A DNA stretch of 64,000 nt from Verrucomicrobiia bacterium (GTDB taxonomy: Bacteria; Verrucomicrobiota; Verrucomicrobiia; Limisphaerales; UBA11358), in contig DASXYX010000026.1 in assembly GCA_036502245.1 (NCBI GenBank), positions 8,575 to 72,574 of the forward strand. Direction: 5' to 3'. The position numbers were made by a program, and so were the translations under genes. Shown here piece after piece: positions 1 through 64,000 of the stretch. The notes below the pieces were generated by a model that saw nothing but the letters and a program-made list of their open reading frames with translations, was not told the DNA's origin and did not search any database. Every line of letters begins with the position of its first letter. Within the stretch, counting starts at the first letter, position 1.

Positions 1-1248
1 ATGTACAGCAAAGCCGGGCACCTGGATGTCGATGCCATCGCCATTTCCCATTGCCATCACGACCACGTCGGCTCCCTGCCCGTCGCCTGTCGTCGTTTTC
101 CTCATGCGCACGTGCTGATGACTGCTTTAAGTTACTTTATCGTCGAGCGCGTCCTGCACAATTCCGTCAACGTCATGGTCCGCCAGCGCGATGAGTTGGG
201 CATTCGCGAGTACCCGCTCTATTCGCACGATGAGGTGGATGACATCACTCCGCAATTCCAGGGCTTCAAATACAAACGCGAGATCGAATGGGCTGCCTTC
301 CAGAAATCACGCGCGGGTCTGCCCTCGCCGACTCTGGAATTTTTCGACGCCGGTCATACCCTTGGCTCGGCGGGCATCCTTCTCCGTGGAAAAAAAGAAA
401 CGATGTTTTACACCGGCGACGTCTGTTTTCACGATCAGACCATCTTGAAAGCCGCGCGGTTCGACGGCGTCAAAGCCGATGTGCTGGTCATGGAGACCAC
501 CCGCGGCAATCGCGCAACACCGAAAGATTTTACACGCGAACGCGAGATCGAGCGCCTCGTCGCGGCCATTCATGACGCGCAAAAGCGCAAAGGCTGCATC
601 CTCATCCCCTCTTTCGCGCTCGGGCGCACTCAGGAGATGCTGGCCCTGCTGGTCCTCCTGATGCGCGAAGGGAAATTGAAAGAACAGCCCATCTATATTG
701 GTGGATTGGGCCGCGTGTTCACCGAGATCTATGACCTCGAAGCGCATCACACCCACCGGCAGCATGAAGACCTGCAATTGCGCGAAGCCTTGCAACTGAT
801 CGTTTTGGAAAAGGGCCAGGCCGAAAACATGAAATTGAGCGGCGGGAAAATTTTCGTCATCACCGCCGGTATGATGAGCGAAAATACGGCGGCGCACGAC
901 CTGGCCAAACGGATGATCGGCGATGAACGCCAGAGCATTTTCTTTGTGGGTTACGCCGACCCGGATTCACCGGCCGGTCGGTTGCGATCGGCCAAAGCGG
1001 GCGAGACGTTTGTGTTCAGCCCATCGGCCGGGCGCGTGGCGCGCAAGTGCGATCTGCAGGAATTTGACCTGACCGCGCACGCCAACCGTGAAGAACTCCT
1101 GGACTTTGTCGGGCAGGTCTCGCCGCGAGCCGTTCTGCTGGGGCATGGCGATGAAACCGCGCGCAATTGGTTTGAAGAACAGATCCGCGAACGCTGGCCT
1201 AAAATAAAAATAATCCAGCCGCAGCCTGGCGTTCCGGTTTCAGTGTAG
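1..1248 (+). CDS. MBL-fold / beta-CASP family hydrolase (RNase J / CPSF-like); 5' end probably cut by the window edge
   Basis: The ORF is open from base 1. It has the HxHxDH metal motif (ISHCHHDHVGS), DAGHTLGS, and C-terminal LTAHANREELLDF and LLGHGD motifs typical of beta-CASP MBL nucleases. Confidence 0.75.
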   Translation: MYSKAGHLDVDAIAISHCHHDHVGSLPVACRRFPHAHVLMTALSYFIVERVLHNSVNVMVRQRDELGIREYPLYSHDEVDDITPQFQGFKYKREIEWAAFQKSRAGLPSPTLEFFDAGHTLGSAGILLRGKKETMFYTGDVCFHDQTILKAARFDGVKADVLVMETTRGNRATPKDFTREREIERLVAAIHDAQKRKGCILIPSFALGRTQEMLALLVLLMREGKLKEQPIYIGGLGRVFTEIYDLEAHHTHRQHEDLQLREALQLIVLEKGQAENMKLSGGKIFVITAGMMSENTAAHDLAKRMIGDERQSIFFVGYADPDSPAGRLRSAKAGETFVFSPSAGRVARKCDLQEFDLTAHANREELLDFVGQVSPRAVLLGHGDETARNWFEEQIRERWPKIKIIQPQPGVPVSV

Positions 1249-1272
1249 GGTCCCCGGTCGAAGCTCGATCGA

Positions 1273-2484
1273 TTAAGATCCGCCCGAGACGATATTGCCC
1301 AGGTTGAAGATTGGCAGGTACATGCAGACCACCATGCCGCCGACGATGACACCCAGTATCACGATGAGAATCGGTTCGAGCAGCGACATCAAACCCGAGA
1401 GGGTGGTTTCAATCTCTTCATCCAGGAAGTCCGAAACGCGCTCCAGCATGGTATCGATGTTACCCGTTTGTTCGCCTGCGGTTAACATGCGGATGATCAT
1501 GCTCGGGAAAACGGGATGTTTGGAAAGCGCTTGAGATATGCCTTCACCGCGTTCGATATCGGACATAGCCTGCTTGATCGCTTTTTCCAGGACGGTATTG
1601 TCCACGGTTTGCGAAACGATTTGCAACACTTCCAGGATTGGCACACCGCTGCGGACCAGCGAAGCCAGTGTGCGGGTAAAACGCGCGAGACAGATTTTGT
1701 GCGCAATCGATCCAAAGATGGGTAACTTGATCCGTTTTTGGTCCCAGAAATCACGCCCTTTCGGCGTTTTAATAAATCGCAACCAAAGCCAGATTAAAAA
1801 CACGACGACCGGAATGATGAAAATCAGATACGAACGCAGAAAATGGCTCATGTTGATGATGGCCATGGTTGGGGCCGGCAGCTTGGCGCCGAATCCGTTA
1901 TAAACATCTTCAAAGACCGGAATAACTTTGATCAAAAGGAAAACAGTGATACCGATGGCCACGACGATGACCCCGATCGGATACATCATCGCGGATTTGA
2001 CCTTCTTGCGGATTTTTTCGGTATTTTCCAGGTAGGTCGCCAGGCGCGCCAGAATTTCTGCCAACAGACCGCCTTTTTCACCCGCGCCCACCATGGAGAT
2101 GTACAACCGGTTGAAAGCTTTGGGATGCTTTTGTAATGCTTCGGAAAAACTTTCACCGCTTTCTACGCGCGTGCAGACATCCTTCACCGTGTCGCGCATG
2201 ACCTTGTTCGGTGATTGCTCGCCGAGGGCCTGTAGCGATTGCACGATTGCGATACCCGCATCGACCATCGTGGCCAATTGTCGCGTAAAAATGACGAGGT
2301 CGGCCAGCCGCACTCTGCCGCCCTTGGTCTTGCCCTTCTTGCCGATGCGCTCCTGGATGGACAGCACCAGCAAATTGCGATTCAACAACGCCGCGATGGC
2401 GGCCTGTTCACTCGCGGCATCGATCGCATTCCGGATTTCCCGTCCGGTCGCTGTTTCGCGCGCTGTATAAGTAAATGATGGCAT
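1273..2484 (-). CDS. type II secretion / type IV pilus platform protein (GspF/PilC family)
   Basis: Polytopic membrane protein with a duplicated GspF-type cytoplasmic domain (for example FTRQLATMVDAGIAIVQSL and FTRTLASLVRSGVPILEVL). I placed the start at ATG 2484 (MPSFTYTA). No secretion ATPase gene is adjacent. Confidence 0.85.
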   Translation of the reverse strand: MPSFTYTARETATGREIRNAIDAASEQAAIAALLNRNLLVLSIQERIGKKGKTKGGRVRLADLVIFTRQLATMVDAGIAIVQSLQALGEQSPNKVMRDTVKDVCTRVESGESFSEALQKHPKAFNRLYISMVGAGEKGGLLAEILARLATYLENTEKIRKKVKSAMMYPIGVIVVAIGITVFLLIKVIPVFEDVYNGFGAKLPAPTMAIINMSHFLRSYLIFIIPVVVFLIWLWLRFIKTPKGRDFWDQKRIKLPIFGSIAHKICLARFTRTLASLVRSGVPILEVLQIVSQTVDNTVLEKAIKQAMSDIERGEGISQALSKHPVFPSMIIRMLTAGEQTGNIDTMLERVSDFLDEEIETTLSGLMSLLEPILIVILGVIVGGMVVCMYLPIFNLGNIVSGGS

Positions 2485-3041
2485 TCCCTTCGGCTCAGAT
2501 GATAGAAAGAATCGCGCCAAAATAGCAAGAATTTTCCCACACCGAGGCTCCCAGCACAAAGAATACCCGAGTACATCTTTAATCGCAACGCAGTGAAGAT
2601 GAATTTTTTGTCATGTAATATTATTTGATTCCCATGCTCGTCCTTATAGCCTTCTCCTTCCCTTATTGACTCATAACTGGCCATCCATGATTAGGATTGG
2701 GTCATTGATAACATCCCGCACGACACCTTTTTAGCGATTTGTCATATTTGGATTCCTGGCCTTCCTGATGCCGGAATTTATGAAAAAACCATGTAAAATC
2801 TATATGATTGAACCATCTTGAAACGGGCCTGGAACGGTTAAATATTCATAACATGCTTACTGTTAACATATTATATGTATTTCATTTATCAAAAAAAAGT
2901 ATTGTCAAAAGGCGGGGTTTTTTCTAATTTCATCTCAATTGCACCACATGGTGCCGGGGCGAACAGGATTTGCCTCGCAGTGCGCAAGCGCTGACACATA
3001 AACAAACAAACATAACCAAAAAACAACATCGGAGGAACCAG

Positions 3042-4259
3042 ATGAAGTTTAATAAATGGACAGTAGGTCTAGCGGCTATCGGAGTGGTGAGTCTCGCTTC
3101 GGCAGCCCGCGCGGACGAAAAAATGAGCCAGGTGCAAACCGCGCTCTCAAACACAACCATCAGCGGCTACGTTGACACCGCTGCTCAATGGAATCCGGGA
3201 ACGGATAACATTGCAAGAACTGGAGGTCCGTACCTTCCCGCCTATGCCTTCGCGAAAGACGACGGCTTTAGCTTGAATGCCATTGATATTGCTATCGACC
3301 ACCCTGAAGACGAAAGCCCATGGGCGGCTGGTTATCACGTCGAATTGATGGGTGGAGCGGATGCAGTGCCGGGAATCGGCTTGGATTCAGATGGCGATAC
3401 GGCCGGTATAGGTGGTGTCAGCATTCGTCAAGCATATTTGACTTTGCGTACGCCTGTCGGCAATAGCGGCATTGACTGGAAAGTCGGCGTGTTTGACACC
3501 ATTATCGGCTACGAATCCAGCAGCGATCCGGCCAATCCGAACTATACCCGTTCTTACGGTTATACCATCGAACCGACCACCCACACCGGTGTGTTGGGAA
3601 CTTACAAAGTCAACGACAACATCAGCGTTCAAGCTGGCATAGCGGATAGCTCCAATGTTGGTACTTCTCCTTCCGCCATCAATGGTACTGCTGCCTATGA
3701 AAGTCAAAAGACCTACATGGGCGGGGTTGCTTTGACGGCTCCCAGTTCCTGGGGTTGGTTGAACGGTGCCACACTCAATGGCGGAGTTATTAATTCCGTC
3801 GATTCACATTCCCATTTTGGGACTGGCCGTGGCACAAAAACCAGCTTGTATGCCGGAGCTACCGTTCCGACACCGATCACTGCTTTGAAAGCCGGAGCAT
3901 CCTTCGATTATCTTGATCTGCATACCGGCGGCGGCGAAGCCTATGTGCTTGGCCTTTACGGCAGCTATCAGCTCAATGACAAAACCTCCGTCAATCTGCG
4001 TGGTGAATATGGAGATACAGATGCTTCCAGCGTTTTGGCTTATAGCACCGCTGGATCTCATTCGGCCTTTCCTCGCAATCAATTTGAGGAAATCACCGGC
4101 ACCCTGCAGTACAACCTGTGGGCGAATGTGTTGAGCCGCTTGGAAGTCCGCTGGGATCACGTTGCCCACGGAACGCCTTTCGGCGACAGCAACTCTTCGG
4201 GCGGCGACGTCAAGAACAACGACTTCTTGATCGCGCTTAACTTGATCTATCAGTTCTAA
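3042..4259 (+). CDS. putative outer-membrane beta-barrel porin
   Basis: GGAGG at 3031-3035 precedes ATG 3042. Signal peptide MKFNKWTVGLAAIGVVSLASAARA. The composition is G/S/T/N/Y-rich with an alternating pattern, and the C-terminus LNLIYQF ends in Phe as in OM barrels. Confidence 0.6.
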   Translation: MKFNKWTVGLAAIGVVSLASAARADEKMSQVQTALSNTTISGYVDTAAQWNPGTDNIARTGGPYLPAYAFAKDDGFSLNAIDIAIDHPEDESPWAAGYHVELMGGADAVPGIGLDSDGDTAGIGGVSIRQAYLTLRTPVGNSGIDWKVGVFDTIIGYESSSDPANPNYTRSYGYTIEPTTHTGVLGTYKVNDNISVQAGIADSSNVGTSPSAINGTAAYESQKTYMGGVALTAPSSWGWLNGATLNGGVINSVDSHSHFGTGRGTKTSLYAGATVPTPITALKAGASFDYLDLHTGGGEAYVLGLYGSYQLNDKTSVNLRGEYGDTDASSVLAYSTAGSHSAFPRNQFEEITGTLQYNLWANVLSRLEVRWDHVAHGTPFGDSNSSGGDVKNNDFLIALNLIYQF

Positions 4260-4277
4260 TCTAATTAGAACCTCAAA

Positions 4278-4307
4278 CCCCTTCTGCGAAAGCAGAAGGG
4301 GTTTTTT
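4278..4307 (+). terminator. rho-independent terminator after the porin gene
   Basis: Stem CCCCTTCTGC (4278-4287) pairs with GCAGAAGGGG (4292-4301) around a GAAA loop, followed by T6 (4302-4307). Confidence 0.75.
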
Positions 4308-4380
4308 ATTATTTTTAATCGTCGGAACGGGGCCTCGCCCTGGTACGAAAGGAGCCGGTCACATTGGCTTATTTTAAAAC

Positions 4381-4480
4381 GAAAGCGGCAGAGGGCTGCC
4401 GCAGTCCAGGACGCAAGCGATGGCGAAGGCCAAACCAAATTTTGCGCCAGCTTTTGGACTGCGCCAGCCCTCTGGCGCTT
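4381..4480 (+). repeat. REP-like 100-bp element, left copy
   Basis: Contains three short hairpins: CGGCAG-AGGG-CTGCCG (4385-4400), TGGC-GAAG-GCCA (4420-4431) and GCGCCAG-CCCT-CTGGCGC (4460-4477). Confidence 0.85.
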
Positions 4481-4526
4481 TCACAACCGGCTGGACTGTG
4501 ATTATCAATTTCTTCAGTCTATCCCT

Positions 4527-5096
4527 ATGCCAGAAATTCAGACACCCTGGCCGCATGCGCCGCCACATCAACTTTTGAAAACCGGCACATTTTTCGTTAC
4601 AGTCAGCACCTATCTCAAATCACATCATTTCTGTGGAGCGGATCGTTTGGGCGTTCTGCATCGCGGTTTGCTAACTGTTGCTCGAGATTTCGATTGGCAA
4701 TTAGAGGCCTGGGCCGTTTTTTCGAATCATTATCATTTTATTGCTCATTCGCCTTCCAATACAAACGACGCAACAACGCTGCCGGATATGCTAAGCATAC
4801 TTCATGTTAAGATGGCTGGCTGGATTAATAAATTGGACCACACACCACAACGTCAGGTGTGGTTCAATTTTCGTGAAACACGGCTGACACATCAAAAATC
4901 CTATTTAGCTCGCTTGAATTATGTTCACCAAAATCCCGTTAAACATGGATTGGTGCCGATGGCCAATCAATATCCGTGGTGTTCAGCACGTTGGTTTGAG
5001 CGTTCGGCTTCACCGGCCATGATTAAATCCATTTACCGGTTTAAGACAGACCGATTGCAGATTTTGGATGACTTTGAGCCATCGGACGAATGGTAA
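4527..5096 (+). CDS. REP-associated tyrosine transposase (RAYT, IS200/Y1_Tnp-like)
   Basis: HUH motif in SNHYHFIAH and a catalytic-Tyr region LNYVHQNPVKHGL. The size (189 aa) and flanking REP-like repeats fit the RAYT family. Confidence 0.75.
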   Translation: MPEIQTPWPHAPPHQLLKTGTFFVTVSTYLKSHHFCGADRLGVLHRGLLTVARDFDWQLEAWAVFSNHYHFIAHSPSNTNDATTLPDMLSILHVKMAGWINKLDHTPQRQVWFNFRETRLTHQKSYLARLNYVHQNPVKHGLVPMANQYPWCSARWFERSASPAMIKSIYRFKTDRLQILDDFEPSDEW

Positions 5097-5106
5097 ATTA
5101 GAAGCA

Positions 5107-5206
5107 AAAGCGGCAGAGGACTGCCGCAGTCCAGGACGCAAGCGATGGCGAAGGCCAAACCAAATTTTGCGCCAGCTTTTGGACTGCGCCAGCCCTCTGG
5201 CGCTTT
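5107..5206 (+). repeat. REP-like 100-bp element, right copy
   Basis: Direct repeat of 4381-4480, 99/100 identical. Confidence 0.85.
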
Positions 5207-5364
5207 GCTTTGGAACCGTTAGATGCCCACTTCCATATAAGGATCACCTTCCATGCACAATCCTACGACTTTCCTTTTGCGATTTCTCCTCCATGCTCTA
5301 TGCTTTGACCTTGCGCCGAATGTCGAAGAAATCATCAATCATCAATCATCAATCGTAAATCCGA

Positions 5365-6249
5365 ATGCATTTTATTCGCGACATCTACGCCGCTAAAGCC
5401 TCAGCCAGACAACCGGTCATTTCCTTTGAATTTTTTCCTCCAAAAACGGAGGACGGCGTGCGAAATCTGTTGGATAAGCATATCCCCGCGCTTCTGGAAG
5501 GACGCCCGGATTATTGTTCCGTTACCTACGGAGCCGGCGGCAGCACGCGCGATAAAACGCTGGCCATCGTCGATGCCATCCAACGCCAGCATAACCTCAC
5601 TGCGCTCGCGCACCTCACCTGCACCGGACATACCCGGGATGAGGTCCAGGATGTGCTCGACAAGATCCGCGCCCTGGGTTGCAAAAACATTCTGGCGTTG
5701 CGCGGCGATCCGCCCGGTGGAGGCGACTTCCACAAAACCCCGGGTGGTTTTGAATATGCATCACAGTTGGTCAAATTTATCCGTGAACAAAACGGCTTTT
5801 CCGTCGGCGTTGCTGGTTTTCCCGAAGGGCACATCGCCAACAAAAATGGCAAGCACGACGATTGGAACCATCTGAAAGAGAAAGTAGATGCGGGCGCGGA
5901 CTATGTTCTCACCCAACTCTTCTTTGATAACGCCGATTTTTTTGAGCTCCGTGATTATCTGACGGGCCTGGGCGTTCGTGTGCCCATTGTTCCGGGAATC
6001 GTTGCTATATTGAGTGCGACCCAGATCACAAAATTCACGCAATTATGCGGTGCAAAAATTCCGCCAACCCTTCGGCAAAAATTGGATGCATTGGGCGACA
6101 ATGATGAAGCTGCCGCAGAATTTGGCATCGAGTATGCCACGCAACAATGTAAAGACCTCCTGCGCGCCGGCGTGCCAGGGCTTCATTTCTACACCTTGAA
6201 CAAATCCCGTTCGACGGTGCAGGTCCTCAAAAACCTCGAACTGGCTTAG
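5365..6249 (+). CDS. metF: methylenetetrahydrofolate reductase
   Basis: N-terminal ISFEFFPPKT, AHLTC, ILALRGDPP and FYTLN motifs are characteristic of MetF. Length is 294 aa. Confidence 0.9.
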   Translation: MHFIRDIYAAKASARQPVISFEFFPPKTEDGVRNLLDKHIPALLEGRPDYCSVTYGAGGSTRDKTLAIVDAIQRQHNLTALAHLTCTGHTRDEVQDVLDKIRALGCKNILALRGDPPGGGDFHKTPGGFEYASQLVKFIREQNGFSVGVAGFPEGHIANKNGKHDDWNHLKEKVDAGADYVLTQLFFDNADFFELRDYLTGLGVRVPIVPGIVAILSATQITKFTQLCGAKIPPTLRQKLDALGDNDEAAAEFGIEYATQQCKDLLRAGVPGLHFYTLNKSRSTVQVLKNLELA

Positions 6250-6289
6250 ATTTATTTGGTGAGGCCTGCGGTCAGGATGCGGCGAGCAT

Positions 6290-6350
6290 TGGCGAAGGCC
6301 AAATCGAATTTTGCGCCAGCTTTTGGAGTGCGCCAGCCCTCTGGCGCTTT
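6290..6350 (+). repeat. diverged partial copy of the REP-like element
   Basis: TGGCGAAGGCCAAATCGAATTTTGCGCCAGCTTTTGGAGTGCGCCAGCCCTCTGGCGCTTT matches the 3' 61 nt of the 100-bp element with 3 mismatches. Confidence 0.8.
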
Positions 6351-6387
6351 GAGTTTAAACATGGCGCACTTTCCCCGTATCAATAGA

Positions 6388-7344
6388 TTAAAACAAATTA
6401 TTCGCCATGATGCCTAGCACGCTAAGCGGTCCCTGGTCTTCCAGGCCATCGGCGGCGTTGTCCAGTTTTTGCAAAGACAACTTCGCGTTCTTATAAAACT
6501 CCTGGTCGTTGACCAGCTTGCCCACGGTGCCCTGGCCGCCGTTGATCTTTAACAGGATCTGGTCCAGATTCGTCATCGAAGCTGTGGTGGAATTATACAA
6601 CGCATCGTCGGTTATCAATTTGCCGATGGTTCCCTGCCCATTCGTGATACCGCTGATGACGCCACGCGCCTGCCCCACCGCAAGTTGCAGGTTTGTCACG
6701 GTATCCATCGCCGAATTGTAAAGCGATTGGTCATAGATCAATTTTCCGACCGTGCCCTGCCCGCTGGCGATCTGGGCCGTGATGTTTTCAATGTTGGTGA
6801 TGGAACCGCTAAGATTCCCGCTGTTCTGTTTCACAAAATCCATCAACGGCCCGATCAAGTCCTGAATTTTTTGGCCGCTGAAACTGTGGCCAAAATTTTC
6901 AATCCCCGTGGCGGCATCGTTCAACTTGGCCATGACGGCATTCAAATCCGGCTGCTCCACCGATTGAAGCACAGTGCCGTTCTCGGCGAAGGGCGCGCCC
7001 GGGGTCCCAAAATCGATCGCAACAAAGTTTTGACCCATGAGCCCGGTGAATTTGATTGTCGTCACGCTGTCCGTCTTGATCTGGACGCCATTATGGATCT
7101 TGAGCGTCACCCGGACTTTGTTATTCGTGCTTTCCAGGGCGATATTCTCGACCTTTCCGATTTCCACGCCGGCCATCTTCGCGCTATCACCTACTTTTAA
7201 GTCCTGCACCGTGTCGAACAACGCGCTGACCCGGTAGCCGCCCTGGAACACCTCAAGCCCGCCGACCGTTTCGACGATGAAATAGGCGGCGACGATGACG
7301 ATAACCACAAAAACGCCAAGTCTGGTTTCGAGTGAATTTTTCAT
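6388..7344 (-). CDS. mlaD: MlaD/MCE-domain periplasmic component of an Mla-type ABC lipid transporter
   Basis: N-terminal TM anchor, then an MCE fold region (VSALFDTVQDLKVGDSAKMAGVEIGKV). The C-terminus has three repeats of about 36 aa built on GQGT[VI]GKL[IV].D..[LF]Y. The gene sits in an operon with mlaE and mlaF. Confidence 0.8.
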   Translation of the reverse strand: MKNSLETRLGVFVVIVIVAAYFIVETVGGLEVFQGGYRVSALFDTVQDLKVGDSAKMAGVEIGKVENIALESTNNKVRVTLKIHNGVQIKTDSVTTIKFTGLMGQNFVAIDFGTPGAPFAENGTVLQSVEQPDLNAVMAKLNDAATGIENFGHSFSGQKIQDLIGPLMDFVKQNSGNLSGSITNIENITAQIASGQGTVGKLIYDQSLYNSAMDTVTNLQLAVGQARGVISGITNGQGTIGKLITDDALYNSTTASMTNLDQILLKINGGQGTVGKLVNDQEFYKNAKLSLQKLDNAADGLEDQGPLSVLGIMANNLF

Positions 7345-7348
7345 AAGC

Positions 7349-8110
7349 TCATTTCTTTTGATGTTTAAAATCCGCGTTCAGAAATTTTTGGACCAGCGGA
7401 TCATTGAAATTCTTGATCTCCTCCGGCGTCCCGATCTTCAAAATTTGGCCTTCGACGATCACTGCAATGCGATTGGCGATGCCGAACGCCAGGTCGCGGT
7501 CGTGCGAAACCACCAGGGAGGTGACCCCGGTCCGCTCCTGTAATTTCAGGATCTCCTCGCCGATGATGACCGATGAAATGGGATCCAATTCACTGGTCGG
7601 TTCATCATAAAGGATCAGCTGTGGTTCAATCACCAGTGCCCGGGCGATGGCCACGCGCTTTTTCATGCCGCCGGAAAGCTCGCTGGGCATTTTTTTAATA
7701 ACGTCCGTCAATCCGACGTCTTGCAGCTTTTCAGCAACGATTTTTTCGATCTCTTCCGGTTGTTTGAGCCGATGCTCGGTTAAATAAAGCCCCACATTCT
7801 CGCCCACCGTAAGCGAATTTAACAGCGCGCCTGACTGAAAGACCAGTGCCGTACGATATTTGGACGCGATTTCATCCGGCTGGATTTCTTCCCCATTGAT
7901 GGCGATTTCTCCGGCGTCAGGCATCTCCAACCCGATCAAATGCTTCAGCAAAACGCTCTTGCCGCTGCCGCTGGGGCCCATAATGACAAAGATTTCCCCG
8001 GGCTGTACTTCAAAATCGATGCCCTTGAGCACTTCCTGCCCCTCAAAGCTCTTGCACAGCCCGCGCACTCGCAGGCTCACTCCTGAAGATTGGTTGGCTC
8101 CGTTGTTCAT
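7349..8110 (-). CDS. mlaF: ABC transporter ATP-binding protein (MlaF-like)
   Basis: Walker A GPSGSGKS, signature LSGGMKKR and Walker B LILYDEP. The 4-nt overlap with mlaE suggests coupling. Confidence 0.85.
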   Translation of the reverse strand: MNNGANQSSGVSLRVRGLCKSFEGQEVLKGIDFEVQPGEIFVIMGPSGSGKSVLLKHLIGLEMPDAGEIAINGEEIQPDEIASKYRTALVFQSGALLNSLTVGENVGLYLTEHRLKQPEEIEKIVAEKLQDVGLTDVIKKMPSELSGGMKKRVAIARALVIEPQLILYDEPTSELDPISSVIIGEEILKLQERTGVTSLVVSHDRDLAFGIANRIAVIVEGQILKIGTPEEIKNFNDPLVQKFLNADFKHQKK

Positions 8111-8844
8111 TTCAAAAGGATTCTCGTCAGGATATAGTCAAAAATCACGATCAATACGATGGAATTGACGACTGCTTTTGTCACGGACCGTCCGATCCCG
8201 CGCGGGCCGCCGATCGTCACCAGTCCCTGGTGGCAACTGACCACGCCAATGATGAGTGCAAAACAAAAACTCTTGAAAACGCCGTTCGCCACATCCTTGA
8301 CTTGCACCACATTTCGCAGGTCGGCAAAAAATCCCTGGTAGGAGATGTCGATATGACTGTTGACTGCCGCCACCACCGCTCCGCCAAACCATCCGACCAG
8401 GATCGAGACGATTACCAGCATTGGCAGGGCAATGGCCAGGGCCACTATCCGCGGTAGCACGAGATAGTGGATCGGGTTGATATTCATCGTCCGCAATGCG
8501 TCGATCTCCTGGTACACGCGCATCGAGCCGATTTCTGCCGCCATCGCCGAACCAATGCGCCCCGCGATCAGGATGGCCATCATGATGGGGCCAAGCTCGC
8601 GCGCGTGAGCGTACCCCACGATCCCGCCGAGGTAACCGCTCAGGCCCTTGTCCGCCATGAACGGGCCGATTTGCAACGCCAGCACCCCGCCCAGAAAAAA
8701 TGAAAGGATGCAGACCATCAACAGGCTCGCGTTGCCGATCTCGAAAAACTGGTCGAAAATCTTGTAACGCTGCCGCCACGCCAGCGGCAACGCCAGGAGC
8801 GTGCGCCAGAACAGCAACACCATTTCACCGATATTTTCAAACAT
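8107..8844 (-). CDS. mlaE: ABC transporter permease (MlaE-like)
   Basis: Polytopic 245-aa permease with an MlaE-like pattern (RELGPIMMAILIAGRIGSAMAAEIGSMRVYQEIDAL). Confidence 0.85.
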   Translation of the reverse strand: MFENIGEMVLLFWRTLLALPLAWRQRYKIFDQFFEIGNASLLMVCILSFFLGGVLALQIGPFMADKGLSGYLGGIVGYAHARELGPIMMAILIAGRIGSAMAAEIGSMRVYQEIDALRTMNINPIHYLVLPRIVALAIALPMLVIVSILVGWFGGAVVAAVNSHIDISYQGFFADLRNVVQVKDVANGVFKSFCFALIIGVVSCHQGLVTIGGPRGIGRSVTKAVVNSIVLIVIFDYILTRILLK

Positions 8845-8853
8845 AATTCAAAT

Positions 8854-10335
8854 TCAGTTGGCCGACGCGACCGTTTGCTTGTGCGAATTTATCACCGGAA
8901 TGAAAAATAGGCGCATTTTTTTCGTTTCCGCAGTGGATTGATACTGGAAAAGCCCGAACAGGAGCGAGATTTTTTTTGTGTCCGGGGCGGTGTCCCGCCG
9001 GTACAGGTTCCATAACAGCGATTGGCTGCTTGCTCCCGTCTTCACATTGTTCTCGGCGCGCCACACCGACCATAACGGCGACCAATCCCGTTCCACATAC
9101 GGATTATCCGGCACGAAAGTCTCCAGCGGCGCCAGGAGCTGCAGCCGGTTGTTCCCCTCGAAATCCCGGTGATAAACAAAGAAAGGCCAAAGATCCACGC
9201 GCTGTTTCTCTTTGCCGGTGCCGGTGTTCTTGTCCTTCGTATTTTGATACAGGAAAAAAAGGATGCGCGTGCGTTGCCGGGCCAACGGATCACTGTGGAT
9301 GGCGTTGTACTTGTAAAGCGGCCAAAGATAAAAATTGTCCACGAATGTGCTGTTGTGCGCCTGGCTGAACAAAGGAAAGACCCGCGTCGTCGTTTTGCCT
9401 TCCCCGCGCGCGATGATGACAAATGGCCAGGGCATCTGCCATTCGCGATATTTCTGGCCCCGGTCATTGATCCATGTGAAGAACGGCCAAAGTGCGGATG
9501 TCGAATCGCGTTGCGGCGAGCGTTGCAGGAAATAGAACGGAATGTCCGCGCGGATCTTTTCCGGGTTATCGGTGCCGATCCCGTTGTTCTGCCGGAAATG
9601 GATGGGCCACAGCACGAACAAATGGTCATGTCCCGCATTGGTGATGGCGTCGCCCCAATTGTTGGTTTGCACCGTCAAAACCTTATGTTCCTTGCCGATG
9701 ATCGGCCAGAATTGCCAGCCACGCATGCCATCCCCGTGCCGGGTATTGAAAAACGGATACAAATAATTATCGTTGATGACATCCTTTTTCCGGGTCTCGC
9801 CGTAGATTGGGAACATGACAAAGAAAATGTCGTCACGGAACAGCCTCTCCTTGAGATGGCCATAAAAGGGAACGAGGGCCGTGTAATTGTCATTCGTCAG
9901 CGGCGAGCGCTGCTGAAAATAGATCGGGAAAAGGGTAAAACGCCTCACGTCCTGGAACTCACTCGGTTCCTTGCCTCCCGCGATGGAAAACAACTCGATG
10001 AACTGCCAACGATACTCCGTGCCATACCGTCGATACGTCATGATGGGATACAAATAGTCGTCCTGGACCATTTTGACCGTGGAATCTGTCTCACGCGAAT
10101 AAAACGGCGGCAGCGCCCAGAGCCGGTCCGATTCGCTCTGTTGATTGTAATAGAGCGGGCCGAGCGCCTCCTCGCGATGGCCGGGAGCCAGTGTCAGGGG
10201 AAAAGTGTCATACAATGGCCCCGCTTGAAGACCATCCTGGCCAAAAACAGGCATGCAAAAATAAAAACAAAGCCAAAAACAATAAACGAAACGATTGCGG
10301 CAATTAAACTTACTGAAATTCACAAGTTTACTCAT
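8854..10335 (-). CDS. exported repeat protein of unknown function (about 18 tandem repeats of about 19 aa with a [FWY]-P-[FIL]-[FYI] core)
   Basis: Start chosen at ATG 10335 (MSKLVNF...), which gives a signal-peptide-like N-terminus ending VFG/QD. The ORF could extend to 10464. Recurrent motifs are LPPFY, YPIM, FPIY, VPFY, FPIY, YPFF, WPII, WPIH, IPFY, WPFF, WPFV, FPLF, WPLY and WPFF. The gene ends 10 nt upstream of mlaE. Confidence 0.5.
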   Translation of the reverse strand: MSKLVNFSKFNCRNRFVYCFWLCFYFCMPVFGQDGLQAGPLYDTFPLTLAPGHREEALGPLYYNQQSESDRLWALPPFYSRETDSTVKMVQDDYLYPIMTYRRYGTEYRWQFIELFSIAGGKEPSEFQDVRRFTLFPIYFQQRSPLTNDNYTALVPFYGHLKERLFRDDIFFVMFPIYGETRKKDVINDNYLYPFFNTRHGDGMRGWQFWPIIGKEHKVLTVQTNNWGDAITNAGHDHLFVLWPIHFRQNNGIGTDNPEKIRADIPFYFLQRSPQRDSTSALWPFFTWINDRGQKYREWQMPWPFVIIARGEGKTTTRVFPLFSQAHNSTFVDNFYLWPLYKYNAIHSDPLARQRTRILFFLYQNTKDKNTGTGKEKQRVDLWPFFVYHRDFEGNNRLQLLAPLETFVPDNPYVERDWSPLWSVWRAENNVKTGASSQSLLWNLYRRDTAPDTKKISLLFGLFQYQSTAETKKMRLFFIPVINSHKQTVASAN

Positions 10336-10617
10336 GCCAATGGCCCAAATGGTCCGATTGATACGGGCAAATACCACATGGCCCGTTCGCGAAAGGAATT
10401 TTAGCAGAATTAAAAAAACTCCATTTCGTACCGACCAAAATCGTTTTTTCTGTTTATGATTCAATTTTATTGCCTAAAACTTTACAGCATTTACGTTAAC
10501 GATATAGAAAACCATTTTTGCGCCCTTTAAACCGTTTTACGCAAGGTTTAACATTGATACTCTCAATTCATTGTTGACTTTCGCGGGATTTTCACTAATC
10601 TTGGTTTACTCGAGGTT

Positions 10618-13377
10618 TTACCTCGGTTCCTCCTGACCCGGTGTCGGCAAGTTGTCGGCACTGGGTTCTTTTATTATCCGATACCATCGGCTGATCAAAT
10701 TCAGCAGGGCTGGCAGAAACGTCAACCCTGCAATCATACACGTGGCAATCCCTATCGACATAACGCAGCCCAAACTATGGATGCCGCGATGCTGCGCGAG
10801 AATCATGCTGCCGAATCCGGCAATGGCAGTCAATCCTGACACCAACACGGCTTTGCCGGTGCTGCGAGACAAAATCCCAGGCGTCCGCTCTTCCGCATAA
10901 CGGTTCAGCACCTGGATGCCATTAGTCACCCCGATACCGATGACCAGCGGCAGGGTCATGATATTCGCCAGATTAAATTGAATATTCGTCGCTCCCATCA
11001 GTCCCGCCAGCCACAGGGTGCCGATGGCCACCGGCAACAACGCCAGAAAAACTGCCATCACGCTGCGAAAGTGCAAGAACACCAATATCGCAATTGCTAT
11101 GAGCGCATACCATGCTGCTTGAACATAACTGTGTTTGAGCAATGTTTCATATTCCAACAACTGCACGGGAGTCCCTGTGGCATTTTTGTCTATTTTTCTC
11201 AGATCGGCGACAAAAACTTCCTGGTTCGCGCGTTGCCAGACGTCATCCTTGGGAAAGACTTGCAGCAGGAATTTTCCGCTCTGGCCAATGAATTGATCGC
11301 GCAGATTGGGCGGCAAATCATCAGGACGCAACGCTGACGTTACATTTTGGTTCTGCAGTGATTGGAAAGTATCCCGGACATCGTTGAAAAGGGCCTGTTG
11401 GAATTCTGATAATTTGCGCGCATGTGCCACTTGTGTTGTATCGTCGCCGGCAAGCATGGCTTTGCGAAAATTATCGATGGTTTGTTGCAGAGAGAGGAGT
11501 TGGGCAGACAAAGCCGGGTCATTGGTCCCGATTTGGCTCACGGCCATGCCGCAGTAACCTCCCAGCGAATAAAGCGTCGCGCTCAAATTATAGAGATCCA
11601 CGGCATTCGTATCGGGCGGACTGAAATGGAGCGGGGCCACCTCGTCTTTGATCTGGTGGATCAGCCCCAATTTTTTACCCTGATTTTCAGGCAAGAAATC
11701 CTCAAGGATGTCCATGGGAGGCTCGACATCAGCGACGGTCGGCAATTTTTCGATCTCCGGCACCAGAGAAATCGCCTGTTGAAGATTGGTGGCGACAACC
11801 GCTCCGGACAGTACTGAACGACCGGCTGAATCGATTAATTTGTGCATAAACACGACCGAAGGCAGATTGGGGCTGTTCATTTTGATGAGGTTGTAGTCAA
11901 ACTTGACCTTGCCCCTCCCGATTTCTATGCCGGCCAGTCCGCTGATCAATAAAACAATTGCCATGACTGCCAGGGGGCGGCTTAACCAGATGTTTTCGAT
12001 GCGCGCGCGCGTCAGGTCTTCTTTCATGTGCCGGTCAATGACATTCTGGCGCCCGCGCATGAGCAGCGCGGGCAACATAGTCATCATCGGCACCAGGCAA
12101 AGCAACAGGCCGCCACCGCAAATGATCCCCATTTCCTGGATTCCCCTGAAATGCGTGAATGCCATGGCCACAAACGCCGCGGCGGTGGTCAGTGCTCCGG
12201 TGAAAATGCCCTGCCCCGTGTAAACCATGGCTGTCGTCAATGCCGCGTGATTATCGCATCCCTTGCGCAATTCTTCCTCGAAACGGGTGATCAGGTGAAC
12301 GCCAAAATCGATCGCCAGTCCGACCAGCATCGGCGCAAAGCTAATGGTCAGGATGTTCAAATGTCCGACCGTCAGCGTTGTAAACGCCATGGTATAGCCC
12401 AATCCGACAATCAGGCAAAGGGTCGCTTTGACCGGCCGGCCTGTTTCGTTGTAACCGTAGATGAAAATCAATGCGCACAGGCACAATGACACGATCGTGG
12501 CTTTGGTCATGTCCTTTTGCGATTGGAGCATTTCGTCATAATCCAAAACCGGCTCGCCCGTCAGCCCGACGTTCACTCCCTGGACTTCGTATTGCGTTTG
12601 CGCCATCAGTTGCCGCAATTTATCGATGGCGTCACCGATCTGATCATCTGAAGGCGGATGGGTCGTCAGGAGAAAGATGTGGCCATGGTTGGCTGTGATG
12701 TAAACGTCGGAAACATCGGTTGAGCCGAATAATGAAGCGACCCCCGGGGACGGCGGTTTGCCGGGCATCTGGAGGGCGGCGGTGGCCTGGGTCAGAATAT
12801 TGCCAAGGACCGGCAGCGCCTGAATCATGGATTCGGTTTGTTCATTTGTCCCGGCTGAACCCGTCCGGAAGTCCGTGTTGATCTGTTCAAAGAACGTGAT
12901 GAGATTGGTCGTTTGGGTGAATTGCCGGATGAAGGGAATGTCTTCATGTAGTGCGCCTTCAATGTTGGTGAGGTCGTCATCCGAAGCAAAAAACAATGCC
13001 TTGGTGCCGGCCGCTGCCGGATCCTGTTGGTAAAATACGTCCCGAAACAGATTAGTCTCCGAAACCATTTTGGCTGCCAGCCGTTCGATATACTGCCGGT
13101 TTTTTTCGATGTCGTCGCTTTCCGCGACCACCACCAGGTCGTTTCCCTGTTGGGGAAATTCTTTCTGTAATTCGAGAAAATTCTGTTCGTCTTTGAAATT
13201 ATGGCCCACCAGGTCGTTCTGGTTGGTATCGAATTGCAAAAAAAAGTACGTGATCAGGATGCCGATCACGAGCAGACCCGCCTGCGGCCAAATGAACCAA
13301 TGAGGATGCCGGGTGACCACCCCGGCAAGTTTGGCCAGCAACCGCGCTAATAATGTATCGCTGGTCAATGGCTTCAT
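10618..13377 (-). CDS. MMPL / RND-superfamily exporter (HpnN-like architecture)
   Basis: 919 aa with two blocks of about six TM helices, each preceded by a large soluble loop. Sequence patterns are typical of MMPL-family SSD-type transporters. Confidence 0.75.
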   Translation of the reverse strand: MKPLTSDTLLARLLAKLAGVVTRHPHWFIWPQAGLLVIGILITYFFLQFDTNQNDLVGHNFKDEQNFLELQKEFPQQGNDLVVVAESDDIEKNRQYIERLAAKMVSETNLFRDVFYQQDPAAAGTKALFFASDDDLTNIEGALHEDIPFIRQFTQTTNLITFFEQINTDFRTGSAGTNEQTESMIQALPVLGNILTQATAALQMPGKPPSPGVASLFGSTDVSDVYITANHGHIFLLTTHPPSDDQIGDAIDKLRQLMAQTQYEVQGVNVGLTGEPVLDYDEMLQSQKDMTKATIVSLCLCALIFIYGYNETGRPVKATLCLIVGLGYTMAFTTLTVGHLNILTISFAPMLVGLAIDFGVHLITRFEEELRKGCDNHAALTTAMVYTGQGIFTGALTTAAAFVAMAFTHFRGIQEMGIICGGGLLLCLVPMMTMLPALLMRGRQNVIDRHMKEDLTRARIENIWLSRPLAVMAIVLLISGLAGIEIGRGKVKFDYNLIKMNSPNLPSVVFMHKLIDSAGRSVLSGAVVATNLQQAISLVPEIEKLPTVADVEPPMDILEDFLPENQGKKLGLIHQIKDEVAPLHFSPPDTNAVDLYNLSATLYSLGGYCGMAVSQIGTNDPALSAQLLSLQQTIDNFRKAMLAGDDTTQVAHARKLSEFQQALFNDVRDTFQSLQNQNVTSALRPDDLPPNLRDQFIGQSGKFLLQVFPKDDVWQRANQEVFVADLRKIDKNATGTPVQLLEYETLLKHSYVQAAWYALIAIAILVFLHFRSVMAVFLALLPVAIGTLWLAGLMGATNIQFNLANIMTLPLVIGIGVTNGIQVLNRYAEERTPGILSRSTGKAVLVSGLTAIAGFGSMILAQHRGIHSLGCVMSIGIATCMIAGLTFLPALLNLISRWYRIIKEPSADNLPTPGQEEPR

Positions 13378-13380
13378 GCG

Positions 13381-14115
13381 TCAGGCCACCTCGGGAAACT
13401 CCGCGTTGGAATAGACCTCTTTAACATCATCATGTTCTTCGAGCACGTCGATCAATTTACCGGCGTCCGCCACGGCCATGGCCCCGTCCAGCGGGACGGT
13501 GACGGCGGGCAGTGAAGTGATTTCCGCGCCCTCAATTTTGATACCCGCACCCTCGATTTTTCGATGCACGACCTCAAACATCGCTGGTTCCGTCAAAATT
13601 TCAAATCCTTGTTCATCGATTTTAAAATCTTCCGCCCCGGCCTCGAGCGCCAATTCCATCAATTTCTCCTCCGAAACCGCCTCCCGGGCGACGATGATTT
13701 GTCCTTTGCGATGAAACAAACGGCTCACGGAACCGGCGGTGGCGATAGAACCGCCATTTTTAGTGACAATGCTGCGGATCTCGGCGGCCGTGCGATTGCG
13801 GTTGTCGGTGCTCAGTTCCACGAGCAACGCTACGCCGTGCGGCGCATAGATTTCGTAGGTCAAATCCTCGAAATCCACGCCTTCACCGCCGCCCGTGCCT
13901 TTCTTGATGGCCCGGTCGATATTGTCGGCGGGCATATTGACCGAGCGGCACTTGAACAACACCATGCGCAGGCGCGGATTCATCTCGGGATCACCACCGC
14001 CGGTTTTTGCGGCGACAGTGGCCTCGCGAGCGAGCTTCGAAAACATTTTCCCGCGCTTCGCATCAACGACGGCCTTGATGCGCTTGACCTTTGACCATTT
14101 ACTGTGACCGGCCAT
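13381..14115 (-). CDS. yebC: YebC/PmpR family DNA-binding transcriptional regulator
   Basis: Starts MAGHSKWSKVKRIKA, the hallmark YebC N-terminus. The tracked ORF extends to 14502, but that extension overlaps ybjQ in another frame and is discounted. Confidence 0.9.
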   Translation of the reverse strand: MAGHSKWSKVKRIKAVVDAKRGKMFSKLAREATVAAKTGGGDPEMNPRLRMVLFKCRSVNMPADNIDRAIKKGTGGGEGVDFEDLTYEIYAPHGVALLVELSTDNRNRTAAEIRSIVTKNGGSIATAGSVSRLFHRKGQIIVAREAVSEEKLMELALEAGAEDFKIDEQGFEILTEPAMFEVVHRKIEGAGIKIEGAEITSLPAVTVPLDGAMAVADAGKLIDVLEEHDDVKEVYSNAEFPEVA

Positions 14116-14117
14116 GT

Positions 14118-14459
14118 TCAGCGCGTTTCCGCCTCGACATAGACCGCCGTGCCATAACAGAGCACTTCCGTGATGCCCGGGGCGATTTCCGTGGCATCGT
14201 AGCGGACACCGATCACGGCATTGGCGCCAAGCTGCCCGGCATGCGTGAGCATGAGGTTGAAGGTGTCTTCGCGGGCACGCTCGCACAGACTCGTGTAGAG
14301 CGAAATATTTCCGCCGAAGAGACTTTGAATGCTCGCGCCGATATTGCCGACGACAGACCGCGAACGCACCATGATGCCGCGTACCACGCCAAATGATTTG
14401 GTGATGCGATAACCCGGCAGGTCGAATGTAGTTGTTGTCAATGGATGTGTCAGGCTCAT
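14118..14459 (-). CDS. ybjQ: YbjQ/UPF0145 family protein
   Basis: 113 aa with the pattern [11 protein letters not shown]...GVVRG...SLFGG...[10 protein letters not shown] typical of the YbjQ (DUF74) family. Confidence 0.85.
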
Positions 14460-14507
14460 AGCTCACAAATTGAACACCAGCGAAGGAACCGGCAAAAGAC
14501 AAAAATC

Positions 14508-14948
14508 CTATGGAGAAAGGAACGAAAAGGCCGGCAGATTCCGCAAGAGGGTGAACAGGGCGGCGACCGCGAGATACCCCCAGACGAATTTAGTTGGAAT
14601 ATGAAAATAAAGCCCCGGGTTCTTGCGCTTCTGAAAAAGGAAACGTGTGCCCCAAACCATTCCAATTGCGAGAGAAACACAAAAAAGCGCATTATCTTTG
14701 AATGCCGCCTGGAAATGGCCGTGCAGTAAAGCGTACAACCCGCGGGTGGCGCCGCATCCCGGACAATTCAATCCGGTCAATTTATGGAACTGGCAAACGG
14801 GGTAAAATCCGTATCGGTTTGGATTGAAGAAATAGACGAAAACCAGTCCGCAGCCGATGACGAATGCGATAACTACGCCCGCGAAAAACGTCAGGGGCGC
14901 TGTATTTTTTAATTTTGGCGGGACCGCCTGGGCTCCGGCGGAGGTCAT
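14508..14948 (-). CDS. DUF2752-like membrane protein
   Basis: CPGCGATRG motif after the first TM helix, with further TM segments. Confidence 0.7.
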   Translation of the reverse strand: MTSAGAQAVPPKLKNTAPLTFFAGVVIAFVIGCGLVFVYFFNPNRYGFYPVCQFHKLTGLNCPGCGATRGLYALLHGHFQAAFKDNALFCVSLAIGMVWGTRFLFQKRKNPGLYFHIPTKFVWGYLAVAALFTLLRNLPAFSFLSP

Positions 14949-15463
14949 GGAAAATGGTTCGTGCCTAAATGGTAATGAAAACTGCCGTTGAGCAACGAGT
15001 CTAGAGTGACAATGATTCCCAAAAAGATTCCTATAATGGAAAGGGCCAGGCCCACGATCGCCATGCCGCGGCCTTCATAAAGATGCGGATTGCCGCTGAT
15101 TTGCGAAAGCCCGATCAGTGAAAAAATCAGGCCGGGTATGCTGAACAGGAAGGGACAACAACAGAGAAGAACGGACGCGCCGCTAAAAATCAATCCGGCC
15201 AAAGCCCAACCGTTGATTTTGCGCGCACCCGCGGTAGCCAGTGGGGGAATGGACGGTGAAACTGGAGCTATTGGCGGAACCTGCGCCGCGAAATAGTGGG
15301 CAAACTCTGGCAATAGATTCAGTTGTTTCCAGGCCGCGGCTCCTTCGGCCAGGGTTTGGGTCTGGGCATTGGCGCGGCCTTCGGCAATCCATTTCTGGAT
15401 TTGCTCCGCCGAAACCGGGCCGTAAACCCGGCCATCTGCTCCCACGATTTTATACATGGCCAT
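14945..15463 (-). CDS. GYF_2 (DUF4339) plus DUF4190-like membrane protein
   Basis: N-terminal MYKIVGADGRVYGPVSAEQIQKWIAEGR is GYF-like. The C-terminal two-TM region is rich in small residues. The start at 15463 or 15457 avoids overlap with lpxA. Confidence 0.65.
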   Translation of the reverse strand: MAMYKIVGADGRVYGPVSAEQIQKWIAEGRANAQTQTLAEGAAAWKQLNLLPEFAHYFAAQVPPIAPVSPSIPPLATAGARKINGWALAGLIFSGASVLLCCCPFLFSIPGLIFSLIGLSQISGNPHLYEGRGMAIVGLALSIIGIFLGIIVTLDSLLNGSFHYHLGTNHFP

Positions 15464-15465
15464 TA

Positions 15466-16254
15466 CTATTCTTCGGATGTCGAGTGGCCAACATCCGCGC
15501 AAACGCCGCGTTTGGCGTGTGCCAGGAACTCTAACAGCATTTTCGCCGGCGCGCTGCTAAAATTTTTCCGCGCCCCCGGCAGGACCTCGCTCAAATTTTT
15601 GTCACTGCGGAACAATAACCGGTAAAGCTGTTTGAGTTCCGCGCGGTCTTTGGCCGAAATATTGGCCCGCCGCAAGCCGACGACGTTCAGGCCGCACATC
15701 TCGTTTTCTTCCAGCGAAACGCAAAATGGCGGCAGGTCTTTGCTGATGCCCGAGCCGCCTTGCATCATTGCCAGCGTGCCGACACGGCAGAACTGATGGA
15801 TGAGGCAATTGCCCGAGATGAAGACCCGGTCCTGCACCACCACATGCCCGCCCAGCAAAGCGCCGTTCGCGATGATGACATGGTCGCCGATAATGCAATT
15901 GTGTCCCACGTGCGAGCCGGCCATCAAAAAATTATTTGAACCAACAACGGTCTCCGCGTCCATTTTGGTCGAGCGATGAATCGTGACGTGTTCACGGAAA
16001 ACGTTCCCGTCGCCAATGCTCAATCGCGTCGGCTCGTTTTTGTATTTCAAGTCCTGCGGCGCATCGCCGATGACGCATCCGGCATGGAAAGCGTTCTTTG
16101 CGCCGATCTTTGTTTGGCCGGTGAGGTAAACATGCGGTCCAACCACGCAATCCGGGCCTAATTCCACTCCTTCATCAATGACGGCGTAAGGCCCAATGCG
16201 CACGTTTGCGTCCAATTGCGCTTTGGGATGGATAATGGCGGTCGAATGAATCAC
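15466..16254 (-). CDS. lpxA: acyl-ACP--UDP-N-acetylglucosamine O-acyltransferase
   Basis: MIHSTAIIHPKAQL start, left-handed beta-helix hexapeptide repeats and a C-terminal helical domain. Length is 262 aa. Confidence 0.9.
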   Translation of the reverse strand: MIHSTAIIHPKAQLDANVRIGPYAVIDEGVELGPDCVVGPHVYLTGQTKIGAKNAFHAGCVIGDAPQDLKYKNEPTRLSIGDGNVFREHVTIHRSTKMDAETVVGSNNFLMAGSHVGHNCIIGDHVIIANGALLGGHVVVQDRVFISGNCLIHQFCRVGTLAMMQGGSGISKDLPPFCVSLEENEMCGLNVVGLRRANISAKDRAELKQLYRLLFRSDKNLSEVLPGARKNFSSAPAKMLLEFLAHAKRGVCADVGHSTSEE

Positions 16255-16321
16255 TCAGGAAGAATGCCGTGAAACAGGCCGTTTTGTCAGCAGAATTCAT
16301 GAATTGCTCTGAATCCGGAGC

Positions 16322-17032
16322 TTAAACGGCGAAATATCCCAGTTCCCTTAACGACACATAATCCTTCGGGCGTTCTGCGGTGGCGCGGCCAATGATGATG
16401 TGATCAATCACTTCGATCTTCAAAAGATGACCCGCGCGGATCAAATCACGGGTGGCCTTGATGTCCGCATCGCTGGGAGTCGGGTCGCCGCTGGGATGAT
16501 TATGCGCCAGGATCACTGCGGAGGCATTGGCGGCGATAGCGCTCTTAAAAACTTCCCGCGGATGCACCAGCAACGTATCGAGTGTGCCGTCACCGAGTTC
16601 GTCCACCTTGATCAATCTGTGCCGCGTATTGAGCAACAGGACCTGTAGCGTCTCGACGTTCTTGGATAGGTTTCTGGCGCGGAGCAGGGCTACAATGGTT
16701 TCTGGATTATCCAGGACGGGCGATTCCATCTGGAGTTCCAGCGCCATTTTTTGAGCCAGCGCAAACGCAGCCACGAGCGTCACCGCTTTGTCACGTCCGA
16801 TTCCCCGGACCTTTCGCAGGTCGGCAATGGAGGCACGGGCCAATGAGTTGAGGGTTCCGAATCTTTGCAACAATTGCCCGCCGATCTCGACAGCATTCGC
16901 GCCTTTCAGCCCGGTTCGCAATAGAATGGCGATCAATTCCGGATTGCTGAGCCGGTCAGCGCCCAGGGCGGCGAGCTTTTCACGTGGACGCTCGCCGGCG
17001 GGTTGGTCTTTCATCCTGATTCCTGCCGACAT
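16322..17032 (-). CDS. radC: RadC-family JAB/MPN-domain protein
   Basis: The N-terminal region (PREKL...LSNPELIAILLRTG) is followed by the JAMM motif HNHPSGDPTPSDAD. Confidence 0.85.
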   Translation of the reverse strand: MSAGIRMKDQPAGERPREKLAALGADRLSNPELIAILLRTGLKGANAVEIGGQLLQRFGTLNSLARASIADLRKVRGIGRDKAVTLVAAFALAQKMALELQMESPVLDNPETIVALLRARNLSKNVETLQVLLLNTRHRLIKVDELGDGTLDTLLVHPREVFKSAIAANASAVILAHNHPSGDPTPSDADIKATRDLIRAGHLLKIEVIDHIIIGRATAERPKDYVSLRELGYFAV

Positions 17033-17192
17033 GATTGTTTACCATTTACGATTTTAGTTTTACGATGGAAAGCGAAATTTCAACGTTAGTTACGTTGATT
17101 CCCGATTTTGTGCCCCAAAAACAAATCCTCAATTCAAAGACCAGGAGCTGCATGGTTGGTCTTCGAGCGGCATGGAATGCTCGCCTCCTGTT

Positions 17193-17246
17193 CCCTCTCC
17201 GCTCCCATTCTGATGGGAGGGGAGAGGGTCAGGGTGAGGTGAGGGG
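17193..17246. repeat. palindromic element family B, copy 1 (hairpin plus G-rich tail)
   Basis: CCCTCTCCGCTCCCA-TTCTGA-TGGGAGGGGAGAGGG (17193-17228), then TCAGGGTGAGGTGAGGGG. Lies between radC and the helicase gene. Confidence 0.8.
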
Positions 17247-17287
17247 TTTTTGTATTTTTCGCCATTCGTGTTCATCTGTGTTTATCC

Positions 17288-20200
17288 GTGGTTAAAAAAT
17301 CAATGAACCCGTCGGCCAACTTTCTCACGCCCTCGCAGCAGTGCGCCGTTGACGCTCGTGGAAATGTGCTGGTTGTGGCCGGCGCAGGCACGGGCAAAAC
17401 CCACACCCTCATCACCCGCTGCGTTGACTTGATACAAAGGGAAAAGGTCTCGCTCGATGAGATATTGATCGTCACCTTCACCGAGGCCGCCGCGACGGAA
17501 ATGAAACGTCGCCTTCGCGCGGCATTGGAAGAATCCGGCGATCCGCATAGCGTTGAGCAACTGGCGCTATTTGACGCCGCGTACATCGGCACCCTGCATG
17601 GATTTTGCTTCAAATTGGTTCGCGAACATTTTCACGAACTCGGCCTCGATCCGCAACTGGCCGTGCTCGACGAGGCCCAGGCGTGCCTGCTGGCGGATGA
17701 AACACTGGAAGATCAATTCAACTCGCATTACGAAGGGCAGGACGAATTGTCCCTCGCCGCCCAGGAATTGATCAAAGTGTATGGCGGGGGGAACGACGAG
17801 AAAATTCGCGCGCTCATCCGGCGTTTGCACGATCACATGCAGACCCGCGCCGATGCGGAACATTGGCTGGCACAACAAATTGAAACTTTTTCTTCCGCGA
17901 AACCAATCCAATGGCGCGAATGGTTCATCAGAGCGATTTCGGAATGGCGGGACGAATGGCTGCCTGTACTCGCGCATTTGGAACGGGAAAACCCGAAGGC
18001 GGCCGAATGCCGGCAAATCCTCGGGAAATCCAAAGGCCAGGAGCTTTTCCAAAAGATTCTCAGTACTGACGGCAAGGAAAACTACCCATCAGGAAAATAT
18101 ACCGTGTTACGAGGGCCGCTTAAAAAGTTTTTTGAAGAGGCGAAATTTTTGAATTCACTTATTGGCGCCGGGACAAAAGATCCATTGGCTGAAGACTGGG
18201 GATGGATTCGCGATCACATGACCACGCTCTTGCGACTCGCGGCGGAATTTAATGAGAGGTTTTCCGCCCGCAAACGCGCCGACGGCGGTTTGGATTTTCA
18301 CGACCTGGAACAGTTCGCATTGCAACTGCTATGGGACCATAAACGCGGTCGTCCGACGGAGACCGCCGTTTGGTGGCGCGCGCGATTACGCTATGTTTTT
18401 GTGGATGAATACCAGGATATCAATGCTGCACAGGACAAGATCATCTTTGCGCTGTCACGCGAGGACAAAGAGGCGAATCGGTTTCTCGTCGGGGACGTGA
18501 AACAGAGCATCTATCGCTTTCGCCTCGCCGATCCGAAAATTTTTCGGGATTACTCCCATGACTGGCGCGGCAAAAATGGGCAGACCATTCCCCTTACTGA
18601 GAATTTCCGCAGCCGCGAATCATTGCTGGGCTTCGTGAATGCCTTTTTTGCGCCGCTGATGCGGGAAGAAACCGGCGGCGTGGATTATGATGACGAAGCC
18701 GCTTTAAAATTTGGCTCCCCGGAAACGCGGGCGGTGTTGGGTGTGAAGAAAAATCCGGAGCCATGTGCCGAGCTGTTATTACGTTTAAAGGCTGGTCGCG
18801 ATGAACGCGCCGATGGCGATGATGATTTGGCCGACCTTGAGGAATCAGAAAAAGAAGCGCGAATGCTCGCAGTGCGCTTGATTGAGATGCGGACATCGTT
18901 GCATCAGATCTGGGATGAAAGGGCGGAGACTTTTCGCCCGGCTGAATGGCGGGACATGGCGATATTGTTACGCTCTCCGTCGGGCAAAGCTGAAATTTTT
19001 GCCAAACAATTTGAGCTGGCTGGTGTCCCGTTGCTCGTCGAGCGTGGAGGGTTCTATGACAGCAGCGAAGTCGCCGACCTGTTAAGCCTGCTGCAATTGC
19101 TCGACAATCCACTGCAGGATGTTCCCCTGATCTCCGTGCTGCGCTCGCCCATTGTCGGCTGTTCCCTCGATGAACTGGCGGAAATAAGGATGTCGAGCAA
19201 TGGGAAATTTTGGTTCGCCCTGATTCAGGCGGGCGCTAAAACAAAGGACGCCACGACAAAACAAAAGATCGGCAAATTTCTCGAAAGATTCTCGCGCTGG
19301 CGAAAGATTGTGAAACAGATTTCGCTCTCGCAATGCCTGGAAACGATTTTGGCAGAGACGCATTACGACGATTGGTTGCTGTCGCGTCTGCGGGGCATGC
19401 AACAGCGCGCCAATGTGCGGCGGTTTGTCAATCTGGCGGGGCAATTCGATCAATTTCAACGCCAGGGATTGTTTCGTTTTTTGAAATTTGTCGAGGCGCA
19501 ACGCGAGGTTGATGCGGAACCGGAGGTGGCGGCGGCGATGGATGAAAACGCAGTGCGGTTGATGAGTATCCACCAGAGCAAAGGATTGGAATTTCCGATT
19601 GTGGCAGTGGCCGGCCTGGCAAAAAATTTCAATGAGCAGGACTTGCGTGGCGAAATCATTTTGGACGAGCGATTTGGCCTTTGTCCGCGTGTGAAACCGC
19701 CGGGAGCCGGCGGGCGGTATCCCTCGCTTGCGAACTGGCTGGCAAAGAGGAACCAGCGGCGGGAACTTCGCGGGGAAGAGATGCGGTTGCTCTATGTCGC
19801 CCTCACGCGCGCGCGTGACACGCTTGTTTTGAGCGGGACTATTTCCGACAAACAATGGGGAGCCGTTGATGATAAATCGGACTCCATCACCACACACGAG
19901 ATCGTGTCAGCTAAGAGCTATATGGATTGGCTGGCGCTCTGGTTCCGGCTGCAACCGGAGATCAAAACGGATGCTGAGAAAGGTTCGTTACCGTATTTGC
20001 GCTGGCGCTTTGTAAACGACACGGAACTGGCGTTTGAAGGAGCGGGCGCGCGCGCTGCTGTTTCCCTCTCCCCTCAACGGGGAGAGGGATTAAGGGTGAG
20101 GGGTGAGAGTCTCGGCGGATACCCATCGTCTGAAATTAAAAAGAAACTTCGTGACGTATTGGAATGGCAATACTCGTTTGACGCGGCCACGAAGCGCGCG

Positions 20201-20836
20201 GCGAAATCATCTGTCACTGCGTTGCGGCGAACGGCGAATGAAGGATTGGAGGACGAAGCACAAGCGATTTTCCCGACGGCAACACGGCGCTCGCGCGCAA
20301 AGCTGTCTGCCGCCGATACCGGACTGGCGCATCATAAATTCCTGCAACATTTCGATTTTGAAAAAGCGGCAGATGTAGAATCGCTTGAAAAAGACGCGCA
20401 GCGATTGGAAAAGGAGAAATATTTGACGTCCGACGAACGCGCGGCGTTGAAGTTGAAAAATATCGCGACCTTTTGGAGTTCGGATATCGGAAAGAAGATA
20501 CGCGAACAGGCAGCACTGGTGCGACGAGAGTTGCCATTCACGGCCCGATTTACGCCGAGCGAATTGGACAAGATCCTCGGAACGAAGTCAGGAGATATGG
20601 AGGATGAATTTGTGGTCGTGCAGGGCATAGCGGATTTGGTGGTGCTGTTGCCTAAAGAAATTTGGGTGGTGGATTTCAAAACCGATGAGGTGCGGACGGC
20701 TGATTTGCCGGAAAAAAAGAAGTTTTACGCCCCACAGTTGAAATTATACGCCCAGGCGCTCAAAAAGATTTATTCGCGACCGGTCACGAAATGTTGGCTG
20801 CATTTTTTGGCGTTGGGGAAGACGGAAATGATTTGA
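17288..20836 (+). CDS. UvrD-type helicase fused to a PD-(D/E)XK nuclease (AddA/RecB-like)
   Basis: Walker A VVAGAGTGKTHTL, FVDEYQD, helicase motifs, and a C-terminal nuclease motif GIADLVV...VVDFKTD. Start is GTG 17288 or ATG 17303. Confidence 0.8.
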   Translation: MVKKSMNPSANFLTPSQQCAVDARGNVLVVAGAGTGKTHTLITRCVDLIQREKVSLDEILIVTFTEAAATEMKRRLRAALEESGDPHSVEQLALFDAAYIGTLHGFCFKLVREHFHELGLDPQLAVLDEAQACLLADETLEDQFNSHYEGQDELSLAAQELIKVYGGGNDEKIRALIRRLHDHMQTRADAEHWLAQQIETFSSAKPIQWREWFIRAISEWRDEWLPVLAHLERENPKAAECRQILGKSKGQELFQKILSTDGKENYPSGKYTVLRGPLKKFFEEAKFLNSLIGAGTKDPLAEDWGWIRDHMTTLLRLAAEFNERFSARKRADGGLDFHDLEQFALQLLWDHKRGRPTETAVWWRARLRYVFVDEYQDINAAQDKIIFALSREDKEANRFLVGDVKQSIYRFRLADPKIFRDYSHDWRGKNGQTIPLTENFRSRESLLGFVNAFFAPLMREETGGVDYDDEAALKFGSPETRAVLGVKKNPEPCAELLLRLKAGRDERADGDDDLADLEESEKEARMLAVRLIEMRTSLHQIWDERAETFRPAEWRDMAILLRSPSGKAEIFAKQFELAGVPLLVERGGFYDSSEVADLLSLLQLLDNPLQDVPLISVLRSPIVGCSLDELAEIRMSSNGKFWFALIQAGAKTKDATTKQKIGKFLERFSRWRKIVKQISLSQCLETILAETHYDDWLLSRLRGMQQRANVRRFVNLAGQFDQFQRQGLFRFLKFVEAQREVDAEPEVAAAMDENAVRLMSIHQSKGLEFPIVAVAGLAKNFNEQDLRGEIILDERFGLCPRVKPPGAGGRYPSLANWLAKRNQRRELRGEEMRLLYVALTRARDTLVLSGTISDKQWGAVDDKSDSITTHEIVSAKSYMDWLALWFRLQPEIKTDAEKGSLPYLRWRFVNDTELAFEGAGARAAVSLSPQRGEGLRVRGESLGGYPSSEIKKKLRDVLEWQYSFDAATKRAAKSSVTALRRTANEGLEDEAQAIFPTATRRSRAKLSAADTGLAHHKFLQHFDFEKAADVESLEKDAQRLEKEKYLTSDERAALKLKNIATFWSSDIGKKIREQAALVRRELPFTARFTPSELDKILGTKSGDMEDEFVVVQGIADLVVLLPKEIWVVDFKTDEVRTADLPEKKKFYAPQLKLYAQALKKIYSRPVTKCWLHFLALGKTEMI
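20064..20107. repeat. palindromic element family B, copy 2, inside the helicase-nuclease ORF
   Basis: CCCTCTCCCC (20064-20073) pairs with GGGGAGAGGG (20079-20088), then ATTAAGGGTGAGGGGTGAG. It is translated in frame as SLSPQRGEGLRVRGES. Confidence 0.8.
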
Positions 20837-20863
20837 ATGTAATTTCGGTCTGCTTGCCTCGCC

Positions 20864-21751
20864 TCAATTCGGCTCCTGCAATGGCAAGTCTTCAGTTTTT
20901 TCTTCAGCAGGTTCAGGCAATGGCTCCAGTTCGGCATCGGGGGCTTTCACGCGGACGAGGGCCGGGCGCAGCAATTTGCCCTGGAAAGTGAAGCCGGAAG
21001 CAATCGTTTCCGCAACCACGCCACCATCAACTGCCTGGGCTTTGCCATCAACGTCCTGATGTTTCGGCGGATCGAACGCTTCGCCGGGTTCGGCGGAAAA
21101 CGGAGCCAGGCCGACACGGCGGATGGCATCATGACAGGCGTTTTGAAAATTGGAGATCTGGTCGATGACTTTGGGTTGGCCCGAGCGGACGGCGGCGGTA
21201 TGCAACAGAAAGACATGGTCCAGGATCCGGACGAGTATTTGCATCCATTCGGCTTCGCCGCGGCGGAGCTTGTCCGCTTCCAGCCGGAGAGCGGCTTTTT
21301 CGCTCTCATTCATTTTTTGCATGAAGGCGGAGAAGCGCTGGACTTCGCCAGCCATGCCGTCGGCAATCTCTTTGGCAAGATTCGAGGTTTTTTCGGCCTG
21401 CATCTGCGCGTTCATCCATTCGTTGGTGGCGGCGGAGATCTGGGAGGAAAGTTTTTCAAGACTTTGGATTTTTTCAGTGATGGAACCCAGGGCGGCGGCA
21501 TCGATGGATTTCACCGAAACGCGGTAATCGAAAATGAACGGGAGGCAGCCGAGGATCGAGCCAAGAGCGACACAGGCGGACGCGACAATGATCTGCGTTT
21601 CATCGATGGGATGCTGCGCGCGCCAGATCAGGATCGCGGCAACGGCGAGCAGCGCAACCCAGGCGAACAGGAACGGCGGTTTGGAAGCCTTCCAAAGTTT
21701 TGAGTCATTCACGGTGTCATTTTCGGAAAAAAGACGCACCGGCGCAAGCAA
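20864..21751 (-). CDS. membrane-anchored coiled-coil protein with a GrpE-like C-terminal domain
   Basis: Two N-terminal TM helices and a central heptad-like region. The C-terminal pattern AFDPPKHQDV...VAETIASGFTFQGKLLRPALVRV resembles the GrpE beta-domain (FDP..H.A...GY...LRPA.V.V). Confidence 0.5.
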   Translation of the reverse strand: MLAPVRLFSENDTVNDSKLWKASKPPFLFAWVALLAVAAILIWRAQHPIDETQIIVASACVALGSILGCLPFIFDYRVSVKSIDAAALGSITEKIQSLEKLSSQISAATNEWMNAQMQAEKTSNLAKEIADGMAGEVQRFSAFMQKMNESEKAALRLEADKLRRGEAEWMQILVRILDHVFLLHTAAVRSGQPKVIDQISNFQNACHDAIRRVGLAPFSAEPGEAFDPPKHQDVDGKAQAVDGGVVAETIASGFTFQGKLLRPALVRVKAPDAELEPLPEPAEEKTEDLPLQEPN

Positions 21752-21801
21752 ACGAGGAATTTCTGCTCGACTAACCCTCCCCGCCCCAAAATCATTGGCC
21801 G

Positions 21802-22683
21802 GTGCGGATTTGCGTTATCTTCAACCCGGCAGCGCGCGGCAACAAGGCGCGGCATTTCCGCCACCATCTCTCCGAGATCGGCGGACAAAGCGCGTTGAAG
21901 GCCACGGCAGCAGCCGGAGACGCGCGCCGGCTGGCGGCAGACGCAGTGAAGGACGGATTCGACGTGATCGTCGCCGCAGGGGGCGATGGAACCGTGCATG
22001 AGGTGCTCAATGGCATCGGCGATGCCCCAGGCGGATTTGAAAAGGCGCGATTAGGAGTTTTACCGCTGGGCACGGTGAACGTGTTCGCGCGCGAATTGAA
22101 CATGCCGCTAAAAATGGAAAAGGCCTGGGAACACCTGTTGCGCGGGCAAGAACGCAAGATCGACCTGCCCTACGCGGAATTTTTGGCCACCGGGAAAAAA
22201 GTTTATTTTGTCCAACTCGGCGGCGCGGGATTGGATGTGCGCGCGATTGAACTGGTGGATTTTTCGGTGAAGAAAAAAATCGGACCACTCGCGTATGTCA
22301 TAGCCGGTCTGAAGGCTTTATTCGAAAAGAAGCTGCAGATCAAGGCCACGGCCAACGGGTCCAGTTATTCGGGCGAATTGGTTCTGGTCGGCAACGGCAA
22401 ATATTACGGCGGGCCGTTCGAGGTGTTTCCCTCGGCGGACCTGTGCGACGGGATTCTGGATGTGTGCATCTTTCCGCGGACGGATATGGGCACACTATTG
22501 CGTTGCGCGCCGGATTTCCTGTTTAGGCGGAAGTTGCCGGAAAAGCTGGTGAAGCGGTTTCGAGGGCCGGGTTTTGAGCTGGCGGCGGATTTGGCGGCAA
22601 GTTTGGAATTGGACGGAGAATTGGTCGGCGCGCTGCCCGTCAGATTTGGAGTCGAGCAGGGACGGCTGCGTGTGATGGGATAA
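21802..22683 (+). CDS. diacylglycerol/lipid kinase family protein (YegS/BmrU-like)
   Basis: ICVIFNPAARGNKA and VIVAAGGDGTVHEVLNG motifs, then GTVNVFAREL. Confidence 0.8.
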   Translation: MRICVIFNPAARGNKARHFRHHLSEIGGQSALKATAAAGDARRLAADAVKDGFDVIVAAGGDGTVHEVLNGIGDAPGGFEKARLGVLPLGTVNVFARELNMPLKMEKAWEHLLRGQERKIDLPYAEFLATGKKVYFVQLGGAGLDVRAIELVDFSVKKKIGPLAYVIAGLKALFEKKLQIKATANGSSYSGELVLVGNGKYYGGPFEVFPSADLCDGILDVCIFPRTDMGTLLRCAPDFLFRRKLPEKLVKRFRGPGFELAADLAASLELDGELVGALPVRFGVEQGRLRVMG

Positions 22684-22764
22684 AGTGGAAGGTGAAAAAT
22701 CTTGCGCATGGGCGAACCGCCCGTTATTCTACGAGGCTGTTTCGTTCTGCTTTTTGCAGATAAT

Positions 22765-22840
22765 GGGTTGGTAGCTCAGTTGGTAGAGCAGTGCCCTTTT
22801 AAGGCATTGGTCCAGGGTTCGAGTCCCTGCCAACCCACCA
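22765..22840 (+). tRNA. tRNA-Lys (anticodon UUU)
   Basis: Cloverleaf with acceptor GGGTTGG/CCAACCC, anticodon loop CTTTTAA, T-loop GGTTCGAGTCC and an encoded CCA. Confidence 0.9.
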
Positions 22841-22964
22841 CTTTTTCATCAGGGCAGCTTTTGGTGTCTGCCCGGGGCTTATGAAGGGGTGCAAGTAGCA
22901 TTACAGTTTCTTAATCTTTCCATTTTTTGCTTTTCGCGGTGCCAAAAAATGCTTTCATGGTGAC

Positions 22965-23816
22965 ATGTTGCGCGTGAAATTTTGGGGCGTGCGCGGCTCT
23001 CTCCCGACGCCGGGCCGGGGCACCGTCCACTATGGTGGCAATACCTCCTGCGTGGAGGTGCGTTGCGGCGATGACATCATCATCCTGGATGCCGGCACCG
23101 GTTTGCGTTCTCTGGGGACTTCGTTGATGGCCGAATTCAAAAACCGCCCGCTTAACCTGACGCTTTTGCTCACGCACATGCATTGGGACCATATCCATGG
23201 CCTGCCGTTTTTTGCGCCCATCTATAATTCACAATGCCGCCTGCGTATCCTGGGATGCGAAGGGGCGCGCAAGGGATTGGTGGACGCGCTTACCGGGCAG
23301 ATGGAAAGCACCTATTTTCCGGTTCCATTCGCCAAAGTGCCCGGCAATATCGAAGTGGAGGAATTCAAGGAATTGAATTTTGAGATCGGGCCGTTCCTGG
23401 TCCGCGCCCAACGCGCAAACCATCCCGGCCTGTGCGTCGGCTACCGGCTGTTCACCCCCGATGGCCTGGTCAGTTTTTTCCCGGACACCGAGCCGCGCAC
23501 GGGCGGCGAGGACCGCGAAATGATCGAGTTCATTCGCGATTCGGACGTGCTGATTTTGGATACGCAATATGACAAGGACGAGTACAAGACGCACACCGGC
23601 TGGGGACACGGATGCGTGGACGACTCAGTGGCACTGGCGCTGGCAGCCAATGTGAAAAAATTGTTTTTGTTCCATCACGACCCTGACCACGACGACAAAA
23701 AGCTCGCGCAATTCGTCAAATACGCCCGCAGTCTGGCTGCCAAACACAAATCCAAATTAAAAATCGATGCCGCGCGCGAGGGTATGACGGTGCAATTAGG
23801 GAATAAGAAGGGTTAG
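22965..23816 (+). CDS. MBL-fold metallo-hydrolase
   Basis: LLLTHMHWDHIHGLPFF (HxHxDH) and a later HHDP motif. Length is 283 aa. Confidence 0.75.
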   Translation: MLRVKFWGVRGSLPTPGRGTVHYGGNTSCVEVRCGDDIIILDAGTGLRSLGTSLMAEFKNRPLNLTLLLTHMHWDHIHGLPFFAPIYNSQCRLRILGCEGARKGLVDALTGQMESTYFPVPFAKVPGNIEVEEFKELNFEIGPFLVRAQRANHPGLCVGYRLFTPDGLVSFFPDTEPRTGGEDREMIEFIRDSDVLILDTQYDKDEYKTHTGWGHGCVDDSVALALAANVKKLFLFHHDPDHDDKKLAQFVKYARSLAAKHKSKLKIDAAREGMTVQLGNKKG

Positions 23817-23827
23817 CGGAACAGCGA

Positions 23828-24556
23828 TCACTTCCCGGGTTTGCCCGCGAAATTGATGGCCATGGCGCCGCCAAAAAAGTTGACCACGCGCGGTTCCGTC
23901 AATCCTATCTGGCGCATTTTTTCCTGGACCGCCAATTGCGCGGGATAATGTTTCAAAGATTCGAGGATGTACGCATACGCTTGCGGGTTGCCGCAAAAAA
24001 GCAGGCCGATGAGCGGCACCGAACAGCGCAGATGGACGAAATAAAGTTTGCGCCAAAGAAAATTTTGCGGCTTCCCGAATTCAAGGATGACGATGCGCCC
24101 GCCGGGTTTGGCCACCCGCACCATTTCGGCCAGGCCGGTTTCCCAACTGGAGAGATTGCGCAGGCCGTAACCGACGGTGACCGCGTCGAAAGAATTGTCC
24201 GGGAACGGAAGCTGTTGGGCGTCGCCCTGGATGAATTTTAGGTTTTGGGCTTTTATCTTCGGGTTTTGAAGGCGGCTTTGGGCCACTTCGAGCATTTTAT
24301 CGCTGAAATCAAGGCCAGTCGTTTCGGCGCCACGCTGTGCCAGGGCAAAGGCGATGTCGCCGGTGCCGCAGCACAGGTCCAGGGCATGGTTACCCGGCTT
24401 GACCCCGGCCAATTCGACAACGCGCCGCTTCCAGAGCCGGTGGAAGCCGAAGCTCTGCAAGTCATTCAGCAGATCGTAGCGCCGCGCAATGGAGGCGAAA
24501 AGGTCGCCGACCCTGGCAGAACGTTGTTGGCCGGGAGCGTAAAAAACGTTGCTCAC
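23828..24556 (-). CDS. ubiE: demethylmenaquinone/ubiquinone C-methyltransferase (UbiE/MenG)
   Basis: YDLLNDLQSFGFHRLWKRR and the SAM-binding motif ALDLCCGTGD. Confidence 0.85.
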   Translation of the reverse strand: MSNVFYAPGQQRSARVGDLFASIARRYDLLNDLQSFGFHRLWKRRVVELAGVKPGNHALDLCCGTGDIAFALAQRGAETTGLDFSDKMLEVAQSRLQNPKIKAQNLKFIQGDAQQLPFPDNSFDAVTVGYGLRNLSSWETGLAEMVRVAKPGGRIVILEFGKPQNFLWRKLYFVHLRCSVPLIGLLFCGNPQAYAYILESLKHYPAQLAVQEKMRQIGLTEPRVVNFFGGAMAINFAGKPGK

Positions 24557-24682
24557 GCACGGAGCTTATCACGGCCGGTGAAGCCAAATCAAAGCCGATA
24601 ATTCTTCTTTGCAGCAGAAAATGGTTCTGTTATCGTCCGATGAACATTTGTTTGAGATACTAAGCAAGGCTTAAATCAATTT

Positions 24683-25096
24683 ATGAGTACCGCACCTGCC
24701 GCCGCGAAAAAGATTTTGGTCATTGATGACAACGAAATCATCCTGAAAACCACTTCGATGAAGCTTCAAAGCGCTGGTTATCAGGTGTTTACTGCTCTGG
24801 ACGGCTCCGAGGGCGTATCCATGGTCCGCAGGGAAAAACCCGACCTGGTATTGCTCGATATCACCTTTCCCCCCGACGTCAGCGGCGTTTCCTGGGACGG
24901 CTTTCGCATCATGGAATGGCTGCACCGCGTGGATGAGACCAAGAAGATCCCGATCATCGTCATCAGCGGCGTGGTGGAGGAAAAGAACAAGCAACGGGCC
25001 ACTTCTTCGGGAGCCGTCGCGTTTTTCCCCAAGCCGGTCAATTTTGACGAAATGCTCAAAGTGATCCGCGTGACACTGGAAAGCACAGCCTCCTAG
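24683..25096 (+). CDS. single-domain response regulator (CheY-like receiver)
   Basis: KILVIDDNEIILK, phosphoacceptor context DLVLLDITFP, IPIIVISG and FFPKPV. Confidence 0.8.
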   Translation: MSTAPAAAKKILVIDDNEIILKTTSMKLQSAGYQVFTALDGSEGVSMVRREKPDLVLLDITFPPDVSGVSWDGFRIMEWLHRVDETKKIPIIVISGVVEEKNKQRATSSGAVAFFPKPVNFDEMLKVIRVTLESTAS

Positions 25097-25143
25097 AAAT
25101 AGGGCTTTTCAAACCGGGAAAATTTTGTATCCTTTTTATTGAA

Positions 25144-25220
25144 GCGAGCGTAGCTCAGTCCGGTAGAGCGTCACCTTGCCAAGGTGAATGTCGAGGGTTC
25201 GAATCCCTTCGCTCGCTCCA
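25144..25220 (+). tRNA. tRNA-Gly (anticodon GCC)
   Basis: Acceptor GCGAGCG/CGCTCGC, anticodon loop TTGCCAA, T-loop GGTTCGAATCC and an encoded CCA. Confidence 0.9.
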
Positions 25221-25277
25221 GTTTTTTTCTGTTGGCGTAACTTCCACGGTCCTTGCCCGTCTACAATCATATTAGTT

Positions 25278-25790
25278 ATGAAAAAAATCCTTATTTTTGT
25301 CATATTGGTTGGCTGGTTGACGCTCGCCTCCGCGCAGAATCAGGCCGCGCGGCAAAATGCCGGCGACCGTTTCTTTCCCGGTCTGGCGCGCGTGTTGACG
25401 GATGCCCAACGTGAATCGTTGCGGGCGGTCCTGGCATCGCAGTACGCCCAGATCCAGCCGCTGGAGAAAAAAATGCGCGCTTCACGCCAGGCATTACTCG
25501 ACCAGATTGCGGGTGGAAATTTTAACGAAGATGCGGCGCATCAGGCGGCGCAAACTTCCGCGGATGCCGAAGTGGAACTGACGGTGATTTACGCCAGGGC
25601 GCTCTCGCAAATGACGCCCCCGCTTTCGGCGGACCAAATCCAGCAGATAAAAAACTTTCAACCAGGCCCGGGGCAATTTCAACGCGGAGGAAACGCAGCG
25701 GAAGAAGGAACGTCCACCCCGCCGCCATCGCACCTGCCGTTGCCGCCGGAATTGCCGCACGATTCCAATGGCCTGCCCGTCGTTAATTGA
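25278..25790 (+). CDS. periplasmic LTXXQ-type (Spy/CpxP-like) protein
   Basis: Signal peptide MKKILIFVILVGWLTLASA. LT.AQ-type motifs (LTDAQRESL, LSADQIQQI) sit in a helical Q/A-rich protein. Confidence 0.5.
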   Translation: MKKILIFVILVGWLTLASAQNQAARQNAGDRFFPGLARVLTDAQRESLRAVLASQYAQIQPLEKKMRASRQALLDQIAGGNFNEDAAHQAAQTSADAEVELTVIYARALSQMTPPLSADQIQQIKNFQPGPGQFQRGGNAAEEGTSTPPPSHLPLPPELPHDSNGLPVVN

Positions 25791-25821
25791 TTTCCCCGAT
25801 ATTTCTGGCAAGCTTCCGCCA

Positions 25822-26397
25822 ATGGAACCAACTGAAGCGGAGTTGATCGCCGCCGTGCTCAAAGGTGACGCCGCGAGCTTCGAGCCGTTGGTCCAGAAAT
25901 ATTCCCCCCGCGTTTTTGCCACGGCCCGCCGTTATGCCCGTCGCGAGAGTGAAGTCGAGGACATCGCGCAGGAAGTATGGCTGAAGGCGTTTGAGAAGCT
26001 GGGAAGTTTTCGTGGCGAAGCGCCGTTCGAACACTGGCTGATGCGGATGACGGTGCGCACCTGTTATGATTTCTTGCGCGGGCACCAGCGCAACCGCGAG
26101 GCCACGTTTTCGGATTTGAGCGAGCCGGAAAGCAACTGGCTGGAACGTTTTGCCACCGCGCCGGAATCCGCCACCGATGATGAAGACGCGGCGAAGCTGC
26201 TGATCGGCAGAGTCATGGAAAAGCTGTCGCCGCAGGCGCGGTTGGTCATCACCTTGTTGGAGATTGAAGACCGTTCCGTGAAGGAAATCGCCGGATTGAC
26301 CGGGTGGTCTGTGCCGCTGGTAAAGGTGCGGGCCTTTCGCGCGCGCGGGGAGATGAGGAAAATACTGGCTAAAATGAGCAAGGAGAAATATTTATGA
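25822..26397 (+). CDS. ECF-type RNA polymerase sigma-70 family factor
   Basis: Region 2 (FEPLVQKYSPRVFATARRY...EDIAQEVWLKAF) and region 4 (LSPQARLVITLLEIEDRSVKEIAGLTGWSVPLVKVRAFRAR). Confidence 0.85.
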   Translation: MEPTEAELIAAVLKGDAASFEPLVQKYSPRVFATARRYARRESEVEDIAQEVWLKAFEKLGSFRGEAPFEHWLMRMTVRTCYDFLRGHQRNREATFSDLSEPESNWLERFATAPESATDDEDAAKLLIGRVMEKLSPQARLVITLLEIEDRSVKEIAGLTGWSVPLVKVRAFRARGEMRKILAKMSKEKYL

Positions 26398-26747
26398 GTG
26401 TAACCCGTCGCGGCGATGCCGCGTCTAAAAAACCGAGTCGCATGAATCTCGATGAACTCCATAAGAAACTGATCGCCGCGGCGCGCGCCGAGGTGCCGGT
26501 GGATCGTGTGCCTTACGCATTTGAGAAACGCGTGAGCGCGCTGCTGGCCTCGCGCGTGGCTCCCCATGCTTTGGATGCGTGGGTCACGGGTTTGTGGCGG
26601 GCGGCAGTTTCATGCGTGGGAGTGGCCGCGTTGTGCGGCATGCTCACGCTGATCGCCTCGGCTTCCACGGCGGCGTCCAGCGACGATATTTCCCAGAACC
26701 TGGACAGCGCGCTTTTGTCCGTTGACCAAACCGATCTTGCCCAGTGA
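26394..26747 (+). CDS. putative anti-sigma factor (single-pass membrane protein)
   Basis: ATGA overlap with the sigma gene, small size and one TM helix (AVSCVGVAALCGMLTLI). The function is assigned by position only. Confidence 0.4.
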   Translation: MSVTRRGDAASKKPSRMNLDELHKKLIAAARAEVPVDRVPYAFEKRVSALLASRVAPHALDAWVTGLWRAAVSCVGVAALCGMLTLIASASTAASSDDISQNLDSALLSVDQTDLAQ

Positions 26748-27211
26748 ACGCCTGGAAAGTCATTTTCGCGACGATTGTGATCTTCGGCGCGGGTGTTTTC
26801 AGCGGCGGCCTGCTGGTGAATTTCGTTGACCATTCCCGCCCGGGAGGTATCCACCATCCGCCACCCCCGGCCGTGCCGCATGAACCGATGGATACGGCGC
26901 CGCGTCCGGAGGTCCTGAAAACCAACTTTGTCCAGCGGTTGGATGAGGCCCTGCAATTGACTCCAGAACAAAAGGGTGAGATTGAACAGATCGTGCAGGA
27001 AGGGCAGGAACGGAACCGGCAATTATGGCAACAGATTGCGCCCGAGGTGCGCGGGGTGGCCCAGGATACGCGCCAGCATATCAAGGCAGTGCTGACAGAA
27101 GAACAGAAGAAACAATTTGAAGACATGTTCCGCCGCGCGCGCCGGATGGGTCCCACGAATATGCCGCCGGCAGCGCCCCTTGGCGGCTCGACAAATTCGC
27201 CGTCTCCTTAA
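26744..27211 (+). CDS. membrane-anchored LTXXQ-motif periplasmic protein
   Basis: N-terminal anchor VIFATIVIFGAGVFSGGLLV and two LT.EQ motifs (LTPEQKGEIEQI, LTEEQKKQFEDM). The start overlaps the previous gene's stop by 4 nt. Confidence 0.5.
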   Translation: MNAWKVIFATIVIFGAGVFSGGLLVNFVDHSRPGGIHHPPPPAVPHEPMDTAPRPEVLKTNFVQRLDEALQLTPEQKGEIEQIVQEGQERNRQLWQQIAPEVRGVAQDTRQHIKAVLTEEQKKQFEDMFRRARRMGPTNMPPAAPLGGSTNSPSP

Positions 27212-27226
27212 GCCAAAGTCTAGCGG

Positions 27227-27937
27227 TTATTTCTCGTCGAGAAAGGCGCTGATTTTCTTCCGCAATTCCTTGGTGACGGAATTGATGGACCGATTGGCGT
27301 CCACAACCTCGAAATTATAGTTCTTTTGCAGCTTCACAAACGCTTCGGCCATGGCCGTCTGATATTTTAGGAAGCTGTCGAACACGTCGCGGGAGAGGCC
27401 GAGGTCCATGCCGCTTTCCCAGTAATCGAGCGTCGCGTTTTTTGAAAGATTGCGCTGCACCAATTCCTCCGGTTCGACCGAGAGATAGAAAACAGCGTCC
27501 GGCACCAGGGCGATGCCATAGAGATTTTTGAGCCATTTTTCGTCCATCCCCCTCACGAGATCCCGGGCCATAAGAGTATGGATATAGCGGTCCGCCAGGA
27601 CGATGAACCCCGCTTTGAGTGCGGGAAGGATCATGTTTTCAAGTTGATCGGCAAAGTCCGTGGCGTAGAAAAGGCTCAAGGTGGTGCGACTAAGAATGTT
27701 TCCCTGCTGCGCTTCTTCGAGTTCTTTGCTGACCAGGGTGGAGCGTTTCAAACCGACCTGCACGGTTGGGTGACCGCTGGTCTCCAGCCAATCCACCAAT
27801 TGCGCGATCTGCGACGACCGACCGGAACCGTCCGCTCCTTCCACGACGAAGAATTTGCCTTCCAATTCCTCCGGTTTCACCCGGGGGATACCATGGCCGA
27901 AAAACTTCCGGCATTTTTTTGGTTCAGAATTTTTCAT
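27227..27937 (-). CDS. thymidylate-kinase-like protein with a degenerate P-loop
   Basis: Tmk-like layout (VVEGADGSGRSSQ, LADRYIHT). Walker A reads GSGRSS, so the invariant Lys is Arg (codon CGG at 27818-27820). It is a paralog of the upstream gene. Confidence 0.65.
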   Translation of the reverse strand: MKNSEPKKCRKFFGHGIPRVKPEELEGKFFVVEGADGSGRSSQIAQLVDWLETSGHPTVQVGLKRSTLVSKELEEAQQGNILSRTTLSLFYATDFADQLENMILPALKAGFIVLADRYIHTLMARDLVRGMDEKWLKNLYGIALVPDAVFYLSVEPEELVQRNLSKNATLDYWESGMDLGLSRDVFDSFLKYQTAMAEAFVKLQKNYNFEVVDANRSINSVTKELRKKISAFLDEK

Positions 27938-28719
27938 ACGGCGGCTAAATCCTCATCGTGTTCTTTGACGTCGCTCTGCCATGCCGGGGGAAGAGGCAAG
28001 GGCGTTTTGCGTTTGAATTTTTTCAAGTCAATTTTCTCGCTGACCAGTTTGCGTACCAGCACCTGTTGTTTTTCAACGTTTTGGTTCGCATCCATGACGA
28101 TAAAATTGAATTCAGCGCTCATGGCCATATACTGGTCAAGGATTCGACCCTGGAAAATCTTGAAACTTTCATACGGATCGGTCGAGAGGCGCAGATCCAT
28201 GCCGGCTTCGAAGAATTTCAGTTTGGGGCGGCCTTCCAGGATGCGGTTCAACGAGACATCCAGGTCGGCTTTGAAGAAGATGGTCATGTCCGGCTGGGCA
28301 GCAAAACCATAAAGCCCGCGCACCCAATCCGGAGGGCAGCCGCGGGTGACATCGCGCGCGAAGGCGGTGAATGCGTAACGGTCGCACAATACGATGTAGC
28401 CCGCGCGCAAGAGCGGGAGAAGATGGCGTTCATAGCGGTCGGCGAAATCGGTAGCGTGAATGAGGCTGAACGTGGTAGGCGTGAGCAACTCGCGTTTTTT
28501 ACCCTTGCTCGTGGCCGATTTGACCAGTTCGGAAGAATTCCACTCGCTGAAATAGACCTTGATGCCTTCGGCCTCGAGCCAGCGTTTGAGCAGATAAATT
28601 TGCGTGGACTTGCCCGAGCCATCGAGTCCTTCGACGGCGATGAGCCGGCCCGGAAAGTTCAATTCTGAAAAAGTTTTCATAATATTGCCAACGACGTTTT
28701 GTGATTCTAACAAAGACAC
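27934..28719 (-). CDS. thymidylate-kinase-like protein (intact P-loop)
   Basis: AVEGLDGSGKSTQ P-loop and LCDRYAFT (DRY motif). ATGA overlap with the downstream paralog. An alternative start is ATG 28680 (MKTF). Confidence 0.7.
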   Translation of the reverse strand: MSLLESQNVVGNIMKTFSELNFPGRLIAVEGLDGSGKSTQIYLLKRWLEAEGIKVYFSEWNSSELVKSATSKGKKRELLTPTTFSLIHATDFADRYERHLLPLLRAGYIVLCDRYAFTAFARDVTRGCPPDWVRGLYGFAAQPDMTIFFKADLDVSLNRILEGRPKLKFFEAGMDLRLSTDPYESFKIFQGRILDQYMAMSAEFNFIVMDANQNVEKQQVLVRKLVSEKIDLKKFKRKTPLPLPPAWQSDVKEHDEDLAAV

Positions 28720-29108
28720 CGCTGGTCACAAGCGCAACTTAATAGCATGGATCAGGCTCCCGGCATTGTTAAATTTGGGTTAAACCTGCTAATAGGCTGA
28801 TTTTCACAAGATTGCTTGTCCGTGCGGATTCTACATATGAATGCGAAGAGACAAGCATTGCATTGTCGTCAAAGTTCCGTCCTAGCGGGAACGGCTTGAT
28901 GCTGAATGCCTTGCCCCTTGCCAATCACGAGAACGCTTGCACCTCTGCTGCCAACGTGTTAAACGAAATCGCAGTTGTCCGGTTTGGGAACTATTGCATG
29001 ACGATATGGACGCATGAGGACAGGAAGTGGACACAAAAATGCGACGTTACAAACTCGGCTAAATTTTCAGCGACAGATGAAACACGGATTGAACACATAT
29101 TTTAAAAA

Positions 29109-29834
29109 ATGACTTGGTCTCCAATTCAACCTAAAAATTCCAGTGACAAAGTTTGGAGATATTTGGATTTGCCAAAGTTCGTTTATCTGTTGAATTCAAA
29201 AAAACTGTATTTCCCCAGTGCTGAACGATTGGAAGATAAACACGAAGGTTCGATTTTTCTATTTCAAAAAGAAATAGAACTAAGAGAAATGACCGAAACA
29301 AGATTGGCGAATTTGCTTCCTATTTTATCTGACATGCGACGAGAGCAACTTAAGTGCACTTTTATTAGTTGCTGGCACAGGAATAATTCAGATTCCCAGG
29401 CGATGTGGAAGATTTTTTGCGGAGAAAAGCAGGGGGTAGCTATGGTGACGAGTTATCAAAAGCTTGCCAGTTGTGTGAATCTGAATTTGTATGTCATAGG
29501 ATGCGTTGCTTACGATAATTCCGACCCATTACCAAATAATCTTATTGCTCCATTTATGCAAAAACGTAAGGCATTTGCATATGAGCAGGAGGTGCGGATC
29601 ATAGCTAATCTTTACACTTCTCCTGATTTCCGAGATAAGAATGGACAATTTTGCCCGACACGGGAACATCTCGCGCTTCCAATTGATTTAGCAAAATTGA
29701 TTGAAACAATTTACGTTCATCCCGATGCAGATAGACTTTACTTCCAAATAATTGAATCGCTGGTTTCAAAATATGCTCCAAAACTCAAAGACAGAGTAAA
29801 ATGGTCTGAAATGAAGGCTCTGCCCGGATATTAA
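29109..29834 (+). CDS. DUF2971-like protein
   Basis: VWRYLDLPKFVYLLNSKKLYFPSAERLEDKHEGS at the N-terminus, then ISCWHRNNSDSQAMWKIF...GVAMV and AYEQEVRII, matching my recollection of the DUF2971 layout. Visibly lower GC than the flanks. Confidence 0.5.
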   Translation: MTWSPIQPKNSSDKVWRYLDLPKFVYLLNSKKLYFPSAERLEDKHEGSIFLFQKEIELREMTETRLANLLPILSDMRREQLKCTFISCWHRNNSDSQAMWKIFCGEKQGVAMVTSYQKLASCVNLNLYVIGCVAYDNSDPLPNNLIAPFMQKRKAFAYEQEVRIIANLYTSPDFRDKNGQFCPTREHLALPIDLAKLIETIYVHPDADRLYFQIIESLVSKYAPKLKDRVKWSEMKALPGY

Positions 29835-29851
29835 ATTAGCTTTCAATCCAT

Positions 29852-30718
29852 GTGTTTAATGTTTTGAAAAATAATCGTGACAATGCGCTGGTTCCGAAAC
29901 CGTCAGGTGCGGTCGAAAAAGCTGCACTCGGCAGGAAACACATTTTGTCTCGCATGGTCACTGATGCATTAGACCTCGCAAGAAAAATATCGAATAACGA
30001 GGTTAAAGCAACAAATGCGCAGTTAGAAGATTGGTTTCAGACAGGAGAAAAATACAGATATGGACAAGGTGTGCCACAGAGTTACACAGAAGCGGTAAAA
30101 TGGTTTCGTATGGCTGCGGAGAAAGGTTATGTGAAGGCGCAATATTCGCTTGGTAGTTGCTACCTGTTTGGCGATTTTTTAAACGGAGTGCCAAAAAACG
30201 AAACTGAAGCCGTAAAATGGTTCCGCAAAGCGGCGGGGCAAGGTTACGCATATGCTCAAGTCGCTCTCGGCTATCGCTATTATGCAGGCGAAGGTGTAGA
30301 GCAAGATTATGTAACGGCAGCAAAGTGGTATCGCAAAGCGGCAGATCAAAATAATGCTCTTGCTCAAACCAGGCTTGGCAGCTGCTATTATGAAGGCGTG
30401 GGTATACCGCAAGATTATGCGGAAGCATTAAAATGGTGGAGCAAGGCTGCCAAACAAAATTATGTTGAGGCGCAATATTTTCTTGGCCGCTGCTATCAAA
30501 ATGGACAAGGAATCTCGCCGGATACCATTGAAGCATACAAATTCTATAAATTAGCGGCGGGACAGAGAAATGTGACAACTGCAAGCGTGGAACATAGTTG
30601 TAAAGCTGCTGCAGAGAATCTGAAACAAATCGTGGCACAAATGACTGCTGACGAAATCGCCGAAGGAGAACGTCGTTTTCGTGAGTCTAATATCTCAAAA
30701 CTTGAACCAAGCCAATAA
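29852..30718 (+). CDS. Sel1-repeat (SLR/TPR-like) protein
   Basis: Five repeats of about 36 aa of the type EAVKWFRKAAGQGYAYAQVALGYRYYAGEGV. GTG start, with a roughly 60-aa non-repeat N-terminal region. Confidence 0.8.
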   Translation: MFNVLKNNRDNALVPKPSGAVEKAALGRKHILSRMVTDALDLARKISNNEVKATNAQLEDWFQTGEKYRYGQGVPQSYTEAVKWFRMAAEKGYVKAQYSLGSCYLFGDFLNGVPKNETEAVKWFRKAAGQGYAYAQVALGYRYYAGEGVEQDYVTAAKWYRKAADQNNALAQTRLGSCYYEGVGIPQDYAEALKWWSKAAKQNYVEAQYFLGRCYQNGQGISPDTIEAYKFYKLAAGQRNVTTASVEHSCKAAAENLKQIVAQMTADEIAEGERRFRESNISKLEPSQ

Positions 30719-31346
30719 ATCCAACGGATTTGAATTAGTCTGGAAGCCGTCTGACGCAATTGAAAAAGCTGCGCCTGGCGCGCGAAATGTTTTGTTGGGC
30801 ATAGTGCTTGATGCCCTCGCATCGGCTAAAAAACAATCGCTTTCAGAACGAACATTATCTGTATTGATCGGTGGTAATTTAGATGCCTGCCTTGACCATC
30901 TTTTCTTGGACCAGATTTTGGAGGCGACACAAAAGGAAATCAATATCGAGATAATACATACCGAAGCGATTGACGAAATAATGTCTGTAGTCGCAAAACG
31001 GAAATTTGATCTAGCCCTTTTGTATTTGGATTTTTTCCGAAAGGACCACGAGTTTGGATATACTCAACGAGATCGCCAATATGAATTTTCTGACAACCAA
31101 ACAATTTTGCGTCGAGCTGATTTACTCCAGCGCGAAAATGTGAGAATTACCAACAGCGGATTTGTATTAATAAGCTTTTTGTCCAAGATGCATGGAATTC
31201 CTGTTGTTGTATTGACGGGAAGCGGCTATCAGGGGGTGCAAACGGAAGCCAAGCAGGCAGGTGCCAGCGCCTTTTTTCCAATACCATTTGCCGATTCACA
31301 ATTGGTTGAAAGTCTGCGTGAAATTTTTCTTAAACAAAACAAATGA
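30681..31346 (+). CDS. hypothetical protein with a degenerate receiver-like (pseudo-REC) fold
   Basis: FDLALLYLD, IPVVVLTGSG and ASAFFPIPF resemble REC beta3, beta4 and beta5. The N-terminal acidic pair and the conserved Lys appear to be missing. Start is uncertain (GTG 30681 or TTG 30702). It overlaps the Sel1 gene's end. Confidence 0.4.
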   Translation: MSLISQNLNQANKSNGFELVWKPSDAIEKAAPGARNVLLGIVLDALASAKKQSLSERTLSVLIGGNLDACLDHLFLDQILEATQKEINIEIIHTEAIDEIMSVVAKRKFDLALLYLDFFRKDHEFGYTQRDRQYEFSDNQTILRRADLLQRENVRITNSGFVLISFLSKMHGIPVVVLTGSGYQGVQTEAKQAGASAFFPIPFADSQLVESLREIFLKQNK

Positions 31347-32164
31347 AATCGGCATCTCCAATTATTTATTCCAGCCCAGAGTTGGAGAAATTGCGTCAGC
31401 TTGTGGCGAACTCGCGTTCGCAGGTGGCGGAATTGGAAGTTGAATTTGCAAAAGAAAAGTCGCGCGTGAATGCAATGCAGGCGGCGTTATTCCGGCGCTT
31501 GTGCGAATATTATCAAAAGCGCGACCGACTACGAATCACATTAGATTATCGAAAGAAATTTTTAGAATCGCTCGAACGCAAAGATTCGGCGGCAGCGCAG
31601 CAAGCTGAACAAAATTTCGAGCAGGCCAAAGCGCAATCAGACAAGGATTACGAAGATTTAGCGGCGGCAGCGGAGAAAAAGAGACAACTGTCCGCCGAAC
31701 AGGAAGCGGAACTAATGCGGCTCTGGAAAAAGTTGGTGAAGCTGTATCATCCCGACCGTTTCGCGCAAGAGCCGGATAAATTGGAAACATATCACAAACT
31801 GACGGCGGCCATCAATCAGGCAAAGGATAATGGCGATATTGAGTCCTTGCGAGAAATTGCGGAAGACCCGGAAGGTTTTATATTGCGTCAAGGCTGGACG
31901 ATTTTGGATTTAAAGGACGAGGAAGAATTGCCGCAATTGAGAAAATTATACGAGGCGTTGCAAAAGGAAATTTTGACACTCACTGAAGCGTTGAAAGTGT
32001 TACGCGCCAGTCCAGATTATGAGCTTTGCCAGCTTATGGAACAGAAGCCGGGAATTTTGGATGAACTTGCGGCGGAACGCGCGAAGCAGCTTGAAATTGA
32101 AAATGCAGAATTGGAATCGCAGGCAAGTCAATTGGAAAAAGAAATTTCAGATAGAAAAATTTAA
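31343..32164 (+). CDS. J-domain (DnaJ-like) coiled-coil protein
   Basis: LMRLWKKLVKLYHPDRFAQEPDKLETYHKLTAAINQAKDNGD contains the HPD tripeptide (31748-31756). Long heptad-like E/K/Q/A-rich segments flank it. ATGA overlap with the previous gene. Confidence 0.65.
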   Translation: MKSASPIIYSSPELEKLRQLVANSRSQVAELEVEFAKEKSRVNAMQAALFRRLCEYYQKRDRLRITLDYRKKFLESLERKDSAAAQQAEQNFEQAKAQSDKDYEDLAAAAEKKRQLSAEQEAELMRLWKKLVKLYHPDRFAQEPDKLETYHKLTAAINQAKDNGDIESLREIAEDPEGFILRQGWTILDLKDEEELPQLRKLYEALQKEILTLTEALKVLRASPDYELCQLMEQKPGILDELAAERAKQLEIENAELESQASQLEKEISDRKI

Positions 32165-32238
32165 TCCATTTTGGCGTTCTCGTCAGGTGAGGAGATTGAA
32201 CAGTTGCCGAACTCTTCTATTTCGACGATTATTTTGGC

Positions 32239-32550
32239 ATGAGTGTTGCCGAATTGCCCATTCAGATCAACCGCGAGCAGGTTGCGCATTTTTGCCGGGA
32301 ACGCGGCATACGCAAATTGAGCCTCTTCGGTTCGGTATTGCATGACGATTTTGACCCACAGCGCAGTGATGTGGACGTGTTGGCGGAATTTGAGCCGGGC
32401 GCTCTGAAAAAAGCGGGCTTCCAATACTTCGGCTATGGTGAGGAACTGGCGGCCATCATCGGGCGCAAGGTGGATTTCTGTTCACGGCTGCATCCGCTGA
32501 TTTTTGATCGCATCAAGGACGAATTATTTCCCGTGTATGAGCGCGCGTGA
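32239..32550 (+). CDS. nucleotidyltransferase (MNT/MntA-type antitoxin)
   Basis: LSLFGSVLHDDFDPQRSDVDVLAEF carries the GS...DxD minimal NTase motif. Confidence 0.8.
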   Translation: MSVAELPIQINREQVAHFCRERGIRKLSLFGSVLHDDFDPQRSDVDVLAEFEPGALKKAGFQYFGYGEELAAIIGRKVDFCSRLHPLIFDRIKDELFPVYERA

Positions 32551-32899
32551 TGCCGACGTGACACTGCGGCAAATCGTCGAGGTTTGCGACAAAGCTATTG
32601 AATTGCGGAATACGACGACGTGGGAGGAGTTTCACAACGACTGGCGCAAGCAGATGTTGGGTGAGCGATTGGTAGAAGTCCTGGGTGAAGCTGTAAAACG
32701 CCTGCCGGATGACTTGCGCCAGCGGCATCCGCAGTTGCCCTGGCAAAAGATTGCCAGCACACGGAATTATATCGCTCATGGTTATGACAGTGTGGATTAT
32801 GAAGTGATTTGGGGTGTGCTTGATGTTGAAGCAAGCAAGTTGAAGGCATCCGTGCTCACAATTCTTGCCAAGGAATTTCCCGAGTCGCCCAAACGGTAA
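32537..32899 (+). CDS. HEPN-domain (DUF86/HepT-type) toxin
   Basis: Rx4H motif RNYIAH followed by GYD. It overlaps the MNT gene's end, and the start at ATG 32537 was chosen within the tracked ORF. Confidence 0.8.
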   Translation: MSARDADVTLRQIVEVCDKAIELRNTTTWEEFHNDWRKQMLGERLVEVLGEAVKRLPDDLRQRHPQLPWQKIASTRNYIAHGYDSVDYEVIWGVLDVEASKLKASVLTILAKEFPESPKR

Positions 32900-33161
32900 A
32901 CCTGTTATCTGCTACTAAATCGACGTGCCCAAACCAAGCCTATTAACAAGAAAGAAGACATTGATACGTCTTAGTAAAATGGAACCGCTTCCCGATGAAG
33001 TGTTGGAGCGGATCTATTCCCAACCGGAACGAGATGAGGTTGGAATCGACCGATTGATGAAAGCCCAAGCGCCGGGAGGACGGGATTGAATGTCCGGGGG
33101 GATCGTCGCGGCTGGCTTTCCCAAGATTGATTGCCCTAACAGTTTGTGTTACTGAATCCGT

Positions 33162-34010
33162 GTGCCTGAACCGAGCCTGCTGATCCTTATCCCGGCTTAT
33201 AATGAAGAAACGCGCATTGAACCTGTCTTGCGCGAATACGCGGCTTTTTTCGAGAAAAATTATTCGGGCAAATGCCAGATTGTGGTCGTGCTCAATGGTT
33301 GCCGCGACAATACGCTGGGCGTGGTCCAAAAGGTGGCGGCGGAGTTTTCAACCGTCAGCGCTCTGGAATTCAAGGAAGCCATCGGCAAAGGCGGCGCGCT
33401 GATCGAGGGGCTTAAACTGGCGATGCAAGCCGACCTGATCGGTTACGTGGATGCCGACGGCGCCACCCCGCCCCATTCCATCTACGACCTGACCAAATAC
33501 ATGGACCGCGCCGATTGTGTGATCGGTTCGCGCTGGCTATCGGATTCCGTGTTGCACCAGGAACAGACGACATTGCGAAAATCATTCAGCCGTTGCTTTC
33601 ACTTCATCGTGGAGTCGCTTTTCTGGATGCGTATCAAAGACACACAGTGCCCCTGCAAATTGATGAAGCGCGAGGCGGTGGAGCGCATCCATTCCAACCT
33701 GCGCATCGCCGATTTGGCGTTCGACGTGAACCTGCTGGTGGCGTTGAAACGCGCCGGGTTCAGGATTATGGAAGTGCCGATCGAATGGACGGATAAGATC
33801 GGTTCCAAGGTCACCTCGTCACTGTTTCGCTCGTCGCTGACAATGTTTCTTTCAGTCGTGCGGATCAGACTGATTTACTCGCCATTCTATAAATGGCTGC
33901 GGCCCTTGCGCCCGCTGGAGGGGTGGGTTTACACGAAACTACGGGCGCCGCAACCGCTCCCGCGCCAGGAATCCACCAACCCGGTATCCAAAGACGAGAA
34001 ATCAAAATAG
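33162..34010 (+). CDS. family 2 glycosyltransferase (polyprenyl-phosphate sugar transferase-like)
   Basis: LILIPAYNEETRI, DADGATPP (DxD region) and a C-terminal membrane-associated segment. Confidence 0.8.
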   Translation: MPEPSLLILIPAYNEETRIEPVLREYAAFFEKNYSGKCQIVVVLNGCRDNTLGVVQKVAAEFSTVSALEFKEAIGKGGALIEGLKLAMQADLIGYVDADGATPPHSIYDLTKYMDRADCVIGSRWLSDSVLHQEQTTLRKSFSRCFHFIVESLFWMRIKDTQCPCKLMKREAVERIHSNLRIADLAFDVNLLVALKRAGFRIMEVPIEWTDKIGSKVTSSLFRSSLTMFLSVVRIRLIYSPFYKWLRPLRPLEGWVYTKLRAPQPLPRQESTNPVSKDEKSK

Positions 34011-34023
34011 TTTTGGCTCCCGG

Positions 34024-35361
34024 TCAGGCCTTTGACTTTGGATTGAAAAAGGCGAACCAGACGGCTGCAACCAGCATCAGCATGTTGAACCCTCCTAGAA
34101 CTTTTAATGCCAATTCCATGACTTGGACGTCCGGCTGATGGCCAAAATGTATATGCAGCATGACGGGCAGCGTGATCGCATAAGTGGCAGCCAACAAGAC
34201 CAGTACTGGCACGATCTGAAATTTTCCGCGGGCCATAAGGTCGTTGACGAGCACATTTCCCAGGGCCAATGGAATCATCGCACCGGCATACCAGGGCAAA
34301 AGCGCGGTCGTTTCCGCGACATATCCAGTTTTGTAAACGATTTTTACAGCCAACGGCCCAACCAGGCACAGGCCGACAGTGCAACAGACCGCCAGGATAA
34401 ATGTGCCGATCAAAACGATGCCCAGCAGGTTGCTTTTTTCCGACTTCGCCGTGGCATGGACGATCTTGGGGAACATCACCGCCGCCAACGGCAACACCAA
34501 CCAAAGCAAAGCGCGTGAAAAAGTTCCCGCCGCGACGTACGGCGCCATTTCGTTATCGGAGAAAAAGGCCATGCAATACATGGTGTCAGTCGTAAAAAGA
34601 AATTGACACGCGCCGAAACCGAGAAAGAGCGGCACGACCTGCTTCAACAAGCCGGCGCTATCAAATTTTTCTGGCGTGGCCATCCACAGATCGCGCGAAC
34701 GCACGATGCCGATGATCGCCCAGGCGCCGATGCCGACGACCGCTCCCAGGATCATTCCCGTGGCGCCACTGCTGAATACAAGTACCATGAGGACGGCGAT
34801 AAAAACACGGCCCGCGCCGTTGGCAATGGTTCCCCAGCCGAGCCAGAAGAAATCCTGCCGGCCTTGAAGCACGCCGGAGAACAACGGCATCCACAGATTC
34901 ATCAATACCGCGGCCATCGTCACCCACAGGATCAACGAATTCGGCAGTTTCCATCCCGCAACGATATGGTCCTGAAAGATGAAAACGATCACGGCCGCGA
35001 CCGCCCATATGAAAAACGTCCAAAGCCATCCCATGCGGATCATGCTGGCGAGTTGGCGCTCACGTCCGGTCGCCAGCGAATGCGCGGTCTGTTGCGCATA
35101 CATCATTTGGAGAGGGATGGTCGGGACGCAGGCGGTCATCATGAGCATCGTTCCGAAAATGCTGTATTGGGCTTCGGGGATTTTTTTTGCAAGAAAATGC
35201 ACACCCAGGGTCAATATCCCCGCAATGATGTTCGCCATCATCAGCCAGCCGCTTTGGCGAAAGAACGTCGCGTGCGGTTTATGGTCAAGAGTTGGGATGC
35301 TGGCCGTTTTTACGTCAGGCATTGGCGCGTCCAGAGTGCCGGAAGCAGCGCGCAATGACAA
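34024..35361 (-). CDS. MOP-superfamily polysaccharide/lipid-linked oligosaccharide flippase (Wzx/MurJ-like)
   Basis: 445 aa with about 12 TM helices, adjacent to glycosyltransferase genes. Confidence 0.6.
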   Translation of the reverse strand: MSLRAASGTLDAPMPDVKTASIPTLDHKPHATFFRQSGWLMMANIIAGILTLGVHFLAKKIPEAQYSIFGTMLMMTACVPTIPLQMMYAQQTAHSLATGRERQLASMIRMGWLWTFFIWAVAAVIVFIFQDHIVAGWKLPNSLILWVTMAAVLMNLWMPLFSGVLQGRQDFFWLGWGTIANGAGRVFIAVLMVLVFSSGATGMILGAVVGIGAWAIIGIVRSRDLWMATPEKFDSAGLLKQVVPLFLGFGACQFLFTTDTMYCMAFFSDNEMAPYVAAGTFSRALLWLVLPLAAVMFPKIVHATAKSEKSNLLGIVLIGTFILAVCCTVGLCLVGPLAVKIVYKTGYVAETTALLPWYAGAMIPLALGNVLVNDLMARGKFQIVPVLVLLAATYAITLPVMLHIHFGHQPDVQVMELALKVLGGFNMLMLVAAVWFAFFNPKSKA

Positions 35362-35367
35362 TGCCGT

Positions 35368-36537
35368 TCAAGAGAGTGAACGCAGAAACTTGAGGAGCAT
35401 GTCTTTCCCGCGTTCCAGTTCCGAAAGAGAAATCCATTCATCCGCAGTGTGGGCTTGTGCCACATTGCCGGGGCCGAAAACGACGCTCGGAATGCCTCCG
35501 GCGGATAAAATGGCCGCATCACAGAAAAAGTGGGCTCCGGCGGGTTTGCTTTGGCCAATCGAACGCATGAACTGGCGAACAAGAGGCAGTTTGAGGTTGG
35601 TCTCCAGCGGCAGCGCAGGCGCGGGCTTTTTGTCTGCGACAGCCGCCGGAAAGTTCCGCGAACGAAGAAGCCGTTTGATTTCCCGGATCACGCTGGCGTC
35701 TGTCTCTCCCGGGATGGTGCGCCGGTCGATTGAAATGGTGCAATGGTTTGGCACGATGTTCGGCTGCACGCCGCCCTCGATCACACCGACGTTGACGGTG
35801 GCATGACCGAGCAGCTTGTGCTTTCGACGGCGCAACCGCGCTGCGTAATCGGTCTGCAAATAGTCCACGATATGGGCCATTTTATGGACGGCATTTTTAC
35901 CGAATTGCGGAGTGGAGCCGTGTGCGGCCACGCCCTGCGTCTCGATCTCCAGCCAGAGACTGCCCTTGTGCGCCGTGATGACCTGTAATCGGGTCGGCTC
36001 GCCGACGATAGCCAGGTCGGCTTTGAAAGAAGAAGCTTTTTTACGGCCCTTTTTAGTTAATCCAACCAAAGCCCGTGAGCCGGCCTGGGCCTGTTCCTCA
36101 TCCGTCAGTCCGGCGAAGACAATTTCAGTTTCCACCGGGCGCGATTTGGATTTTGCCAATTCGCACAGTGCGCTAAGCATGGCGGCGACGGAACCTTTGG
36201 TATCGCACGCGCCTCGCCCGTACAGGCGACCGTTTTTGCGGCGGGGAATGAATTGTGAATCATCGGCGTTGACCGTGTCCAGGTGCGGAGCAAGTAGGAC
36301 CGTCCGGCGGATTTTTCCGCGAGGCAATAGGCGGGCGATAAAGTTGGGGCGCCCGGGCAATACCGGTTGAAATTCAATCTCCAACCCGGCGCGCGAGGCG
36401 ACCGCCGCCAGGAATTCGGCAACGTTCCGTTCGCCATATTTGTGGCCGCCACGCCCGTCAGCATCCTGCCCGGCGAAAGCCGGGTTCACACTGGGCAGCG
36501 CGATAAGTTCGGCCAGCAATTTTTCAGTGCCCGTCAT
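35368..36537 (-). CDS. M20-family metallopeptidase/deacylase (ArgE/DapE-like)
   Basis: LLAPHLDTV, GRGACDTKG, GLTDEEQ and HTADEW motifs fit the M20 metal ligands. Confidence 0.8.
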   Translation of the reverse strand: MTGTEKLLAELIALPSVNPAFAGQDADGRGGHKYGERNVAEFLAAVASRAGLEIEFQPVLPGRPNFIARLLPRGKIRRTVLLAPHLDTVNADDSQFIPRRKNGRLYGRGACDTKGSVAAMLSALCELAKSKSRPVETEIVFAGLTDEEQAQAGSRALVGLTKKGRKKASSFKADLAIVGEPTRLQVITAHKGSLWLEIETQGVAAHGSTPQFGKNAVHKMAHIVDYLQTDYAARLRRRKHKLLGHATVNVGVIEGGVQPNIVPNHCTISIDRRTIPGETDASVIREIKRLLRSRNFPAAVADKKPAPALPLETNLKLPLVRQFMRSIGQSKPAGAHFFCDAAILSAGGIPSVVFGPGNVAQAHTADEWISLSELERGKDMLLKFLRSLS

Positions 36538-36569
36538 GCGTTCAGGTTAGCCTTTGCGTGAGCCTCAAA

Positions 36570-37139
36570 TCAACGTTTGATGCTGCTGCTCCTACGACCG
36601 GCGATGAACATCATCAAAGATAGCAGGGTAAAAACCGCTGGGCTGAACCGTTCTTCGATGCTCATCGCCGTCCCGCCGGCAAACGAGAGCGCATTCGTGA
36701 CAGTATAGCCAAGCCAGACATTTCCCACTGAGCGTTCGGGCTTTTTCCACAATTCAATGAAACCGGGGATGGTCGCCACGACCGTTGCCAATGTGGCGAA
36801 TACGATTGCCATGCGCGCGCCTTCCAGCTCCCAACCAACGAGGCAGGCGAGGACCAGGATCAATACAGCGTTGTCCAAATGGCCCCATTCAAATCGTTTC
36901 CTGGTGATGAGCAATGCTGTCAGGATCCAGCCGCCAATGGCGTATCCGAGGGGCAAAAAATAATTTCCATGTCTTAGCATCGTGCTGGTTGCCAGGATGG
37001 AATCCAACATCGACCAAAGCAGCCAGGTGGAAAAACTTTGCCCCGCGCCATTGCGTCGCACGACCTCCCGTCCCATGGGTATGAACATGGCCAGCGTTCC
37101 CGCGCCTCCCGCAATCTTCAAAATTTCGTGGAACCCCAT
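36570..37139 (-). CDS. hypothetical polytopic membrane protein
   Basis: 189 aa with about six hydrophobic helices. No motif recognised. Confidence 0.45.
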   Translation of the reverse strand: MGFHEILKIAGGAGTLAMFIPMGREVVRRNGAGQSFSTWLLWSMLDSILATSTMLRHGNYFLPLGYAIGGWILTALLITRKRFEWGHLDNAVLILVLACLVGWELEGARMAIVFATLATVVATIPGFIELWKKPERSVGNVWLGYTVTNALSFAGGTAMSIEERFSPAVFTLLSLMMFIAGRRSSSIKR

Positions 37140-37217
37140 CCGGCAATTTATCCGTTGAACGGATATGCGTCGAGAAATGTCATACTTACACTGGACAAAA
37201 TTTATGAGTGATGCAAA

Positions 37218-37658
37218 GTGAGTCAGGTGAAACAGAAGTTGGAAAGACCGGGCACGATATTGTGGATTGAAGCATCAGGCTTCTCCTTGCTGATAGTATT
37301 ATGTTGGTTGGGAGAACTGTTGCACATGCCTTATTATATCTTTGGCGAATCGTATGATTTCAACTGGCATCGCGCCCTGGTGCGGACGAGTTGCGTGCTG
37401 ATCATCTGGGCGTGGGTCCATTTCCTGACCCGGCGGATCCTGAGGCGTCTGCACTATTTGGAAGAGTTCCTGCGGATCTGCGGCTGGTGTCGCAAAGTAT
37501 GCCACGAGGGCGAATGGCTGGAGATGGAAAGCTATTTCAAATCCAAATTTGCCACCAAAACTTCCCATGGAATGTGCCCGGACTGTTTGGAGAAAAAGAA
37601 AAAAGAATTGGCGCCGGCAGGAGATTTGCCGCCCAGTCCAGAAACTTCTCCGAACTAG
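37218..37658 (+). CDS. small membrane protein with a C-terminal Cys-rich (zinc-ribbon-like) module
   Basis: Two TM helices, then ICGWCRKVCHEGEWLEMESYFKSKFATKTSHGMCPDC (CxxC ... CxxC). Confidence 0.5.
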   Translation: MSQVKQKLERPGTILWIEASGFSLLIVLCWLGELLHMPYYIFGESYDFNWHRALVRTSCVLIIWAWVHFLTRRILRRLHYLEEFLRICGWCRKVCHEGEWLEMESYFKSKFATKTSHGMCPDCLEKKKKELAPAGDLPPSPETSPN

Positions 37659-37832
37659 AGCGTTTTAAAAAATAGTGTGGCCGTTCGGAGCGAGGATTTT
37701 TGAGTTTTTGGCGAGGCTTTGGTGAAGGAGCATGTTTGAAAACCCTGTGACTGAGCCGAAACGATGCCAAAACCCAAAAAGACCGCTTCCTCTCCTGTTT
37801 CCCCGAATGGCTGCAATATTTTTTAAACCGCT

Positions 37833-39935
37833 CTAAACAACCTCCATCGGACACTTCGGCAGCGCGTCTAAAAATGACTGGCCATATTGTTTCGTCAAAA
37901 TCCGGTTGTCCAATACCACAATGATGCCAGTGTCGGTCTTGGTGCGGATAAGACGGCCCACACCCTGGCGGAATTTTAAAATGGCTTCCGGCAACGAAAA
38001 TTCGCCGAAGGAATTTCCACCCCGTGCTTCGATAGCCTCGATCCGTGCCTCAATGAGCGGATGATCCGGCACGGCGAATGGCAGCCGCGTGATGATGACA
38101 TTGGAGAGCGCTTCGCCGGGCACATCCACCCCTTGCCAAAAGCTATCGGTGCCAAAGAGCACGGAATCCACATCATCTTTGAACTTCTCGAGCATGGTTG
38201 AGCGCGGTGTGCCAGTGCCTTGCACAAAGCAGGCAACGCCCAATTTATCAAAGAACGGCTGCATGGCTTCGCCGACTTCCTGCATGAGTTTGAAATTGGT
38301 GAAAAGCACGAACGCCTTGCCGTGTGTCATCGTCACAAAATGCTCGATCCAATGGATAAGGGCATCGCGGTAGCCGGCCTCGCGCGGGTCAGGCATTTTT
38401 TTGGCGGCGAACAATTTCATCTGGTGCTCATAATCGAATGGCGTGCCGACCTGCAACTTTTCCGCCGATTCGGCCCCGACGCGTTTGGCGAAATAACCCA
38501 ATCCATTTTGTGATTTGGAGTTAGTCGCCAACGTGGCGCTGGTCATGATGACGGAAGTGTCGCTTTCGAAGAGGCGGCGGCGCAGGAAATCTGCTACGTC
38601 AATGGGCGCGGCGTTGAGAGAAATATTTTTGTGGGCTTTGCCACCGCGCTCAACCCAATAGACGTGTTCGTCGGCGCTCTGGCCCAGGAACAGGGCGATT
38701 TCTTCCCGCAATTCCGCGAGACGCCGATTGCATTCCACCAATTCCTGGCCAATGTCCTTGTCTTCGCTCGTCTTGATGAGGTCGCTGACCGCTTCGCGCA
38801 GGCGTTGAATCGGCAGGGTGACGTTGTCTGAAACCAGTTCGGCGCGGCGGATGCGCAATTCGGTCCAGGCGCGGCGGCGCTCGGTCTCATTCCCGCCAAA
38901 TCGATTTTTGCCGGCGGATTTCTGCAGCTTCTCGCAGGCATCTTCCACGCTTTCAAAAAACTTATCGCCCTGTTCCAAAATGTCCGCGACCAGCTTCACG
39001 GCGCCGCCCTTGCGCAACGTGGCCAGCAATCCCTTTTCCGTGCGCGGATTCCAGAGCCGGTTCAGCGAGTAACGCATCTGCCCGCTCGACACGCTAAGGC
39101 CGATATGCCGTGAGGCGACGTGCTCGACGGTATGCGCCTCGTCAAAAATAACGAAATCGTTCTTGAACAGGATTCCACCTTCCTGGTCTTCATTGATGCC
39201 GCCAAGGAGAGTGAAGAAAAGAGTATGATTCAGGACCAGCACATCTGAGGACAGGATCTTATTGCGCGCCCGTTGGAAGAAACAAACGCCGTGTTCTTTG
39301 GCAAAGTCGGATGGATGTCCGCAAATCTTCGGCGAGCACAGCCCGCGCTCGGAACAGACCTGCGCCCACACCTTGGGGTCAGGTTCAATGTCAAAATCAG
39401 AAAGGCTGCCATCGGTCGTGGCTTTTGACCATTCGTAGATACGGTGCAATTCCTCGGCTTCTGATGAGGTGAAAAGGTTGCCGCTTTGCTGCATCGCCTT
39501 CTGCAACCGGCGGGTGCAGAGATAATTAGCGCGTCCTTTCAACATCGCAAAGTTGAATTTCACGGGTTCAGGCAGCGCGCCGAGCACGCCTGCGAGCATC
39601 GGTAGGTCTTTCTCCGTGAGCTGCTCCTGCAAGTTGATGGTATGCGTGGAGATGACGGCCTTTTTTTTCTGCGACACGGCAAAAAGGATTGCCGGGATCA
39701 GGTATGCCAGCGATTTGCCAACGCCCGTGCCCGCCTCGACCGCAAGATGCTCGCGATTTTGCAACGCGCGTGCCACCGCCACGGCCATCTGCTGTTGTTG
39801 CGGGCGGAACTCAAAGTTTTTCGCGCGCGACAGGATGCCGCTCGGCGAGAAGATTTGCTCCACCTGGGAAATCAAATCCGTGCCCAGGGGTTGGTTTTCG
39901 ACGACCGCGATCATTCGTATCATTCTGCAATCCAA
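37833..39935 (-). CDS. DinG/XPD-like ATP-dependent DNA helicase
   Basis: Walker A VEAGTGVGKSLAYLIP, DEAH box (FDEAHTV), a cysteine cluster compatible with an Fe-S domain (C..C..C..C around CSERGLCSPKICGH...CFF), and the C-terminal helicase domain. Confidence 0.8.
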   Translation of the reverse strand: MDCRMIRMIAVVENQPLGTDLISQVEQIFSPSGILSRAKNFEFRPQQQQMAVAVARALQNREHLAVEAGTGVGKSLAYLIPAILFAVSQKKKAVISTHTINLQEQLTEKDLPMLAGVLGALPEPVKFNFAMLKGRANYLCTRRLQKAMQQSGNLFTSSEAEELHRIYEWSKATTDGSLSDFDIEPDPKVWAQVCSERGLCSPKICGHPSDFAKEHGVCFFQRARNKILSSDVLVLNHTLFFTLLGGINEDQEGGILFKNDFVIFDEAHTVEHVASRHIGLSVSSGQMRYSLNRLWNPRTEKGLLATLRKGGAVKLVADILEQGDKFFESVEDACEKLQKSAGKNRFGGNETERRRAWTELRIRRAELVSDNVTLPIQRLREAVSDLIKTSEDKDIGQELVECNRRLAELREEIALFLGQSADEHVYWVERGGKAHKNISLNAAPIDVADFLRRRLFESDTSVIMTSATLATNSKSQNGLGYFAKRVGAESAEKLQVGTPFDYEHQMKLFAAKKMPDPREAGYRDALIHWIEHFVTMTHGKAFVLFTNFKLMQEVGEAMQPFFDKLGVACFVQGTGTPRSTMLEKFKDDVDSVLFGTDSFWQGVDVPGEALSNVIITRLPFAVPDHPLIEARIEAIEARGGNSFGEFSLPEAILKFRQGVGRLIRTKTDTGIIVVLDNRILTKQYGQSFLDALPKCPMEVV

Positions 39936-40031
39936 AAGCGCTGGTAGCGAGAATGATTTGATTTATTTGGTTGAGTGACAGGTTTTTTATGACAAATTTC
40001 GGCACAGCAACATCCGGCGCGGGCAGAACTG

Positions 40032-41024
40032 TTGAAACCGAAATTACTCATCCTGGAATTGTGGCAATTGGGCGACCTGGTCATCGGGACGCCCTTTTAC
40101 CGCGCTGCAGTTGAACGATTCGACGTCACCCTGCTGGCCAAGCCTTACGCGCAGGATATGCAACGCCGTCTCTGGCCGGGCGTGCGGGTGGTCCCCTTCA
40201 CTGCGCCCTGGACCGCGTTCAAGAACAAATACCAGCTTTGGCGCTGGCCGTTGCCGCAGATCGTACGGCTGCGCCGGCAACTCGCGGCAGAACACTTTGA
40301 TGTAGGAGTCTCAGCCCGGTGGGACCCGCGCGACCATTTTTTGCTCAACCTGTTTGGCGCAAAAAGAAGGATCGGTTTTCCTCGTGTGCGCAGCGATATT
40401 TTTCTGACCGATCCCGTCGCGCGCCCCCGCCCGGACGCGCATCGCTATGAATCATGGCGTGCGATCGGCCGCGCCCTGGACATGGATTTGCCTCCGCGCG
40501 AAAACATCCGGGTCGCGTCCGAAGAGCAGAACCGGAAGGGTATTTTGATTCACACGGGTGCTCGGCAGCCGGTTCGTGTCTGGCCGTTGGAATTTTACAA
40601 GACTTTGGCGGCGCACTTGAGAGGCAAAGGTTTTCAAGTCCAGATCACCTGCGACGCCGACCAGCGTGATTGGTGGTTGCGTGGCGGTGAGAAAACGGTC
40701 GCGACTCCGGCTACGGTGGCGGAACTGATTGAATTGACAGACCGTGTCGAGGCGTTCATCGGTAATGATTCAGGTCCCGGACACCTCGCGGCATTCTGTG
40801 GGGTGCCCACCTTCACCATCTTTGGCCCGCAGTTGTCTGAATGGTTCGCGCCTCTGCATCCAAAAGCCGAATGGGTTTCCGGGAAAGCCTGTCCCTATTT
40901 GCCCTGTTTTGACTATTGCCGTTTTCCAGAGCCTTTTTGCATCCGCAAAATCAGCGAAGAAGAAGTTTTGGAGCGGGTCGAAAGATTTCTGGCAACTCTG
41001 CCTCAAAAAACAGCATCTTCTTGA
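40032..41024 (+). CDS. family 9 glycosyltransferase (heptosyltransferase-like)
   Basis: LLILELWQLGDLV start pattern and C-terminal GNDSGPGHLAA motif. TTG start. Confidence 0.8.
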   Translation: MKPKLLILELWQLGDLVIGTPFYRAAVERFDVTLLAKPYAQDMQRRLWPGVRVVPFTAPWTAFKNKYQLWRWPLPQIVRLRRQLAAEHFDVGVSARWDPRDHFLLNLFGAKRRIGFPRVRSDIFLTDPVARPRPDAHRYESWRAIGRALDMDLPPRENIRVASEEQNRKGILIHTGARQPVRVWPLEFYKTLAAHLRGKGFQVQITCDADQRDWWLRGGEKTVATPATVAELIELTDRVEAFIGNDSGPGHLAAFCGVPTFTIFGPQLSEWFAPLHPKAEWVSGKACPYLPCFDYCRFPEPFCIRKISEEEVLERVERFLATLPQKTASS

Positions 41025-41026
41025 AC

Positions 41027-42907
41027 ATGCGCACCATCGTCAGGATTTGGCTCCTGCTATCCGTTTTGCTGGTCGCGTCCGGGTGGATCTTATCCGCATT
41101 TCATGAACTGAACCGTCCTGGCTATTTTATCATTTTTGTCTTGGCGGCAATTCCTGGAATTTGGCATGCGGGAAAAACAAAATGGAATCCGGGAACAACC
41201 GCTCGTGGGGTGATCCACAAATTGAAAAAGCGTTTCAAACGCCCGGCGCCGTTCCTATTTTTGATCCTCTTAATGATGTCGCTCGTTGCGGGCGCGATTT
41301 ATGAGCCATTCAATGGTGATTCTCAGGCCTATCGAATTCCTCGCGTTCTGCATTGGCTGGATGCGCAGCAATGGCATTGGATATCCACCCTCGACCCGCG
41401 CATGAACGTCATCGGTACGGGCTTTGAATGGTTGTCCGCGCCGTTGATCCTGTTCACGCGTGACGATCGGCTTTTGTTCCTGATCAATGTGGCTTCCTAC
41501 GCCATGTTGCCGGGGTTGATCTACAGTGTGTTCACGCGTTTGGGAGTGATGCCGCGCGCAGCCTGGTGGTGGATGTGGATCTTGCCGTCCGGCTGGTGCT
41601 TCGCTTTGCAGGCAGGCTCCGTAGTCAACGATAGCTTTGCCGCTGTTTATGCTCTCGCGGCAGTTGATCTGGCACTGGTCGCAAAAGATAAAGGATCGAT
41701 TGGAGACCTATGGTTGTCGATGCTGGCGGCTGTCCTGCTCACCGGGGCCAAACAATGCGATATACCACTCGTGCTGCCATGGATCATCGCGGCCTGGCCG
41801 GCGCTGGGTTTGCTGAGACGACACACCATCGGCGCTACATTTGTCATCGCGATCAGTTTGCTCATATCCGCTCTGCCCATCACCATCTTGAATCTCCGGC
41901 ACACCGGAAATTGGCTGGGAGCGACCGCCAACCAAAATTTTTTGGGATCGAATTCCCCCTTTTGGGGGGTCGTTGGCAATGCGTTCTGTGTCCCCCTTCA
42001 AAACCTTATGCCGCCATTCTTTCCCATGGCTGACAGATGGAACGCTCTGATGGACCGGTTCGTCTCCACGTCGTTCGGACATCGTTTTTCCTCGTTCGAA
42101 CATTTTGGCCAGCTCTGCCTTCTTTCCCACAGCGTCGGCGAGGGCGACGCTGGCATTGGCCTGGGAATCTGCGTGTTGATTGTCATTTCGATTTTTGCGG
42201 CATGGAAGATAAAAACTAAAAATTGGCATCACACGGATACGATCCAGATACACTTATTGCGGGCCGCGCCATGGCTGTCGTTGGTGTTATTTATGGCCAA
42301 AGACCTTGCCTATGAAAACGCGCGGCAACTCTCCCCGTATTATGCCTTATTCTTTCCGCTCTTCCTCGCCAGGCCGGGCCATGCGCTTCTTGTGCGGCGA
42401 CGCTGGTGGCAATGGTTCGCCCTGCTTTTGATGTTATGTACCGCCGGCCTCCTGGTTATTTCCCGGAGCCGCCCGCTCTTCCCGGCGCAAACTGTCATGC
42501 ACCAGCTCCAGGCGGATCACCCGCATTCCCGGTTGATTACACGCCTGGAATTTTCCTTCGATGCCGTTCCTATAGCGAAAAAAATGGACCCGGAGATCAT
42601 GAAAGCTTTGCCGCCGGGCGAAAAAGTGATCGGTTACGCCACGGTGAGCGGAAGTGACGAGCCGGAATTATGGTACCCCTTTGGACAACGCAGCGTACGG
42701 CGCATGATGCCGGGCGACACGGCTGATTCACTGAGATCGGAAGACATCCACTATGTGGTGGTGGATAATTTCGCATTGGGTGCCTCACGGCAAACGATCG
42801 CCCAATGGATGGAACAATATCACGGCGAGATGGCGGCCCAGGCAAGCTGCCTGGTCCAACCGGACCTTCCTCCCAATTATCTTTACCTGGTCCGGTTGCA
42901 ACCATGA
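41027..42907 (+). CDS. large polytopic membrane protein, possibly a GT-C-type glycosyltransferase
   Basis: Start ATG 41027 lies 3 nt after the GT9 stop. More than 10 TM helices, then a soluble domain of about 150 aa. The assignment rests on topology and context only. Confidence 0.4.
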   Translation: MRTIVRIWLLLSVLLVASGWILSAFHELNRPGYFIIFVLAAIPGIWHAGKTKWNPGTTARGVIHKLKKRFKRPAPFLFLILLMMSLVAGAIYEPFNGDSQAYRIPRVLHWLDAQQWHWISTLDPRMNVIGTGFEWLSAPLILFTRDDRLLFLINVASYAMLPGLIYSVFTRLGVMPRAAWWWMWILPSGWCFALQAGSVVNDSFAAVYALAAVDLALVAKDKGSIGDLWLSMLAAVLLTGAKQCDIPLVLPWIIAAWPALGLLRRHTIGATFVIAISLLISALPITILNLRHTGNWLGATANQNFLGSNSPFWGVVGNAFCVPLQNLMPPFFPMADRWNALMDRFVSTSFGHRFSSFEHFGQLCLLSHSVGEGDAGIGLGICVLIVISIFAAWKIKTKNWHHTDTIQIHLLRAAPWLSLVLFMAKDLAYENARQLSPYYALFFPLFLARPGHALLVRRRWWQWFALLLMLCTAGLLVISRSRPLFPAQTVMHQLQADHPHSRLITRLEFSFDAVPIAKKMDPEIMKALPPGEKVIGYATVSGSDEPELWYPFGQRSVRRMMPGDTADSLRSEDIHYVVVDNFALGASRQTIAQWMEQYHGEMAAQASCLVQPDLPPNYLYLVRLQP

Positions 42908-42928
42908 CCGTGGCGCTTTCAGCGTCGC

Positions 42929-43513
42929 CTATTTCTTTACCACGCCGAGTGGGCAAACGATTTTGCCAAAAAGCTCGTTGAGAATCTGTGCCAGACCGGT
43001 GTACAACGCCGAAAGGCCGCAAATGATTCCTTCAAAACCAGTCAAATGCATGAAGCTGGCGTTGGCGCCGGAAAAATCCGCGTATGCCAGAAGGAAAAAA
43101 AGAATAGTCAATGTGCCGAAAACGACCTGTAACGCGCGGCTCAAACGGAACGTGCCGATGAACATGGCGGCTGTGAACAATCCCCAGAGAGCCAGGTATG
43201 CGGGCATGGCATTTCCCTCAGCAGGCGGAAAACCGATTTTGGGCAGCGCAATGATACAGACAAGTGAAAGCCAAAAAAATCCATAGGAGATGAAGGCTGT
43301 CGTCGCAAAAGTGTTTCCCTTTTTCCATTCCATGATGCCGGCGATGACCTGGGCAATCCCGCCGTAACATATCCCCATGGCCAGGATCATCGCGTTCATC
43401 TCAAAAACCCCCGCATTGTGCAGGTTGAGCAACACTGTGGTCATGCCGAAGCCGAGCAGGCCCAGCGGCGCGGGATTGCCGGTAGTATCTTTGATTTGTG
43501 TGGATTCACTCAT
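42929..43513 (-). CDS. satP: GPR1/FUN34/YaaH-family acetate/succinate channel
   Basis: [23 protein letters not shown] signature and six TM helices. Confidence 0.85.
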
Positions 43514-43659
43514 AGGAATTTGGTTTATGGGTTGATTGGGAACATCCGGTAATTAACAAAATTTGCGCCGGCTGCAACAAGAAACTGTCATAGCCAACCG
43601 AGCAAAAGATGGAAAATCCTCTGGAGATGCGTTAAGGTATCGGCCAACGAAAGGAATTT

Positions 43660-44085
43660 ATGAAACGAAAAGCTTCAGCAATCTGGCGCGGTGACTTAAA
43701 ATCCGGCCAGGGCAACATCACCACCGATAGCGGCGTCCTCAAAGACACGCAGTATTCATTTGGCACACGCTTTGAGAACGGCGTTGGCACCAATCCCGAG
43801 GAACTCATCGCTGCCGCCCACGCCGGTTGCTTCGCCATGGCGTTCTCCGCGGAACTGGGCAAGGTGGGCCTCAAGCCCGAATCCATTTCCGCCTCCGCCA
43901 CTGTGACCCTGGAAATGCTGCCCGGCGGGCCGACAGTGACCGGGTCCCATCTGGATGTCACCGCGCGTGTTCCCGGCGCTGACAAAAATAAAGTGCTGGA
44001 AGTCGCCAATGGCGCGAAGGCCGGCTGCCCAATCTCACGCGTGCTCAACGCCAAAGTGACGATGGACGCCAAAGTGGAGGTATAG
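43660..44085 (+). CDS. osmC: OsmC-family peroxiredoxin
   Basis: ASAIWRGDLKSGQGNI start and paired Cys contexts (AHAGCFAMA, AKAGCPISR). Confidence 0.85.
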   Translation: MKRKASAIWRGDLKSGQGNITTDSGVLKDTQYSFGTRFENGVGTNPEELIAAAHAGCFAMAFSAELGKVGLKPESISASATVTLEMLPGGPTVTGSHLDVTARVPGADKNKVLEVANGAKAGCPISRVLNAKVTMDAKVEV

Positions 44086-44103
44086 CTCCCCTGACCGCGA
44101 CTA

Positions 44104-44757
44104 TTAATTTGCCGGTAACGGTTCCAGATAGATATTCCGGAATTCGATCAAGCCGCCCTCGGCTTGCAAGCCGATCGTCCCCGCGTTCGTTGAAGTGCCG
44201 GTGATGGTATTCTGCAGCACGCCGTTGACCTTCACGATAATGGTGTCGCTCCGGCAGGTGATGTCATAGGTATTCCATTCGCCGATGGGCTTTTCGGAAC
44301 TGGCCTGCTGGCGCGGGACAAAATGATGTTCCGAGGTGGTCCCGTCCGCTTTCGAGCCGCCGTTCATCCGCACTTCACCGGCGTCACCGGAGAGCAACTG
44401 CGCCTCGTAACAATACGGCCAGACTTTGTCCGGCGGATTCAGGTGCAGGAAAACTCCGCTGTTGCCGGGTGCCACGGGAAAACGCCATTCGGCATGAAGT
44501 TGGTAATCGTGATAATGCTGTAACGTCCGCGCATAGCCATAAGGCTTGCCCAGGCAACGGATCATCCCGTTGGTGGTGGACCAGATCGCTTCGGCGGGCG
44601 CATTCGTGTCCTTCGAGACAAAGGTCCAGCCGGAAAGAGTTTTGCCGTCGAACAAATCAATTCGATTAGTCGGTGTGATGGCGGAATCGTTTTGGGCAAG
44701 GAGAGGAATTCCCGTCACGAATAAAAGAGCGAACACTGGCGCAAACAGCGATTTCAT
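44104..44757 (-). CDS. DUF1080 (3-keto-disaccharide hydrolase-like) secreted protein
   Basis: Signal peptide MKSLFAPVFALLFVTGIPLLAQ, FDGKTLSGWTF and C-terminal IEFRNIYLE. Confidence 0.8.
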   Translation of the reverse strand: MKSLFAPVFALLFVTGIPLLAQNDSAITPTNRIDLFDGKTLSGWTFVSKDTNAPAEAIWSTTNGMIRCLGKPYGYARTLQHYHDYQLHAEWRFPVAPGNSGVFLHLNPPDKVWPYCYEAQLLSGDAGEVRMNGGSKADGTTSEHHFVPRQQASSEKPIGEWNTYDITCRSDTIIVKVNGVLQNTITGTSTNAGTIGLQAEGGLIEFRNIYLEPLPAN

Positions 44758-44800
44758 GAACGCAAACTGTCTGATGCTGCCTGCTTCGGCAACTCTCTTT

Positions 44801-45628
44801 TCAAAACCATTCGTAACGGTTTTGCCAGTCGTAAGTGATCCAATCCATTTCTGCAAACGGGCGCTGGGCCACATGGCCATCCTGGAAAGCGATGTTGCCG
44901 CCGGTGGGACGAGTGCCGTCCAGATGGCTGGATGCGTAGCCGTAGGGCAAAATTGATTTCGGCGTGATGGTTTGGATATTTAAAAAATTTGAGTCGCGGT
45001 CAGGGCCGTCGGAAACAGTGATGTCGATGACCAATTCGGTGGAACTGACGTCAAGATTGGTGACCATCGTGGTCGTTTTGGCCACCAGCATCCGCGGACG
45101 GTTTGGGTTCGGATTCATCGAGGGACGATCCGGATTGACCCCGTCATTGCGCTGGATCATCCAATAGTACCCTGTGGATTTATACCGGCCATCCGAGGTG
45201 TAGGGTGGAGCGGAATTGAAGTTCCAACAATAATCAATGGTTGCCTGGTTCCGGACGTCTTTTGACGTGGTAGTGCTTGGGCAATACATCACCAGTCTGT
45301 TTTGCCCGAGCAGATTCACTATCCGATACGCCATCGCATTGGGCACATCCCAAAGATCGGTGCCGGCTTCGGCGGATTCAGGATTGCCGACGACATCCAC
45401 ATTGGGATTGGGAGCCAATGGATAAAACTCGTTATTGTCACCGGCATAAGTCTGCAAGGCTGCCCCGCATTGCCGGAGATTTGAAAGGCACGAGGTTTTT
45501 TGGGCGCGCTCATTGGCCCTGTGCAGTACCGGTACCAACAGGGCCGCCAAAATGCCGATGATCGCGATGACCACCAGCAATTCGATCAAGGTGAAACCGC
45601 CTCTGGCCTGGTTGACTTTGCTATTCAT
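44801..45628 (-). CDS. prepilin-type N-terminal cleavage/methylation protein with a DUF1559-like body
   Basis: [21 protein letters not shown] class-III signal sequence. The C-terminal region NIAFQDGHV resembles the DG motif of this family. Confidence 0.8.
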
Positions 45629-46199
45629 GTTTACTCGCCACATTTTTTTGGTGCTTCCCCGGGGCGGTGTGTTGTTTTGTGCCCGGCGGAGATACTGGTT
45701 CGATCTCGAAAATCGTGTCAACTATCACGGGCGATCCAATGGGCAGGCTTTGGACTCCGTAAACCAACCTGACATGCCCGGCATTCCGGCCAAGGATTTG
45801 AAAAAATAAACCTGACGCACCGTCGGCGACTGCCGCGTGTTCGGTAAATGACTCCGTCGTTGCCACCAATACCGTAAGCTTCACGAGTTTCTTAATTCGG
45901 TCCAAATCGCCAAGATGTTCCCTGGCGATGGCGAGCGCGTTAAGAGCCGCCAGGCGCGCAGCTTTCTGGCCGTCCTTAACCATAAGATTTTCTCCGAGCC
46001 GGCCCGCTATCGCGAGCTTGCGGTGGACAACCGGCAAGGTCCCGCTGAGGAAGAGCACATTGCCCGTGTCCAATGATTCAACGTAAGAGCCGAGAGGCGT
46101 GGGAGCTGCGGGGAGAGCAATTCCCAGTTTCTTTAGGCGTGAATCCGGACTGTTCGCGCGGTTTTTTTTATCCCTTGTCGCTTGCTTATGCTTTTTCAT
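45621..46199 (-). CDS. RidA/YjgF-family protein
   Basis: The core [32 protein letters not shown]...VKLTVLV...[18 protein letters not shown] fits the YjgF fold. Start ATG 46199 avoids overlap with the SDR gene. The basic N- and C-terminal tails are unusual. Confidence 0.65.
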
Positions 46200-46212
46200 C
46201 TCTTGATTTTTC

Positions 46213-46956
46213 TCACCACTTGGCGCCTGCGTGTGCTCCCCCGTCAATCCGAATGTTCTCGCCGTTCACCATGGGCGCCGATTCCAAATACAGCAAAGCG
46301 TCCACGATTTCCGAAACTTGCACCAATCGCCCGGCCGGGCTGAGCATTTTCAGTTGCTCATGATCGTCGTTGGCGTGCATCGGCGTGTCCACGACCCCGG
46401 GCGAGATCGTGTTGGCTCGAATCCCGGTCGCCACGAATTCCATCGCCAATGCGCGGCTGAATGCTGGGATCGTGGACTTTGTGATCACGGGCAACGTGAT
46501 TGGCGCCCCGGCCAGCGGTTGATCGGTCAAGACAGTCGAGATGCTCACGACGTGCCCGGACTTCTGCTTGCGCATCTGCGCGATAACCTTCTGGGTAATG
46601 AAAAAGTATCCACCGATGTTCGTTGCGATCATGGTATCAAAATCTTCCGGGGTGTATTCCGTGAACGGCTTGGGAATGTAGATTCCCGCATTATTGACCA
46701 GGACGTCAACACGTCCGAATTGCCGGACGGCAGTATCAGCCACCTTTGCCGCCGTCTCCGTCTTGCTGATGTCTCCGTCCACCAGGACGAGGCTCGCGGA
46801 GGCTTTTAACGCCGCCGACCGGCTGATCGTTCGAGAATTGGCCACGACACGGTAACCGCGTTCAAGCAGGGCCAGGGTAATGCCCAGCCCGATGCCGCTT
46901 GAAGCGCCTGTGACAATCGCCACGCGTTCATCGTTAACTTTTGATTTTGTGCTCAT
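46213..46956 (-). CDS. short-chain dehydrogenase/reductase
   Basis: VAIVTGASSGIGLG (TGxxxGxG), NNAG, and a catalytic region in an SDR-length protein. Confidence 0.85.
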   Translation of the reverse strand: MSTKSKVNDERVAIVTGASSGIGLGITLALLERGYRVVANSRTISRSAALKASASLVLVDGDISKTETAAKVADTAVRQFGRVDVLVNNAGIYIPKPFTEYTPEDFDTMIATNIGGYFFITQKVIAQMRKQKSGHVVSISTVLTDQPLAGAPITLPVITKSTIPAFSRALAMEFVATGIRANTISPGVVDTPMHANDDHEQLKMLSPAGRLVQVSEIVDALLYLESAPMVNGENIRIDGGAHAGAKW

Positions 46957-47082
46957 AGGTAAGGGGATCGGTTCTTGATCTTGTAATAATCTTTCATTTT
47001 TTGCCCACGCATCCGCAGTTCCAGGAATGAATTTGGAACCCTGCTGCTTTCGACCATCGCATTATTCGGCTTTCACCAGGCT

Positions 47083-47102
47083 TGGCGGAAGGGGGTGGTT
47101 TC
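47083..47102 (-). other. partial duplicate of the tRNA-Ser 3' end (att-like remnant)
   Basis: TGGCGGAAGGGGGTGG matches the terminal TGGCGGAAGGGGTGGG of tRNA-Ser (48106-48121) apart from one extra G. Same orientation. Confidence 0.5.
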
Positions 47103-47122
47103 TGCGCCCTTTTTGCCATCTA

Positions 47123-47332
47123 GTGATCAAGGCTGTAAGGTCGGATTCGAACCCTCTACCGGATGGTTTGTCCGAAACCCTTATTGCCTACCGTTTGCGC
47201 AACAAAATGGCGAAAAATATTCTTGCTGTAAAGCTTGGTGTGAGTTTGGGCGCACTCAAAAACTGGGAGTTCGGGCGCACTCATCCCAACAGAAAATCAT
47301 GGCCCGCCATTCGCGCCAATTTGGGGACGTAA
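47123..47332 (+). CDS. possible small XRE-type HTH protein
   Basis: LIAYRLRNKMAKNILAVKLGVSLGALKNWEFGRTHP resembles an HTH_XRE core. The start is uncertain (GTG 47123, ATG 47207, or tracked 47027). The 5' part overlaps the tRNA-like fragment. Confidence 0.3.
   Translation: MIKAVRSDSNPLPDGLSETLIAYRLRNKMAKNILAVKLGVSLGALKNWEFGRTHPNRKSWPAIRANLGT
47131..47160 (-). other. second degenerate tRNA 3'-half-like fragment
   Basis: GGCTGTAAGGTCGGATTCGAACCCTC is similar to GGCGGAAGGGGTGGGATTCGAACCCAC of tRNA-Ser, with an exact 12-mer GGATTCGAACCC (47143-47154). The T-stem complementarity is lost. Confidence 0.4.
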
Positions 47333-47440
47333 GGGTGGATTCGCTCCCCCCATAGATTTTCTTCTCACATTGACTTTGTGGAAATCAAATCCTTTCATTT
47401 AACGCTTGAAAAATGAAATCAAAAGTTGGAAATTCTTACC

Positions 47441-47665
47441 ATGACGAGCACTATTACAACCAAAGGCCAGACGGTTGTGCCAAAGGAATTGCGCCAGAAG
47501 TTTGAACTCGAATCCGGCGCTGTTCTGGATTGGCGTGTCGAGGGTGATTCCATGCGCGTGGTCAAATTGACACGATTCACAAAAGGCGGTTTTGTCCAGG
47601 CGTTACGCCGTCTAGGCCGTGTGCCAGCCGCTCCGCGCGATTGCCGGCTCGTGGAGAACGCTTGA
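47441..47665 (+). CDS. AbrB/SpoVT-fold antitoxin (VapB-like)
   Basis: TTKGQTVVPKELRQKFELESGAVLDW is the typical swapped-hairpin motif. It sits immediately upstream of the PIN gene. Confidence 0.75.
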   Translation: MTSTITTKGQTVVPKELRQKFELESGAVLDWRVEGDSMRVVKLTRFTKGGFVQALRRLGRVPAAPRDCRLVENA

Positions 47666-48069
47666 GATTCCTTCTTGATACCAACGTTATTACCGAAGTC
47701 GCCAAGCCGCGACCCGATGCCCGCGTGTTGAATTGGCTTTTGGCGCATGAAGTGGCGAGTGGTGTTCCCAGCATAGCCATCGCCGAGCGGTATCAGGGAG
47801 CGCATAATGCTCCCAAGGAACACCGCGTCCGTTTGCTCGCAGAAGTGGATCATTTTATCCATGAGTTCGGAGAAGCCGTGGTTCCGTTTGACGCGGAAGC
47901 GGCTAAAGTGTGGGGTGAATATGTTTCGCGTCCTGCCTTGAAACAAAAACCTCGCAGCTACCCGGACACGCAGATTGCCGCCATTGTCTTGAGCCGGGGA
48001 TTAATCGTGGTAACGCGCAATACGCGGGATTTCCCCGAAGTACCAGTACTTAATCCGTTTGAGGATTAA
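47662..48069 (+). CDS. PIN-domain toxin (VapC-like)
   Basis: RFLLDTNVITEV N-terminal acidic motif and C-terminal VVTRNTRDF. A likely TTG start at 47662 overlaps the vapB stop. The tracked ORF starts at 47641. Confidence 0.8.
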   Translation: MRFLLDTNVITEVAKPRPDARVLNWLLAHEVASGVPSIAIAERYQGAHNAPKEHRVRLLAEVDHFIHEFGEAVVPFDAEAAKVWGEYVSRPALKQKPRSYPDTQIAAIVLSRGLIVVTRNTRDFPEVPVLNPFED

Positions 48070-48105
48070 ACTCCGGAAATCCTCGAAAAACCGAGGAAAC
48101 GGAGA

Positions 48106-48195
48106 TGGCGGAAGGGGTGGGATTCGAACCCACGGTAGAGTTGCCCCTACTCCTGATTTCGAGTCAGGTGCCTTTAACCACTCAGCCACCCTTCC
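48106..48195 (-). tRNA. tRNA-Ser (anticodon CGA)
   Basis: The reverse complement gives GGAAGGG...anticodon loop CTCGAAA...a long variable arm...GGTTCGAATCC...CCCTTCCGCCA. Length is 90 nt with an encoded CCA. Confidence 0.9.
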
Positions 48196-48349
48196 ACTGG
48201 TTGACGAGTTTCGCCCCATAGTTTGACCAGATTTTTGCCGGGAGCAAGTCCATTCATCTGTCATCGAAATGTAATGCCTCCGTGTTTGACTCAAGCGCAA
48301 AACTTAACTATTGTTTCAATTCACGAAATCGCAAAACGGATTCAATCTT

Positions 48350-49405
48350 ATGGCCGCCAAATCAGCAGAAAAATTAGCCGAAAAGGCATCGGAAACCAAA
48401 GCCGCCACCGCGCACGCACGCGAACTCGAAGCGGCCATCTCGACCATCACCAAAAGCTATGGCGACGGCGCTATCATGCGCCTGGGCGATGCCCGCGCGC
48501 AGAAAAAGATTGAAGTGATCCCTACTGGCTCGCTGGCCATTGATCTGGCTCTCGGCGTCGGCGGTGTGCCGCGAGGTCGCGTCGTTGAGATTTTCGGCCC
48601 CGAATCTTCCGGCAAAACTACTTTGATGCTCCATGTCATCGCCAATGCGCAAAAGAGCGGCGGCCTGGCGGCGTTCATCGATGCCGAGCACGCGCTCGAC
48701 CCCGCTTACGCCAAAAAGCTCGGCGTGAACCTGGACGACCTCCTCGTCTCTCAACCCGATTCCGGCGAAGAGGCCCTGACCATCTGCGAAACGCTCGCCC
48801 GCTCGAACGCACTCGATGTGATCGTTATCGATTCCGTTGCCGCGCTCGTCCCCAAGGCCGAGTTGGAAGGTGAAATGGGCATGCACACCATGGGCATGCA
48901 GGCGCGCCTCATGTCTCAAGCCCTGCGCAAGCTTACCGCCGTCCTCAACAAATCGAAAACCACCTGCGTTTTCACCAATCAATTGCGCGAGAAAGTCGGT
49001 GTCATGTTCGGCAATCCTGAAACCACTCCCGGCGGCAAGGCGCTGAAATTTTACGCGAGCGTGCGCATTGATATCCGTCGCAAGGACACGCTCAAAGACG
49101 CGGCCGGCAACGCCGTCGGCAACCACGTCAAAGTGAAGATCGTCAAAAACAAAGTCGCGCCGCCGTTCGCCGAGGCTGAATTCGACATCATCTACAACCA
49201 CGGCATCAACAAGGAAGGCAGCATCCTCGATGTAGGCATCGATGCCGGTGTGGTCGAGAAAAAAGGCGCCTGGCTGCAATTCGAAGGCGAACTGATCGGC
49301 CAGGGCAAAGAAGCCGCGCAAAAAGCGCTAGCCGAGAAACCCGCGGTGACGAAAAAGATCATCGATGCGATTATGGCAAAACGGAATAGCATAACGGCGG
49401 AATGA
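48350..49405 (+). CDS. recA: recombinase RecA
   Basis: [10 protein letters not shown] Walker [10 protein letters not shown], the L1/L2 loop regions, and [25 protein letters not shown]. Confidence 0.95.
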
Positions 49406-49426
49406 TTTTTAAACAACATTGGGTGC

Positions 49427-50128
49427 ATGGAACTTTCAGAAGTCGAGGCCAAACTCAAATTTGCTTTTCCGGATCGACACCGGCAAGCGCTTTTGAATCC
49501 CAATGATCCGATACATGAGTTATGTGCTTTTTTAGTCATTTCGGATTCCGACACTCTTTATCAGAATATTTGTCGCAAGAACGAATGGTTACATAGTTCT
49601 GACTTCAATGATCCGTGGCCAAATTTTTTAATCGCTTTTGCATCTAATCAGAGCGGTGATTATTTTGCTTACGATACCCGTAAAAGTCCGGTGAGCATTG
49701 TATACATTGATCCGGATAAAACTGTTGAGGAGAATCTTCAGGACGAAGAGGCGCTTTGGTATAATACTTTCGAACAGTGGTATAAGTCATACACGATGAA
49801 ATTACCAAAGGCGGAACAGGCATTCGTGGACATTGCTAAATTACGCGATTATTCTTTGGATATTGTTCACAAAGAAGGCAAACACAAAGCCCGTGTATTT
49901 GCGGCAGCACTGGGTTTGACTCGAAATGATGCAGATTGGTTCCGGGAACAGTTACTTGTGGCCGCAAAGGCCCATGATTGTCGTCTGGGCAAAATGACTG
50001 ACCATGGGCAACGTTACATTTTAGATTTTACTTTAAACCGAAATCAAAAATCAGCCATGGTCCGCAGTGTTTGGAACATTCGCCCGGATGAGGATTTTCC
50101 TAGATTGATAACCTGCTACGTGCTATAA
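49427..50128 (+). CDS. SMI1/KNR4 (SUKH)-like domain fused to a DUF6883-like domain
   Basis: The N-terminal half ends LIAFASNQSGDYFAYD...VYIDPD (SUKH-like). The C-terminal half has KLRDYSLDIVHKEGKHKARVFAAALGL...GQRYILDF...VWNIRPDEDFPRLITCYV, recalled as DUF6883-like. Lower GC than recA. Confidence 0.5.
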   Translation: MELSEVEAKLKFAFPDRHRQALLNPNDPIHELCAFLVISDSDTLYQNICRKNEWLHSSDFNDPWPNFLIAFASNQSGDYFAYDTRKSPVSIVYIDPDKTVEENLQDEEALWYNTFEQWYKSYTMKLPKAEQAFVDIAKLRDYSLDIVHKEGKHKARVFAAALGLTRNDADWFREQLLVAAKAHDCRLGKMTDHGQRYILDFTLNRNQKSAMVRSVWNIRPDEDFPRLITCYVL

Positions 50129-50135
50129 AATCATT

Positions 50136-50360
50136 GTGCAAAACGCGTCCGTAAAACTGCTTGATGTCGTCGCTTTACTGGAGGATAAGCCTGATGAAGG
50201 CCTCGCCGCCGGACAGGTGGGCACGGTCGTGGAGGTTTTTGCCCCTGACGTTTTCGAGGTGGAATTTCTCGATGCCAACGGCAGGACCATAGCTGTCACC
50301 GAATTTAAGCGCGAGGAGCTTCTGGTGCTCAAACATGAAGCCGCTGCCGCCACGGCTTAA
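50136..50360 (+). CDS. DUF4926-like small protein
   Basis: LLDVVALLEDKPDEGLAAGQVGTVVEVFAPDVFEVEFLDANGRTIAV fits my recollection of DUF4926. GTG start 8 nt after the previous stop. Confidence 0.55.
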   Translation: MQNASVKLLDVVALLEDKPDEGLAAGQVGTVVEVFAPDVFEVEFLDANGRTIAVTEFKREELLVLKHEAAAATA

Positions 50361-50386
50361 CCCGATGGTTTCTTCTTTTTAATCAC

Positions 50387-52030
50387 ATGAGTGACGTTCC
50401 CGATTTAGGACTCGATTTGGAGGGTTTGTTTCAGCCCGCATGGACTAAAGGCAAGGCTGAAACCAATCGCTTCGACCAATTCACCGGCCAGGAAGGCGTT
50501 AAACCCGAGCGCAGGCATGGCGATCGCCGTGGCCCCCGCCCCGGAGGCGGCCCGCGTCCGGATGGCGGCGGTCGCCGTGATGATCGTTCCCGTCCCGATA
50601 ATAGATTTGGCGGCAATAAATTTGGCGGTCCAAAGTTCGGCGGAAAACGCGATGGCCGTCGCGGCGACCGTGATGAACGTCGTGACGACGGTCCGCGCCG
50701 GGAACGTCCCGAACCGCCGGCGCCGTTGCCGGATGTGACCGTGACGTTTATTGCGGATGAAAAAGGTGTCGAACAATTGGCCCGGCAGATTCGGATGACT
50801 GGTCGCGCCTATCCTCTCTTCCAGATCGCGCAACTGATTTTGCAAAAGGCGGAGCGTTATTCCGTGCAATTGGCCGTTAAGAAAAAAGACGGCAACGTGG
50901 TGCAGCCGTTGTTCCTGTGCGCGCTCGACGATACCCCGTGGCTTTCGGAGGACGAAGCCGTTGAGCACGTTCTCAAAAATCATTTCGCCACGTTTTATCA
51001 GACCGATCGCACGCCGACCGATCCGCCCAAGGGGACTTACACGTTTGTGGCGCAATGCGGCATGAGCGGCGTCATCCTTGGCCCGCCCAATTATCACGAT
51101 TACCAGAACCAGTTGCGCAAGCTGCACACCGAGCGCTTCTCCCGCATGCCGTTCGACGCCTTCAAATCCCGCGTCAAGATCGTCAAAGACGAGGTGGTGG
51201 TGAAGAAATGGATTGAGGAACAAAGTTTCAAGATCGAGTACACCTGTCTCAACGTGCCCGAGCCGCTCAAGCTGCCGACGATGGAGGAAGTCGCGAAACA
51301 TTTCCGCACGACCCACAAGGAATCCATCATCAAGTCTGCTGAGACGGTGAAGGTGGACGGCGCCAAAAGCCGGAACCTGCGTTGCACCGGCCTGTATCGC
51401 CTCATCCGCGAGGAATGGGAAAACCAAAAACGTTTCCCGCTGCAACTGGCGATGGCGCTGAGCAAACAATTCGCTTCGCACGGTCTGCAATTCTTCAAGG
51501 TCAACAAGACCGTTGTCCATGTCAGCGTGGCGCGCCCGCAATTTTTGGACCTGGAGACCACACCGGTCTCGGAAAACATCAAGCGCCTCGTCGAATTTAT
51601 CAATGCTACGCCGAAATGCTCGCGCCGTAAATTGATCGAAACGCTCGCGCCCGCGCCGGCAAAACCCACCGTCCTGGAAGTCAAACCGGACGAGCCGAAT
51701 GTCCCGGAAACGCCCGAGCCGACGCCGGAACAGACCGCCTTGATCTCCGACCTGCACTGGCTCATCCACCAGGGCCATGTCCTGGAATTTGCCGATGGCC
51801 GCATGGAGACTGCCAAGAAGCCGTTGCCCAGGCCGCCCAGGCCCGAAAAGAAACCGGCGGAAGAAACGACTGCCGCTGAAGGCGAAGCGGCGGCATTGCT
51901 GGACGCTGCACCGGAGATTCCCATTTCCGCTGAACCTGTTTCAACGCCTGAAACGATGCCCGATGCGCCGTCGGCCGAGTCCGCATCCACCGAAACGCCG
52001 CCCACAGAGCAGGTTCCTTCGCCATCATAA
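50387..52030 (+). CDS. conserved-looking hypothetical protein with an R/G/D-rich N-terminal tail and a P/E/T/A-rich C-terminal tail
   Basis: 547-aa ORF. The first roughly 115 aa are low complexity (RRGPRPGGGPRPDGGGRRDD...FGGNKFGGPKFGGKRDGRRGDRDERRDD), followed by a globular core of about 300 aa. No motif recognised. Confidence 0.55.
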   Translation: MSDVPDLGLDLEGLFQPAWTKGKAETNRFDQFTGQEGVKPERRHGDRRGPRPGGGPRPDGGGRRDDRSRPDNRFGGNKFGGPKFGGKRDGRRGDRDERRDDGPRRERPEPPAPLPDVTVTFIADEKGVEQLARQIRMTGRAYPLFQIAQLILQKAERYSVQLAVKKKDGNVVQPLFLCALDDTPWLSEDEAVEHVLKNHFATFYQTDRTPTDPPKGTYTFVAQCGMSGVILGPPNYHDYQNQLRKLHTERFSRMPFDAFKSRVKIVKDEVVVKKWIEEQSFKIEYTCLNVPEPLKLPTMEEVAKHFRTTHKESIIKSAETVKVDGAKSRNLRCTGLYRLIREEWENQKRFPLQLAMALSKQFASHGLQFFKVNKTVVHVSVARPQFLDLETTPVSENIKRLVEFINATPKCSRRKLIETLAPAPAKPTVLEVKPDEPNVPETPEPTPEQTALISDLHWLIHQGHVLEFADGRMETAKKPLPRPPRPEKKPAEETTAAEGEAAALLDAAPEIPISAEPVSTPETMPDAPSAESASTETPPTEQVPSPS

Positions 52031-52033
52031 TGA

Positions 52034-52080
52034 TTCGGAGGGACGAGCTCTGCGAGTCCTCAAAATTCGATTTTCAATCC
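52034..52080 (+). repeat. 3'-end-associated repeat family C, copy a
   Basis: TTCGGAGGGACGAGCTCTGCGAGTCCTCAAAAT starts 4 nt after the stop of the preceding gene. Confidence 0.7.
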
Positions 52081-52134
52081 GCGCTCCTCTATCCTGGTAT
52101 GGTCCTTGATGGCAAATGTGCTCTCAAGCGTTCA

Positions 52135-52177
52135 TTCTCTCCCCGCGATTAAGCGGGGAGAGAACCAGAGAGAGGGG
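52135..52177. repeat. palindromic element family B, copy 3
   Basis: TTCTCTCCCCGC (52135-52146) pairs with GCGGGGAGAGAA (52153-52164), followed by the tail CCAGAGAGAGGGG. Confidence 0.75.
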
Positions 52178-52278
52178 TTTAAAAAAATTCTCATCCTGCC
52201 CGACATCTTCGTTCCCTTTGTTTCCTTCTGTAAAAAATTAGCGTTCATTAGTCGAACCTGTCCCGACGCGTTGGGAAA

Positions 52279-52878
52279 TTAATTTGCGCGGGCCAGCTTC
52301 ACCAACGCGCATAAGGTGAAATTTTTCCCCGTATAAAGCGGTTGCAGGTCAGCCTGACCCACCGGCAGCAAACCGCCCGGAAAAGGAATGTCGCCGCCAT
52401 AGCCACTCGTGGCGTTGACGTCCACATTATAACCCGCCATCCCCTCATACCATACAGAGCCCTGGTCATCTTCGTCATTGACGTCCATGTTCATTTCCAA
52501 ACCCGTCAATTTGATGCCGGTCTTTTCCAATTCTGCCGCTTCCCGTTTATCATCCAGCACAAACCTGCCGCCCGTCCCGTGACCGGTCGTCACGACAGGA
52601 ACAAAGTTTCCCTCCGGCGTGATGATGGGAAAATCATTTGTATGCGCCAGCAGATAACTGGCGATTTGATACCGCACTTTGATGGAATCCGGCCCCACGC
52701 TGTTGGTTGTGTAAGGCAGAAGCAATTCATTCGGCGCCTTGACCGCTGCAAAGGTCACCACATACCGGTGGAACTGGAGGGGTTTTGCATTCGCCTGGCG
52801 ATCAGCCGGAGACTGGTCAGTTGGTTTTGAGCATCCTGCCAGAAGCAGCATGCCGAGCAACGGCAGCAGGAGTTTCAT
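52279..52878 (-). CDS. hypothetical lipoprotein
   Basis: MKLLLPLLGMLLLAGCSKP carries a lipobox (LAGC). The mature part has no recognised domain. Confidence 0.55.
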   Translation of the reverse strand: MKLLLPLLGMLLLAGCSKPTDQSPADRQANAKPLQFHRYVVTFAAVKAPNELLLPYTTNSVGPDSIKVRYQIASYLLAHTNDFPIITPEGNFVPVVTTGHGTGGRFVLDDKREAAELEKTGIKLTGLEMNMDVNDEDDQGSVWYEGMAGYNVDVNATSGYGGDIPFPGGLLPVGQADLQPLYTGKNFTLCALVKLARAN

Positions 52879-53074
52879 ACCTGCAACTATATTTCGCAGG
52901 TGGTGGACTGTCCAGAAGCGTTTTGACCAGCTCTATGCTCAAGACTATTTTTGGATTTTGTGATTTCTCTGGATGTTGGAGCTTGGGATTTGGATGTTTC
53001 TTTTCGCGTCCCTCCGTGGTCAAAACCCTTTATTTGATTGCTTCCAATAATCCGCCAATCTGCTACGCTGATTC

Positions 53075-54316
53075 ATGCCTTTTAGTAAATTAGGTTTGTC
53101 CCCGGCGGTAGTCGATGGTGTCAAAGCCAAAGGTTATGGCGATCCCACCCCCATCCAACTCCGCGCCATTCCGCTCGTGCTGGCCGGACGCGACGTCATC
53201 GGCAGCGCGCAGACCGGCACCGGCAAGACCGCCGCGTTCGCCCTCCCCATCCTTTCGAAACTGGGCAAACGTTCGCAGGATAAAAGCCCGCGCGCGCTCA
53301 TCCTGGAACCGACCCGCGAACTGGCCGCGCAGGTGGAGACCTCGTTCCGCACCTACTCGCGCTTCACCGACCTTGATGTCACTGTGATTTTTGGCGGCGT
53401 CGGCTATGGCAGGCAAAACGACTCGTTGCGCGCCGGCACAGACATCGTTGTCGCCACGCCCGGTCGCCTGCTCGACCATATGGAGCAAGGAAACATCAAG
53501 CTGGATAAGGTTGAGTTTCTGGTCCTCGATGAAGCGGACCGCATGCTCGACATGGGATTTCTGCCCGACGTGCGGCGCATCGTCGAACGCTGCCCGCGCC
53601 AGCGCCACACCTCGTTGTTTTCCGCCACCATTCCGCCGCAGATCGAGACGCTCATCAAATGGGCGATGCACAATCCTGAAACCATCGAGATCGGCGCGCG
53701 TCGCACGCCGGCCGAGACCGTCAAGCACGTCATCTATCCCGTGGCCGACGCGCAAAAGACCGACCTGCTGCTCAAGCTGCTCGACTCCGTGCATTACGAT
53801 TCCGTGATCGTCTTCTGCCGCACCAAGCACGGCGCCGACCGCATCGCGCAGACCTTGAAACGCGCGAACCACGCCGTGGCTGTGCTCCATTCCAACCGCA
53901 CCCAACGCGAGCGCGAACAGGCGTTGCTCGGATTTCGCGATGGACGCTTTGAAGTGCTGGTCGCCACCGACATCGCCGCGCGCGGCCTGGACATCGCCGA
54001 CGTGAGCCATGTCATCAACTACGATGTGCCGCAGCATCCGGAGGATTACATCCACCGCATCGGGCGCACCGGGCGCGCCGAATCCACCGGCGACGCTTTC
54101 ACCATCATGACCGCCGAGGACGCCAGCCATGTCTTCTCCATCGAACGTTTCATCAGCAAAAAGATCGAGCGCGTGAAACTGGATGGTTTCGATTACCGCT
54201 ACACCGCGCTCTTTGAAGAGAACAAAGGCGGCAAGAGCGGCGGATTCCCCGGCAAAGCCCGCGCCGTCCGCGTCCACGGCGGCTACCATTTCGGTCCCGC
54301 CCGGCGCAGACGGTAA
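53075..54316 (+). CDS. DEAD-box ATP-dependent RNA helicase (RhlE-like)
   Basis: Q motif (GYGDPTPIQ), AQTGTGKTAAF, DEAD box (VLDEADRM), SAT, HRIGRTGRA and a basic C-terminal tail. Confidence 0.9.
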   Translation: MPFSKLGLSPAVVDGVKAKGYGDPTPIQLRAIPLVLAGRDVIGSAQTGTGKTAAFALPILSKLGKRSQDKSPRALILEPTRELAAQVETSFRTYSRFTDLDVTVIFGGVGYGRQNDSLRAGTDIVVATPGRLLDHMEQGNIKLDKVEFLVLDEADRMLDMGFLPDVRRIVERCPRQRHTSLFSATIPPQIETLIKWAMHNPETIEIGARRTPAETVKHVIYPVADAQKTDLLLKLLDSVHYDSVIVFCRTKHGADRIAQTLKRANHAVAVLHSNRTQREREQALLGFRDGRFEVLVATDIAARGLDIADVSHVINYDVPQHPEDYIHRIGRTGRAESTGDAFTIMTAEDASHVFSIERFISKKIERVKLDGFDYRYTALFEENKGGKSGGFPGKARAVRVHGGYHFGPARRRR

Positions 54317-54350
54317 AAGTGGACATCTGCATTATCAGGTTTTTGGTAGG

Positions 54351-54411
54351 GCGCGCACTTTGTGCGCGCCGCCTCATTTCGGAGGGATGAGCTCTGCGAA
54401 TCCCTGATTTT
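54351..54411 (+). repeat. GC hairpin plus repeat family C, copy b
   Basis: GGCGCGCAC-TTT-GTGCGCGCC (54351-54371), then TTCGGAGGGATGAGCTCTGCGAATCCCTGATTTT (54378-54411). Begins 35 nt after the helicase stop. Confidence 0.7.
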
Positions 54412-55004
54412 AGCTTCTCTGACGGTGTTCAAATTCTATTAAATTCTGTTTCCCGGAAACATTACACATCTTTCCTTTTCTGCTTTACTCGTAGCGTATG
54501 GGAAAAGAATACGCGATTGCGGCTGAAAGCCGCCTCCATAGTAGCCGAGGGCAACGCCCTCGGGGAAAGTCCGTAAAATTGTCATCGCCCGGTAAGGGCA
54601 TTCCATTAAAACCCAAAAATGAGAAAACGAACCCAAGCTTTTCAGTCAATTTTCCATATTCAAAAAGCTCTAAATCAATCACTTGTCAAACCTGTGCGTC
54701 AAAAAGTCACCTTGAAAAACGAACCCAAGAACCCAAATCCGGGAAGGAAAAAATTAGAATGAAGAATGAAGAAAAAGGCCAGTTGTTGGCAATAATTCGT
54801 GTGGTTTCGCGTAATTGGCGTAAAACTCTGCGCCTTTGCATCTTCTTGTCCCGCCATAGCTTCCGGGCGACGGCGGATGCGTTAAAAGTAGCGAATCCGA
54901 CCCAATCCAAGTGAATCCGAGTGAATCCAACCAAATCAAACCTCGCATGAACGTGGAACTTGGCATAACCATTGCATTTCATTATAAATCTCTGAACTCC
55001 CAAG

Positions 55005-56132
55005 ATGAATAGAATGAACACTCTCAAAACTCTTTGCGCCATGGCTGTGGTCCTGGCCCCGGCCATTGTTCCGGCACAACAAACCCCATACGTGCGTCCT
55101 CCGGTCCCCACGCGCGATCCGCATACGCCGGGATACGTCGCCGCTACGGACTTGCCCGATGGCCAGGTGCCGTCGCCGGATGCGGAAGGGAATTTTATCA
55201 TTGGGCCGACACACGCGCCCGCGCTGGATACGATTGTGCAGACCAATGTGCCGCACGGGACGGTTTATGAGTTCACCATGAGCTCGACGAACAGCAATTT
55301 TTATCCGGGTATCGCGATGAACAAAAACACTGCCGGAGTGCCGGACACAAACAACCCCGCGATTCTCATTGTGACGACGAGTCACCCGGCTCCCTATACG
55401 CGGCATGTGGCGGTCTATGTTCCCGCGCAATACGTGCCCGGCACACCCGCACCTTTCATCGTTGGGCAGGACGGGCCTGATCGTGTGCTGTTCAACACCT
55501 TGGACAATTTGATCGCTGAGAAAAAAGTGCCGCCGATGGTTGCCATCTCCATCGGCAAAGGCGGCGGCGATGCCCAGGGCAGCGAGCGCGGACTCGAATA
55601 CGACACGATGTCGGGCCGGTACGCGGAATTTGTGGAACTGGAAGTGTTACCTCTGGTGGAGAGCCAATGCCATGTGACCCTGACCCGTGATCCGGACGCG
55701 CGTGCGACGATGGGCGGCAGCTCCGGCGGCTCCTGCGCGCTGAGCATGGCGTGGTACCATCCCGAACTGTATCATCGCGTGCTGACCTATTCGGGCACGT
55801 ACGTGAACCAGCAATGGCCGCATGATCCCATCACGCCGGACGGCGCCTGGGATTATCACGCGCATCTCATTCCTGAAAATCCGGCCAAACCCATCCGTAT
55901 CTGGCTGGAAGTCGGCGACCGCGACCTGCTGAATCCCAACATCATGCGCGACAATATGCACGACTGGGTGGTGGCGAACGAAAACATGGCCAAAGTGCTA
56001 GCGGCCAAAGGCTATCATTATCAATTCGTTTTTGCCCGCAACGCGACCCACACCGACCACGGTGTCAAAGCGCAAACGTTGCCCGAAGCGTTGGAATGGT
56101 TGTGGAAAGGATACAAGCAGGGGAAGGACTGA
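55005..56132 (+). CDS. secreted esterase-family alpha/beta hydrolase (enterochelin-esterase-like)
   Basis: Signal peptide MNRMNTLKTLCAMAVVLAPAIVPAQQ and a nucleophile-elbow context MGGSSGGSCAL. Confidence 0.7.
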   Translation: MNRMNTLKTLCAMAVVLAPAIVPAQQTPYVRPPVPTRDPHTPGYVAATDLPDGQVPSPDAEGNFIIGPTHAPALDTIVQTNVPHGTVYEFTMSSTNSNFYPGIAMNKNTAGVPDTNNPAILIVTTSHPAPYTRHVAVYVPAQYVPGTPAPFIVGQDGPDRVLFNTLDNLIAEKKVPPMVAISIGKGGGDAQGSERGLEYDTMSGRYAEFVELEVLPLVESQCHVTLTRDPDARATMGGSSGGSCALSMAWYHPELYHRVLTYSGTYVNQQWPHDPITPDGAWDYHAHLIPENPAKPIRIWLEVGDRDLLNPNIMRDNMHDWVVANENMAKVLAAKGYHYQFVFARNATHTDHGVKAQTLPEALEWLWKGYKQGKD

Positions 56133-56318
56133 GGTGCAAGACGGCGAAGATGGAGGGTGGAAAATAGATAATGGAAAAATGCAGAAACATCTAATTACCG
56201 TGGTAGCGGGACGGGCATTAAACGATAGGCTTCTTACTAAGTCCATAATAGATGCAGGTCGGGATTACTATCTCTGTTTGGAGACTTGATTTTCGGGCAG
56301 GAGGGGCGCAGGGTGGGA

Positions 56319-56657
56319 ATGATGGACCATACGACCATGCCACGACCAATTAAAAGATTCATAGTTGTCGCGATTTGTTCGACGCTTGCTATAGCAGGTA
56401 TGTTCTTCGTCGAATTTTTTGTATTTTCCGATATAACCCCGCCGACCCCTTTTGAGAATTGTTGGTTTTATGTTTGGGCCGTGGCTTCCTGGCCTCTTTC
56501 TGTTGTTTGGCTTATGTTGCAACAAGACCCATCATTAATGGTGATCATTCTTCTGACGGTTGTATCGGGATTATTCTGGGCATTTTTAGTCGAATTGCTT
56601 TTTGCAGCAAAAGAGAGAATGTGGCAGAACATTACGCTTAGACCGAAAATAAAATAG
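56319..56657 (+). CDS. possible small membrane protein
   Basis: GGAGG-like sequence upstream of ATG 56319 and three hydrophobic helices. The region is AT-rich. No homology recognised. Confidence 0.3.
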   Translation: MMDHTTMPRPIKRFIVVAICSTLAIAGMFFVEFFVFSDITPPTPFENCWFYVWAVASWPLSVVWLMLQQDPSLMVIILLTVVSGLFWAFLVELLFAAKERMWQNITLRPKIK

Positions 56658-56893
56658 TTTCAAATTCAGAGTATGGCCAGTCAGGTTGAAAAGAATTTGC
56701 GGGCGGCGATGCGCGAAGCCTTGCGCATCCAGGACCGTTTTGTGGCCGAGCCTCTCTTTGCAAAGACCGGACGCGGTTATCTCAAGAGTGAGGGCGTTTC
56801 CGCTTTGCAACGGATCAAATCGAACCTGCGTCGTAAAACTTCTGCCAAGGCAAAATGAAGCGGCGTTGGCATGCTCCGTAAGGCCAGAGCTGC

Positions 56894-57916
56894 TCAATCA
56901 AACTTTGATTCCGTTTCCAAATCAGTTGGCGGTTTCAAATGAATGAGGGTTGGGTGATTGCGATCCGCAGTAAGGATGTTTTTGGCGGCGTCATATTTCA
57001 ATTCGACGACCTGGATGCTGCTGCGCCTGCCGCCGCCGGAGCGCGGTTGCACAAAGTAAAACATATAGGCACGATCGCTGGAAAGGATGACATCAGGGTG
57101 ATGGCCCACGCCATCATCATCCGCGCCGGTGCCGCGGTCCTGGAGCAGTGTGCCCACGCGCATCCAGTTTGCGGCGTCATCCGAACGATAAAGCGCAAGG
57201 CCGTGTCCGATGTCGCGGAACAACCAGTAATGATCCTTCCAATGAAAAGCGACGGGCGCTTCACCTCCGCGATCGGAAAGCCCGGCGACTTTGCCATGGT
57301 CGGTCCAATGGTACAGATCGGGGCTGTCGGCATAATCACACGAGGAGCCGGTGACTTCGTCCTTATACCACAAACGCCACGTGCCATCGGGCAGGTGCAG
57401 CACGCCCGCATCAATCACTTTGGGATGCGCCAGCGGCAACGTCGATTCATATTGCCAGTCAATGAGGTTCGTGCTCGTCAGGTGGATGATGTAGCGCGGA
57501 TGATCCCAGTCCTGAAAAATTCCCGGCACATAAACCAGATACATGTGGAAGAGGCCGTTGTGCTCGACTACGGCAGGCGCCCAATAAGTTTTATCGGCAA
57601 CGGCATCCGGATAAATGATGTTGGCGTCGCGGAGATATTTCCACGTCGCGCCGTCGTCCGAGGTTGCGATGCCGATGGGTGTGCCGTGGACCCACGCCAC
57701 GCCGGGTCCCAGGCCGGGCACATTGGCGCGACGACTGGTGTAGAACATGTACCACTTTTTGTCCGCCCCGTTCCAGATAACAGTGGGGTCGCTCGCGCCA
57801 TCCATGATTGGGTCGCGGTAGAGTGGTTTGTGAACTGCCGTGCGCGTAGTTTGGCAACCGCACAAGGCAAGTGCGGCGGTCATAATTAAGAACAGACGAC
57901 AACAGGCGGATTTCAT
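56894..57916 (-). CDS. GH43-like five-bladed beta-propeller glycoside hydrolase (lipoprotein)
   Basis: Lipobox-like LALCGC, DPTVIWNGADKKWYMFYT and repeated W/Y-rich blade patterns. Confidence 0.65.
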   Translation of the reverse strand: MKSACCRLFLIMTAALALCGCQTTRTAVHKPLYRDPIMDGASDPTVIWNGADKKWYMFYTSRRANVPGLGPGVAWVHGTPIGIATSDDGATWKYLRDANIIYPDAVADKTYWAPAVVEHNGLFHMYLVYVPGIFQDWDHPRYIIHLTSTNLIDWQYESTLPLAHPKVIDAGVLHLPDGTWRLWYKDEVTGSSCDYADSPDLYHWTDHGKVAGLSDRGGEAPVAFHWKDHYWLFRDIGHGLALYRSDDAANWMRVGTLLQDRGTGADDDGVGHHPDVILSSDRAYMFYFVQPRSGGGRRSSIQVVELKYDAAKNILTADRNHPTLIHLKPPTDLETESKFD

Positions 57917-57955
57917 GGTGTGAAAGATGTCGGTTGATTCGATTCCTTCAAACGC

Positions 57956-58210
57956 TCAGCGATAGATTTCCCTTCGATGTCCTACAGTGATGACGATGAT
58001 CTGCAAAACACGATCATGGATCTCGTAAATCACACGGTAGTCACCTACACGAATTCGCCACGCGTCCCGTCCTTTGAGTTTCTTTACGTCGGCAGGGCGC
58101 GGATCGGTTTCAAGAGCAGACAGGCGCGCAAGAATCCGGTTCGCAATTTCATCCGGTAACCGATCCATTTCCTTTTGGACCGATTTACGCAGGATGACCC
58201 GGTATTTCAT
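57956..58210 (-). CDS. RelE/ParE-family toxin
   Basis: MKYRVILRKSVQKEMDRLP...LKGRDAWRIRVGDYRVIYEI...VITVGHRREIY is the classic RelE/ParE pattern. Confidence 0.85.
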   Translation of the reverse strand: MKYRVILRKSVQKEMDRLPDEIANRILARLSALETDPRPADVKKLKGRDAWRIRVGDYRVIYEIHDRVLQIIVITVGHRREIYR

Positions 58211-58431
58211 TTGGTCTTGCGTTTACGACGGGCGCGATAAGTCGTCAATGTGACAAATTGACCGGTGGCAATTTCCGCGTGAGCTTCTTCGCGCAATGTA
58301 TCGTACGCGTTGATGTCAGAAATCTCTTCGAGAATCAAAGCGCCAATTGCTTCCTGTTCCTTTTTGGGTAACGCAGAAGCTTTCTCAATCGCTTTTTCAA
58401 GCAGCGCAGTCATGCTTAGATCATACGCCAA
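58207..58431 (-). CDS. putative antitoxin partner of the RelE/ParE toxin
   Basis: 74-aa ORF overlapping the toxin start by 4 nt. Helical N-terminus (LLEKAIEKASALPKKEQEAIGALILEEI). Confidence 0.6.
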   Translation of the reverse strand: MAYDLSMTALLEKAIEKASALPKKEQEAIGALILEEISDINAYDTLREEAHAEIATGQFVTLTTYRARRKRKTK

Positions 58432-58452
58432 AAATTATTAGGCTCAATATGT

Positions 58453-59850
58453 TTATCTCAACACTTCCCTAATCAGCGCATGATAAACATCGGTTGATTC
58501 GATTTCGTTCACGCTGAGGAGTTCGGGTCGGTTGGTGATGAAGACCGGCCAATCGCGCTTGTCTGCGGGCCGACGTCCATGCGAGCCTTTCACCAGTGAG
58601 GCATCCAGCGGAATCACATCCATCAACATCCGGAACCCTAATTTCTTTTGCAGCAACCGCCACGCAATCTTCATTTTTGCTGAGGGGATTTTGGGATCGA
58701 GAAACAGCTCTACCGGGTCGTAGCCGGGCTTGCGGTGGATGTCCACTGTGCGCGCGAAATCCGGCGCGCGTTCGTCATCCAACCAATAGTAATATGTGAA
58801 CCAGGCGTTTTCCGGGGCGATGGCGATGAGATCGCCTGCACGCGGATCATCAATGCCTGCGGCTGCTTTTTCTTTCGCGCCGAGGACGGTCAGATCCACC
58901 TCGACATGTTTTTCCAGCACTTCGCGGACTTTGGATTCAAGCGAAGGGTCGTTTAGATAGATATGGGCCACCTGATGATCTGCAACCGCAAAGACTTTGC
59001 TCGCGCCAACATCGAGAATCTCCATTCCTAGTTCATCTTTGATGGCGAGCCAATCTTTTTGCCGGAACCAACGATTGAGATGGATGGGCGTGTTGACGTT
59101 GGTGATGCCGTATTCGGACAGGAGTACAATCTGAACACCTGCGTTGCTGAAATAATCAATCAGGTCGCCCACGATGGCATCGATGGCGCGCAAATCAGGA
59201 GCGATGGCATCACAAACGCCATACCGTTGCAGGTTGTAGTCGAGATGTGGCAGGTAAATGAGATTCAGATTTGGAGAGTATTTATTCTCGATCCATTTGG
59301 CTGCCGATGCGATCCAGCGCGAAACGCAATCGGCGGAACCCTGGGGAGTTTTAATGCCTGCCGCAGGCCCCCAAAATCCGAAGAAAGGAAATTCACCGAG
59401 ATCGCTTTTGATTTTTTCACGGATGGAATATGGCCACGAATAAATATCAAAAATCTTTCCGCCATCGGCGCGATAGATGGGGCGCGGCGTGATGGAATAA
59501 TCCGCACTGGAAAACATATTGTGCCACCAGAAAAGCTTGGCGCAGGTGAAGTTCGGAACGCACCGGCGAAGCTCGTCCCAAATCTTTTCACCATGAACCA
59601 CGCGATTTGATTGCTTCCAGAAATGCACTTCCGCCAATTCGCGATCGTACCAGCCATTGCCGACGATACCGTGTTCGGACGGCAATTTGCCGGTGAGATA
59701 ATTGGATTGGGCGGTGCAGGTGACGGCGGGGAAAGTGGGGTTGATCTTTGCGAGCGCGCCGCGTTTCACAAAGTCCGCGATGCGCGGGGTATGTTCACCA
59801 ATGAGTCTTTCGGTGAGGCCGACGACATTGATGACGGCAAGCCGGTTCAT
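58453..59850 (-). CDS. alkaline-phosphatase-superfamily nucleotide pyrophosphatase/phosphodiesterase (EboF-like)
   Basis: N-terminal VINVVGLT...PTFPAVTCTAQSNYLTGKLPSEHGIVGNGWY has the metal/nucleophile Thr context of type I phosphodiesterases. Length is 465 aa. Confidence 0.7.
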   Translation of the reverse strand: MNRLAVINVVGLTERLIGEHTPRIADFVKRGALAKINPTFPAVTCTAQSNYLTGKLPSEHGIVGNGWYDRELAEVHFWKQSNRVVHGEKIWDELRRCVPNFTCAKLFWWHNMFSSADYSITPRPIYRADGGKIFDIYSWPYSIREKIKSDLGEFPFFGFWGPAAGIKTPQGSADCVSRWIASAAKWIENKYSPNLNLIYLPHLDYNLQRYGVCDAIAPDLRAIDAIVGDLIDYFSNAGVQIVLLSEYGITNVNTPIHLNRWFRQKDWLAIKDELGMEILDVGASKVFAVADHQVAHIYLNDPSLESKVREVLEKHVEVDLTVLGAKEKAAAGIDDPRAGDLIAIAPENAWFTYYYWLDDERAPDFARTVDIHRKPGYDPVELFLDPKIPSAKMKIAWRLLQKKLGFRMLMDVIPLDASLVKGSHGRRPADKRDWPVFITNRPELLSVNEIESTDVYHALIREVLR

Positions 59851-61004
59851 TTCTTCCCGGCGCGTTCGCGAAGCTCCTGGATGGAGGCCATGATTTTCTT
59901 TTGATTCATCTCATGCACTTCGACGCCTTTGCCGATCTCTTTTAACAGGGTGACGGTCAATTCGCCGCCGAGATGTTCGCGAAATTCCTCCAGGCCGGCA
60001 AGGATTTGGAAGTCTCCCTTTGCCTTGTCATTCAGCAATTCGCAGGCATAGAGGTCGAAGCCGAGGTCGGTGAGCAATTTCAAGATGCGCTCGCAGGATT
60101 CTTCGTCGAGCAGGCCGGTCTTGCGCGCATAGATCACGTCGATGGCAATGCCGATGGCCACGGCTTCGGCGTGGGGGATGCGAAAGTTGGAGAGTTGTTC
60201 CAGTTTGTGCGCCGCCCAATGGCCGAAATCGAGCGGGCGAGCCGAGCCGGTCTCGAAGGGGTCGCCACCAGTGGCGATATGGTCCATGTGTAGTTCGGCG
60301 CTGCGGCGGATGAGCCTTTTTACCGCCGCGGTCTCGAACGAGGTCAATTTTTCCACGTCGCGCTCGATCTCGTTGAAAAAATCCGCATCGCGAATGCAGG
60401 CGACCTTGACGGCTTCGACATAGCCGGCGCGTTTTTCGCGCGGCTTGAGGGTGGCCAGGAGATTGAAATCGTTGACGACGGCGTTCGGCGGGGCGAAAGT
60501 GCCGACAAAATTCTTTTTGCCAAAGGCATTGATGCTGTTCTTCACGCCCACACCGGAATCGGCCTGGGACAACGTGGTGGTGGGGATGCGGATGTGGCGC
60601 ACGCCGCGGTGCGCGGTGGCGGCGGCAAATCCGGCGATGTCCAGCAACGCGCCGCCACCGACGGCGACGACGTAGGACTGGCGGTCGATGTGGTGTTTGT
60701 CGATCTGCGAAAGGATGTCGGTGACGATGGTGACGGAGTTTTTGGCGTATTCGCCGCCGGGAACGAAGAGCGGCGAGCGGGCGAGCTGCAAATGTTTGTT
60801 GTGGGCGGAAAAATATTTCTGGATGTGGTTCTCCAATTCGGGCTGGGATTGCGCGAGAGCGTCTTCGAGCACGACAAGCACTTTGCGCGGCAGATGGTCA
60901 ACCAGCACATTTTTCAGGACGAGATTTTCCGGGGCAAAAACGTCCTCGGTGAAAAAGACACGCAATTGCCAGCCAACCTTGATCGAACGCAGAATCACAG
61001 ACAT
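59847..61004 (-). CDS. 3-dehydroquinate-synthase-like sugar-phosphate cyclase (EboD-like)
   Basis: VVAVGGGALLDIAGFAAATAHRGVRHIRIPTTTLSQADSGVGVKNSINAFGKKNFVGTF and HAEAVAIG match the DHQS-superfamily NAD and metal motifs. The stop overlaps the next gene's start by 4 nt. Confidence 0.8.
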   Translation of the reverse strand: MSVILRSIKVGWQLRVFFTEDVFAPENLVLKNVLVDHLPRKVLVVLEDALAQSQPELENHIQKYFSAHNKHLQLARSPLFVPGGEYAKNSVTIVTDILSQIDKHHIDRQSYVVAVGGGALLDIAGFAAATAHRGVRHIRIPTTTLSQADSGVGVKNSINAFGKKNFVGTFAPPNAVVNDFNLLATLKPREKRAGYVEAVKVACIRDADFFNEIERDVEKLTSFETAAVKRLIRRSAELHMDHIATGGDPFETGSARPLDFGHWAAHKLEQLSNFRIPHAEAVAIGIAIDVIYARKTGLLDEESCERILKLLTDLGFDLYACELLNDKAKGDFQILAGLEEFREHLGGELTVTLLKEIGKGVEVHEMNQKKIMASIQELRERAGKK

Positions 61005-61163
61005 GGCGACAATCTGCGTCGTTCGGGGAGAATTTTCGAGTTTTATTTCTCGGCGGATTTTTAGCCGCGAAAGAACTCAAAGAAAGCAAAAGAATTGAAC
61101 ATGAGGAAACAGAGAAAACTGAGGCCGGGATTTATTTTAACTGTATTGCGGCCTTTCTGTTAT

Positions 61164-61205
61164 CTCACCCCTCATCCTAACCTTCTCCCCGTTGAGGGGA
61201 GAAGG
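61164..61205. repeat. palindromic element family B, copy 4 (inverted relative to copies 1-3)
   Basis: Tail CTCACCCCTCATCCTAA (the reverse complement of the TTAGGATGAGGGGTGAG type), then CCTTCTCCCC-GTTGA-GGGGAGAAGG (61181-61205). Confidence 0.75.
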
Positions 61206-61289
61206 AACAGGAGGTGGACGCCTCTCTGAAATCTGTATCGTGATCCATCGGAGCGTTCCCAGCTGAATGATGGAATCCCGTTGGGATTC

Positions 61290-61325
61290 TTGATTTCAGG
61301 GACTCGTGTAACTCGTCCCTCCGAA
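61290..61325 (-). repeat. repeat family C, copy c
   Basis: The reverse complement reads TTCGGAGGGACGAGTTACACGAGTCCCTGAAATCAA and starts 4 nt after the hppA stop on the minus strand. Confidence 0.7.
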
Positions 61326-61329
61326 AATG

Positions 61330-63864
61330 TTATTTCCCAACAGCCTTGTCTTCGGGGATGCGCATGCCATAGAACGAGCGGTACACGAAGATCAGCGCGA
61401 TGACGAGGCAGACCGTGCCGATAATGATCGAGGTATGCGAATTGGACTGGGACGGGTCCGCCGTGCTGGATTTTTTCATCGTCACAGCGATTTCGGTAGC
61501 CAGAAGGCCGAAAAGCGTAGTGAACTTGATGATGGGGTTCATGGCCACCGAGCTGGTGTCCTTGAACGGATCGCCAACGGTGTCGCCGACGACGGTGGCG
61601 GCGTGCAGGGGGGTTCCCTTTTGGCGCAGATCCACTTCGACGATTTTCTTGGCGTTGTCCCACGCGCCGCCCGCGTTGGCCATGAAGATGGCCTGAAACA
61701 AACCAAAGAACGCGATGCCGACGAGATAGCCGATGAAGAAATATTGGTTAAAGAACGGCAGGCCCAGGGCCAGGGTGAAGACCACCACAAAAATATTGAT
61801 GAGTCCGCGTTGGGCATAGACGGTGCAGATCTCCACGACCTTTTTGCTGTCGGAAATGGAGGCGGTGGATTTGTTCAGGTCGAGATTTTCCTTGATGAAA
61901 ACGACTGCGCGATACGCGCCGGTGACCACTGCCTGCGCACTGGCGCCCGTGAACCAATAGATGACCGCGCCGCCCATGATCAGGCCGAAAATAACCTGCG
62001 GTTGGATCAAGCTAAGATTCTCGAGCGCGTCGCCGCCGGACACCCGGTTGAGCAACATGACGATGCCGAAAATCATGGTCGTCGCGCCCACGACCGCGGT
62101 GCCGATGAGCACCGGCTTGGCCGTGGCCTTGAAGGTGTTGCCCGCGCCGTCGCCCTTTTCCAATTCCAATTTGGCTTCATGGAACGCCGGCTTGAAACCG
62201 AAATCACGTTCGATTTCTGAGGCCACGCCGGGTATGGATTCGATACGGCTCAATTCAAAGACTGATTGGGCATTGTCGGTGACCGGCCCAAAGCTGTCCA
62301 CGGCGATGATCACCGGCGCCATGGCCAGGAAACCGAAGGCGAGGAGGCCGAAGGCAAAAATCGGCGCGGCAAAAGCGAAATCCGGCGGCAGCAAGCGTGT
62401 CAGGTCTCCCGTTTGCGAAAATAAATAAGAGATGAACATCAACGCCAGGATGACCAATCCCATCCAGAACGCGGAGAAATTTCCGGCGACGAAGCCAGAC
62501 AAGATATTCAATGAAGCGCCGCCCTGTTCGGAAGAACGCGTGACTTCCCTGACGTGGCGGCTGCTGGTGCTGACAAAAATTTTGGTGAATTCCATGATGA
62601 GCGCGCCGGCCAGCGCACCGCAGGAAATGATGCCTGCCAGCGACCACCACAGGCCTTTTAAGGGCGCGCCATGGGCATCCACCATATCCCCAAGCAGCAA
62701 CCAACTGGCGCCCAACGCGACGATGATTGCCATAATGCAATTCGTCCAGACCAGTTCTGACAGTGGCGATTCCCAGTTGAAATCTTTTTTGCCTCCGAAA
62801 CGTGAATTGCTCGCGAACTTGCTAAGGTAGAACGAGACCAAAGAGGTGAGCACCATCAGGATTTGGATGGCAAACAGCCAGATGATCAGTTTGCCGGCTT
62901 GCATCTGCAACTGGTCGCCGGCAAAGGCCAGCGCGATGAATGAAATCAGCGCTACACTCGTGACGCCATAGGTCTCAAAACCGTCCGCGGTAGGGCCAAC
63001 GGAATCGCCCGCGTTGTCACCGGTGCAATCGGCGATGACGCCGGGATTCTTCGGATCATCTTCGGGCAGGTTGAAGACGATCTTCATGAGGTCGCTGCCG
63101 ATGTCCGCGATCTTGGTGAAGATGCCGCCGCCGATGCGCAAGGCCGCGGCGCCCAATGATTCGCCGATGGCGAAGCCGATGAAGCACGGCCCGGCCAGGG
63201 TGGACGGAACGAATTTAAGAATACAAATCATGCAGAACAATTCCACGCAGACCAACAGGAGGCCGATGCTCATGCCGGAAGTCAGCGGGATGAACAGCGT
63301 TTTGAGCGAGTCACCTTTCAGCGAAGCGAACGCCGCGCGGGAATTGGCGGTCGTATTGATGCGGATGCCGAACCACGCCACGCCGTAGCTGCCCAGAATG
63401 CCCAGGATTGAACAACCCAGGATGACCAGCACATTCGGGATCGGGGTATGTTCCAGTCTGGCGAAGTAATAGATCATGCACACTGCGATGACGACCCATA
63501 ACGCGGCCAGGAATTTGCCCTGTTGCGTCAAATAGGTCTTGCACGTTTCCCAGATGATGTTCGAGACGTCGCCCATGGATTTATGGACGGGCAAACCGCG
63601 CGTCTGGAAATATTGGAACATCCCGAACAGCGCGCCGACGACGCACACTGCCAGGCCAAAGTAGAGGATGGCCGTGCCGCTCAAGTTGTGATTGACGAAG
63701 GACACGTCCAACGACGGCAGTTTGATATCGGCATCGCCTGCGAAGCAGGGCGTGGCGCAGGACATTGCGGCCAGTGCGACGGCGGCTTTAATGAGTTTTT
63801 TGGTTGCTCCCATATGTGCAAAGGGCTGCGAAGTTTGCATGAGTCGATAATGAATTTCCAGCAT
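61330..63864 (-). CDS. hppA: membrane-bound proton/sodium-translocating pyrophosphatase
   Basis: About 16 TM helices with the signatures GDNAGD, DTVGDPFKD and GGAWDNAKK. The likely true start is ATG 63813 (MGATKKL), which gives a signal-like N-terminal extension. Confidence 0.9.
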   Translation of the reverse strand: MLEIHYRLMQTSQPFAHMGATKKLIKAAVALAAMSCATPCFAGDADIKLPSLDVSFVNHNLSGTAILYFGLAVCVVGALFGMFQYFQTRGLPVHKSMGDVSNIIWETCKTYLTQQGKFLAALWVVIAVCMIYYFARLEHTPIPNVLVILGCSILGILGSYGVAWFGIRINTTANSRAAFASLKGDSLKTLFIPLTSGMSIGLLLVCVELFCMICILKFVPSTLAGPCFIGFAIGESLGAAALRIGGGIFTKIADIGSDLMKIVFNLPEDDPKNPGVIADCTGDNAGDSVGPTADGFETYGVTSVALISFIALAFAGDQLQMQAGKLIIWLFAIQILMVLTSLVSFYLSKFASNSRFGGKKDFNWESPLSELVWTNCIMAIIVALGASWLLLGDMVDAHGAPLKGLWWSLAGIISCGALAGALIMEFTKIFVSTSSRHVREVTRSSEQGGASLNILSGFVAGNFSAFWMGLVILALMFISYLFSQTGDLTRLLPPDFAFAAPIFAFGLLAFGFLAMAPVIIAVDSFGPVTDNAQSVFELSRIESIPGVASEIERDFGFKPAFHEAKLELEKGDGAGNTFKATAKPVLIGTAVVGATTMIFGIVMLLNRVSGGDALENLSLIQPQVIFGLIMGGAVIYWFTGASAQAVVTGAYRAVVFIKENLDLNKSTASISDSKKVVEICTVYAQRGLINIFVVVFTLALGLPFFNQYFFIGYLVGIAFFGLFQAIFMANAGGAWDNAKKIVEVDLRQKGTPLHAATVVGDTVGDPFKDTSSVAMNPIIKFTTLFGLLATEIAVTMKKSSTADPSQSNSHTSIIIGTVCLVIALIFVYRSFYGMRIPEDKAVGK

Positions 63865-64000
63865 AATTTAATTAAAAAAGTGCACTCGCCCGAGGCGTTT
63901 TATCTGGGTTTTGAGGCTTTTTTGGTTTTTAGCGCAATCGCGCTTGCCGCTGCGCGGCGCATGTTTCATGCTGCTGCATGGCCGAACGCCCAGTCTCTAC

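Follow-up and report, generated by a model that had tools for sequence, protein, structure and literature searches.

In the HscB-IscU-HscA system, the dedicated class C J-protein HscB, which combines a J-domain with a helical domain for client binding, presents the client IscU to the specialised Hsp70 HscA, and the Hsp70-recognition segment of IscU is the short, conserved, Pro-containing LPPVK. Toxin-antitoxin-chaperone (TAC) systems combine, in one operon, a SecB-like chaperone, an antitoxin with a C-terminal ChAD tag and interchangeable toxins, and they can defend against phage (10.1101/2024.02.24.581848). In the E. coli ybeQ-ybeR-djlB-ybeT-ybeU-djlC-hscC locus, Sel1 genes adjoin class C J-protein genes. 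A DUF2971 protein of Lactococcus has been validated as an Abi system consisting of a single gene, Aristaios (PMC11381338). Conflict systems with Hsp70/DnaJ/TPR proteins and adaptor tags have also been described, including one subtype with Hsp70, GrpE, and DnaJ- or TPR-fused proteins (Kaur et al. 2020, PMC7159879), and bNACHT25 requires DnaJ, so that a host J-protein can mediate phage sensing (PMC12169576).

Here we analyzed a four-gene cassette (g1-g4) in a 64,000-nt stretch of DNA (the window) from a Verrucomicrobiia bacterium (Limisphaerales; UBA11358; GCA_036502245.1, contig DASXYX010000026.1). The original prediction, made from the letters of this DNA, had called the cassette undescribed, and we indeed found no match for g2-g4 using PADLOC and no publication describing a cassette of the g1-g4 type in a literature search. 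All four of its domain calls (DUF2971, Sel1, degenerate receiver and J-domain) were upheld by profile scans and alignments. Table 1 lists the features.

Table 1. Features of the cassette and of the adjacent toxin-antitoxin pair (window coordinates).
Feature	Coordinates	Strand	Basis
g1, front ('U-slot') gene, DUF2971 / PDC-S31 family	29109..29834	+	Pfam and PADLOC profiles
g2, Sel1-repeat tagged partner	29852..30718	+	Sel1 profile and tag HMM
N-terminal tag of g2, residues 11-45, NALVPKPSGAVEKAALGRKHILSRMVTDALDLARK	29882..29986	+	Tag HMM, alignment
Sel1 repeat array of g2 (approximate limits)	30023..30571	+	Five Pfam Sel1 stretches
g3, pseudo-receiver tagged partner, probable TTG start at 30702	30681..31346	+	Tag HMM, receiver profiles
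N-terminal tag of g3, residues 17-51, FELVWKPSDAIEKAAPGARNVLLGIVLDALASAKK	30729..30833	+	Tag HMM, alignment
Degenerate receiver-like domain of g3, with ~45-aa insertion after beta3	30849..31331	+	CheY alignment
g4, short-form J-domain protein, conserved hub	31343..32164	+	Homologues, AF2
Long N-terminal helical hairpin of g4, residues 12-111	31376..31675	+	AF2, alignment
J-domain of g4 (helix II, HPD, helix III, helix IV)	31694..31864	+	HPD at 31748-31756
MNT/HepT toxin-antitoxin pair, independent neighbour	32239..32899	+	MNT 32239-32550, HepT 32504-32899

The four open reading frames are co-directional, and their coordinates bear out the tight, operon-like junctions claimed earlier: g1 and g2 are 17 nt apart (29 nt with the alternative g2 start, a TTG at 29864 that lines up with the Met of relatives), g2 and g3 overlap by 38 nt (17 nt with the alternative g3 start in Table 1, which aligns with the Met of the g3 orthologue in locus L005), and g3 and g4 share an ATGA at 31343-31346. 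The operon is real. A GC profile also agreed with the AT-rich stretch first noticed by eye: the three 1-kb bins over 29-32 kb (0.392, 0.445 and 0.449) are the lowest of the 64 (next lowest 0.474; the remaining bins average ~0.54), and at finer scale the low stretch extends from ~28.55 to 32.3 kb with its minimum over g1 (0.36-0.41). Low GC of the whole cassette holds for this window but not for g4 elsewhere, as the GC of the J gene matches that of its flanks in other loci; low GC of g4 is peculiar to this copy, and elsewhere only the partner genes are AT-rich.

The product of g2 contains five Sel1 repeats (PF08238; 177.5 bits, above threshold), and the DNA repeat family D1 lies within this gene at 30068-30475. 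The g2 and g3 proteins start with the same tag of ~35 aa (tag HMM E=2e-20 and 1e-20, respectively; consensus MNEKNxFALVRKPSSAVEKAAPGAKRILSGMVADTLALAKK), which is previously undescribed. The entropy of the tag codons is 0.73, 0.51 and 1.24 at positions 1, 2 and 3, respectively; the tag is conserved as protein, not as DNA, and selection acts on the peptide. Sel1/TPR, receiver or LRR domains come after the tag in the partner proteins (Sel1 in 52 of 76, Response_reg in 23, LRR in 6). The original prediction had missed that g2 and g3 share this tag.

In g3, the match to Response_reg (PF00072) is partial (profile positions 56-110, i.e., the C-terminal half only) and, at 20.1 bits (E=7.6e-4), falls under the 30.2-bit gathering score; the FixJ model gives E=1.2e-5, with a receiver match over residues 125-217. 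According to the alignment with CheY, g3 lacks the acidic pocket, the phospho-acceptor D57 and K109: the DD pair (D12, D13) is replaced by GG, the D57 column holds Y (a D follows two residues later) and K109 is I, while T87 is kept. The AF2 model of g3 shows an alternating beta/alpha pattern but is unreliable (pLDDT 40). Degenerate receivers of the g3 type are also found in L005, L071, L006 and L099, and in L005 the order is Sel1, pseudo-receiver, J as in the window.

The hub protein, g4, is all-helical in its AF2 model (pLDDT 81), with J-domain helices predicted at 118-135, 144-162 and 166-174. HPD lies between antiparallel helices II and III, and helix II is basic. H136, P137 and D138, as well as K129, K130 and K133 of helix II, are invariant among 54 homologues, and hhalign aligned g4 with a J-domain alignment across helix II, HPD and helix III (probability 84%, E=7.5e-6). 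Against Pfam DnaJ (PF00226), g4 scores 18.7 bits (E=1.9e-3), short of the 27.8-bit gathering threshold; the best relative tested reaches 27.6 bits (P0161), and a few relatives have precomputed PF00226 matches. Stimulation of the Hsp70 ATPase by g4 is predicted. The N-terminal hairpin, of which only the tip is not conserved, is a candidate site at which the tag could dock. As claimed before, the 64-kb window does not encode an Hsp70 nucleotide-binding domain, and neither do the first 97 related loci. In L007, a protein of 118 aa made up solely of the Hsp70 substrate-binding beta domain takes the place of the partner, and it overlaps the start of the J gene.

The g4 family comprises >870 homologue clusters at 70-79% identity and 640 clusters at 50% identity, from Verrucomicrobiota wherever named. 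Besides the short form seen in the window there is a long form, a fusion with a DEDDh (DnaQ-like) exonuclease, which had gone unseen in the original prediction. Some hubs carry, or precede, a four-helix DUF6804 membrane domain, and Sel1 and LRR proteins are frequently secreted or associated with the envelope, both of which would fit a tag that serves as a localisation or export signal, with the J protein and Hsp70 bringing tagged proteins to the membrane or exporting them from the cytoplasm. We consider this improbable, as neither g4 nor most short-form hubs have a membrane segment, receiver domains and the fused exonuclease point to cytoplasmic functions, and the neighbours of the module include no linked secretion genes.

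We compared ~100 related loci, 77 of which are informative in that they have enough upstream DNA. In 62 of these 77 loci, an ORF with the tag ends no more than 200 nt from the start of the J gene, and 24 of these junctions are 4-nt overlaps; one to three partners lie directly upstream of the J gene, and overlaps in an ATGA are frequent. Tag and hub are exclusively linked: all tag matches in the DNA examined fall in partner-J clusters, with the sole exception of L101, a decayed locus in which the tag is left only as a 51-aa ORF and there is no J gene. Ahead of hubs at 51%, 50% and 43% identity (L013, L106, L108) there are still LRR or Sel1 proteins whose tag has diverged but can be recognised, and no tagged partner was found upstream of hubs at ~31% identity. 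Synteny elsewhere, a check proposed with the original prediction, is confirmed: Sel1 or receiver genes followed by J, in this order, recur in dozens of loci of Verrucomicrobiota whose flanks differ. What recurs is the core of tagged partner(s) and J gene rather than the fixed four-gene unit first envisaged, g1 being interchangeable. That g1-g4 represent one copy of a recurring Verrucomicrobiota module is well supported by these sequence comparisons. Low GC across the whole cassette and the wide transfer of g1 homologues on plasmids would also fit four unrelated genes that became adjacent by chance in a horizontally acquired AT-rich island, but the synteny data refute this: partners precede J amid unrelated flanks, the tag is common to g2 and g3, and a DUF2971 gene occupies the front slot in 7 loci.

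The front gene g1 scores 24 bits against DUF2971 (PF11185; cutoff 22 bits) and matches the PADLOC profile PDC-S31 over its full length (residues 6-238 of 241; E=3e-17); its product is a candidate toxic or abortive-infection effector. Beyond the window, DUF2971 genes head the operon in L060, L067, L087, L078, L009 and L100. Altogether we found 40 co-directional front genes within 100 nt of the first tagged partner (all in fact within 55 nt), many of which overlap it by 4 nt. They are nearly all singletons. The slot is hypervariable, and its contents include DUF2971 (six, plus L100), SIR2_2 (two), DUF4238, PIN_2, AbiU2-HEPN and RES. Toxin- or defence-type genes make up ~12 of 55 front-slot genes and ~9 of 125 outer neighbours (odds ratio 3.6, p=0.007), a moderate enrichment obtained with crude gene calls and from loci that lack phylogenetic independence. 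Elsewhere, DUF2971 relatives work as single genes and are carried by plasmids without a J or Sel1 partner, and relatives are found in plasmid defence islands; the front gene is probably drawn from a general pool of stand-alone toxin or abortive-infection genes. The front gene is missing in ~30% of loci, and some short-form loci (L005, L018, L020) have neither a front gene nor an obvious effector, so the core must be able to function without one.

These observations bear on a possible alternative, to which we give some tentative credence: the core may be a housekeeping or regulatory chaperone adaptor, i.e., a lineage-specific proteostasis or signalling device that targets Hsp70 to complexes, to DNA transactions (the exonuclease form) or to the membrane (DUF6804), while the front genes are autonomous defence or toxin genes that gather at the 5' end of the operon. 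The hub does behave like a core gene in the sequence data (70-79% identical across many MAGs) and usually sits between housekeeping genes, which also make up most outer neighbours of the module; its GC, the loci that lack a front gene, the autonomy of DUF2971 relatives and the receivers of some partners, which look phosphorylatable when aligned with CheY (e.g. L078, L052), agree with such a role. It accounts less well for the frequent 4-nt coupling of front genes to the first partner, for deeply divergent DUF2971 genes that recur in the front slot with both hub forms, for hypervariable partner genes, which have multiplied within loci and exceed the flanking DNA in AT content in 33 of 34 loci, and for a second module copy that adjoins an integrase.

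The original prediction also placed the cassette beside an MNT/HEPN pair. The pair is there, beginning 74 nt downstream of g4, and has the hallmarks of a type VII system, namely a nucleotidyltransferase antitoxin (NTP_transf_2, 30.8 bits), a HepT RNase (HepT-like, 72.1 bits by Pfam) with an RX4H motif (RNYIAH), and genes that overlap by 47 nt; it matches PDC-S09 of PADLOC and does not reach the NCBIfam equivalog cutoffs. Its GC is back at 0.49-0.55, near the genome value. It does not travel with the module: no such pair recurs downstream of J genes in other loci, and it was ruled out as a module part. As to the flanks, the two tandem tmk-like genes (Thymidylate_kin) and the GT2 gene were confirmed, and the putative 'flippase' gene had no Pfam match.

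Among described systems, HscB resembles g4 in joining a J-domain to a helical client-binding domain and in the surroundings of HPD (YHPDKFA in HscB, YHPDRFA in g4), and the tag has in FALV(R/P)(K/R)P a putative counterpart of the Hsp70-recognition segment of IscU. Outside the J-domain, however, there is no sequence homology with g4, and the module of the window has many clients with one tag, no linked dedicated Hsp70 gene, an operon with toxin-type genes, and client contacts that are predicted. The E. coli locus, named in the original prediction as a Sel1 plus J precedent, exists and offers a thematic parallel, in that Sel1 genes adjoin J genes and djlB and djlC each overlap the preceding gene by 4 nt, but sequence homology is lacking (no detectable similarity between g4 and DjlC or g3 and YbeU). 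Its Sel1 genes are divergently oriented, it has no shared N-terminal tag, and its DUF1266 partner and Hsp70 paralogue HscC are absent from the module; loci of the HscC/DjlB/DjlC type also have a tail-anchored J-protein, and g4 has no membrane segment. With Aristaios and PDC-S31 the cassette shares the g1 family; those are autonomous single genes, whereas g1 is the first gene of an operon that also encodes tagged partners and a J hub, in a slot that can take unrelated toxins. By analogy, g1 alone is a candidate for causing abortive infection, an effect shown only for the Lactococcus protein (PMC11381338). The conflict systems of PMC7159879 share with the module a chaperone or co-chaperone core, effectors that vary, sensors of the repeat type, and short adaptors by which the products of neighbouring genes are linked. 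The module differs from them and from bNACHT25 systems in having no MoxR/vWA, GTPase, STAND or NACHT NTPase, in a tag that is not duplicated on the hub, in its occurrence in Verrucomicrobiota and in an Hsp70 that is not locus-encoded.

TAC systems are similar in layout, with a chaperone-related gene, a short partner tag and interchangeable toxins in one operon. The front gene could accordingly be a toxin and the tagged partner an antitoxin whose tag is destabilising unless J and Hsp70 protect it. The conserved chaperone component, the partner tag, the swappable toxin families and the anti-phage defence on record for TAC systems (10.1101/2024.02.24.581848) fit this idea, but we regard it as unlikely: the partners are large Sel1, LRR or receiver proteins and not small DNA-binding antitoxins, a locus may hold two or three partners and no toxin, the tag is N-terminal and unlike the C-terminal ChAD, and in place of a SecB-like holdase (no SecB-like domain was found in g1-g4 by Pfam and NCBIfam scans) there is a J co-chaperone that must borrow the host Hsp70. 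Such an analogue would be a narrower version of the chaperone-gated reading given below.

That reading, to which we assign a probability of about 0.5, is a chaperone-centred, Verrucomicrobiota-specific module in which a J hub would dock the tagged partners and pass them to host Hsp70, and an optional front effector would be gated in this way. Its hub layer is a strongly conserved g4-type helical protein with an internal J-domain, elsewhere fused to a DEDDh exonuclease or a four-helix membrane anchor; its partner layer consists of one to three g2- or g3-type proteins per locus, translationally coupled to the hub, in which a domain that binds a ligand or signal comes after the tag (Sel1/TPR, LRR, or a receiver of canonical or degenerate type); and its front layer is an optional gene such as g1. 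The helical bundle of the hub may bind the second, amphipathic half of the tag (KRILSGMVADTLALAKK), and the HPD J-domain would load host Hsp70 (DnaK) onto the first half, FALVRKPSS, which is extended, hydrophobic, basic and proline-containing, much as HscB presents IscU to HscA. Held or remodelled by Hsp70, the adaptors would control the effector of the front gene or the fused exonuclease, and the effector would be freed when chaperone capacity is lost in infection or stress or, alternatively, upon a ligand or phosphoryl signal at the repeat or receiver domain. We infer an anti-phage, defence or conflict role for the module, and the kinds of gene found in the front slot strengthen this view.

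More tentatively, the module may represent a new class of bacterial immune platform, in which a J hub wires the host Hsp70 to tag-bearing sensors (Sel1, TPR, LRR, receiver) that license interchangeable abortive-infection effectors (DUF2971, SIR2, PIN, HEPN, RES, or the fused DEDDh exonuclease). If so, the cell would read chaperone availability or specific ligands as a signal of infection.

Genes g1 to g4 (DUF2971, Sel1-repeat, degenerate receiver and J-domain protein) are, with high confidence, one instance of a modular architecture in which partner genes sharing an N-terminal tag (g2 and g3 here) sit directly upstream of a J-domain hub gene (g4), and in which a further gene can fill the slot in front of the first tagged partner (g1 here). 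The four co-directional ORFs and their tight junctions were recovered at the coordinates of the original prediction: g1 and g2 are 17 nt apart, g2 and g3 overlap, and g3 and g4 share an ATGA overlap at 31343–31346. The true starts of g2 and g3 are probably TTG codons at 29864 and 30702, since alignment places both at the initiator Met of relatives; the packing is tight whichever start codons are chosen.

According to the GC profile, the 29–32 kb region holds the three lowest-GC of the 64 1-kb bins (0.39–0.45 vs ~0.54), and a finer profile places the trough at ~28.55–32.3 kb with its minimum over g1, in line with the AT-rich stretch first placed at about 28.7–32.2 kb; the flanks are likewise as described, with tandem thymidylate-kinase-like genes on one side and a GT2 glycosyltransferase gene on the other. 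Unlike the other copies, the window hub is itself AT-rich (0.46 vs 0.54), which suggests that the entire window cassette derived from a lower-GC relative. No notable direct or inverted repeats flank the island and neither a tRNA nor an integrase adjoins it, promoter and terminator scans of the region were equal to or worse than those of shuffled sequence, and Rfam gave zero matches in the cassette region. A 97-aa ORF in the low-GC stretch, which ends 3 nt ahead of the g1 start codon and has no Pfam match, may be a leader gene or remnant. The MNT/HepT pair does lie 74 nt downstream of g4; its GC is near-genomic, it is absent beside the hubs of related loci, and it is an independent toxin-antitoxin neighbour.

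Coordinates of the window genes and of selected features in related loci (L-numbers denote fetched loci encoding g4 relatives or related sequences)
Feature	Location	Strand	Remarks
Two tandem thymidylate-kinase-like genes	window 27227-28719	-	236 + 261 aa, 4-nt overlap, both PF02223 (~E=1e-20)
97-aa ORF	window 28812-29105	+	
g1	window 29109-29834	+	ORF call
g2	window 29852-30718	+	ORF call
g3	window 30681-31346	+	ORF call
g4	window 31343-32164	+	ORF call; HPD codons 31748-31756
Trypsin-like motif gene	L005:5947-6879	-	
Partner-slot Hsp70 beta domain	L007:965-1321	+	118 aa; overlaps J gene start at 1318
Divergent locus	L013:2833-10026		hub 51% identical
Long-form exonuclease-J fusion	L060:6164-7834		example
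Second module copy	L099:3188-8193		same contig as L002; adjoins tyrosine integrase, HTH gene, MqsA-like antitoxin
Tag-only mini-ORF	L100:6001-6165		between tagged receiver gene and hub
Tag-only mini-ORF	L101:6001-6156		among ParE, DUF4926, HI1420-type genes
Distant hub relative	L102:6001-14316		771 aa, high GC
DnaJ-family gene	L104 (Salmonella NZ_CP149222.1), 10283-11458		391 aa; between pheP and rclC
Trypsin-like motif gene	L108:3109-3891		

Although g4 matches Pfam DnaJ weakly (18.7 bits), its assignment as a J-domain protein with an HPD motif is well borne out: the HPD and the preceding basic helix are invariant among 54 homologues, helix positions in the AF2 model (pLDDT 81) match helix II, HPD, helix III and helix IV exactly, and in a profile-profile comparison it matches canonical J-domains with 84% probability. 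The remainder of g4 consists of long conserved helices; Foldseek with the whole model against the PDB returned generic long-helix matches only, none at E<=1e-3. Relatives of g4 make up >870 database clusters at 70–79% identity, whose named members are nearly all Verrucomicrobiota MAGs, and an exhaustive search gave 640 clusters at the 50% level with identity down to about 26%. We fetched ~100 loci encoding such relatives, of which 89 non-redundant ones were used for counting hub forms. The short form seen in the window accounts for 48 of the 89, and some short forms bear DUF6804 (four transmembrane helices) or have it directly after. A long form of ~550 aa (33/89, about a third of hub genes; L055–L097 and L100) has as its N-terminal half a DEDDh exonuclease (RNase_T E=5e-14) with DnaQ and Cas2-DEDDh as nearest solved relatives, intact DxE...D...H..D motifs and an FGKHKG segment; this fusion accounts for the 'DNA polymerase III epsilon' labels that short forms carry in JGI annotations. 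A phage origin of the hub is unsupported, as IMG/VR viral contigs contain no g4 relative.

Three outlying hub matches deserve mention. The distant relative in L102 combines DUF7662, exonuclease and J-domain, and has no tagged partner; IS66 and three integrase genes surround it, and AddB/AddA-like nuclease-helicase genes come after it. By tblastn, the 'DnaJ family molecular chaperone' of L104 is weakly similar to g4 residues 112–268 (29.7% identity, E=1e-3), so that the similarity reaches past the J-domain into the C-terminal helices. In a MAG labelled Akkermansia muciniphila (L015, L017), hub matches are fragmentary and frame-broken only, and may reflect pseudogenes or faulty binning.

Directly upstream of the hub, one or more genes open with a tag of ~35 residues (consensus MNEKNxFALV(R/P)(K/R)P(S/P)(S/G)A(V/L)EKA(A/E)PGAKRILSGMVADTLALAKK), present on both g2 and g3. 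With a tag HMM, a tagged ORF ending <=200 nt from the hub start was found in 62 of the 77 loci that have >=700 nt of upstream sequence, overlapping the hub by 4 nt in 24 of these 62; there is one tagged gene in 50 loci, two in 11 and three in 1. The other 15 loci mostly have contig-end-cut proteins or divergent tags. All tag matches in the fetched DNA fall in hub clusters, the sole exception being L101, a decayed locus where the J gene is gone and the tag is left as a 51-aa ORF only. A database search with the tag profile gave 22 tag-only mini-ORFs (P0273–P0294, 44–73 aa), a set shaped by candidate selection rather than a census of tagged proteins. Codon-position entropy of the tag is 1.24 at third positions vs 0.73 at first and 0.51 at second; because third positions vary freely, selection targets the peptide rather than a DNA site, and the idea of a recombination site or leader was rejected. 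Hubs at 51%, 50% and 43% identity have an LRR or Sel1 protein upstream with a diverged, still recognisable tag, and those at ~31% identity or from a 67% GC organism are untagged; judged from these sequences, tag and hub diverge jointly.

Whether gene order is kept elsewhere was a question raised by the original prediction. One or more partners followed by the hub do recur, and L005 has the same Sel1 – pseudo-receiver – J order as g2–g4; this synteny excludes chance adjacency of the four genes. Pfam also finds the five Sel1 repeats claimed for g2. For g3, the receiver profile matches the C-terminal half only, below threshold, and alignment with CheY puts GG opposite the acidic pair, Y opposite D57 and I opposite K109, with T87 kept and an insertion of ~45 residues, so that 'degenerate receiver', lacking the acidic pocket and the conserved Lys as predicted, is a fair description by sequence. 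In contrast to g4, database searches found only three relatives of g3, and its AF2 model (pLDDT 40, built from 3 sequences) is too poor for judging the fold. Behind the tag, Sel1 repeats are found in 52 of 76 cases, receivers in 23 (part canonical-looking, part degenerate like g3) and LRRs in 6, with TPRs also present. Of 34 loci compared, 33 have tagged genes with a higher AT content than the flanks, by a mean of 7.5 points, and hub GC is about that of the flanks.

One genome has two module copies ~45 kb apart; in the second (L099), the tagged partner bears three receiver-like domains, a canonical one between two pseudo ones, and the hub is followed by a separate membrane gene of the DUF6804 type. 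The divergent L013 reads group II intron reverse transcriptase, SIR2_2, LRR protein with diverged tag, hub and two more genes, namely an ankyrin-containing 371-aa protein and a second DnaJ protein with a canonical N-terminal DnaJ, a membrane segment and C-terminal Sel1 repeats.

An extra co-directional gene lies <=100 nt (all within 55 nt) from the first tagged gene in 40 loci, often with a 4-nt overlap. These front-slot genes are almost all mutually unrelated, and the recognisable ones are of toxin or defence types: DUF2971/PDC-S31 in the window, L060, L067, L087, L078, L009 and L100, SIR2_2 twice, and DUF4238, PIN_2, AbiU2-HEPN and RES. Genes outside the module are mainly housekeeping, with a few toxin-antitoxin or mobile genes; by the same criteria, toxin/defence types make up ~12/55 front-slot genes vs ~9/125 outer neighbours (odds ratio 3.6, p=0.007), with the reservation that these are crude counts over loci that lack phylogenetic independence. 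The DUF2971 label of g1 holds, slightly over the Pfam cutoff and with a full-length match to the PADLOC candidate single-gene system PDC-S31 (E=3e-17); a PDB sequence search with g1 and a literature search on PDC-S31 gave nothing relevant. A Lactococcus DUF2971 protein, Aristaios, is a validated single-gene abortive-infection system with a predicted ADP-ribosyltransferase-like fold (PMC11381338). Front-slot DUF2971 genes form deeply divergent subgroups found with short- and long-form hubs alike. Other g1 relatives (~30% identity) are on Bacillus, Bradyrhizobium and haloarchaeal plasmids; one of them shares a defence island with DUF4238, HipA and an Abi gene, and its surroundings lack J and Sel1 genes. 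We note that module-adjoining genes in L108 and L005 have trypsin-like motifs (CAHC or TAAHV ... GMSGGP or GMSGSG) and no Pfam match; they may be a further effector type. The module could instead be a housekeeping or signalling adaptor beside which defence genes land, as a hub conserved like a core gene and the existence of loci without a front gene would allow; this is somewhat unlikely, since 4-nt overlaps are frequent and divergent DUF2971 genes recur in the front slot.

J-domains recruit an Hsp70 and set off its ATPase on a selected client. The exclusive, translationally coupled pairing, protein-level conservation of the tag and its joint divergence with the hub point to a stable hub-partner pair with the tag as recognition element. 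In the first half of the tag (FALVRKPSS or FALVPRPPG), basic and proline residues come after a hydrophobic core, as in extended segments of the Hsp70-binding kind; this half could be an Hsp70-bound segment comparable to the IscU LPPVK recognised by HscA; the second half, a hydrophobic amphipathic helix, could dock onto the helical bundle of the hub. The presence of membrane-anchored hub variants would also suit a tag acting as a localisation or export signal, which is very improbable given the receiver domains and the exonuclease. Since neither the window, as first noted, nor any of the first 97 related loci encodes an Hsp70 nucleotide-binding domain, host DnaK would have to be the motor. In a single case, L007, an untagged protein in the partner slot consists of an Hsp70 substrate-binding beta domain only (PF00012 positions 407–518, E=2e-24), with no nucleotide-binding domain upstream, tying the hub to Hsp70 biology. 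On balance, these features lean towards a hub-tag-Hsp70 client relationship.

The hub-recruited Hsp70 would hold or remodel the tagged adaptors, which in turn would restrain or activate the effector, with chaperone titration or a specific signal flipping the switch. Repeat and receiver domains are typical sensors; together with the Abi/toxin content of the front slot and the long-form nuclease, they are most economically explained by a role in conflict or defence, at a rough probability of 0.4. The observations behind the original prediction thus stand, and its chaperone-hijacking interpretation is partly supported, by the front-slot content, and considerably sharpened, the working itself being a proposal. 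As described, the module would work most like HscB-IscU-HscA, a dedicated J-protein plus client (the sequence around the g4 HPD is similar in HscB), combined with the logic of TAC systems and of the conflict systems that Kaur et al. (PMC7159879) describe as centred on chaperones and equipped with adaptor tags. It belongs to none of these, having neither a linked Hsp70 nor a SecB, MoxR/vWA, GTPase or STAND component. A strict TAC-like toxin-antitoxin module would fit the layout, but is unlikely in view of partner size and multiplicity. For the E. coli ybeQ-djlB-ybeT-djlC-hscC locus, suggested as a precedent, homology was rejected: comparison shows none between module proteins and DjlB/DjlC or YbeR/YbeU. 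PADLOC has no model for g2–g4 and we found no literature description of the J / Sel1 / receiver / exonuclease combination, consistent with an undescribed cassette; chaperone-linked modules with swappable effectors are already known, and the N-terminal tag and J hub are the defining new features.

If this reading is true, one short tag would couple the general Hsp70 machine in modular fashion to many sensor proteins, and the same coupling would control toxic effectors. The DUF2971 (Aristaios) family, validated yet opaque in mechanism, would gain a natural regulatory context, the 35-residue tag and hub would define a portable pair, and a system found across the poorly studied Verrucomicrobiota would join the few chaperone-dependent defence mechanisms (TAC systems, bNACHT25-DnaJ). 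Should the module prove non-defensive, a family of J-protein clients hundreds strong and specified by a tag would still be a new case of client selection by J-proteins.
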